Source: Piromyces finnis finn
Lineage: Eukaryota; Fungi; Neocallimastigomycota
Assembly (NCBI GenBank): GCA_002104945.1
Contig: MCFH01000005.1
Span: 806,001-870,000, forward strand
Direction: 5' to 3'
Length of the DNA: 64,000 nt
The notes below the pieces were generated by a model. The model had not been told where the DNA came from. It did no database searches and worked only from the letters and a program-made list of their open reading frames with translations. Made by a program: the position numbers and the translations under genes. Positions 1 to 64,000 of this stretch are shown piece by piece; position 1 is the stretch's first letter; each line of letters begins with the position of its first letter.

Positions 1-866
1 TCATTAATTGCAAAATCATAATAGCTTTCAAGAGTATCAATTAAGCCAGGAATATTCTTTAAACCAATAGAAATTCCTAATTCATGAGCTGTATTTCCTA
101 ACCATTTAGCAAATTGAACTGCATCTGATTCTTTAAGATCCCAATGATTTTTATTTACACTATAACCATCTAAATTATCAACTTCAATACCATCACAGTT
201 TTTACTTACAGCAACTTTCATACGATTCTTAATTAAAGGCTTAATACCTTCAACTCGATAATCAAGCCAATATTCACCTGGCCAATCATCATATTCATTT
301 TTAACTAATCCTGATATAGCTTTAAAATCTTTAAAATCATCACGCCATTTTTCAATTGTACCTACAGAGAAATAACATATAACCTTTTTACCAGCATTAT
401 GAAATTCTTTAATTTTTGAATTGCTTAATTCATAATCAACATCAATAACTTGGGCCTTTTCGGAATTACTTTATTAAGTTGGAATAATATTACAGTAAAA
501 TTATTTTTAAATAATATTAATGTATTATAAAATATAAAAAAAAATAAAAATAACATATTAATAAATGACTATATAATTTATTATTATAAATAATATTTCT
601 TGATATTAATATTATTAATTTTTTTTAAAAAAAAAAATATTATATAAATTATAAACTAAAATTTTGTTTTTTTTTATCTTTCACTAAATATTTAATTTAT
701 AATTTAAAATATTCTAATTTAAAATAATTATTATATTTAATACAAACACATTAAATTTATCATCTCCTATAACATAATTCCAAGTTAAACCTGGAGTTGG
801 TTTCCATCTTGCTTCAACATTAGATAACAATAAGGAGGTAATTACTGTTGATAATAAGAATTTCAT
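1..866 (-). CDS. GH114 family glycoside hydrolase (endo-alpha-1,4-galactosaminidase-like), copy 1; two exons seen (866-748, 468-<1), 3' end outside window
   Basis: ATG at 866 gives signal peptide MKFLLSTVITSLLLSNVEA then RWKPTPGLTWNY. A GT-AG intron (747-469) restores the frame to FNVNSEKAQVIDVDY...KKVICYFSVGTIEKWRDD...WPGEYWLDYR...CDGIEVDNLD...GLKN...YDFAIN, the same motifs as the two downstream paralogs. Confidence 0.88.
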
Positions 867-1565
867 TTTTTTTTTTTTTTTATCTTTTAAAAATCTATTA
901 TTTTATTATATATTTATATATATTATACTTTATATTATTGAATTTTATAAAAACTCTTTATTTTTAATAATAAAAAAAAGAAATTGATATTGTCGTCAAT
1001 TGCTATTTTTTTTTTTTTTTTAGAAATCTTTATATAACAAATTGTAATTATTTTCAATTTAATTATTTAAAAGGTAAATTAATTTGAAAATAATTACAAT
1101 TAATTTCAATAATAATAAAACAAATCTATAAAAATATAAAAGAAAAGAAATGAAAAGAAAAGAAAAGAAAAATAAAATAAAAAACAAAAAAATAAAGGGG
1201 ATATATCTTAATATTTATTATTAATGATTATTCATATCATAATAATAGCAATAATCATTAATAATTTAGAAAATGACAAATGTTAATCATGATAAAATAG
1301 TTTCACAGCATTATTATTAAAATTACCAACAATTTAATAATATTTAAAATTTCTATATTTTAAATCATTTAATATAAGAAATTTTAAACATTATTAAATA
1401 TAAAGGTAATACAAAATTTATTTTAACCAATAGCTTTATCACTAGTTTATTAAAAGCAAGTAAAAATAAACCATGAATAAATTTAATTTAGTGAAATATA
1501 ATAAAATATTGCTTTTTTTAATATATAAAATATTTATTTATATTAGTGAGTTTCAAAATTAACAA

Positions 1566-1646
1566 ACGACAAAATTCATAATATATATTATTAAAAATTA
1601 AAAAATTAACACACGACAAAATTCATAATATATATTATTAAAAATT
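1566..1646. repeat. Local tandem duplication: 34-bp unit acgacaaaattcataatatatattattaaaaatt twice, period 47
   Basis: Identical 34-mers at 1566-1599 and 1613-1646. Confidence 0.8.
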
Positions 1647-2924
1647 TTAAAAAACTAGAAAAAATAAAAAGTAAAAATATTTAAAAAAAAAAAACAAAGA
1701 CCCTTTTTTATTTACTATTAATTCATATTTTACATCAATATTAAATAATATATAATTATATTTTAGAGCTGACTCTAAAAATTATGATAATATATATATT
1801 ATTAATATGATATTAAATAAATATTATAATTAGTATTTTTTTTAAATATGGGTAAGAATTTCCCATTTATTAATAATAAACAATAATAATATATAGTTTT
1901 CTATATTAAAAATTATATTAAAAAATCATTTTATTCGCATTTGTTTAACATCAAAATCTAATTATATTAGCGCAATTAAAATCACAATAAAAAATGATAA
2001 ATGATATTCTATAATTTATAATTAAAATTATATTGTAAAATAACAATTATAACAATTATATATATTTTTTTTATTAACTTATTTATAAAAAAAAATTAAC
2101 CAAGAAATACAATATATAAAGTTTTAATTTATTATTATTATTTCAAAGCTAAAATTGGCATTTTTTCATAAAATTTTAAATAATTAAAAATTTCAAATTC
2201 AACTGTATATATACATATTATATTAAAAAATTTTTTTATTAATAAAATGTTTTTTTTTTTTGAATATTTAAAGAATAATAAAGATTTAAATAATTTAAAT
2301 TTTTAAATTTTTAATTTTATTTGTACTAATTATAATAACCATCAATATTTAATATAGATAATAAAATAAGAAACATTTATTGACAATATAAATATATTAA
2401 TTTATTATTCTTCTTTTTTAAATCTACAATTATTACGTAAAAGACCATTATAAAACCATTAATAGTTTTAAACAGTATTTTTATCTTTATATATGAAAAA
2501 TATTTTGTAGGAGAAGTTAATTAAAAATGAAAAAAAAATATATATATTAACAATTAATCATGTTATACAGAAAAGCAATAAAATAAAACAAAACACTAAT
2601 TAGTACCAGATGGCAGTAAAACAATTAAATAATAATTCTTCGGAAAATGTCATAAATCAACATTAAAAACTTGAACGAATTAATACTATTAATAATATAA
2701 TATCATTATTTTTTATTAAAAGGGAGAAAGACATCATATTTAAGGAAAAGAAAAAAAAATAGTAAAACTATTATAATAAAAGCTACTATATATTTTATTT
2801 AAGACATAATATAAGTATTAAAATAAAATGTTGATTTATTTAATTTTTATGACCAATAATAATGAAAATGATTTAAGTATTAATGAAACAAAAGTAAATA
2901 TTTAAAATTGATAATGCATATTTA

Positions 2925-3484
2925 TTTTTTTTTTTTTTTTTTTTTTTTAATTTCCGAGTGCATTTCTCCCATCGATCAGAGTTAGCTCCAATGGTGATTC
3001 TTAGAGAAACGTTGGCTCATTCCTATTGCTAGGTGGTTGTGACCCTCTTGGTCTGTCATACTGTTTCTTCAGCTTCGACGCTCACTTAATCCATGTACAT
3101 TAGATGCATGTCGTTGTACGATATTTCACAACTACAATGCTAAGCCTCTTATAGTCAATTTGATCACGTGTCAACCGCCCCCTAATGTTTACACTTAAAT
3201 TGATTAAGGAATATTATGTGTTTTTGGCATAGCCTAAGTCACCACTTATTAAGTTCTAATTTGGAATGTACCATGTACACTAGACCCTCTCAGGCCGGCT
3301 AGACGAGTGTTATTATCATAGTAGTAAATTAGAAAGTTCATTTATACTTACCTGAATATCATAACCCAACCCATGGCAAACCCAGTGGGAAAATCCACAG
3401 GCACTGACATCTGCGGGGTCGAACCAGAAGCCTTATGTATGCTAAGGAAACGCCTTAACAGCCAGGATAAAAACTGGAACGACT
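2925..3484 (-). mobile_element. Candidate tRNA-Ala(AGC)-derived SINE
   Basis: GC-elevated island with no long ORF. The minus-strand head reads AAGGC G TTTCC TTAGCAT ACATA AGGCT TCTGG TTCGACC CCGCA GATGTCA, with exact tRNA spacing and a B box GGTTCGACCCC. The 3' end is followed by A24 (T run 2925-2948). TGCATATT flanks both ends (2915-2922, 3485-3492). Confidence 0.65.
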
Positions 3485-3678
3485 TGCATATTTATTTAAT
3501 TACTCTAGACATAATAAAAAGTATATTTGATTAATAATTATATGTTCTTAATCTAATAATAATGAAAAAAAAAAAAGCAAAAAAGAAATAAATTAAATAT
3601 TACTTATTCGCTAATTTCATTTACTTTAATAATAATTTTTAATTTAAATACAAAAATATAGAAAAATACTTTAAATAT

Positions 3679-3769
3679 TGATTGTTGTATTATACCTTTT
3701 TTTTATCTGATTATTATGATAAATAATTAGATAAAAAAAAAAAGTATAATATGTATAATACAACAATCA
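3679..3769. repeat. ~90-bp imperfect palindrome (hairpin / MITE-like)
   Basis: Left arm tgattgttgtattatac+T-run+atctgattatt; reverse complement of right arm tgattgttgtattatac(atattatac)+T-run+atctaattatt. Confidence 0.7.
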
Positions 3770-5749
3770 GTTTTTATAATATATTATTATAAATATAATA
3801 TTATAAATTAATAAATAATTTATATAATTATTATATTCAAATTGTTTTATTATATTTATATTGATAGTATAAAATAATCCATATAATTTTAATTTTTTTT
3901 ATTCACATATATAAATATATAAAAATTTGTATCAAAGAAATCTTATTTATGAACGGTAGATATATAACTTAATTTTTATTTATAAACAACAACCTGGTAA
4001 ATTTATAAATTTAGAGTTTATTTATAAATATCTTAATTATAATGAGCTATAATTAAATATTTTTAGAAAAATAAAACTATTATAAATATCAAAATTTAAT
4101 GTATATTCATTTTACAATTTCAAATATTTGAATATACATTTTATGAAAATCTTAATATATTGTTATTTTAATTAATAATTTATTAATGAATAATTATAAC
4201 CAAAATATAATTAAAAAATTATATATTAAATAAAAACTTAATATAAACTAATTATTCCATTTAGAATTACGGCGGCAAATAATAATTAAATTTTATTTAG
4301 ATAAAATTAGCCTATCCACCTGTTGATACATACATACAACTAACTATATATATAATCAAGGATTAACATTTTTATTATTAATCCAATAATATTTACTTTT
4401 CTGTGAAATCCGTATACAATATATTAGATGATATTAGTAATTGATTATTGTTAAATTAAAATGGCTTAATTATAATAATTATTATTTATGTTTTTTTAAT
4501 GCGTTATTATATTGTTTATATGTGTTGATAATATATTATATTATAATGGTTAATATAAATATTATATTGACATTTACCTCAATATTTTATTAACATAATA
4601 TTATAGTAATATATTAATACTAACCAATCATATTTTAGTATAAGTTCCACAACTTTAACAATTATCTAAAGTATAAATTTTTTTTTTCATTAAAAAATAT
4701 ACTTAATATGGCAATAATTTTTAGTTTTTATCAAATAAATATCAAATTTAAATGTATAATAAATACATAATATAAAAAATAGTAAATGACTGCTAATAAA
4801 TTTTTAGTTTCTACCATTTTATATATTTTAAATTTAATAAAGGTTAATTATATTTTATAATAAAGTTTATTGTAAAAAAAATTATTTAGTACTAAGATAA
4901 TTAATTTTACTAATAACGACGAAAAAAATAAGGTTTTTCAATTAGGCATTTTTTTTTTAATCTTTTTTAATCTTTTTAATTATATTTAATATATTTATTA
5001 TTAATAAATAGTTTTTAAATTAGTTATTTAATAAAATTAAAATAAAAAATTTTTTTGATAATATTTACATTTATAATTTTTATACTTTTTAAAATATAAT
5101 ACATATACTATAGTTTCTATTAAATTATTATACAAAGTATATTAAAATTATATTATTCAATTTATCAATTAATAATAAATTTTTATTGAAACAATATATT
5201 TCTTTATATTATTAATTGAAAGTCTTTATAAAAAAATTTAATATATTGTAAATTAAAATTCAAACTTTTTTTTTTTAGTATAAATACAAATGTATTTTCC
5301 ATCATCTTGAAAAAAATTTTACAGTTTTTAATGCATAGAAGAATAATTTAATAACTTTATATTTATTAAAAAAAATAAACGTAAGAAAAGTAAAACGTAA
5401 AAATATATGATCGATCGAAACATTTATAAATATTAATCAAACAAAATATTATAAAAATTTAATAAAAATACACAGTAAACAAAAAAATTATTTTTACATT
5501 TGATTGATTTTTAATTTAGCAAATAATATTTTTCTTTTATAATAATAAAAAGAGAAATAATACAATAAAAACAATCAACTTAAAATAATTATATAAGCAT
5601 AAAACTTTTCTATTTTATTTTGAAATAATTATTTATTTAATTTTAATTTAATTTAATTTAATTTACTTTAAAATCTATAAATATATTTATTTATAAATTT
5701 AAAAGTGCTTAATTCCTCTTTTAAACAATATTATAATATTTCTTCAAAA

Positions 5750-7033
5750 ATGAATTTATTAATATCAATTTGCGTTATTGCTTCTTTTCTTTCTAATTAT
5801 GTTAGAGCAGTGTCATGGACAACACCAGGAACAACTTATAATAATGTTATAGCAGATCAACACTTTGATGTTACAATAGAAAAAGCTGAAGTTATTGAAG
5901 TTGATTACCAAACTAGTGCTGATAAGATTTCATTATATCACAGCTATGGTAAGAAAGTAGTTTGCTATTTCTCTGGAGGTACAATTGAAAAATGGCGTTC
6001 TGATTATAATAAATATGCAGCTATACCTGGTTTAATCAAAAATGAATATGGTAACTGGCCAGGTGAATATTGGCTTGATTTTCGTGTTAGCGGAATTCGT
6101 GATTTAGTTTTAGCACGTATGCGTGAAGCTAAAAATAATGGTTGTGATGCTCTTGATGTAGATAATTTAGATGTTTATAATAGTAGGGAAATTAAAAGTT
6201 GGAGTAATCCAATTACTGCTGCTGATACTGTAACATTTGCTAGATGGTTGTCTGAAAAAGCTCATAGTTTTGGTCTTTTAATTGGTTTAAAGAATATTGC
6301 AGGTTTACTTCCAGAACTTTCTGATTACTATGATTTTGCTATTAATGAAAGTTGTGTTAATTATGTTAATGAATGTGGTTTATACAGAGACTTTATTAAA
6401 TCTGGTAAAGCCGTATTTGGACTTACCTATGGTAATTTTGAAGAAAAACTTCCAATAATGTGTAAAGAATTAAATGGTATTGGTATAAGTATGAGCTTTA
6501 AGGAGACTCAAAATTTAGTTCAAGCTGGTTTTTTATTTGATGGAGAAAAATACTGTGGATCTAACTTTAGCAATGGTTATGTTCGTTCTTCTTCAAGTGT
6601 AACTACTAAAAAACCTACTACTACTACTACAAAGAAAAGTACTACTTCTTATTGGACTTCTAAAAAAACTACCACTACTACTACAAAGAAAAGCACTACT
6701 TCTTATTGGACTTCTAAAAAAACTACTACTACAAAGAAAAGTACTACTTCTTATTGGACTTCTAAAAAAACTACCACTACTACTAAAAAGCCAACTTCTA
6801 TTACTACTAAAAAGTCAACTGTTCAATGGACTTCTAAGAAAACTACCTCTACCAAAAAACCAACTACTAGACATACAACTAAAAGAATTGTAACTACTGT
6901 CAGAAAAGTAACTAGTACCAAAAAACATAAAATTACATCAACTTCTAGAAGAATTACCAAAACTGTTAATGGTAAAAAGGTCATTATTGTTATTAAAACT
7001 ATTTTTAGAAGAGGAAAGAAAAAGAATAACTAA
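5750..7033 (+). CDS. GH114 family glycoside hydrolase, copy 2, intronless, with Thr/Lys-rich repetitive C-terminal tail
   Basis: True start is likely ATG 5750 (MNLLISICVIASFLSNYVRA signal peptide). GH114 motifs CYFSGGTIEKWR, WPGEYWLD, CDALDVDNLD, GLKN, FAINESC. Tail has TTKKSTTSYWTSKK repeats. Confidence 0.9.
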   Translation: MNLLISICVIASFLSNYVRAVSWTTPGTTYNNVIADQHFDVTIEKAEVIEVDYQTSADKISLYHSYGKKVVCYFSGGTIEKWRSDYNKYAAIPGLIKNEYGNWPGEYWLDFRVSGIRDLVLARMREAKNNGCDALDVDNLDVYNSREIKSWSNPITAADTVTFARWLSEKAHSFGLLIGLKNIAGLLPELSDYYDFAINESCVNYVNECGLYRDFIKSGKAVFGLTYGNFEEKLPIMCKELNGIGISMSFKETQNLVQAGFLFDGEKYCGSNFSNGYVRSSSSVTTKKPTTTTTKKSTTSYWTSKKTTTTTTKKSTTSYWTSKKTTTTKKSTTSYWTSKKTTTTTKKPTSITTKKSTVQWTSKKTTSTKKPTTRHTTKRIVTTVRKVTSTKKHKITSTSRRITKTVNGKKVIIVIKTIFRRGKKKNN

Positions 7034-7968
7034 TTTATCTGAAAAATAAAAATGACAACTTTTAATTTATATTCGATTTATGCTTTATAATATTAAATTC
7101 TATTATATATATAGTATTAACAATATAATACATAAATCAATTATTTATTTTATATAGTTTATATAGAGTGTATATAAATAAAATTATAATCAAAGGTATA
7201 TAATTGTATATTTGATATCATTTTATTATATATTTTTTCTGTTTTGTTTTTTTTTTTTAGCTCATAGATTTTAGTTTATAAACATATAACATATAAAAAA
7301 AAAAAAAAAAAGAAAAAAAATAAAAGTAAAATAAAACATTATTTTTCTTTTAAACAAAATAATAATTTGAAAATATATAAAGTGTTTGTTAAAATGGTAA
7401 TAAAAAATAAACTTTATAATTTAACATGACATATTAAATCAATAAAGATTACTTTTGTTAATTACTAAAGTTCTAGAATATAAAATTATTCATTTTGTCA
7501 TTATTTGTTATATAATAGATAATAATTTTTTTTTTTTTTTAATTTATTATAGAATATTTTAAATTCATATAATAAATAAATAAAAAAAAAAAAAAAAAAA
7601 AAAAAAAAAGACATAATACCATTAATCAAATCAATATTATTTATAATTATAGTTTTATTTTTTTTTATATATTAATACATTATATATAATGAAAAAAAAA
7701 AAAAAAATAAGAAAATGTATGTGCAACATTTTATAAAGTATAATAAATTAAAGAAAAATAAAAATGTATATATAAAATATAAATATTATAAATAAAAATA
7801 ATAGATTAAATTCAAATTCTTTTTTTTTTTTTTTCTAGTCTTTTTTTTCCTACATCCACCCACTTAATATATACATTGTATAAATAAAAATTTTTATAGT
7901 ATTTAATTATTTTTAACACAACACAGTTATACTCTCTTCAAAAACTATCATTTGCCATTTTTTCTTTT

Positions 7969-9228
7969 TTAGTAATTCCATCTTCTTCTAAAATTAACTA
8001 CTCTACTAATCATAAACATTTTTTTTGATTTTGTAGCAGAACTAGTAACATAATAATCAATAGGATTATTAGAAGAGTAATTATCTTTTTCAGTATTTGC
8101 CGATGCTTGGGTATCATTTTTTACATTTTCAATAGTTTCAGATAGTTGAGTAGAATGTTCTGGATTTGTAACAGCTGTAGATGTTTGCTTATCCTTATCC
8201 GAACTTTCAGTGGTTGTAGATGTTTGTGTAGCCTTATCCGAACTCTTAATAGTTGTAGATGTTTGTGTAGCTTTATCCGAACTCTTAATAGTTGTAGATG
8301 TTTGTGTAGCCTTCTCTGTAGTCATAGTAGTAGTAAGTGTTTGAGTAATTGTTTTTTTAATAGTAGTTACATTAACTGGAATAGTATGATTATAACCATT
8401 TTTATAGCCAGAGCCACAATATTTTTCACCATCAAATATAAAACCATCTTGAACTAATTTTTGAGTCTTCTTAAAGCTCATACTTATACCAATACCATTT
8501 AATTCTTTACACATTATTGGAAGTTTTTCTTCAAAATTACCATAGGTAAGTCCAAATACGGCTTTACCAGATTTAATAAAGTCTCTGTATAAACCACATT
8601 CATTAACATAATTAACACAACTTTCATTAACAGCAAAATCATAGTAATCAGAAAGTTCTGGAAGTAAACCTGCAATATTCTTTAAACCAATAGAAAGACC
8701 TAAATTATGAGCTTCTTCAGACAACCATCTAGCAAATATTACAGTTTCAGCAGCAGTGATTGGATTACTCCATTTTTTAATTTCCTTACTATTGTAAGCA
8801 TCTAAATTATCTACATCAAGAGCATCACAACCATTATTTTTAGCTTCACGCATACGTGCTAAAATTAAATCATGAATTCCTTCAACACGAAAATCAAGCC
8901 AATATTCACCTGGCCAGTCACCATATTCATTTTTGATTAAACCAGGTATAGCTTCATATTTATCATAATCAGAACGCCATTTTTCAATTGTACCTCCAGA
9001 GAAATAACAAATTACTTTCTTACCATAGTCATGATATAATTCAATTTTCTTTGCACTAGTTTGGAAATCAACCTCAACAACTTCAGCTTTTTCTATATCA
9101 ATATTAAAATTTGGATCTGCTATAACATCATTCCATGTTGTTCCTGGTTCTGGTTTCCATAATTCTGCTTTAGCGCGATTAATAAAATATAAGGTAGCAG
9201 TAACATAAATTGTTTTTAAAAATTTCAT
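7969..9228 (-). CDS. GH114 family glycoside hydrolase, copy 3, intronless, with Thr/Ser-rich tail
   Basis: ATG at 9228 (MKFLKTIYVTATLYFINRAKA signal peptide). Same GH114 motifs as copy 2. Tail has DKATQTSTTIKSS repeats. Convergent with copy 2. Confidence 0.9.
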   Translation of the reverse strand: MKFLKTIYVTATLYFINRAKAELWKPEPGTTWNDVIADPNFNIDIEKAEVVEVDFQTSAKKIELYHDYGKKVICYFSGGTIEKWRSDYDKYEAIPGLIKNEYGDWPGEYWLDFRVEGIHDLILARMREAKNNGCDALDVDNLDAYNSKEIKKWSNPITAAETVIFARWLSEEAHNLGLSIGLKNIAGLLPELSDYYDFAVNESCVNYVNECGLYRDFIKSGKAVFGLTYGNFEEKLPIMCKELNGIGISMSFKKTQKLVQDGFIFDGEKYCGSGYKNGYNHTIPVNVTTIKKTITQTLTTTMTTEKATQTSTTIKSSDKATQTSTTIKSSDKATQTSTTTESSDKDKQTSTAVTNPEHSTQLSETIENVKNDTQASANTEKDNYSSNNPIDYYVTSSATKSKKMFMISRVVNFRRRWNY

Positions 9229-11651
9229 TTTTTGGAAGAATATAAATTTATTAAAAGTAAATTTTAAATATATTAAAATGGTCACTGTTATTGTCCTTTT
9301 TCTTTTCGTTATTTGTCTTACTTTTTGTTTTTATTATTGTTGTTGTTGCTGTTTTTATTATTAGTAGTAGTAGTAGTTGTTGTAATTAATTAATTAATTA
9401 ATAATATTTTTTATTTATTTATTTTTTTTTATTTTTATTTTCTTATTACTTTTTTTATTATATAATAAATAAACTAAATATATATGTTTCTATAATATCC
9501 TTCTTGATATTCAATTTTTAATACAAAAAAAAAAAAAAAGAATAATCAATAATTATTACTGAATTAAAAACAAAATTATTAAAAAAAATAAAAGAGGGAA
9601 TTCTTCATAGTATTTATATTAAAATATAAAAATAAAAGTAGGATTTTTCTTTTTAACTTAAATTAAAAAAAAAAAAAAAAAAAAAAAAGATTTAATTAAA
9701 GAGTGCATTTTCTTTCCATTATCTTAAAAATTATCTTTTTTTTTTTGTAATTATTGAAAAAAAAAAAATAAGCTTTAATACAAATTAAATTTGTGGCGAT
9801 ATAAAAAAAACGGCCGATAAAAAATTTAATGTATAATAAAAAAAATTATCTCTTTATATCTTTTTTATTAAAAATATTATTGTTAATTAATAATAACCTA
9901 ATTTTTTAAAATTTGTTTTTTTTTTAAAAAATATATATAAGCTTTTTTTTTTTTTCTCGTTTATTCTTTTTTATTTTTGTCGTAAAATAATGTTTATTAA
10001 TTTATTCATTCGCCGCCTAATTCCTTCAATTATATAATACATAAAAAAAAAGTGTTTTTTCAATAAAAAAAATATCACAATATTAAGTTTAATATATTAT
10101 AAAGTCCATTTAAAAATATGCTTTCTTTCCGTAAAAATAGTAATTAAAATAACTTAAAAATAATGTATTACAAAAAAAGGTTTTAAAATACACTATAAAT
10201 ATATAAATATATATTATGAAAATTATTTAAATAAGTTTTATTTAATAATACAATATTACTTCTAATCAAACGAATTTATATTAATGCATTTCATATTAAA
10301 TAGTCATTCATTTATGATAATAAGCCACAAAGAATTGAGTGAGAATTTCTTTTATATATTAAATAATTTTAATTTATTAGTAAACTCTAAATAATAATAA
10401 ATTAAATAATTATTTTAACAAAATATTATAATAAAATATTATAAAATTGTTTATGGAAAGTCCACTTTTTAATTAAAAATAAAAATTAATTTAATAAGAA
10501 TTTATATTGAATTTAATACCTATGTTATAAATATAAATTATAATATTACGAACCAATAATTACTTTTAAAAAAAACTAATGATGTTTATTTCTCTTATTA
10601 AAGTTTTTAATTAAAATACAATGAAAAACTTTTTTTATTTAATGATTAATATAAAAAATAATCTTTTATATTTTTTTATTAATTAAAGAAATTCAGTAAT
10701 AATTGAAAAACTAACTTTTTAATGATGGCTAATGGATAAAAAAAAAAGAACAACTTTTTTACTATTTTTTTATTATTAAAATAGATATATAATAGATATA
10801 TATATACTATATATACTATTAATTAAAATAGTAAAATAGCATAAAGTTCTTGGTTAAAATATGAAACAAACCATAAATATATATTAATTTTTTAATTCAA
10901 GATTTGATGCAACAATTTGTAGTACTTTTGGAGTTTAAATTTGAATTTTTTTTTTTTATTATTGCTTTAATTTGATTTTTTGTTTATTTGTTTATTTGTT
11001 TTTGGTTTTTCTGGTTTTTTTGGTTTTTTTGGTTTTTAATATTTATCAAATTTTTAATTTATCATATTATTAATATAATATAATATAATAATATATGGTA
11101 AAGTATATTCTTTATTTTAAAATATAATTAAATTTCAGATATTTATTATATTATTAGAGGTGCATCATCCAAATTTCAAACTGAGTAACCAAAAATAATT
11201 TAATAAAAATAAAAAAAAAAAAATATAGATATTCAATGTATGATTCCTTTTATGACCTACTTAAATCGTTAATATAATGTTAACATAATGACTAGATATT
11301 TTCTAAATATGAATTATTAATAAAAATAAGAATGTAAAATTTTGAATAAAGGGAAGATAAAACTTAGGCAAATTTAAAATTAATAATAAAATTTTTATTA
11401 ATAATTATTGTAAAAGAAAAGTATTTTAATTTTTTTATTTTTTTTTTTTTTATTATTATGATTTATTAGCAACAATTAAATTAATTATGAAAAAATGAAG
11501 TTTATAATCAGATAGACTTAAATAAATACAAAAAAAAAAAAAAACATATACTAGATGATATTTTTTTTTATATTTATTAATGAATGAATGAAAAATGTGA
11601 AATTTAGCTTAGATATTAATAGGAGTAATTCTGCTAATTATTAACTAAAAA

Positions 11652-12967
11652 TTATGACATAGTCGGTTTACCAATAACAATAATATCTTGACCTAGAGTC
11701 AAAGATTGAACATGCTCAAGATGTGGCAGTGAGTTTTTCTCAATATCACCAAAGCCTAAAGCTTTAACACCATTACCTATATATAATGGACCAATAGTAA
11801 TTATAATATGTTGAATAATTTGGGAATTCATTAAAAAAGAACGAATAACTTGAGCTCCTCCTTCTACCATTACATTTCGAATATTGTATGTTGATTTTAG
11901 AATTTCTAATACTTTAGAAATATCTAATTGTGAGCCATTACATTTTATTTCATTTATTTTAATACCATAATCTTTTAAAATTTTTGCTTTTTTTAAGTCA
12001 TATAAACCTTCTGCTACAAATATTATTGGAGGTTTGATTTCAGTAAGTTTCTCGTAACCTTAAAACAAATACAATATAATTAAAAACAGATACATTAATT
12101 ATGAAATACTATAACATTAAATTAAATAGTATCGCCTATACTATAGCTATTAATAAATTTTCATAGTTCTTTTAAAATAATATTTTATATATATTTAATA
12201 TAAAAAAATCAAGTTTTTTTTTTTTTTTTTTTTCCTTCTTCTTCTTTGTTGTATTCAAAAATAAAAACATTTTAAAATGTATCGAATGTAATTTTAAATT
12301 TAAATTTTAAATAAAAATTAAAATTGTAAAAATAAAAAATAAAAAAAAAAAATAAAAATTAAAAATTGAAGTCAATATGATTAAGTATAACTAATATGTA
12401 TAATGAAAGGGAACTGATATATCAAATAAGAAAAAAAAAAATTAAGTTTGAATTTATATTAACATTAATATGTATTTTTCAATTCTTCTTGTTAACAAAA
12501 CTCTAACAAAAAAAAATTAAATATTATATATATATATATATATAAAATCTTTACATACCATTAATCTTTTGTTCTACATTTAATTTATATTCCTTATAAT
12601 TATTTAAAAGTTTGCAATTTAAAGGAAATCTTAACTTAGTGTCTAAAATTACAGGTTGAGGATTTCTAACATCTCCTCCATTATTAAAACCTGATAATTG
12701 TCTAACATTTAATTGAGGGTTATCATTTAACAATGTACCTATACCAATCATAATAGCATCATTTTTATTACGTAAGCAATGTGTCATTAACATTGATTCC
12801 TTTCCACTAATTAAAAGTGGGGGTGTATTAGGCATGCCAGAAATGAATCCATCTAATGTTTGAGCATATGTTAAAGTTACCTCAGGATAAGGACTTTTAT
12901 CGAAATTAAAGTTACTATTATTATATATTTCTTCTAATAAGTACTTTATTTTTTCTTCTTGATTCAT
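11652..12967 (-). CDS. RIB7: 2,5-diamino-6-ribosylamino-4(3H)-pyrimidinone 5'-phosphate reductase (RibD C-terminal domain); exons 12967-12559 and 12058-11652
   Basis: PEVTLTYAQTLDGFIS, THCLRNKNDAIMIGIGTLLNDNPQLNVR, QPVILDTKLRFP in exon 1 and VMVEGGAQVI in exon 2. A GT-AG intron joins the two ORF-track pieces in frame (816 nt in total). Confidence 0.9.
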
Positions 12968-15900
12968 TTTTAAATAATAATATTAAAATAATCTATTATA
13001 AATATTTATTTTAAAAAATTTTTATAAATTATTTTAAATAAATGAAAACCTTGGGATTTCATAAAAATTTAAAGATATTTTTCAATTGTTATTTTCTAAC
13101 CCTTTGTAATGAAAATTATCAATATAATTGAAAGATTTTTTTTCTAATCCTAAATGTTAATTATAAATAAAATTTTTCATAACGATTGTCATTATTGTTA
13201 TTACTATTTATAATAAATAATGCTTATAAATAATGATTTGGTTTCCAAAATAATATAAAAAGATATTACTTTTTATATTTATACATTGCTTTTTTTTTTA
13301 AAAGAATAGCAATTATAAAACACATGAATAATTTGAGAAATTGTTATAATTAAAAGCTAAATGTTAATATAAGTAATAATAACAGTAACAATAACAATTA
13401 TAATAATATAATAACGATTGATGTTCCTAATATTTTGACTATTTTTACAAATTAATAACTCTTTAGTAAAAAATATTTAAATTATGAAAATAAAAAAATA
13501 TATATAAACAATATGATAAAAATAACACGATGAAATGAAAAGTTCTTTTAAAATAAAATTGTCATGATCTTGAGCTTTTAGATACTATTTCATGTGGGGT
13601 TATTTAAATAATACATATTTAATATAATAAGTAAAAAATAACATATTTTCAATGATTTATTTAATTTGTTCTCTACGAAAATTCTTATAGTGCATAATTT
13701 TGATGTAGCAGGGTAAGTTCAGTAAATCCTATAAATATACTATAAATATAGTTATGATATATTCATTATTATTCCATAATAAATATAAATTATAATTAAT
13801 TATTGTTTTCATCAAAAATTTAAAATGTTTTAAATGTTTTTTTTTATGTACAACTTGTTTAGATAAATCTTTATTATAAAGTATACTGCATTAAGTATAT
13901 TAATATATTATTTTAATAATATAATTAATTAAAAAATTAAAATACATTTCAAATTGTAAGTAAACTAACATTGTACAAAAGTTACAAATTGTAAAAAATT
14001 GTATAATAAAATTTAAGGGGTTCAGTAACAATTATTTTTTTTTGATAAATAGATTTATATTATATAACTATATTTTTTATTTTGTTATTATTATTATTAT
14101 TATTTATTTTATCTGAATTATATAGATTAGTTATGAGAATATATATATTTATAGACGTAAATTTAAGATAGAGTATAAAAATATTTATTATTATTATATA
14201 TAAGTTATAATATTTAAAAAATTAAAAAATGACAATTACAAATTAATATAAAAAAATATACTATTTAATTTAGAGTCATTAGTATTAATAAACGATTTAA
14301 TACAATAAAATTATAGTAATATATTAAATTTTATTTGTATAAACAAATTATGAAAAAAATTTTTTATTATATTATACCATTAATTTTCTTTTGATCTACT
14401 ATTTTTTTTTAGGGAAAGAATTGAAAGAAAATTAATTTAACATTTTATTATTACTGTTTAATATGTTTATAGCAGCTAGAAGAATGATAGTAATATTGAA
14501 ATAAAATTATATTTTATTGTAATTATAATCGTTTAAATTACTTTTTAAAATATACTTTTTTATTGATTTTTATACATTATCTATATTTGTATCCATATAG
14601 TTTTTTTTGTTTTAGTGTCTATTTTGAATAAAATCAAGAAATTAATGGTACACAACTTAAATTTTTATTCAAATTACTTAATTATTAGTTATATATTACA
14701 TTTTAAATAGGATAGAGAAAAATTAATAAATATTAATTTAATTTGTATCATCCTAAGTTCAAATAAAAAAAATAAAAAAACAGCTCATGTTTTCAATTGA
14801 TAATTTTTCATATATAATAATTAAATGGTTAATCATTTAATTTACAAATATATTGAATTGATATATTTTCTATTAAATTATTTAGATTGTTCATTTACTT
14901 TTTATATTATTTTTAAATTAATTATCAAAAATATATTTATTAATTTTATTTAATATATTTTTTTATTTTATTATTTTATTAAACTTTTTTTGAATGTAAT
15001 TTAATTATAGAATAAGCTTTAATAGATTATGATGAAGTAATATATTAAAAGTGTAATGTACAGAATACTATTTAATATATTAACCTTATTTTATACTCTA
15101 AAACTTAATATATCAATAGAAAAATTATTATCCATATTTGTACATTTTAATAAAATTTTAATACTATTCCTAATTTTATTTAAATTAATTATAAAATATC
15201 TTTTATTATATACTACTTACTATATTCTACTATATGCATTTCCATATAATATTATATATTAAGTATTCCACGTTGAAATGTTTTTTTTTATTATATAATA
15301 AATATTAAAAACAATATAAATCGTTATTATTATTATAAAATTAATAATAAGTATTAATATTATTGTATTAATGAAGTTTTACTATGATAAATAACACCCA
15401 TACATTTGATACAATAGTATTAATCAACATAATATAAGCCTTGATGATATTTTTATTATTATTATTATTATTATTAAATTTATATTATAATTATTTATTA
15501 TATAGAAATAAAATTATTTTATTATAAATAAACTTGGTAAAAGCTACCCAAATTCTAATTTCTATAATAAAAGAATGAATAAAGGTATAATTGAAAATAA
15601 ATTTTAATTGATAGTATTACCTGTAATATATTGTATATAAATTTTAATTATATTACCTATAGAAATATAATAATTTATATTTGGCATTGGTTTTTTTTTT
15701 AATAAATATATATATTTATTTTAATATATTAGTATATTAAATATTAATAATTAAACATTTTTTATATTTATATTTATTTTTTTTTATATTTATTTTTTTA
15801 AACAAGTTATTTATGTATTTATTATTATTATTATAAAGTAGATTATTATTATTTTATTAAATAATAATTTAGTTATAATAGACAGTTAAGATTTCAGGAA

Positions 15901-17224
15901 TAACGCAAAGTGAATATATTCTTTACTTTACATTTTCCTATTTAGATAGTTCTTTTTTTCAAACTTTGTAAATTAATCGAGAAAAGAATTATTTTAATAA
16001 TTGATTATCGGATAATATAATTGTAACAAAAAATGCTAATAGAATAATAGTTATAATAATAATAATAATAAACAAACAAACAAACAAACAACAACAACAA
16101 CAAAAAAAAAAAAACCAAAAAAAAAAAAAAAAACCAAAACAAAACAAACAAATAATAATAAAAAAAAAAACAAAGAAAAGAGCACAAAATATTTTATAAA
16201 TTAAATAAAAATAACAACAATAATAATAGTATTAATAATAATTAAAAAAAAAAAAAAAAAAAAAAATTAAAAACAAACAAACAAAAATAAACGAACAAAA
16301 ATATTAATATATAAAGCAAATAAACAAGAAGAAACAATTATTTAAGAAAACAAATAAAAATCAAAAGAAAATCCTTCTGAATAATCACTAATAGATATTG
16401 AATTTGAGAGCAGATTTTTTGAAATTAAATTTCATTAATTTATTTATAATAAATTCCAGTTAACAGATTTAATACTTCATAATAAAAATAAGGAATAATA
16501 TATAAGATGTAACTATTTCATTTATTTATTATTGATATAAATAAAGAGTAATCATAATATATTTGTGGATATTTATAAAGTATAATAATAATCTGAATAT
16601 GTAATCAATAAAAGATTAAATTTAAAATTGAGTAAATAAACAATATAATTTATCATTCATATATTAAATAAATTAAATTTATAATTTATTAAGACTTTAA
16701 TATTTCAAAATAACAAAAAACAAAACAAAAATAAAAACAAAATAAAAGACTTTTTACTACTCTTAGCAAGTATAGTAATTAATAATAAAAGAATTTATTT
16801 AATAAGGAAAACAATAATTTATAAGAGGATAACTAAATTATCATATTAGATTTTTTATTCATTTTTATTTTTTGATTTATTTAAATATGTTTAGTAAGCA
16901 TAATGACCGAGAAAACAATTGAAATAAATGAAATAAAAAATAAAATCGAAAAGATAAATGATAATACATATATATAGAATAAATCTATTCAAAATTATAT
17001 ATATTTTTCGAAAAATTGTTAAATTCTATTAAAAAATAATGCACAGAATTAAAAACATAAATAATAAATACTAAACTTTTCTTTATACAAGAAATAAAAA
17101 TTATTAAAAATTAGTAATAATAAAAACAAATATCCACAAGAATTAAAAAATAAATTACTCGAAGAGTATAAATATTTAATATATTTATTAAAATTAATTC
17201 TGTTTATTCATATTTATTTATTAG

Positions 17225-18604
17225 GGAACAACAAGTTATAGATTATGATTGGATTGAAATAAATGATCCACAAACTTCAAGATCTTTTTATGCCAATATA
17301 AAAAGTGGTGAATGTTCCTGGGTAAAGCCGGATAATGCAAAAATGTAATATAATTTAATTTAATATTAAGCAAATTAATGGGAAAATAAATAATTTTTGT
17401 GTAAATTTGTGTAATTAATAGTTAATTCATATAAATTAACATTAAATAATAGAAAAGAAAAAGACGTTAATGGTGAAGAATGGTGGGAATTATTTGATAA
17501 TAATCATGGATTAGTAAGTATTAAATTTTTATAAAATATTTTTAAAGAGTAAAAGCTTATTTTATATTTTATAAACAATAAAAATAGCCATACTATTATA
17601 ATTTAAAAACAAGAAAAACTGAATGGAAACGCCCAGAAAATGGTAAGCATTCAATAATTTGATATTTTAATCATTAAATATTAGCTAAGGTATAAATACA
17701 TTAAATTTATAATTATTTTTAGCTACTATAATTCCACTTATTGCAATCCAAAATACTACTATTGCTGTTTCTATGCAAATGAAACTTCAACAAAAAGGCA
17801 ATGCCAGTGGAAATCAAATGAATGAACCAATGGTAATATACAATATATTGAGCTATTTAAATTTATAATAAAGAGTTTGTCATATAAGAAAAATTAAATT
17901 TCTTAGTTTCCTTTAATACTGATTATTATAAATATTTTTTTATTCATATTAAATACTTTAAATTTAATATAAATAATTTAGGAACCAAGTCCATCATTTG
18001 ACCAAAATCAACAAAGAACAAACCCAGTTCGTATTGATAATACCTCACCTGAAGCTGCAAATGCAGCACAAATCGGTAGAACTCAAGGAATTAGCAATCC
18101 AGTAATAAATAATGGTAAGTTTCTATCAAAAAAAAAAAAAAAAACATATAAAACATAATATATATTTTTTGATTATTAGAAATAAGCTAAAAATTTATCA
18201 TTATCTATATTATGGAATTATTTTAAAATTTGGATGGTGGATAATTTATCAATGTATTGGATTTTTTATATATATTTTTTGTTGGAATTATTGAATAATA
18301 TTAATAATTAAATACAAAATATATAATATGATATTATTACTTAATAAAAATACTTAAAAAATTGATACATTGGTGGAATATAAAATGATGGATGATAATA
18401 AATAATAATAACTTTAATAATGATAATTATAAAAATATTATTAAAATGTTATACTAATATAAAATTATAAAAAACATTCAACAACAACAATAACATATGA
18501 ATAAAATGTTTGTAATTAATTGAAATATTAATAAATGTTGAAATTTTGATAAATAATGAATTTGAATAATATGAAACATAAAATGAATGAATGAATAAAA
18601 TGAA

Positions 18605-18635
<31 letters not shown>

Positions 18636-20616
18636 TTGATGATGGAAAAAAAAAGATATGGCGGATAAAATGAATCCAACACATCCAATGAATCGTGCTA
18701 ACTCTGAAACACCTCCAACATTACCAGATGATCTAAAGGATAATATAAGTCAATTCCAAATCGAAGGCTTTGCTCATCAATACTTCATGGAACATAGAGC
18801 TGGAATATTTAGAAGAAAGGTACCTCTTGAAAAGTTATTGATTTGGCAAAAAGATGCTATTAAGGCTCCATTAATGGTTTTGAATAAAGAATTACAAAAA
18901 GAATCACCAAAATGTTTCAAATTAATTCAAAGAATAATGGGAGATCGTGCTCCAATAGGCCAATCTGAAGATATACAAGCACTATTAGAAAAGGGTATTA
19001 TGAATGGTCAATTAAGAGATGAAATTTATGTTTTACTTTGTAAGCAATTAAGTCAAAATCCAAATCCAGAAAGTTTACTTCTAGGTTGGCAATTAATGGC
19101 TGTTATTGTTATTAGTTTCCCACCTTCAAAGAATTTCGAAGGCTATTTGATTCAATTTATAAGACAATATCATGATAAAGAAGTTATACCACACCCAAAT
19201 GCTGATCCAAACCAAAAACAAACACTTTTTACTATCATTGTTCACTGTCATAAAAAGTTGCTTAGAATATGTCAAACCGGTCCAAAGGGAAAAGTTCCAA
19301 CTATTAATGAAATTGAAAGAGGAAAGGTAAATATGATTATATATATATATGTATATATTATTGTTATGTATTTGATTTAGGATTAACCTTTATTTTTTGA
19401 ATATATATTAAAATGCTGAATAATAATAGGAAGCACCATTTAAACCATCTGTGTTTGGTGAAACTTTACAAGATATTATGAGTGTACAAGAACAAAAGAT
19501 TCCTCAATTAAAGATTCCAATGATTATGGACTTTTTAGCTAAAGCTGTATTAGATCTTAATGGATGTCATACTGAGGGTATCTTTAGAGTAAGTATCATT
19601 TTATTTTACTATTCATTGTTAAAATGACTAATTATTAATAATTATCGATTTATGCATAAACAGGTTCCGGGTGATGTTGATATGGTTACAGGTAATTATA
19701 AATGATAAAAATAAGTTAAAAATTGTTTAAGCTTATGTAGTAAATATGACTATTTTATATTTTTATTAATAATAGAATTAAGATGTAGAGTTGATCAAGA
19801 TCAATATAATTTAGGAAGTATAAAAGGTAAAGATTGTCAAATTATAAACAAATGTAAAATAATTGTAAGCGATTTAAGTATTAATCTTTTTTATTATAAA
19901 AAAAAAGATCCAAATGTACCTGCTTCTTTGTTAAAGTTCTGGCTTCGTGATCTTGCTGATCCTTTAATTCCAACCGCTAATTAATATCCTTTTAATCATA
20001 AAAAATATTATTATATAATTTATTTTTAATTAATTTTATTATGGTTATTTTATATTATTTAAATTTATTATGATCCTTAACAGATATGTTTACTCAAGAA
20101 TGTATTGATGTAGGTGCTAAAGAAGGTCAAGAAGGAACAACAGAAAATGCATGGAATATAATAAAAATATTACCTGAAACTAATCGTAGAGTTGTAAATT
20201 ATATGATTAACTTCCTTAGAGTAAGTTAAAGAATGCGTTAATATGATTGATGTTAAACAAGTATTAAAGAAATGAATTTAAAAATTTAATTAATAAATTT
20301 AAATAACATAGATTATTGCTGATCAAAGAAATCAACCAATAACTAAAATGACATTAGCAAATTTAGCTATGGTATTCGCACCTAACTTTTTAAGATGTCC
20401 AAGGTATATTCAATAATAGTTATTAAAATAAAAAAGTAGTATTTTTTTTAAGGCAAATTAATGCTAATTAGAAATATTATGTATATTTTATAAAATAGTG
20501 ATAATCTTACTACTATTTTCGATAATACTAAATTTGAACAAGCATTTTTAAGAATCCTTATATTAAATGGATCTGATTTAGATGATCCTAATGGTCCATT
20601 ACCACCAAAAAATTAA
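17225..20616 (+). CDS. WW-WW-MyTH4-RhoGAP protein (ARHGAP39/Vilse-like); exons 17225-17344, 17453-17513, 17588-17642, 17723-17832, 17982-18114, 18656-19326, 19430-19588, 19664-19691, 19776-19826, 19908-19983, 20094-20220, 20312-20403, 20499-20616; first exon upstream and not located with certainty
   Basis: WW motifs DWIEINDPQTSRSFYAN..GECSWVKP and WWELFD...PYYYN..TRKTEWKRP, then IIPLIAIQ. MyTH4 region FAHQYF..HRAGIFRRKVP...LRDEIYVLLCKQL. RhoGAP region EGIFRVPGD...ASLLKFWLRDLADPLIP...KMTLANLAMVFAPNFLRCP. All junctions keep frame; one needs an AT-AC intron. Confidence 0.88.
19984..20093 (+). other. U12-type (minor spliceosome) AT-AC intron
   Basis: 5' splice site ATATCCTTTT, branch point TCCTTAAC at 20074-20081, 3' end TTTAC. 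Removal gives PLIPTANYQECI. Without splicing there is an in-frame TAA at 19982-19984 and no GT donor nearby. Confidence 0.9.
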
Positions 20617-21143
20617 TTTTTATAAATATTAATTTAAGAGTAATAAATGAAGAGAAATATGATTTTATATAATCACTTTTCGTAATTTGTTATAAATAAA
20701 TATTAATCTTTTACTATTTTTAATTCAATAATCTATATCATTAATCGGTTTACAAAATAAAATAATAAAATTTATTTTAAAAATATATAAATCAATAAAA
20801 AGTATTTTTTTTTTTTTTTAAAAAAAGAAAAAACTAAACAAAAAATTAAAAAAAAAAAAAATAATGAGAAAAAATATATAAATAGATTTTTTTCTTAAAG
20901 AAAGCAAAGATATTAGATAACACTACAATCAAATTGTTTAAACAATTAGCAAATGAAATTTAGTAAAATAATAGACAAACAGATCATAATAAATAGAAAT
21001 ATATAGATTATAATCAATGTTAGGTTAATTATTAATTAGAAATTCAAAAAAAAAAAAAAAAAAATCAAATCATACAATATTTTTTTTTTTTTAACTTTAC
21101 AATTATATTTTTTATAAATAAAATCAAAATAAAATTTTTTTAC

Positions 21144-21174
<31 letters not shown>

Positions 21175-21559
21175 AAAAAGAAAAAAGAAAGATAAATGCT
21201 TTGTTATAAAAATATATTCATAATATCTAGAAAAATTGCTTTTAATTTTTATATAATTATCTTTTTTTTTTTTTTTTATTTTTTATTTTTTTTTTTTTTT
21301 AAACATTTTATTATACATTTATTTATTTAAAGAATAAAATTTTAAAAATTAAAGATGTAAAAAAATATATGCGTGACAGAAAAAGTAAAAAACAAAAAAA
21401 AAAAAAAAAAAAAAAACAAAGGCAAAAAAACAAACATTAAATATATAATTCAATATTAAAAAAAAAAAAAAAGTTTTATCGCATTTTAAAGAACTTTATC
21501 AATATTTATGTTGGATTATATAAAATAATTTAGGGTATTAAATTAAAAAAATAAAATAA

Positions 21560-21591
<32 letters not shown>

Positions 21592-22195
21592 AAATTATTA
21601 ATAAAAAATAATTTTTTAATTGGATTATAGTTATTTTATATTATTTACTTAAATAATCAGTGTTTTATTCATATAATAACTTTTAAAATTTAAACATTAA
21701 AAACAACTCATTTTTAATAAATTGATTATTATTGACAAATATAATAATATGGAAAGTATTTTAAGAAACACATCAAAAAATAGTTTCATAGAAGAAGATC
21801 ATATTTACCATAACATTCTATAATATTTTGTATGAAATCTTGTTTATAGTTATTTTTTTGATTAAAATCGTACTATTTATGAACAACTTATATAATTAAA
21901 TGATATATACTTTCTAATATACTTTTCTATTTTTTATATATTATTTATTGATTTTTTTTTTTTTTTTTTTTTTATATTTCTAATTAATATAAATTTATAT
22001 ATAAATTATATAATTATAATAAAAAATGTAATGAACAATTTTTTTTTTTATTTTCATTATTGTCTATAAAATAATAAATAAATAAAAAAAAAAACAATAT
22101 TAATTTTATTTAATGTATTTCAAAGCTATTTGTTTTAATGTTTTTTTAATAATATATATTAAAATATAATATATAGAAACGTCTTATTATATTAT

Positions 22196-24408
22196 TTATT
22201 TAGTACTATATAAATTCATTAAACTGTTGTAAGTGTTTAATCTTTTGACTTTTAACTTTTCAATGGATAAGGATTTTGGAAGGGTTGTCATACTTCTAGA
22301 ACGATTAATGGTTGTTGATTTAGTTTGTTCATTTGATTTTAAGGTTTTTATTGGTAGTTTATTTATTTTTGAACAGACTGGACATTTAATTTCTATCCAT
22401 TCTTCATTTTCTAAGTTTTTCGTTATTGGCTTTCTTGAAGTACCTTGAATAGAATAATCAATTTCTTCTTCAACTTCTGATTCTTCTTCCTCTTCTTCTA
22501 AATCCGTCACAATGATGTCATTTTCAATGCATTCAATTTTGTGAGTTGCAATAGAATTGTGATCTTTTTCATATTCATTAAAAAAAATTAGTAAAAAAAA
22601 AAAAAAAAAATAAAATTAATACATACATAAAAATATATTTTAAACTAAATAATTTTTTTTTTGATTATATTACCATTTGTCTTTGAACTTTTTAATAAAG
22701 ATGCTTGAGCATGAGATAATGATTTCTTATCTAATGAAAGTAAATGTGAAACATTTAAATTATCATCTTCCCAATGATAACCAGCTTTTAATAATGCTTC
22801 TTTTAAACATGGCCAATGAAATTCATGATTACAACATGGTAAACGTGTATATCTCATATTAATTGTATTAGACTGTGTAATCGAATGAGAAATTAAATTT
22901 TCAATAGAATTGCATTTTGGAAGAGATCCTTCAATTCTTCTTTTTAATGTATTCGAAATAAATTTGCATTGACCACATTTTTCGAGAGAACAGAAAAAGG
23001 TAAAATCAATATTAAAAGCTGGAATATCAATACCCCTTTCAGCCATTCTTTTATGAACACCTTCATTATATTCTTCATCATCTGTTTCTAATTCATAACG
23101 ACATACTGGACATGTATTATTATCTTTTAACCATTGGAATATACAAGATTCATGGAAAATATGACCACAAGGCATTAATCTTATATTATCATCATCAGTA
23201 CTGATTGCATTGTTTTGTTCGTCTTTATCTACTGATTTAGTAGATTCTTCGCCTTCACCTTCTTTTAAAGTATTGGAAATACATAAATTTGACTTTGTTT
23301 TTGATTTAAGATGTTTATTAACATTAGTAATAAAATCTTCTTGACAAATAATACAATTTGGTTGAGTTTGTAAACGAGTACCAAATTTCATCATTTCTGG
23401 AGTCAATATACGAGTGGTATTTTCCATAGCTTCTTTTGAAGCGCCTGGATGGCTATGTGAGTTAGATGCTGTTAAGAGTTGAATTAAATTAGCTAAATCA
23501 AAAGAAAGTGGTAAGTTAACATACATAACATTTCCAGGGTGCATATAAGCAGCTCTTTCTCTTTCGGTAGATTCATTAGATGCTTCATTTTCATCATCAG
23601 GAGCTGGTTCAAAACGAGTGTACATAAATGGAGTAGTAATAATTGGATTTGGATTAGTACGAACATAGCGGAAAGCTGATGTTTGATGTTCATCTTCTCT
23701 TCTATTTTCATTTCTTTCTTCATGCTCCCCTTCTTCTACAGCTTCTCCTTCATTTTGACGGAGGGGCTCCATAAATGGACGACGTAACCGATGTTCAGCT
23801 GAGATTAGTAAAATCATTGTATTTAATAAATTAACAAAACTAGAAAGTTCATTGTGTTCATTAATTAATATATTTCTTTGTCTTTCCATTTCTGCATCAA
23901 GCTCTAATTCTTGTTGTCTTCTTCTTTCTTCTTCAATAGCACGATTTAATACATTAATACGATGAATACGATCTAACATTTCAATTAAACTTTGTGTACT
24001 TCCATCGGATGATTCAGATTCCTCATTTCTAGTAGGATCATATAAACTATCTTCGAGACTTAATAAGCTATCATTACTATTTAAGATACCATAGCTACTA
24101 TTTCTGTCTAATTCTGAAATATTTCTAGATATTCTATTATATGATTCCACTCCATTAGTACTATCATTTCTTTCATTACTTTGTTGCATCATCATATTAA
24201 CTGGTCTATCAGCATTTTCTGTTCTATTACTAATATTATAGGTATCATTGCTATTTTCATTATTATTTGCTTCTTCATTAGTATTGGTGGTTACATTTCT
24301 ACTAATTCCCGTGAAATTCATAAAGTTTGGTAAGAAGAAAAAACGTTGATTTCTAGATCTATTTTCTTGTTCTTCAGAATTATTATGGGGATTTGAGTTT
24401 TCAGACAT
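22196..24408 (-). CDS. RING-H2 E3 ubiquitin ligase with a second, atypical RING-like Cys/His array; exons 24408-22674 and 22563-22196
   Basis: CIICQEDF...[38 protein letters not shown] intron (22673-22564) links the 587-aa and 104-aa ORF-track pieces in frame. Confidence 0.85.
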
Positions 24409-25597
24409 ATTTGGTATATTTTTATTTATTTATTTTTAAATAAATTCTAATTCAATAGATTTTCCAGATATTTAATTCTTTATAGAGTATAATACTCAAT
24501 TTTTAACGACTTTTTTTTTTTTATTTATAGATATAAATAAAATAAAATAAAATATAATAATATTATATTGATATTTGATATATACTATTTAACATTAATT
24601 ATCATATTTAATATAATTTTTTATCAAAAAATATTTGATTTTTTTATTAACAGAAGTGAAATTATTCTATTTATATGGAAATCTTGTTTCGTTAAACATT
24701 AACTATGTTTTTTTTTAGTGTAACAAATGTTAAATATTATATATTTTTTGAGTTTCGGTTTTGTTTTGTTTTAGTATTATGTTGAATAATTTTATTAAAT
24801 GTATTTGAAATGACATTATTTAATTATTATAAAAGGAATAATTTATATAGTAAATTTATTAAATAAAAATATATTTATTTAATGATAAAATATTTATAGA
24901 AAGAAATTTAAATAACAGAAAGGTAAAATACTATTAATTATATTAATAATAATAATTTATCTATTTAAAAATTAAATTTCTAATGTTTTTATTTTTTTTT
25001 TAATCAATTAGTAGATTTAAATTCAAAATATTAATAAAATGAAATGTTTTTTTTTATTTTTACATTATGCCAATTATTATTTATATTTTATTTATTTATT
25101 TTATTTTTTTTACATTAGTGTTAATATTATTAAAAAAGTTTTAATTCTTTTGAAATATCTTTAACAAAATGTAAATTTTTTAAAATTTTTATAATTAATA
25201 AAAATTCATTCGCAGAATTTAATTAATGTAACAATTAAATCTTTTTGTGTAAAGGAAATTTTATTTATTATAAAATAATATTTATCAAATTAAATATAAT
25301 TTAACCAACCAATTCACCATAATTAACCTTTACTTATTTAATAATAGCTTTTTGTAATATCGTAATAGTTAATAAAATTTCTTTTAAATTAATTATTATT
25401 ATCTCTTTTTTTTTTTTTTTTTTTCTTTATTTTGATAAGGAGGATGTAGATATATAGAAATTATAATTAAAACTTCATTTTTTTATGGTTCCCCATAACT
25501 GTTATGAAAAAGAAAATAATTATTTACAAGGTTCATTAACAATAATATATAAATATTAATGTTTATACATAATTTCGTAAAATTCTAAATATCCACT

Positions 25598-25651
<54 letters not shown>

Positions 25652-26014
25652 GAGCTTAAAATATTTTATATTAAATTATTATTATTTTTTTTTATGATTT
25701 ACAAATTAAATAAAAATATGTAATATTATATATAACATTAATTTGATAATGTTTAATAAATAAAAATAAACTTAAAGTTATTAATAAACCTTAATTATAT
25801 TAAAACTCATGTAAAACAACCTTTTTATAAAAAAAATAACTTGGTATACTTATAATCTAGGCTCTAAGAATTCTGTAATATTCTTTTAATTCTATTAGAA
25901 ACGGTTTTTCATTTATATACCTATTAAAAATTATGAAACATAATAGTATTCGTATTAACAATTGTATTAAATAACAAATGTATAATTATCAGAAAAAAAA
26001 AATATAATAATGAA

Positions 26015-28121
26015 TTAATACAAGAGAGCAGTAGATATTAATGCTAGAATTGCACCACAAGAAACATAAACAGTTTTTTGTTTTAATGTTTCCCAGCCAA
26101 TAATATCACTTATAACGTAACATATTATCCATGATGTAATAAAACAAACCCATACTACTGGTTTTTTAGTAACTGTATTAAATGGGTGAATTTCTTTAAT
26201 ATCTTCTTTTTCTTCAGTTTTTTTATAATAATTGATAAGATATTGATAACAGGTATATACTCTTAAAGACATATTAACCATATTACCAATTATAATACCA
26301 ACAATACCTAAATGAAATATCTTAACAAAAATGAAACAACATGCAGCAAAAATAATCCAAAAAAGTGTCATCATTCTACTTTGGTAATGTAATTCTTTTT
26401 TAGGGGCTACAGCTTGAACAAAACCTTCTAAGATACCATTAAAACCCATAAATGGTATGGACACACAGTAATAAGCTAAAGCTTTGGGGGCTGCTGAATT
26501 TTTTGACCAATTTGAACCTGCTAAAAAATCAATTAAAACACCTGTATAATTTGTAGCAAAAAATATGAAATACATTCCAAGAATAAAATGACATTTTAAA
26601 ATAGTCATTATTACTTTAAAAACTTGCTGTCTACTTGATGTTGTTGAGGCTTAATTATTTATAGTATTATATTAAAAAAAGGAGAAAAAAAATATAATAT
26701 TTATTTTTAATATATATGATAATTAATCATTAATTGCATAAATAATATATATTGTTATAATTATTTAAAAAATTGTTGAATAGATTACTTTTTGATACTA
26801 GTTCTTTTGAAAAATATATTCTACATGTTTCTTCTAATGGTTGAAATATAATTCTTAGAATTAAAGATCCTATTTTATTAAAAATTTATTTAAAGAATCA
26901 TTTAATCAATATACTTTCTTATTTAATAATAATAGTAATTATTACTACTACTGCTACTACTACTACAACTATTATTATAATTATTATCATTATTATTATT
27001 ATTATTAAATTCAAAATATTATATTTACCATAGTTCATTACAAAAGCATATACTCCTTGAGTAATATTATTACATAATATATTTAAAATAATTTTATCAC
27101 CTTGAGATAATAAATATTTAACAAATGATTGTATATATAATGTAATAGAAAGACTTAATAAATGTTCATCAAAGAAATATTTTTTTTCTTCTCTATAAAA
27201 TATAAGATTAATATTTAAAATTTTAAAATTAATTTTGATGAAATAACTAATAATAATAACAATAATTAAAATAATTAATGGAAAATACCATTATATGTAT
27301 ATAATTATATATAATTACCCAATTTCATTCTTTTCAATTATTGCAGATGGAATAAAAGCATTAATTCCCTGACTTAAATGTAAAGATTCGACATCAAGGT
27401 TTTTTTTCTTTTTATTAGTTAAATATTTCCGCCAGAATAAAAACGCATATGTTCCAAATAAGAAAATAGAATAAAGAAGTTGTGACCATGCGAAGCACAA
27501 TACCGCAGCTCTTGAATTAATTTTCTTGTATTTATAATTTAAATAAATAGTAAAAATAAATGAAGAAATGGAACGTATGAATACTGCAAAACCTTCTGCT
27601 TTAACTCTTATATTAAACATTAAATAATATTGTGTTAAAATGTAAAGAGGTTCTGAACATAATTCAATTAATGCAGCAATAGAATATAGAATGATAGAGA
27701 AAGAATTATTTTCTTCTGTATTTAAATTTTCTCTCTTATTAAAGTAGTATGTAACTAGCATTGTCAAAGAACAACCAATAATTATTGGGATATATGATAA
27801 ATTAACCGCTTTTTTAATTGGGTTAAGGAGATCTTTAACATTTTCTTTTTTTTTATTTTCACTTTTTTCACTTTTTTTATTTATTCCTTCTGAACCTGAT
27901 TTACTTCTAAGTAATGCCATACGAATACCTTCTCTTGAAATAAATAATATTGTTTCTAATATTAATTCTAATTTAATACTAACAATGCCTAAAACCTTTG
28001 CTGAAGTAAAACGTAGTAATATTTGATTTAGAATAAATGTTATACTTCTTGAAAAAAGTTGAAGAAAAAATAGATATATTGTCCCTGTAAAAGACGAAGC
28101 TAATGTTGATTTTATGGCCAT
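26015..28121 (-). CDS. RFT1: Oligosaccharide translocation protein RFT1 (N-glycosylation), four exons
   Basis: N-terminal LQLFSRSITFILNQILLR and ELILETILFISREGIRMALLR, IELCSEPLY, spliced NYGSLILRIIFQPLEE, and C-terminal FMGFNGILEGFVQAV. Junctions checked as canonical GT-AG. Confidence 0.92.
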
Positions 28122-28941
28122 TATTATATATAATTTGAATATATTCTTGAATAATTAATTATTGATTGATAACAAAAATAATATATATATTTTATATTAA
28201 AAGTATGGTTATTTATTATTGTTGTTATTGTTTTACTATTATGATTATTTATTATTGTTGCTATTATTATTACTATTATTACTGCTATTGTTATTGCTAT
28301 TGTTATTGTTGTTGTTGTTTTTAATTACAATTAATTTTTTATATTTATGTTGGAAATTAAAAATTTTTTATTATTATTCTTTTAATTATTATTTTTTCAT
28401 TACTAGTATTTTTTCTTTTTTATTTATTAAAAAGCATATATTTGATTTTTCTTTAATTATCCATATAAAAGAATTTTTATATGTTGTTTCTTTTTTGTTA
28501 TATTTTAATATTATATAAAATTGAAATCTATTTTATGGTTTATCCATTAAAATGCATATAATTATGTGAATCACGCATATATTTTTATATAAAAATATTT
28601 CCAAATTTATACTTTTTTAAATAGATTAAAATTTAATGAAAATTTTAATAACAATTTAAAAACAAGCCATAGCCATATTTGTAAACTTATTATAAACATA
28701 TAAACATTGAATATAAAGTTTATCTTTTAAGATTTTTTTATTTATTATTTTTTTTTCTTGTTTAAATAATAATCTTTAATAATTTAAATATATCCTATCA
28801 AGATTAACAGTAACTAAAAAAAGATTATTACTATATACCAGCTAAATAAACAAAAGTATTAATCTATTATATATATAAGACATTTATTCAGTTTTAATAA
28901 ATTAAAAAGCACATTATAAATTAAATATACAATTACTCGAC

Positions 28942-31900
28942 ATGACAGTTGGTGGTAATAATTAATAAATACTTATTTTATAAAGCACTTTTATTTATAT
29001 ATGAAATTTCATTTTTTATTATTACCAAGGATAATGATAATAATTCAATACTAATAATATTATTTTATTATATTTTTAATTATTATTTTATTATTATTAT
29101 TATTATTCATCTTAAAATTAAACAATTCTAATAAATAATAACAACAATAATGATAATTAACAGAACCAAAAACAAAGGTATTTTTCATTTTTTTTCAATA
29201 ATTTTAGAAAGATTTATTATACTTTTATCTATATAAATTTTAATATGTTTTTTTTTTATTTAAATAAATGTATTATTCCTATTAAAATTAAAATACATAG
29301 GAAGAATACGAAAAAATTATTAAAGAATGTACTCAAGGTATATATAAACCGAAGATATATTTAAAATATATATATATTAAAAAAAAATTATATATTTTCA
29401 ATGATATTTGATATTTATTTATTTTTATTGTCATTTTTTTTAATTTTAATAAAAAATATTATTAGCCTTAAAGAGTAGTTCAATTAATCCACAAACTTTT
29501 ATAAAAAGAGCTAATGCATATGAACAATTAGAAAATTATGAAGAAGCTTTTAAGGATGTTAGAAATGCTTTGAGTTTAGATCACAGTAATAAACAATATA
29601 TAGAAAAAGCTCATCAAATTTTAAAGAAGAGTACAGATAAAGTTAACTCTCGTACTCCAACAAATATTGTTAGAACTTTAATTGCCGATTGTTGTAATGA
29701 AAGTGAAGATATTAAAAAAAGAGTTGAATCAGCTGAACGTTTAGCAGCCTTAACCAAAGATATAGCTTTTGCAAAGATCACAGGTCAAGAAGGTGGTGTT
29801 GAATTTATTGTAAATGCTTTGATGAATGAAGTTAATAAAAAAGATAATCAAGAATTTCGTATTCGTTTAAGAATGGCATTGATTGGCATTCTTTCCAAAG
29901 TATCTGGTGTTAAAGAATATACAACATTAATTTTAGAAAGAATTAATAAGACTAGTATTTCATTATTAATTGATACAGCTGATGAAAAGAGAGCCTTTTT
30001 AGGTATGGATCTTTTGAAAACCTTGTTTAATACCGCAATTGATTTACCCCTTAATAAGATTCGTATTTTAGCACAAGCCAGAGAAATTTCTCTTGATCAT
30101 TTATGTAATATTTTAACCCAAAATGTAAATACTAATATCAAGGTTAATTCTGTTCATACCATCATTAATATCATTGTTGATAAGTCTTCTGCTATTGCTT
30201 TTACTGGTACTTCCGGATTTGCTATTTTATTAGGTTGTGCCGCAGAAAAAGATGATAGAATAAAACCAATGGTAGCTCTTGCTGTTTCTCGCATTATATC
30301 CCATATGAATGGTGAAGACAAGAGTATTCGTGAAAGTTGTGAATCCAATATAAGTAATTGGTTAAATGCTGATAAGGAATCTGAAAAAATTAAAGGTTTA
30401 TCTGCTTTAGCTTCTGTTTTCCAAGCTAATGTTGATGTTGGTAAATCTATCCTATTATCTAAAGGCTTTTTAGCTGATATTATGGATACTATTGATTTTG
30501 AATCTGAACAGTTCCAAACTTTATTCATTGATGTACTTTCACAAGCATGTGCTGATAAGGTTTGTAGACAAAATATTGCTGAACGTTGTACCGGATTTTT
30601 ATTAAAGAACCTTAAATTAGAAAGTAAAAATGAAATTCGTATCGATTCAGCTTTAGTTCTTACTAAATTAATGTTTATTAGAAGAGAAATTACTGATATG
30701 TTATTAAAGGAAGAAAATCTTAGTGATTCTTTTATTAATCGTATAATTGATGATAAACGCGATCTCAATTCAAGAACTAATGCAATTGAAGGTCTTTCTT
30801 ATATGACTATATTCGCTCCAATTAAAGAAAAGATCGCAAAGAATGATACATTTTTAAAGTCATTAACAGATTTAGCTAAATGTGAAAATCAACCTTTGCA
30901 ATATGGTATTACTACAATTATTGATAATATTACACAATACCCACGTGAACTTACTGAAGAGGAAAAACAATTAAAAAAAATTAAAGAATTTTCAAAGGAA
31001 CAAAGTGTTATTAAGGATGATGAAAGAGATAAAGCTGAATATGTTGTAAAACGTATCGAAAATGTTCTTAAAAATAATGGTATTCTTACTCTTATTGCTC
31101 TTTCAAAAACTGAGAGTGTAAATGCTCATGAATCCCTCTCACAAATTTTTTTAAACATTGTTACTGAAAAGAAATTTAGAGGACAAGTCGTTCAACAAGG
31201 CGGTGTGAAAGTTTTATTTAAAATGGTTGGAAAAGGAAATACTGAAAAGGGAATTATGCTTGCTACTCAAGCATTAGCAAAGATCGCAATTACAATGGAT
31301 CCAAGATTAGCCTTTAAGTCTGCTAAAGCTACTGATCTTGTTAGACCATTAATTATTATGTGTAAAAAAGGTAGTTTACTTCAACAATTTGAAGCTTTAA
31401 TGGCTTTAACCAATTTAGGTAGTGTTGATGATGATCTAAGAATGAAGATTTTAAAAGAAGATGGTATTAAGGCCATGGAAAGTCTTCAATTTACAGAAAA
31501 TGTCATGGTACGAAGAGCTGCTACTGAAGCATTATGTAATATGATGTATGAACCAGAAGTCTATACTTCATATATTCAATCTCCAAGTAAAATAAAGCTT
31601 CTTGTAGCTCTTTCAGATGTTGAAGATTTTGAAACTAGACGTGCTGCTAGTGGAGCTCTTGCTGTTCTTTCTCAAGCTGAGGAAATTACTCAACATATTA
31701 AAAAAGTAAATTATGGTTATGAAGTAATTAAGAGTTTATTAGAAGATAAATCTGAAGAACTCCAACATAGAGGTGCAGAAATTACAAAGAATATTATTAT
31801 AAATAGTAAGAAGGGTGATGAAAATCTTAATCGTCTTAAGAATATGGGATGTATAAAACAATTAGAAGTTTTAACACATTCTAGATTACCAGCTATTTCA

Positions 31901-31951
31901 AGATGTGCTGTTGAAGCACTTCTTTGGATAAGAAAAAATAATTTACTTTGA
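28942..31951 (+). CDS. UCS-domain myosin chaperone (UNC-45/CRO1/She4 family) with N-terminal TPR fragment; exons 28942-28954 (tentative), 29164-29177 (tentative), 29301-29337, 29466-31951
   Basis: C-terminal UCS motifs RGQVVQQGGVK, AQ/TQALAKIAITMDP, LQQFEALMALTNLGS, VRRAATEALCNM, TRRAASGALA, LQHRG. The ORF extends upstream to acceptor 29465 with a TPR-like helix pair. The two 5' micro-exons are inferred from splice signals and frame only. Confidence 0.88.
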
Positions 31952-34460
31952 ATAAAGTCTTATATAATAATCATATCCTATAACATTAAAAAAAAATTAG
32001 CACATAAATTCTTTTCTATTTAATAAAGCATGTTTTTTTTTTTTATTATTATTTTTATATATAAATACATTAAATAAATTTTTCATGTAAAAAACAAGAA
32101 TAATAATAAATTAGATATTAATATTGTATAGATTTTTTTTAATAAAAAAAAAAGAACATGTTTACTATATATATATATATAAAGTAAATAAACAATAAAA
32201 AAAAAAGTTAATTAGCTAAATAAAAAATAAATAATTGTAATAACATTATTATAGGGTTATATTCTTATTTCCTTATTTCTTTTCTAATATTTTTATTTAA
32301 TTGGTAATAATCTATTTTACAATATAAAATTTTATCGTTGAATATATTTAAAAGAAAAAAAATTATATAGATTCTTAAACATTAAAAAAGAACAACTATT
32401 TAATTTTTAATATTCCTTTATAATAATTATAGTATTAATTGTTTATATACACCATATAATAACTATTAATCAATTTTATTACAAAAGCATTATCATACTT
32501 TTAATACATATTATTTATTTATTATTTATATTATAAAAATCAATATACTATTAATTATTATTATTAAATTTATAGTTAAGATTTTATAATATTAAACTAA
32601 ATATCATTTATAGCATTTGTAGAGGTTATTTATTTTTTTTTTATAATTATTTCTTTTTTCTTTATCTATCATCATAAATGATTTCAAATTAGATATTAAA
32701 ATTTATTATAATAAAATATGTGCAAAATGTCAGATACATCTATTAAATTTTAAAAGATAATTATTTTAAATTTATATATTAATTTTCATATTTAATATAT
32801 AATGAAATATTAATCTATAAACTTTATAATTTCTATATATTGTCTTTTTTTTTTCAACTTTCAACCATATTTTTCTGTATAAAGTTATTTTGTATGTTAC
32901 ATTAATTTGTAGATAGTTTATGTAAAAGATAATGTATGTAGATATTACAAAAAAGGAAATAATCATTAATAGAAAAAAGGGTTAATTCATATAGGAAAAA
33001 CATAGGAAAAACAACTAGTAAATGCTGAGGATTTTTTTTTTCTTTTAAAATCAAATAACAATTCTTGTATTGCTTTTTTGTTGTTGCTGTTATTGCTGTT
33101 ATTGCTGCTGTTGTTGTTGCATTCAATAGTAATTAAATAAAGTAAAAATACTTAATATTTACAACTGGTTTTTATTTAGAATAGTCACTTTATTTTATTA
33201 TTATATTCTATTTGAAGACCTAGAACCTTTTATTTTCAAATTGTCTGACAATCTTATTATTAATTGGAATTAATAATAAATTAAGCATAGCATATATTAA
33301 AATATTATTCTAGCATATATTATTTATTATTAAATATAAAATAATGTTTTAGGATAAAGTACCAGAAATAAAGTTAAAAAAAAATCGTTTCAATTTATAA
33401 AAGTTCAATTATATTGAATGGCGTAATACATTACAATATGTGTATTATTATATGTTGTTAATATAATTAATATATATATCTATATATATCCTGATCTAAA
33501 AATTATTATTGATAATATATTAAATTCTGTATATTGTAATGCAGTATTTACTGCGCTTTATGGTAAAAGCATGATAAATATATTAAAATAATATTATTAA
33601 TATATTAATATTATTAAAAATGTTTTATTGAGAATATAATTATATGTAATTAAAATAAAAAATTATAAAATCATCTTAACAAAATTATTTAATGAAATAA
33701 AGATACAAAATGATAAATGTGAAAAAATATTATAAACATCATATATGAGACTTTCAGAATATAAAATATAAAATACTAAATAATAGTTGAATATTTAAAA
33801 AAAAGTAAAAACAATATTCCATTTAATTAATATATTTTAAATATTAAGAACAATGCATTATTATTTAGTAATAATTTTTTCTTATATTTTATTTATTTTT
33901 TATTATGAAAAATAATTATTATTTTTATAATTAACTTGTTTTATAATACAAAAGTTTTTCATGTGGAGAAATATTTCATGTGACCACATATATTTTTTTT
34001 TCTTGGATTTGACAATATTTTTTTTTTTAATAGCTTATTATTTAAAATATATAACTAAATAATAAATATTTATATTAAACTCTATATTTTCTATTTAATA
34101 TATTATGTTGAAAAATCAGTAAAGCTATATATTAAATTGTAATCATCCATTAAAGATTATAAAATATGTTAAAAATATGGTTCTTTTTATATATTTATAA
34201 AATATATTAAAGTATACTTATTTCTATTCAATTTAAAATACAGCCAATTATAACTTTATAAAATATAATTTAGGTTACTATATAATGTAACATAAATGTT
34301 CACAAAAAATTATGGATCTAGTTTTCTGTTCTAGAAATTGATTTTATTTCCATTAGTTTTGTATAGAGCATGAAAGAAACGTATTAGACAATGTAATATA
34401 TCCATAAAAGGAATATTCATGAAAATAGAGTTTTTAAACTGTAAAACGATAATCCAAATT

Positions 34461-34533
34461 ATTATTAAAATTAGAATTAATGGTCGCAAACCGTTACACA
34501 GTAAGCGTGGACACCATTCTTAATTTTAATAAT
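34461..34533. repeat. Short inverted repeat enclosing a GC-rich core
   Basis: attattaaaatta..aatggt / accattcttaattttaataat flank cgcaaaccgttacacagtaagcgtggac. Confidence 0.55.
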
Positions 34534-35058
34534 TTAAATTATATAATATATATAATTAAAAAAAATAATATAAATAATATAAGATGATAATATATTATTT
34601 TATTATTTAAATCAGTTTTCATATATTACTAATTAGATTAGAAAATATTATCACATTTTGATATTCTTTATAATATTTTTTATTATCCAATGAAATTCCA
34701 GTATAATAATTTTATCAAATTTTGAATATTATTAATAATATATTCCTTTTTTTTTTAAATGGTAATATATTTTAAAATAATATATCAAGAATATATTGGA
34801 ATGTACATATTATATAATTTTTACATATTATTCATATTAATTGAATTAATATATTGTTTCAATATAATACATTTTCTATTAAAATTAATTATTATTTATT
34901 CATAATAAACTATTTTATATCTTAATTATATATAACATATATTTAATAAATTTTTAAAAAATATAAATATAAAAAGAGACATTTTTTCATGGATTATATA
35001 ATGTTTAAAATAAAAAATTGTTTAATTGTAATTTTAAATTTGTAGAATATTTTTTAAA

Positions 35059-35092
<34 letters not shown>

Positions 35093-35662
35093 ATTGTAAA
35101 ATAAATAAATAAAAATATTATATATATAAATAAACAACGAAATCAAAAGTGAAAAATAATTATAATAATAATAATAAAAAAAAGTTTAAAAAAAAATTAA
35201 AAAAAAAAAAAGTTAAACGCGATAATTAGGCGAAAAAAAAATGATATACCAATTTGTTTATTAAATATTAAATATCTTAACTAAAAAAGAAATAATAACC
35301 GTATTAATGTATAATAATATTAAATCTATTAAACTTTAATCAGTAAAATAGTACTTGTATATATATAAAATAGTATTTAAAGAGTAAATAATTACTCATT
35401 TAATTAACATATTTAATTTATTGTAAAGAAGAAGAAGGAAAAAAAAAACGAATATTATTATTATTTATTTTTAGTAAATTTTAGTTTAAAATTTAAAGAG
35501 AAAGAAATTGTTATATATAATTTATTTAATTTTATGTAATAATAATTTATTAAAATATTTATATAAATAGTAATAATAGTTAATTAATTTTAACATTAAA
35601 TTTATAATAAAATAAAGAAAAATTTTTTAAAATTATAATTATTGTAAAAATAAAAAAACAAA

Positions 35663-37102
35663 ATGAGTTGTAAATACTATTCATATTTCTCTTCAAGGAC
35701 TCCATTCCAAGATGTTCAAAATATATTTAATAAAATAAATTTTGAAAAGTCTTTGCAAAAGTCATATCAAGAAAAAACAAAATATCAAAATGTTTTCTCA
35801 AAGCAGAATAAAATTAATAATCAAAATGACTTTGTTTCTATGAATGAAGTTCATGATAAGGAAAGAAGCTTTGTTCAATATCAAGATGAAAAACAACTTA
35901 AAAAGTTAAATGCTTTTCATATTCAACAACAGCAAGAAATATACCTTGAATATTTGTTTGCAAACGAAAAAAAAATAGCAATGAAGAATCAAAATTTAGA
36001 TAATATTAATGAATGGTTACTTACAAAATTTAATAATAACTATTCTGAAGCCTATTGTAAAATGTTTCCAAATGTATACCAAAATCAGAGTCAAGAAAAT
36101 AAAATTTTTGAAACTAAGATGGATTTGTCAAGGGATGAATATCAATACCCAAATTTAAATGAAAAATTAAAAAGATGTAATTCATATCAATATTTATTTA
36201 ATCATAAATTAAATTCTAAATTTTTAAGAAAATATGAACTTCAAGATGAACTTGGTAGTGGAGGATTTGGCTTCGTACTATTGACTAAAGAACGTACTAC
36301 TAATAAAAAATTTGCTGTAAAATTTATTTTCAAGAGCAAAATTCCAAAATCCGGATGGGTTTATGATGAAAAAGAAGGTTCTATTCCAATGGAATGTTTC
36401 ATTATGAAAAAAGTTAACCATCCAAATATCGTTAAATATATTGATTCTTATTCAGATGAAAAATTATTCTATATAGTTATGGAATTACATGGAAATACTT
36501 GGGCTATAGATGAAGATAATATATATAATAATAATGGTCAAGTAGAGTATCAAAATGCTATGGATTTATTTGAATGTATTGAATCAAGAGCTATGAGATT
36601 TACGGAATTTCAAGCTAAATATATATTTAAACAAATATTTGCTGCAGTAAATTATCTTTATAAAAATGGAATAGTTCACCGTGATCTTAAAGATGAAAAC
36701 ATTTTAATTGATAAACATTTTAATATAAAACTTACTGATTTTGGTGCGGCTTCTTATTTAAAAAATTATAATGAAAATAATGCATATTTTGTAAATAAAT
36801 TCCTTGGAACAATGGCCTATGCTCCACCAGAAATACTTAAGGGGGAACAATTTGGTACAATTGCTCAAGAGGTCTTTTCTTTAGGTACAATATTGTATTT
36901 ATTAATATTTGGTGAAATACCTTTTAAAAGTCCTGAAGAAACAATATTCTCTAATAATATTTATTTAAATGCACCAAGGAATGTAAGGTGCTCAAAAGAA
37001 GTTTTAAATTTAATGGAATGGATGCTTCAAAAAAGACCAGAAGATCGTCCATCAATGGCTTCAATAATAAATCATCCATGGATGAGAAATAACTCTGTAT
37101 AA
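35663..37102 (+). CDS. Ser/Thr protein kinase, CAMK group, PAS-kinase-like catalytic domain (no PAS domain seen), intronless
   Basis: LGSGGFGFV, AVKFIFKSKI..W....G.IPME, HPNIV, MELHG, MDLFECIE, HRDLKDENILID, DFG, GTMAYAPPE. Confidence 0.88.
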   Translation: MSCKYYSYFSSRTPFQDVQNIFNKINFEKSLQKSYQEKTKYQNVFSKQNKINNQNDFVSMNEVHDKERSFVQYQDEKQLKKLNAFHIQQQQEIYLEYLFANEKKIAMKNQNLDNINEWLLTKFNNNYSEAYCKMFPNVYQNQSQENKIFETKMDLSRDEYQYPNLNEKLKRCNSYQYLFNHKLNSKFLRKYELQDELGSGGFGFVLLTKERTTNKKFAVKFIFKSKIPKSGWVYDEKEGSIPMECFIMKKVNHPNIVKYIDSYSDEKLFYIVMELHGNTWAIDEDNIYNNNGQVEYQNAMDLFECIESRAMRFTEFQAKYIFKQIFAAVNYLYKNGIVHRDLKDENILIDKHFNIKLTDFGAASYLKNYNENNAYFVNKFLGTMAYAPPEILKGEQFGTIAQEVFSLGTILYLLIFGEIPFKSPEETIFSNNIYLNAPRNVRCSKEVLNLMEWMLQKRPEDRPSMASIINHPWMRNNSV

Positions 37103-37725
37103 ATACTTATTTAATATAATAGTAATTTATTTTTAATTCTTTTCCTTTTTTTTGTATTTATATCCAGAGAAAACATTGTTATCTACATTGTAATTTAAAT
37201 ATGAAAAAAGAAAAAGAAATATACCATGGGATTACTAAAATTATAAAAAAAATTATTATAAAGATATTTATAACATATGTATTAATATCTTTTTTTTTTT
37301 TTTTTTTACTATCTTTATTACATAATTATTTTAATTATATTTAAAATATGTATATATTTTTCAAAGCAACATTTGGAATGAATATTTAAAACCATAATCT
37401 ATTTATTTTAATATTAATAATATAAATATATATATTTATAATTCAATTATTTTATTTATTTTCTATAAAAAAATATTTATTAATATGTTTTTTTAATTTA
37501 ATATTTATCATTTATCAATTGTTTATATAAGTAATATAATAATAATAAATAAAAATAAAAAATAATAAAAATAATAAAAATATATAAAAAAAATTTCATC
37601 TTTCCATTATATTAATTAGGCATAACCTTGAATAAATTATTACAACGATATTAAATTAGTAACTATATATATAGTTACTGATTCAATATATTTTAATATA
37701 TTTTATATTTATATATTTTATATAT

Positions 37726-38251
37726 TCTAACATCCCCTATTGTTATCCCTCTGGCTTTCATCATTTTAGTATTAATTGTAGTGAAATTGAAATGAAGTAT
37801 GAAAATATTGATATATATATTATTGAGCTCTCAAGATGTAATATAAAAAATTTTGATGTTCATGATACTAAAAACGTATGGCTTGCCTTTTTAAAATGCA
37901 TTACTTATGAAACAATTGAAATTGAAAAAAAAAATGGGAATAAAGAAAAGTATAGGATTCCAGTTAATAATTTAACAAACGATCTTATTGAGTTATTGAA
38001 AGGAATAAAAGAAACTAAAGATGCTATGGATATATGTACATTAAATGATAAAAATGAAAAATGTAAAGAAAATTAACAAAAGATATCAACAATTGTTTGA
38101 TGTAGATAAAGAAGTAAATGAATTAAGAAAAGAAAATAATGATTTACAAGTAAAGTATGATAATTTAAAAGAAGAAAATAATGATTAACAAGTAAAAAAA
38201 AATGATGAATTAAAAGAAAAATGTAAAAGTATAGAAAATGAGTTAAATGCC

Positions 38252-38285
<34 letters not shown>

Positions 38286-38350
38286 AGTTCAAGATCAAAC
38301 TCGTCAAATTACAAATAAAAGACAAAAATAAATTAGGGAAAAAATTTGTT
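37726..38350 (+). pseudogene. Degenerate gene fragment, possibly C-terminal part of an Rpn-like PD-(D/E)XK protein, followed by coiled-coil repeats
   Basis: IDIYIIELSRC..F...D.KNVWLAFLKC resembles the IELPK...WL.FL motif of that family. Downstream LRKENNDLQVK / LKEENND*QVK repeats contain an in-frame stop and a frameshift. Confidence 0.3.
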
Positions 38351-38639
38351 ATGAATATAGTATTCTCAACAAAGATGCTAATAAATTTGAATTAATCCTC
38401 CTTTTTAATATGAATAATTAATATAAATAATTATTAATTAATTATATTACTCTATTAATATAGTAAAAAAAAATCAACACACTTTTTATTTTTTATTTTT
38501 TTATTTTTAACGAAAATCTATTTTAATTATTTTAAGTAATATTAATTTTATTGTGTATATTTATGTTATAAAGTACAAAGGGTTTTTTTAATTATTTTAT
38601 ATTTAATAATTAATAATCTATTTTTCTTTTTTAAATAAC

Positions 38640-39240
38640 TTTAAAACACGTTTACCTTTTTATTTTCGTGTCCTATTGATAATTCATGGTTCACCTCTTC
38701 AGCTTCATTTCCTGTTAACAACTCATGTACTACATCTTTAGTACTATGTCCTATTGAAAGCTCATGGATTCATCGAATTGTTAAAAATCAAATTCAAGAA
38801 CGTAATAAAAAATTTTTATCCATCATTAGATAATATCAGACTAAATAATCTATACATAATGGTTAGAATTCCCAAGATTTTCTCTTTTAGTATAATTTAG
38901 TATCCGGCAGATGAATCACTTTTTAAAGAATCGATTTTGAGTCAATTGAAACTCTTAATCTACTAGATATAACCTTAATTATGGTTTATGATTATTACAT
39001 CTTTATTAATACCTATGTTATTATTAAGAGTTGGCTTAAATTAATAAGTTAATAGTACACATAACTTGTATTTATATGTTTATTATGTGGCTTATATATT
39101 TTGAGTTATTATAATATGTCACAATATATTTGACACTTAACCTATAGAACTCCGAGTCGAACTAAATCAGAAACGTATGAAGGACTTCTAACCATAATAA
39201 GGACCTGTGTTATTTGCTAACAATGGTGTCAATGTGCAAA
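38640..39240 (-). mobile_element. Possible decayed retroelement fragment
   Basis: GC-elevated patch. The minus-strand frame gives a short internally repeated peptide HELSIGHSTKDVVHELLTGNEAEEVNHELSIGH with no intact ORF. No diagnostic domain recognised. Confidence 0.2.
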
Positions 39241-39500
39241 AAAAAATACAATTATTATTCTTTAGTGTAAAATAGTAATTTTATTTTAGTTATACTTTTA
39301 TGTGATGCTTATTAAATTTTTAGGATATAATAGTAATTTAATTAATGATAATTTTAATAATCTAGTGAATATTAATGTATAATGTATAATTATTATAAAA
39401 TATGCAAAAAGATATTAAAATTCCTTCCAGTACAATTGTGAAAATATTTTTGTCTCCTGTTAAATTTTTTTTTCTATAAAATCATTGGTATCTTATAAAT

Positions 39501-39531
<31 letters not shown>

Positions 39532-40149
39532 CGAGTTTTAAAAACACAAAGAAATTCTTTGATTGAACAAAAATAAAAAACAAAATACTTTAGTACTTCA
39601 ATTATTATTATTACTCATTTTACTTTTGTTAACTCTGAATTATAAATTAATCATGGAAGCTTTTTTGGTTAATGATATATTACTAATTTCTTAGAAACAG
39701 AGTTTAATCAAATTTAAAGAGACTTTTTTTTTTTTGCCTAATTGAAAAAAAATTTTTTATATATATATTCTCCTTTATATATATATAAAGCACTATAAAT
39801 AATTCATTTCCTACATTTTAATAATTTTGAATTTATAAAAATTCTTTTCTAATCGTTGATATTAAAATCATATTATAATTTAAATAATATTAATGTTATA
39901 ATATTAATGTTATAATATTTATTTTAACATTTATTTTTACTTTATTGATTTTATATTTACAAAAAATTCTATAAATTTTAAATTTGAATGTGGATATATA
40001 TTGAATTTTTAAATAAAAATTTAAAAAAAAAGTAATTCATAAAAAATAATGGAATATAATTCAAATGTAAATTATTCCAATTTTTAGAAAAAAAAAATAA
40101 AAAAATTTTACATTAAATAATTATTTATTAAAAGGTTCTATCTATTTAT

Positions 40150-43050
40150 TTAAATGTCTTCACTTTCTATTGTATTAGCTTCATCTGTTATTGGATCGGA
40201 GTCTTTTGGAACAGCTCTAATAATGACCTTATCCTTATATGGAACAGCTCTAAAATCAATAGATGAATCTGGATCAAATCTCATTATACCTGAGTTTTTA
40301 TTATTTATATGGTAAATACTGTGCATGGCAAATAGACGATAAGAATCAGCATTAAGAGAAGCTTTATCAGCTGATAATCTTGAACATCCATCTTCACCAT
40401 ATGCAAAATCGTCGGTTCCAAAACAATGTGTTAGTTCATGAAGAATAATAGAAGAAGCTTCGCTAGTATGTCTTTCAATGGTTCCATGCCATATATCGTT
40501 AAAGAAATTTGGACAAACATGGAATTCTCTACTATATTGATAAGTCCATGCTATTGCATTTTGAGAACATACAGCATCACTTGCTGGTTCACAAAATGCC
40601 TTAGCGGTTGTCATATTATCTACATATTCAAGAATTTTTATAGCCTTATTTCTTACATTCTCACTCTTAAAATATTTCATGAAGATATTATTGTATTCAG
40701 CATTATTACCATTCTTTACAACTTCCAGGGCTGCAGCTCTATAAGTTTTTAAATCTGCAATATTCTTTTTTAATTTATCGATTTGACTTTGATTACAATT
40801 AATAAAATTGGTCATTGTAAAATCTTTTGTCTTTAAAGAAATAGTAGGTCTTGAAGAACTAGTTATAGTTGTTGTTGTTTTAATAGTAGTAGTTCTTGTT
40901 GTTTTAATAATAGTTGGCACTACAGTAGTAGTTCTTACGACAGTAGTTTTAGTTTTTGGTACAAATTCTGTTGGAATAGTTTTAGTTTTAATATTAGTTG
41001 GAATAGTTTTAGTAGTGGAGGCAGAAACTCCTGTTTTTGTTATAAATTCTGTAGGGATAGTTTTAGTCTTAATATTAGTAGGAATAGTTTTAGTAGTAGA
41101 GGCAGAAACTCCTGTCTTTGTTATAAATTCTGTAGGGATAGTTTTAGTCTTAATATTAGTAGGAATAGCTTTAGTAGTGGAAGCAGAAACTCCTGTCTTT
41201 GTTATAAATTCTGTAGGGATAGTTTTAGTCTTAATATTAGTAGGAATAGCTTTAGTAGTAGAGGCAGACACTCCTGTCTTTGTTATAAATTCTGTAGGGA
41301 TAGTTTTAGTCTTAATATTAGTTGGGATAGTTTTAGTGACAGAAACTCCTGTCTTAGTTATAAATTCTGTTGGAATAGTTTTTGTTTTAATATTGGTTGG
41401 AATAGTTTTTGTAGTTTTTGTAGAAGCGGTTTCAGCTAAATTAGTTGATGTCAATATTTCAGTTGTAATAGCTTTAGTTTTAGTTTCAATAGCTGTTGTA
41501 ATGAATTCTGTTGGAATAGTTTTAGTTTTAATATTAGTTGGAATAGTTTTAGATGTTATGTTACTTGAATCAATAGTTGTAGCAGCAGATGTTGAAGTTG
41601 CTGTAGCTGTTTTCTTTGTTGTTGTTGTTTTATTATTTGGTTTTCCTTTCCATTGATTTCTCCAAAGCTCGAACCATTTATTCCATTGTTTAAACCATTC
41701 ATCAATCCATACTTTATTTGATGCATTATCTTTTGAGTTCCAACCCCATCCCCACCATGCCCATGGGTTCCAAATCCATGTATTATTGTTTTTATTTGTT
41801 GAGGAAGTTGGTTTTGATATTTTTGTGGTAGTGGTTGATTTCTTTGTTGTAGTTGTTCTTGATTTTGTAGTCTTAATTTTTGATGTTACAATTACAGTTT
41901 TATTTGTTGTCTTTCTTGTAGAATTGGTAGTCTTTTTTTGTGTAGTCTTTATTGTGTTATTATTGTTCGTCTTTGTAACAGAACCAACTGTTGTTATTAA
42001 TTCTGGTGGAATAGTTTTAGTCTTTGTTTTAATATTAGTAGGAATAGTTTTGCTTGTTTTTGTAAGTAAATCTTGTGGAATGGTTTTAGTTTTATTGATT
42101 GTTGGAATTGTTTTAGTAGCAACTGCATCAGCTGATGAAGGAATAGTTTTAGTCTTTATATGAATATTAGTAGGTACAGTTTTGCTTCCTTTTGAAAGTA
42201 AGTCCGATGGAACAGTTTTAGTTCCTGGAGCAACAGCATCAGCTGATGTTGTAATTAATTCTGGTGGAATTGTTTTAGTTTTTGTAACGGTTTTACTGAT
42301 TAAGCTTGATGGAATAGTTTTAGTACTAGGAATAGTTTTAGTGCCAGGTGTAAGAATAGATGGAATTGTTTTGGTTGTATTTGCATCTGCAGTTGATGTA
42401 AGGTATTCTGGTGGAATAGTTTTAGACTTAATAATTGGTGTAGTTTTGGTTTTTGATGTAAGGGATTCTTTTGGAACAGTTTTAGTTTTCAATAATTCTG
42501 ATGGAACAGTTTTTGTTGTTTTAGATGAGTCACCTTTAATTGTTTTAGTAGTTAAAGAAAAGCCAGTTGGGATAGTTTTAGTTTTGTTATTAGTAGGTAT
42601 AGTTTTAGTATCAGATGATTCAGAAGTAATATATTCTGGTGGAATTGTTTTTGATTTAATATTTGGTGTTGTTTTGGTTTTTGGAGTAGTTGATGATGGA
42701 GAAAGAAGTTCTGATGGTATTGTTTTTGTTTTTGGTATAACTATAGTAGCTGGGATAGTTTTAGTACGTTTAGATGCTAAAGAACTGGTTTTAGTAATAA
42801 ATTCTGGTGGAATAGTTTTTGTGTTTGTTTTTTTTGAAGCATTTAATGAATTTAAAAAATCGGTTGCAACTATTTTTGTTGTTTTAGTTGTATCTCTTTT
42901 TCTTAATGAATTAAAATCAAAATCTTCCAATTTATCAACAACTTTTTTACATGGAATAATATTGCCATCTAAATCTTGGCATATTGGTTCAGTTTTAACA
43001 AGAATTGATAAAACAAATAGTAAAATAAACTCAAGCAATTGAAATTTCAT
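40150..43050 (-). CDS. Secreted M35/aspzincin-type zinc metalloendopeptidase with long Thr-rich TKTIP-repeat N-terminal stalk
   Basis: Signal peptide MKFQLLEFILLFVLSILVKT; LRKR dibasic site; C-terminal HELTH-CFGTDDFAYG...NADSY matches the HExxH + GTxDxxYG aspzincin signature. Intronless. Confidence 0.88.
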   Translation of the reverse strand: MKFQLLEFILLFVLSILVKTEPICQDLDGNIIPCKKVVDKLEDFDFNSLRKRDTTKTTKIVATDFLNSLNASKKTNTKTIPPEFITKTSSLASKRTKTIPATIVIPKTKTIPSELLSPSSTTPKTKTTPNIKSKTIPPEYITSESSDTKTIPTNNKTKTIPTGFSLTTKTIKGDSSKTTKTVPSELLKTKTVPKESLTSKTKTTPIIKSKTIPPEYLTSTADANTTKTIPSILTPGTKTIPSTKTIPSSLISKTVTKTKTIPPELITTSADAVAPGTKTVPSDLLSKGSKTVPTNIHIKTKTIPSSADAVATKTIPTINKTKTIPQDLLTKTSKTIPTNIKTKTKTIPPELITTVGSVTKTNNNNTIKTTQKKTTNSTRKTTNKTVIVTSKIKTTKSRTTTTKKSTTTTKISKPTSSTNKNNNTWIWNPWAWWGWGWNSKDNASNKVWIDEWFKQWNKWFELWRNQWKGKPNNKTTTTKKTATATSTSAATTIDSSNITSKTIPTNIKTKTIPTEFITTAIETKTKAITTEILTSTNLAETASTKTTKTIPTNIKTKTIPTEFITKTGVSVTKTIPTNIKTKTIPTEFITKTGVSASTTKAIPTNIKTKTIPTEFITKTGVSASTTKAIPTNIKTKTIPTEFITKTGVSASTTKTIPTNIKTKTIPTEFITKTGVSASTTKTIPTNIKTKTIPTEFVPKTKTTVVRTTTVVPTIIKTTRTTTIKTTTTITSSSRPTISLKTKDFTMTNFINCNQSQIDKLKKNIADLKTYRAAALEVVKNGNNAEYNNIFMKYFKSENVRNKAIKILEYVDNMTTAKAFCEPASDAVCSQNAIAWTYQYSREFHVCPNFFNDIWHGTIERHTSEASSIILHELTHCFGTDDFAYGEDGCSRLSADKASLNADSYRLFAMHSIYHINNKNSGIMRFDPDSSIDFRAVPYKDKVIIRAVPKDSDPITDEANTIESEDI
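40960..41410 (-). repeat. Coding minisatellite, 81-bp (27-aa) unit TKTIPTNIKTKTIPTEFITKTGVSAST, about 5 copies
   Basis: tataaattctgtagggatag recurs at 41041, 41122 and 41203 (period 81). Confidence 0.85.
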
Positions 43051-43388
43051 TTTTACAATTTATTTATTCTGTACAAAATATTTTAAATTTAAAAATAAAT
43101 TTCAATTGTAAAAATAATGAACAATTTTATCCTTTAGTATTTTCCTCTTTGAAACTAATATCTTTATAGAAAAAAAAATTTATTTAAAAATGTTTGTTTT
43201 AATATTTTGACATAATACAAATTGTTATGGATCTAAATCTATAATTAGCTAAATTGTATTATATTAAAACAAATTAAATATATATTTCTTATTCTTTTAA
43301 TTCATATAATTATTATGATATTATTAAATAAACAATTTTTGATAAAAAAAATAAAAAAATTTGTAATGCTACCAGGAGAAAAATAATC

Positions 43389-43420
<32 letters not shown>

Positions 43421-45872
43421 ATTCAATAAACTTTTTTTTTTAATTAAAAAATAAAAGTTTATTTAATAAAAAACAAAATAATATTAAAAAAATATTTAAA
43501 TTTAATTTAATAAAATTAAATTGTGTTAATTAAAACATAATCAAATATAATTGTTATATACGTTGTTAGAGTATCTATTATATAATAATATTAAAATAGA
43601 ATTGTTATTTATTATTTTTGTTTTTCCTCATTACACCTATTGTTTATATATTATAACTATTTTTTTATTATAGAGAAGTTATTACAATTACATTTATAGA
43701 GAAAAACTATTTATATAATATTATATTGTATATATTGTTGTGTAACACTATATGCGGCATTTTCAAAGTTTGATTTTTATAATTATTTATTATTTCATAT
43801 TAGAATGAAATAAATTTAATTTATTTCAAGTCGTACTTGTATATTTAATTATTAATCATAATATATTGTATATTATTAAATAATGATTCAATTATATAAA
43901 AATTTTTAAAAAAAATACATATAAAAATATATTTAATTTTTTTAATTTATAAATATTAAAAAAGAAATTTTTATATTATATTTTTTTTAAAAAAATATAC
44001 TTTAATATATATATTAATAGAATATATATATGTTGTACAAAAATTTTAAAAAAAATTTTAAAAAAAAAGTACAAAAAACAATTTTACATTTCAATACCTT
44101 TCTCCGTGAAACTAAATATTTAGAAATGAATTTTTTTAAAGTTTTTTACAAAGCACAAATCTTGTAATATTAAGAAAAAACTTTTTTTTAAATTATTAAT
44201 GTTTGCATATGTTTTTTACAGTTATATTTCTTAGTAATTTTTATAAAGTATGAATATTTTAAATGATAATTATTGTAGTTATGAGAAATATTTTTTAACA
44301 TAAAAAAAAAAAGACATATAATAGATAAAATAAACTTTTAAATATAAAATTTAATAAAGATGTAATATATTAATTCTATAAACAGGAGTATTAATAAATT
44401 TAGTTTTGTATAAAAGTTTCAAACACACGATTAATATATTTTTATTATAAATAAAACTATTTATAAATTCATATAATTACATAATTATAGTTGAAACATA
44501 ATATATTAATATCAAGTATTAACTCATTAAATTAAAAAAGAAAAAAACTTTTTACATAAGAAGTTTAAAAAAATAAATAATTAAGGATGATCAAAACAAA
44601 TAATTTTTTTTTGTATCATTAAAATAGGTTAAAAATTACATTTCACATTAATATCATTGAATATATAAAAATAAAGCTTTTTTTTTGCGATAGATACTTT
44701 TTCTCTTTATTACATTACTTCAAAGATGTAAATATACGTTACTATTTTTTTAACTTTTATCTAAACTATAATATAATAATTTGGTTCAATTGAAGCTTTG
44801 GTTTAATAATATTAAAAAAAAAAAAAAAAGGAAAATGACCTTTTTTTAATTTTTATTTCCGTTTTTACCTGTTTTATTTCTCTTTTATAAATTTTTAACT
44901 TTTTTAAAAAAAAAAAAAAAAAAGATCGAAAAGTTTATATTTAATTGGTGTAATAATTAAAACTAATAATAAATTACTAAATAAAGATTTAAACCGTTTG
45001 TTAAGTAAATTTTATATTATAAATATTATAAAATAAGTGGTGACATTGATTCAATAAAAAAAAAAAGTAAAAATAAAGTTGCCGCTCATCATTTTAAATT
45101 AATTTTTATTCTTCACTATTTTATTATTGTAATTATGGATGATGGATAAAAAATGGTTGAAATTATTTTCAGAAAAAATAGTTATTAACATTACGCATTA
45201 CTACGATAATTTATTTTTTATATCACTAATAAGAATTTTAAAAGATTAGTTTTTTTTTTTTTTAATAGAATATTAAACATGATAAAAAGTATAAATATAT
45301 TCATTACTTTATACCTATTATTTATAAATAATTATAATCATTTTAACTATTGAAAATAGAAAATATAATAGTTTTTAAAGCATTTTAATAAATATTAATA
45401 TTAATTGTATAATATTGAGAACATAAAAAAACTATAATTAATCATTGAATGGTTATTTACAATAAGAAGTCTTTAATTTTAAAAGAGAAAAAACAAAAAC
45501 CTTTTTATTACTCAAATTTAACAATATCAATATTTTAATAGTAATAATTTAAATAATATAAATAAATTACATTTATAAATAATTTTATAAAACATGTTAT
45601 AATAAAAATAAAACATTATTATTTTATAATAAATAAAAGGGTAAAGGAAATAATTAAAATATTTTAAGTTAAAATTTACTATATAAATATAAAATGGATT
45701 ATTTAAATAAAAAAGATTTAAAATTTTTTAAAATTTGATTTAATTAAAAAATAATAATAATGCAGAATAAACATTTTCATATTGATTGGCTATAACTTAA
45801 AGTTTTTTATATGTATCACAAAAAATCTGAAAAAAAAAGTTATTTTTAAAAGTTATCAATAAATAAGTGAAA

Positions 45873-47521
45873 ATGTCCAATAAAGAAGAAATTCAAATTC
45901 AAGAAACTTCTACTGAAGTAGTTGATAAAAAGCAAAAAGAGGAAAAGGAAGAAAATAATGCATATGAATTAGAAGATGAAGATTTCAAATTATTTGAAGT
46001 ATGATTGCCAATTTATGTTAATTTAAATTTAAAATGAGCAGCTCTTATTCATTACGGATTAAAAAAAAAAAAAAAAAAAAAAAAATCAATAACAATAACA
46101 ATAACAATAGTACCATTCTTACTTAAAACTAAAATGTATTATACACATAATTTGTTTTATAGTTCAAATTAATTAATTACTAAATTAAATATACATATTA
46201 CATATATTAATAATTATACCTAAATAGATGTAGGCATATAAAATAAACATATATAGATATATATAGTTACATATGAGAAATAATTGATAACTAATTTTAT
46301 TTTAATGATTATCGATAAAGCATTTTTCATTTCTTAATAATTTTCATATTTTAATGAATTAGACAATAATTTCAATTATGTTTGTATAATAATTAAATTT
46401 CTATCTTTTTTTTAATAAAATAAAAGATTCCAGACGATTATTGGAAACCACCACCAGAAAATACTTTCCAAGATTTTGAACGTAAACCAGAAGATGTTCA
46501 ACCAGGTACTTTGATTTTAATTCACATTTAATTTATATATTATTGATATTATAAAGATATCATAAATCATACACTAAGATACATAAACAAAATATCATTG
46601 TTTTAATGGAAAAAAAAAATAATAATAAATCAAAAATTAATAATTATTAATAAAAATAAAAGGTACACCTTCAAAAATTAATTTAAGATTAATTGGTGGA
46701 CATTCACTATGGGGTCATTGGATTTGGAATGCTGCTCTTCTCATGGCTTACTACCAAGATAAAGAAAAGTCAGTAACTAAGAATAAAACAATTTTAGAAT
46801 TAGGTGCAGGTGGTGCTTTAAATTCTTTTATTGCTGCTATTAATGATGCTAAAAATATTGTTATCACCGATTATCCAGATAAAGATCTTATTGAAAATAT
46901 TGAATGGAATGCAAAAAATTTATTCCCAGAATTAGTCGAACAAAAAAAAATGAGTGTTATTGTATGTATATTGCTTCTAGATCATTTTATATGTGCATTA
47001 GTATTATGAATAAACAATCATATAAATAACATAATATTATTAATTAAAAGTTATATATAAATATATAATATAATTATAAAATAGTATTACATCATTTTAT
47101 ATATTATATAATAGCTATTAATTTACTTCTTTTTTTTTCTCGTATACAAATTATATATATATATTAATAGGATCATTTATGGGGTAGAGATGTCACACCA
47201 ATTCTCGCTTTAAATAACAATGAAAAATTTGATGTTGTTTTATTAGCTGATGTTATTTTTAATCATAATCAACAAAAACAACTTTTAGAATCACTCTACA
47301 AAACTATTAAGCCAAAAACTGGTGTTGCTCTTGTTTACTTCACACACCACAAACCATGGTTAGCTCATAAAGATATTGAATTCTTTGAAAATGGTGCTGC
47401 CATTTATGGTTTCAAATATGAAGAATTTGAAACAAAGGTTATGAAACCTATGTTTGAAGTTGATTTTGGTAGTGAACTTGTTCGTTCAACTGTTCATGGT
47501 TATCGTATGTGGTTAGAATAA
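45873..47521 (+). CDS. EFM7: Protein N-terminal/lysine N-methyltransferase EFM7 (NNT1-like); exons 45873-45998, 46427-46505, 46663-46961, 47171-47521
   Basis: LRLIGGHSLWGHWIWNAA, ILELGAGGAL, IVITDYPDKDLIENI, LWG, FDVVLLADVIFNH, FTHHKPWLAHKDIEFF, PMFEVDFGSELVRSTVHGY. Canonical GT-AG junctions keep frame. Confidence 0.9.
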
Positions 47522-47983
47522 AAAAGAAATTTATACAAAAATTATTAATCAAATTAAATCTCAATATCGTTTATTTATGAATTATATGCACATAGATTAT
47601 TTAATTAAATATATAATAATTATAAATTAAAATACATAGATAAAAATAATTACATAAAAATAAAAATAAAAAAAAAAGTTAATATAAAAAAGACAATTTG
47701 TTAATAATACAAAAAAAATAATAATAATATTAAAAAATTGAATTTTTAATTTATGTAGTTTCAATTTTTAGTTATTAATGATGTTGTTATTATTATTATT
47801 ATTATTGTAATTAAATTTAAAGGTTTTAATATTTAAAATATTTAACATTTAATATAAAGTATTAAAAATAAATAAATAAAAAAAAAAAAAGAAAACTAAA
47901 ATTTTGAAAATATGGGTATAAATATGTTTTTTATAAACATTATTATTCTTTCAGCAAAAATATGTATATTAAGTTATTGTTAT

Positions 47984-57065
<9,082 letters not shown>

Positions 57066-57679
57066 ATATTATTGATGCTATTATTTAATAATAATTACTT
57101 TATAAAATAAATTATTATTAAAATATAAATAAAAAAAAAACTAAAAATCTTTTCTGATTTTTTCTAATATATTTTAACATTACACAAGTTTAACCAATAA
57201 TAAATAATTTTAATAATTAAATTAATTATATTATATATATTGGTTAAATAATAATAACTATGAAATTTTTATAGAAATATATAAATGGAGTACTTCTGTT
57301 TCTATCATTTTTAACTACAATTTCAAATTCAATAAAAGTAATATAAATTAATTGTTTAAAAGAACTAAAGAAAAATATAAAATTAGAACTATATTTCCTT
57401 TCTTAATTATATTGTTTAAAAAATATATAAAATAAAAAAATATCTACATTAGAAAATTTTCAATATAATTTTTGAAAATTTATTATAATATTGTTAATAA
57501 AATTAAATGAATATTTATTGGCCAGTTAGATTAATTAAATATCTATATCTAACAATAATTAATTGTAAATATAATTTTTTTGAAAAAATACAATTACAAT
57601 TAAAAAATAATTATTAAAACGACTAAATTTAACGAAATAAGAAATTAATAAATATTAATAAATATTGCATAGTTTGATA

Positions 57680-57710
<31 letters not shown>

Positions 57711-57763
57711 AGATTTTATTAATAAAGTATTCTATAAATTTAAATTAATTATATAATTATAAT

Positions 57764-60376
57764 TTATGTATCAGCACCACATTTAATTAAATAATCAATA
57801 ATTTGATGTTTATGAATTTTTAATGCAAATGCTAAAAGTGTGAATCCTTTTTCATCTTTTATATTAACATCCAAGTGGTTTTCAACCAGGATTTTTAATA
57901 AATCTAATCGATTGCAAGATATGATTGTTTTCAAGCTTTCGCTATTGAAATTTTTAGTATTATATTTGGCAAAGTATTCAAATAATTCAGTATGTTTCCA
58001 TTTTGAATTACTAATCAAATAAAAAATTTCATGTTTTTTTGTAAAATCTATACAAGCATAATAATCTATTAAGAATTTTATAATAACTTTTGAACCTAAT
58101 TTCATAGCGTAGAGCAAAATTGATTGATCATTATTACCCATATAGTTTTGAATGATAAAATTTACATCAGCACCATTTTCTACTAACAGTTTAACTATTG
58201 GTAAGTAATTATTTTGAATAGCATAAACTAAAGGTGTATTTCCATCTTCATCAATATAATTAACATCTGCGCCATATTGAATCAAGGAATTCATAATATA
58301 TTCTTTTTCTTTATTGCTATAATTTCTAAATTTAAGTAGGGTAATCAAGGGAGTAATGCCTTGTTCATTGGGTATATTTAAAGAAATATTTTTAATTTTC
58401 AATAAATCAAATATTAAATTTTCATTTTTAATATGAATTGCAATATCTAAAGCACAATGACCATGGCCATTCATATTATCATAAAATTTTACTTCAACTC
58501 CACGATTAATTAAATTATGTACTGTATTAATATCATTTTTAAAAATTGCATAATGAAGAATACTATATCCATAATAATCTAAATCATTAAGATTATAAAA
58601 ATTTATTAAAACTTCAAATATAGCTTGATGACCTAACAAATATGCAAGGCTCACTGGGGTATAATAATGATTTTCTGTAATAAAGTTATTTGTTCTATCA
58701 AAACATCCAGTCTTAACGAAAAACTCTATTTCTTCAATTTTATTATGATATATAGCTTCAATAAATGGAGACAAATCACTTTCATTTACTTCTTCCTCAT
58801 CAATAATAATTGGAGATTTTAATAATAGTTTTATAATTTCATATCTATTTCCTTTTATTGCTAATGTAATTAAAGGCTTTAATTGTTCATCATAACTGTC
58901 TTTATCTATACCTTTAATATTTGTAGAAGCACCATAATCCAACAAATATTTAAATATTTTTATATTATTCGTATAAAAAGCTGCAATTAAGGGATATTCA
59001 TTATTTTTGTCTTTAACATTAATATTTATTTTTGATTTTAATTCTTCATTCTCCATCAATAATTTTAATAAATCTATATTTTCTATCTTTATAAGAGAAC
59101 TTAATATTAGATTAAAATAAGAAATATCATTTTTATTCATGATTATTTTTCCTAATTCTAAAATTTCATTTCGTGACACATCAGATATAGAACTTTTTAA
59201 TCTAGCTCTAAAACAAGATACATCCATATTCAAATGTATATTGATACTGTTTTCTATAGAAAAAACAAATAATAATAATTTAAGAACAAAAACCAATACA
59301 TTACAATTATTTCCATGACTAGCCACTAATAAAAAATCTTCAAAATGAGCATTTTTGAAATCGGAAACTTCATAATTCGACAATAATAACTCGGTCAATA
59401 ATTGAATAATTTGAATATTTTCTACTTCTATTGCTTCTATTAAAATATTTTCAAAATTAATTTTTTCACCCATTTTTTTTGAAGCATTACATAAAAACCT
59501 TTCAAAATTATTTACGACTTTATAGTTTAAAATACTTTTTACTAAATTATAATTATTAAAATAAACTGCCTTTTCTAATAATTCATAGCATTCATAACTA
59601 TTTAGATTATGATGATTACTATCATTATTGAAAAAAGTCATAATAGTATCATACTTTTTTAAATTTAGTGCTTCTTTATAGCATTGTCTATCAATTTTAA
59701 TTTTTGACTTTTCATTCATTATAATAAATTTTAATTGTGAATTAGATAAAGGTTTTTTATTGTTATAGTATTCTAACATCTTTATAATAAATAAATTATC
59801 AAATATACTATAATTAAAAATAATGTCTAAACCATTATCATAAATATTTTTAAATTGGCTCATTAAATTTGTGCTTAAACATGAAATGTTAAAATTATGA
59901 CTAAATATATATTTTAAAATAGCTTTATCAAAGTACACACTACCAATATGATATAAATAATTGACAATATTAATGTCTTCCCAATTTAAAATATTTAGCC
60001 TATAATTAATATCTGCACCTTTCTCTATCAATAAATCTGCTATTCCAAACTTCTTTTTCGCGACTGCTGAGAATAAAGGTACTTTATATCCTCTGTAGCA
60101 AATGCTCTGACCTACTGGTTCATAACAATATTTATTGTAATTATTAGTACAATAAAATGAATAATTTAATGTTTCAAACTGACATTGATTTATAATATAT
60201 TGAACTATATCATTAGAATCACAATTTTCTATCGAAAAAATTAAAATATCAAATTCTATATTATTTAATGCCAGTAAAAATACACAGTTTGTTTCAACAT
60301 AATTTATTAAATTAGTAAGATTGTTACTTTTAATCAAATCTATGATGTTATTTCTTAAATCATTTATTGTTGGCAT
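57764..60376 (-). CDS. Ankyrin-repeat protein, intronless
   Basis: Repeated ankyrin motifs: YPLIAAFY..N..IFKYLLDYGA, GYSILHYAI, GITPLITLL, GNTPLVYAIQNNYLPIVKLLVENGADVN. Confidence 0.9.
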   Translation of the reverse strand: MPTINDLRNNIIDLIKSNNLTNLINYVETNCVFLLALNNIEFDILIFSIENCDSNDIVQYIINQCQFETLNYSFYCTNNYNKYCYEPVGQSICYRGYKVPLFSAVAKKKFGIADLLIEKGADINYRLNILNWEDINIVNYLYHIGSVYFDKAILKYIFSHNFNISCLSTNLMSQFKNIYDNGLDIIFNYSIFDNLFIIKMLEYYNNKKPLSNSQLKFIIMNEKSKIKIDRQCYKEALNLKKYDTIMTFFNNDSNHHNLNSYECYELLEKAVYFNNYNLVKSILNYKVVNNFERFLCNASKKMGEKINFENILIEAIEVENIQIIQLLTELLLSNYEVSDFKNAHFEDFLLVASHGNNCNVLVFVLKLLLFVFSIENSINIHLNMDVSCFRARLKSSISDVSRNEILELGKIIMNKNDISYFNLILSSLIKIENIDLLKLLMENEELKSKININVKDKNNEYPLIAAFYTNNIKIFKYLLDYGASTNIKGIDKDSYDEQLKPLITLAIKGNRYEIIKLLLKSPIIIDEEEVNESDLSPFIEAIYHNKIEEIEFFVKTGCFDRTNNFITENHYYTPVSLAYLLGHQAIFEVLINFYNLNDLDYYGYSILHYAIFKNDINTVHNLINRGVEVKFYDNMNGHGHCALDIAIHIKNENLIFDLLKIKNISLNIPNEQGITPLITLLKFRNYSNKEKEYIMNSLIQYGADVNYIDEDGNTPLVYAIQNNYLPIVKLLVENGADVNFIIQNYMGNNDQSILLYAMKLGSKVIIKFLIDYYACIDFTKKHEIFYLISNSKWKHTELFEYFAKYNTKNFNSESLKTIISCNRLDLLKILVENHLDVNIKDEKGFTLLAFALKIHKHQIIDYLIKCGADT

Positions 60377-60584
60377 GTTTTTAATTTCATTTATTTACTA
60401 TCAATGAAATAATTTTTATTTTATATTAGTATATTTTTATTAATTTTAAAATTTTTATTTTAATTAAAATTTAAACTTTAAAAAAAATAAAAAAAATACT
60501 TTTTTAATTATATCTATTAATTTTTAACTTTTATATAATAACATAATAATAATAATAATTAATATTTCTTTCTATATTAGCAAG

Positions 60585-60591
60585 TTGTATT

Positions 60592-60662
<71 letters not shown>

Positions 60663-60726
60663 GAATAAGAATAAGAATAAGAATAAGAAGAAGAATAAGA
60701 AGAAGAAGAAGAAGAAGAAGAAGAAT
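60585..60726. repeat. Compound microsatellite (AAT)n-(AAGAAT)n-(AAG)n
   Basis: Read directly from the sequence. Confidence 0.9.
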
Positions 60727-62405
60727 AAAATTAAAAATTGTATACTTTATAAAAAAATTAACTCCATTAATCCCTAACCCTTTAAATTCTAACCTATAAT
60801 CATAATAAAGAAATATTAATATTGTTTTATATACTCTTTTCATTACAATAAAACAACTTTTCATTGCATATATAAAAGTGTTGACATCATTATAAATATT
60901 TTTTAACAGCATTATTTTATTGTAGTAAAAAAAAGAATTCTAATTTTTTGTTAGTTTATTTATTATTTGATAATCAATAATGGTCAATATTTTTATCAAT
61001 AAATAATTATAAATACAGGCAAATGTCATGAAATAATTACAAAAATGCAATATTAAAATGTTATTTTTAAAACAGCAACAAATATGAAACTAACATGCTA
61101 TAATTTTTTTTAAAAAAAAACAACAAACAAAAAGAAATTGGTATCAAATAATAAAGTTTATCTCTTATTTTTCCTTCTTAAATTTTTTTTTTGTTTTATT
61201 AACAATACACTATAATATATCATAATAATAATAATAATAACAATAATAAAAAAAGAAATCCTTTTTTTATTATTTTTATAAAGAGGGAATATTTACTTTT
61301 TAATTTTACATTTTATAATAATATTTTTATTCTATATTAAATTATAATGAATATGTAAATGCTAAGTGTTTCCATCTTTTACTATCAATTATATACAATT
61401 ATATTATTAATATATTATTTATACTGGCTTTTAATTTATAAAAAATAATTTTTTTTCGTTTTTTTCTTTTTTATGAATTAAAAATAGTTCTATAGTTTGC
61501 AATGGAATAATTAAAAACTTTTTTTCTTTTTAAAACTATCCATATATTTTTTTATATTTATCAATATCAATATTTTAATATTTATTAAATAATAATAATT
61601 ATCATTATAATTTATTATCCCTTTAATTCAAAAAAAAAAAAAAAAAATTTCTAGTTAATACTTGTTAATTCTTAGTGTTTCTATACCTTTTTAATTTTTC
61701 TATATTCTTTTTTTATTATTTAGTTGTAATGTATATTTGTATTAACATTTAATTTTATTGGGTAACAAATACAGCAATATAAAATAAAATGTTAATCTAA
61801 TCCTAAAGAAAATAGAAATTTTATAATATTGGATGAAAGATTAAAATTTAAAGTTTTAAAAATTAATTAAAACAAAAGTTTTTATTTTTTTTGGATTAGT
61901 AAAAAGAAGATTAACTATAGATTAAATCAATACAATATAATATGTTGTTTTTACGATAGAAATTCATTTTATAGAAAGAAAAAATTTTCTTTTAAACCGA
62001 AGAATATTGTATATTGTCAAAACAAAAAAAAAAGTATAAAAACATAGTAAAAGTTTTCTTGTTTTTATTTTATTTTTTTTAATATCTATTATTCTTTTAT
62101 ATATAAATTGAAAATAATTTAATTAAAAAAAAAAAATTATACTAAATAATAATAAATTAAACTTTACTATTTATATCAAATAAAAAAAAATTTTTTTTAT
62201 TAAAGAAAAGAAATTTTAATTTATTTTTTTATTTCACTATAAATAAAAATTAAAAATTATATTCAGATATTTTCTCTTTACAAACAAAATTTAAAAAAAA
62301 TTTATATAAACGGATATATAAATTGCAGCAATAACGACAACAATAAAATAAAAAACATAAATAAAATATAATAATATTATATAATAAAAATATAAAATAA
62401 ACGCC

Positions 62406-64000
62406 ATGTCAAAGGTATTTTCTATTGGTATTGATTTAGGTACTACCTACTCCTGTGTTGGTGTTTGGCAAAATGATCGTGTTGAAATTATTCCAAATGA
62501 TCAAGGTAACCGTACTACACCATCTTTTGTTGCTTTCACTGATTCTGAACGTTTAATTGGTGATGCCGCTAAGAACCAAGCTGCTATGAATCCAACCAAC
62601 ACTGTATTTGATGCTAAACGTCTTATTGGTCGTCGTTTCACTGATAGTGAAGTCCAATCTGATATGAAGCACTGGCCTTTCAAGGTTATTGAAAAATCAA
62701 GTAAGCCATACATCCAAGTCCAATTCAAGGGTGAAACTAAGGATTTCACTGCTGAAGAAATTTCTTCTATGGTTCTTACTAAGATGAAAGATACTGCTGA
62801 AGCTTACTTAGGTGACAAGGTTTCTAATGCTGTTATCACTGTTCCAGCCTACTTCAATGATTCTCAACGTCAAGCCACTAAAGATGCTGGTCTTATTGCT
62901 GGTCTTAATGTTCTTCGTATCATTAACGAACCAACTGCTGCTGCTATTGCCTATGGTCTTGATAAGAAGACTGAAGGTGAAAAGAATGTTTTAATTTTCG
63001 ATCTTGGTGGTGGTACATTTGATGTTTCTCTTCTTACTATTGAAGATGGTATCTTTGAAGTTAAGGCTACTGCTGGTGATACTCACTTAGGTGGTGAAGA
63101 TTTCGATAACCGTCTTGTTAATCATTTCGTTCAAGAATTTAAGAGAAAATACAAGAAGGATATCTCAACTAATCCAAGATCTCTTCGTCGTCTTAGAACC
63201 GCTTGTGAACGTGCTAAGCGTACTCTTTCTTCTTCTACTCAAACATCTATTGAAATTGATTCCTTATATGAAGGTATTGATTTCTACACTTCCATTACTC
63301 GTGCTCGTTTTGAAGAACTTAACTCTGATTTATTCAGAAATGTTATTGAACCAGTCGATAAGGTTCTTACTGATTCTAAGTTAGATAAGTCTTCTATTCA
63401 TGAAATCGTCCTTGTTGGTGGTTCTACTCGTATTCCAAAAATTCAAAGTTTAGTTTCTCAATACTTTAATGGTAAGGAACCATCAAAGTCTATTAACCCA
63501 GATGAAGCTGTAGCTTATGGTGCTGCTGTTCAAGCTGCTATTCTTTCTGGTGAAACTTCTGAAAAGACTCAAGATTTACTTTTACTTGATGTTTCTCCAC
63601 TCTCTCTTGGTATTGAAACTGCTGGTGGTGTTATGACTACTTTAATTAAGCGTAATACTACTGTTCCAACCAAGAAGTCCAACATTTTCTCAACCTATGC
63701 TGATAATCAAACTGATGTCCTTATTCAAGTTTACGAAGGTGAACGTGCTCGTACTAAGGATAACAATTTATTAGGTAAATTCGAATTAAACGGAATTCCA
63801 CCAGCTCCACGTGGTGTTCCACAAATTGAAGTTACTTTTGATATTGATGCTAACGGTATCTTAAATGTTTCAGCTGTTGATAAGACTACTGGTAAATCTA
63901 ATAAGATTACTATTACCAATGATAAGGGTAGATTATCAAAGGAAGAAATTGATCGTATGGTCAATGAAGCTGAAAAATATAAGGCTGAAGATGCTGAAGT
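62406..64000 (+). CDS. HSP70: Cytosolic HSP70 (Ssa-type), 3' end outside window
   Basis: [101 protein letters not shown]. No signal peptide, no intron in window. Absent from the ORF track because it lacks a stop in the window. Confidence 0.97.

Follow-up and report, generated by a model that had tools for sequence, protein, structure and literature searches.

The stretch 19984–20093 of the window, by which we mean the whole 64,000-nt piece of Piromyces finnis DNA that was analyzed, is very probably a U12-dependent AT-AC intron in a gene encoding a WW-WW-MyTH4-RhoGAP protein. A first-pass annotation had proposed a U12-type AT-AC intron in a RhoGAP gene at this place, and the proposal was borne out by a joint in RNA-derived contigs, by conserved motifs, and by candidate genes for the minor snRNAs. 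The assignment to the U12-dependent class rests on the motifs, on their conservation, and on the snRNA gene candidates that the genome contains. Animals, plants, and early-diverging fungi have U12-type AT-AC introns with the same 5′ motif ATATCCTTT, the same branch motif TCCTTAAC located 12 nt from the 3′ end, the same AT-AC termini, and a non-zero phase, and there is no essential difference between those introns and the one described here. The coordinates of the features are collected in Table 1.

Table 1. Features of the host gene and its AT-AC intron, and loci elsewhere in the genome and in other organisms. Bare numbers are positions in the window.
Feature	Position	Strand	Basis
Host gene WW-WW-MyTH4-RhoGAP	17220..20616	+	RNA joints, Pfam profiles, tblastn of relative P0003, WW match
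Upstream exons	~17220-17345, 17454-17513, 17600-17644, 17722-17832, 17982-18113	+	Homology only (P0003, tblastn)
RNA-defined exons	18648-19324, 19428-19588, 19664-19691, 19776-19826, 19908-19983, 20094-20220, 20312-20403, 20499-20616	+	Contig joints
Exon upstream of the intron (exon 5, with the MyTH4 exon as exon 1), ...PNVPASLLKFWLRDLADPLIPTAN + TA	19908..19983	+	RNA joints; RhoGAP profile 54-74
U12-type AT-AC intron (very probable), 110 nt, phase 2	19984..20093	+	RNA joint 19983->20094 and sequence reading
5′ splice-site motif ATATCCTTT, minor-class consensus	19984..19992	+	Sequence; invariant in two related lineages; U11-locus complementarity
Branch-site motif TCCTTAAC, 12 nt before the downstream exon	20074..20081	+	Sequence; U12 pairing; relatives
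3′ terminal AC	20092..20093	+	Sequence and RNA joint
Exon downstream of the intron, (Y)QECIDVGAKEGQ...NYMINFLR	20094..20220	+	RNA joints; RhoGAP profile 79-119
Stop codon of the host gene	20614-20616	+	
Minor snRNA loci (candidates)	C189:428380-428555, C112:211500-211648, C152 ~317445-317628, C90:253883-254011		
U6atac candidate	L002:1501-1649 (G000:C112:211500-211648)	+	
U11 locus (candidate)	L003:1430-1620 (G000:C152, ~317445-317628)	+	Rfam match and upstream box
Further AT-AC intron candidates	L005, L006, L010, L017, L020, L021, L028, L031		
Other minor-intron candidates	L012 (GT-AG), L025 (AT-AG)		
More distant homologues of the host gene	Racocetra fulgida L044; L045; L048-L051 (~50% G+C)		
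Repeated stretch of at least 79 nt, examples	C1:484805-484883, C42:24342-24420, C45:6160-6238		

The exon before the intron reads ...CCA ACC GCT AAT TA with its last base at 19983, and the intron opens with ATATCCTTTT from 19984, so that ATATCCTTT stands right at the exon end and agrees with the minor-class 5′ splice-site consensus /RTATCCTT(T). The branch motif, with its 12 nt to the exon, falls within the distance of about 10 to 15 nt from the 3′ end that is typical of this class. It is directly followed by an AG (20082–20083), and the intron itself ends in TTTAC at 20093, after which the exon restarts at 20094 with T CAA GAA TGT ATT. Every letter that had been read here in the first pass, namely, the donor region, the branch motif, the TTTAC end, and the exon flanks, was present. 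The intron splits the tyrosine codon TA|T, and its excision yields PLIPTANYQECI. It is short and, like the rest of the genome (19.7% G+C), extremely AT-rich. Either motif taken singly was no rarer than chance in the 64-kb window, where ATATCCTTT occurred once against 2.6 expected occurrences and TCCTTAAC twice against 1.4.

Excision at these termini was found in RNA-derived contigs. Contigs of the runs X1, X2, and X4, from the three studies P1, P2, and P3, carry the predicted junction 19983->20094, skipping 110 nt with AT..AC ends; the ambiguity of the joint was 0 letters, and its shorter side comprised 81 matching letters. In the part of the window from 18600 to 20650, these contigs are colinear with the gene and skip seven stretches: six GT..AG introns and the AT..AC intron. 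In four runs, approximately half of the words sampled from the gene were present, as expected for spliced RNA. The runs were labeled "RNA? (a guess)", and the RNA origin of the contigs was deduced from the missing introns: because every intron is missing from them, the contigs must derive from cDNA or mRNA. The same excision was seen in transcripts of relatives (L034 and L035, see below).

The use of assembled contigs rather than raw reads, together with the guessed RNA label, leaves some room for an artifactual joint, produced by template switching of the reverse transcriptase, by misassembly, or by a strain whose DNA lacks the 110 bases. We regard such an origin as extremely improbable. Template switching needs a repeat, and the identical joint occurred in three studies with no letters shared across the junction ("both" = 0). 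All six GT-AG introns were missing as well, which marks the contigs as cDNA-derived. In addition, two relatives provide both a genomic copy that contains the intron and a transcript that does not, and the joined frame fits the pattern of the RhoGAP family.

Minor introns are often inefficiently spliced, and contigs are blind to the level of retention and drop rare variants; the AT-AC form could on these grounds be a minor isoform, with most of the product spliced at other boundaries or keeping the intron. This is very improbable, because the AT-AC joint was the sole form in three runs and two alternatives lead to stop codons. Retention of the intron produces an immediate stop (AAT TAA, with the TAA at 19982–19984), and use of the AG at 20082–20083 as the acceptor for the AT donor leads to TAA as well. 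There is no GT in the last 20 nt of exon 5 and no GT or GC donor close to the exon end, in agreement with the initial reading that a GT donor is absent and that the unspliced frame stops at once.

The AT-AC joint also restores the protein. The Pfam RhoGAP profile is colinear over exons 5, 6, and 7 (profile positions 54–74, 79–119, and 123–147), and positions 75 to 78 are taken up exactly by the four residues around the AT-AC joint (A, N, the split Tyr, and Q); one RhoGAP exon scored above the profile cut-off. The spliced frame thus fits the profile, as anticipated from the observation that excision restores the RhoGAP pattern PLIPxxxYxxCI. These results come from exons searched singly. The exon at the beginning of the RNA-defined part encodes a MyTH4 domain (97.1 bits, E 9.5e-28), and the arginine-finger motif GIFR lies at the end of exon 2. 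A transcript fragment of a relative, P0003, which contains WW and MyTH4 domains, was mapped by tblastn to the exons at ~17220–18113; the first of these encodes a WW domain (28.3 bits), and a second WW domain is interrupted by an intron (17513 | 17600). Since homology to P0003 places the end of the preceding exon near 18113, the ATG at 18658, in the MyTH4 exon, is an internal codon and not the start codon. The same homology implies a low-complexity intron of ~540 nt (18114–18654), which is unusually long in comparison with the other introns of the gene (75–110 nt). The order WW-WW-MyTH4-RhoGAP is common to the P. finnis gene and the animal ARHGAP39/Vilse (CrossGAP) RhoGAPs, a likeness in domain order, and no literature linking ARHGAP39 to minor introns was found in the library searched.

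Homologues of the MyTH4 exon with 86 to 89% identity were found in metagenomes and metatranscriptomes, and they allowed the intron to be compared among related lineages. One genomic lineage (L036/L037) has a 124-nt intron at the same codon, with the arrangement ATATCCTTTT ... TCCTTAAC + 12 nt ... AC, and a second (L043) has a 192-nt intron, again at the same codon, reading ATATCCTTTT ... TTCTTAAC + 12 nt ... AC. The 5′ motif ATATCCTTT is invariant in these two lineages, and the transcript contigs L034 and L035, which belong to them, read AATTA|TCAAGA, a junction identical to that of P. finnis. Across the relatives, the intron has thus kept its ends and its branch motif, and its interior has diverged in sequence and length. 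As judged from this pattern, purifying selection is acting on exactly the elements that are read by the minor spliceosome. Short fragments of the MyTH4 exon with 95 to 99% identity were also found in run X5, a bovine gut metatranscriptome, on positions 18763–19325 of the window; these indicate that close relatives of the horse-derived P. finnis are transcriptionally active in cattle.

We then turn to the components of the minor spliceosome, for which the genome contains one candidate per snRNA, each scored against the Rfam gathering cut-off (GA). The U12 (66.6 bits, GA 53) and U6atac (52.1 bits, GA 33) candidates exceeded their cut-offs, and the U11 (38.2 bits, GA 39) and U4atac (49.2 bits, GA 53) candidates were slightly below theirs. 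The first-pass annotation had deduced that the organism possesses U11, U12, U4atac, and U6atac, and candidate genes for all four are indeed present, two of them above the cut-offs. The U12 candidate carries GUAAGGA and an Sm site, and its GUAAGGA pairs with the branch site of the intron at a computed −7.9 kcal/mol. Nucleotides 3 to 13 of the U4atac candidate are the exact reverse complement of AGAUAAGGACG in U6atac, giving a perfect stem II of 11 bp, and its UGCCA pairs with UGGCA of U6atac. Because a separate major U4 (89.9 bits) exists in the genome, the U4atac candidate is not simply U4.

The U11 candidate lacks the box that binds the 5′ splice site at its Rfam-aligned start (L003:1501). 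The sequence AAAGGGUAU is located 69 nt upstream of that start, at L003:1432–1440, and can form 9 bp with AUAUCCUUU at the 5′ splice site of the intron (computed, −8.7 kcal/mol). When the RNA was extended to AAAGGGUAU, it folded with a long additional stem (z = −2.7). These results suggest that U11 is probably ~185 nt long, with an AT-rich insertion in the 5′ stem-loop and the AAAGGGUAU box inside the RNA; such an insertion would explain the subthreshold Rfam score. Both intron motifs therefore have a complementary partner, in U12 and, given the inferred inclusion of the box in the RNA, in U11. A match to a SNORD14-like C/D box snoRNA was observed ~550 nt from the U11 locus, on the minus strand (L003:2162–2325); it scored 52 bits against a cut-off of 64 and contains an insertion of 73 nt. 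As for proteins, a profile search detected the ubiquitin-like domain PF18036 (38.6 bits, L047), which we take to be the domain of SNRNP25 (25K), and a CHHC zf-U11-48K finger (30.4 bits, L033), a family that is not specific. A Pfam search for PDCD7 (U11-59K) gave no match in the genome, though its control was also silent.

The U6atac candidate, the sole U6atac found, deviates from the consensus in the region that pairs with the 5′ splice site. It reads GCCGAGAGA in place of AAGGAGAGA, so that the box is GCCGA instead of AAGGA, and no canonical copy within three mismatches was found in the genome. Pairing of the intron's 5′ splice site with an AAGGA box is accordingly not available: the GCCGA box gives −3.0 kcal/mol, compared with −8.4 kcal/mol for the consensus box, and the 5′ splice sites in the genome stay canonical ATATCCTTT despite the variant. 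We considered whether the box is a novelty, but it is the CC variant ([GU]CCGA) already described in cnidarians, Trichoplax, a sponge, Acanthamoeba, Physarum, a moss, and oomycetes (Davila Lopez et al. 2008, PMC2396436). The P. finnis candidate has the same form of box and can pair with U4atac, as described above. In the portion of that paper on which we draw, the U6atac of the fungi Rhizopus and Phycomyces is of the AAGGA form, and a fungal CC variant, unlike what we find in P. finnis, is not mentioned; the pairing mismatch of the CC variant is noted there for other species that splice U12 introns (PMC2396436). Because the same mismatch is documented in U12-splicing species, the weak pairing of U6atac does not exclude the U12 class. 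The CC variant in a fungus is a small addition to what is known and not a new kind of U6atac. A search with the 238-aa exon that neighbors the U6atac gene, which might have led by synteny to the U6atac of relatives, gave no homologues.

A small class of animal AT-AC introns uses the major spliceosome, and the termini by themselves do not fix the type of spliceosome. Splicing of the present intron by the major (U2-type) machinery would also be compatible with the weak pairing of the U6atac candidate, but we consider it improbable. The 5′ site is a full minor-class consensus and not a U1-type site, and the branch motif is perfect and correctly spaced. Both motifs are kept in relatives in which the interior has diverged, the U12 candidate and the box at the U11 locus are complementary to them, and the pair recurs in further genes of the genome. 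For the U12-dependent intron, the established mechanism of minor splicing would proceed as follows. The U11/U12 di-snRNP would contact the 5′ motif via U11 and the branch motif via the GUAAGGA of U12, with the branch adenosine expected to be bulged ~13 nt from the 3′ end. Next, the U4atac/U6atac.U5 tri-snRNP would join, U6atac would displace U11, and U12 and U6atac would catalyze both transesterifications.

The recurrence of the motif pair was examined in the 56-Mb genome. The ordered pair of ATATCCTTT and TCCTTAAC, 30 to 250 nt apart, occurred 29 times, compared with seven times for a reversed-pattern control. In ~10 of the 29 strict-pattern pairs, an AC follows the branch motif after 10 to 17 nt (10–13 nt in all but one), and each of these pairs has at least 34 open codons on either side in compatible phase; the chance of such open flanks is ~0.003 each, at 0.096 stops per codon. 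The hosts of the candidates include ATG9 (L031), a CLC chloride channel (L028), a BRCT protein (L017), and POLR3C (L020). In ATG9, the two flanks cover profile positions 415–451 and 453–478, and the split codon fills position 452. The only convincing GT-AG case among the strict-pattern pairs is L012, which gives a ratio of AT-AC to GT-AG of ~9 to 1 among the candidates, unlike in most species, in a small sample selected by strict motifs. The consensus minor introns of P. finnis thus appear to be overwhelmingly AT-AC. Relaxed motif patterns were also tried for this ratio and were dropped, as they were swamped by a repeat of ~30 copies (ATATCCTTGAGTTCC...) and by antisense matches in coding sequence; the strict pattern alone was usable for a genome-wide count. 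In ~30 places on many contigs, often as inverted pairs a few kilobases apart, an almost identical sequence of at least 79 nt (ATATCCTTGAGTTCCTTCTTCAACTCC...TTTTCCTTGAC) was observed. It represents a multicopy gene or a mobile element, and it contaminates loose scans for minor-intron motifs.

The age of the intron was considered from more distant homologues. Six of these read through the position uninterrupted as P[LVI]IPxxxYxxCI, which indicates that the spliced product of P. finnis is correct. The intron is absent at this RhoGAP codon in 6/6 of these homologues, including one from the Glomeromycotina, a group reported to be rich in minor introns. Since the intron is not shared with any of the six, the data give no date in the opisthokont ancestor, and an origin there, which the first-pass annotation had raised as a possibility, is left unsupported. 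Its presence in three Piromyces-like lineages and its absence from all six distant homologues could be read as a gain of this minor-class intron within the lineage of the anaerobic gut fungi, as opposed to inheritance. Such gains are considered extremely rare for minor introns, and we hold this reading to be possible but unlikely. If true, the gain would have arisen in a lineage with a CC-variant U6atac and, apparently, mostly AT-AC minor introns.

Minor splicing in P. finnis is already published. The species is named as one of the fungi in which minor introns and minor snRNAs occur (Larue & Roy 2023, PMC10639083), and 129 minor introns are given for Neocallimastix californiae (Olthof et al. 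2024, PMC11347168). Both studies concern the same lineage, that of Larue and Roy the same species, and both reach the same conclusion on minor introns and snRNAs. Their statements are at the level of surveys based on annotation and Infernal, whereas the present analysis combines an RNA junction, conservation in relatives, and base-pairing for one intron. The intron is therefore a correct but ordinary finding.

What the case provides is a well-documented example, in which a call made from sequence only proved right to the base and is accompanied by an RNA junction, conservation, and matching snRNA candidates. It is useful for the correction of gene models in anaerobic gut fungi, because predictors limited to GT-AG introns would truncate or misjoin such genes. 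For specialists, it adds a CC-variant U6atac, a U11 with a probable large insertion that hides the 5′-splice-site box from Rfam, and an apparent bias of the minor introns of this fungus toward AT-AC termini.
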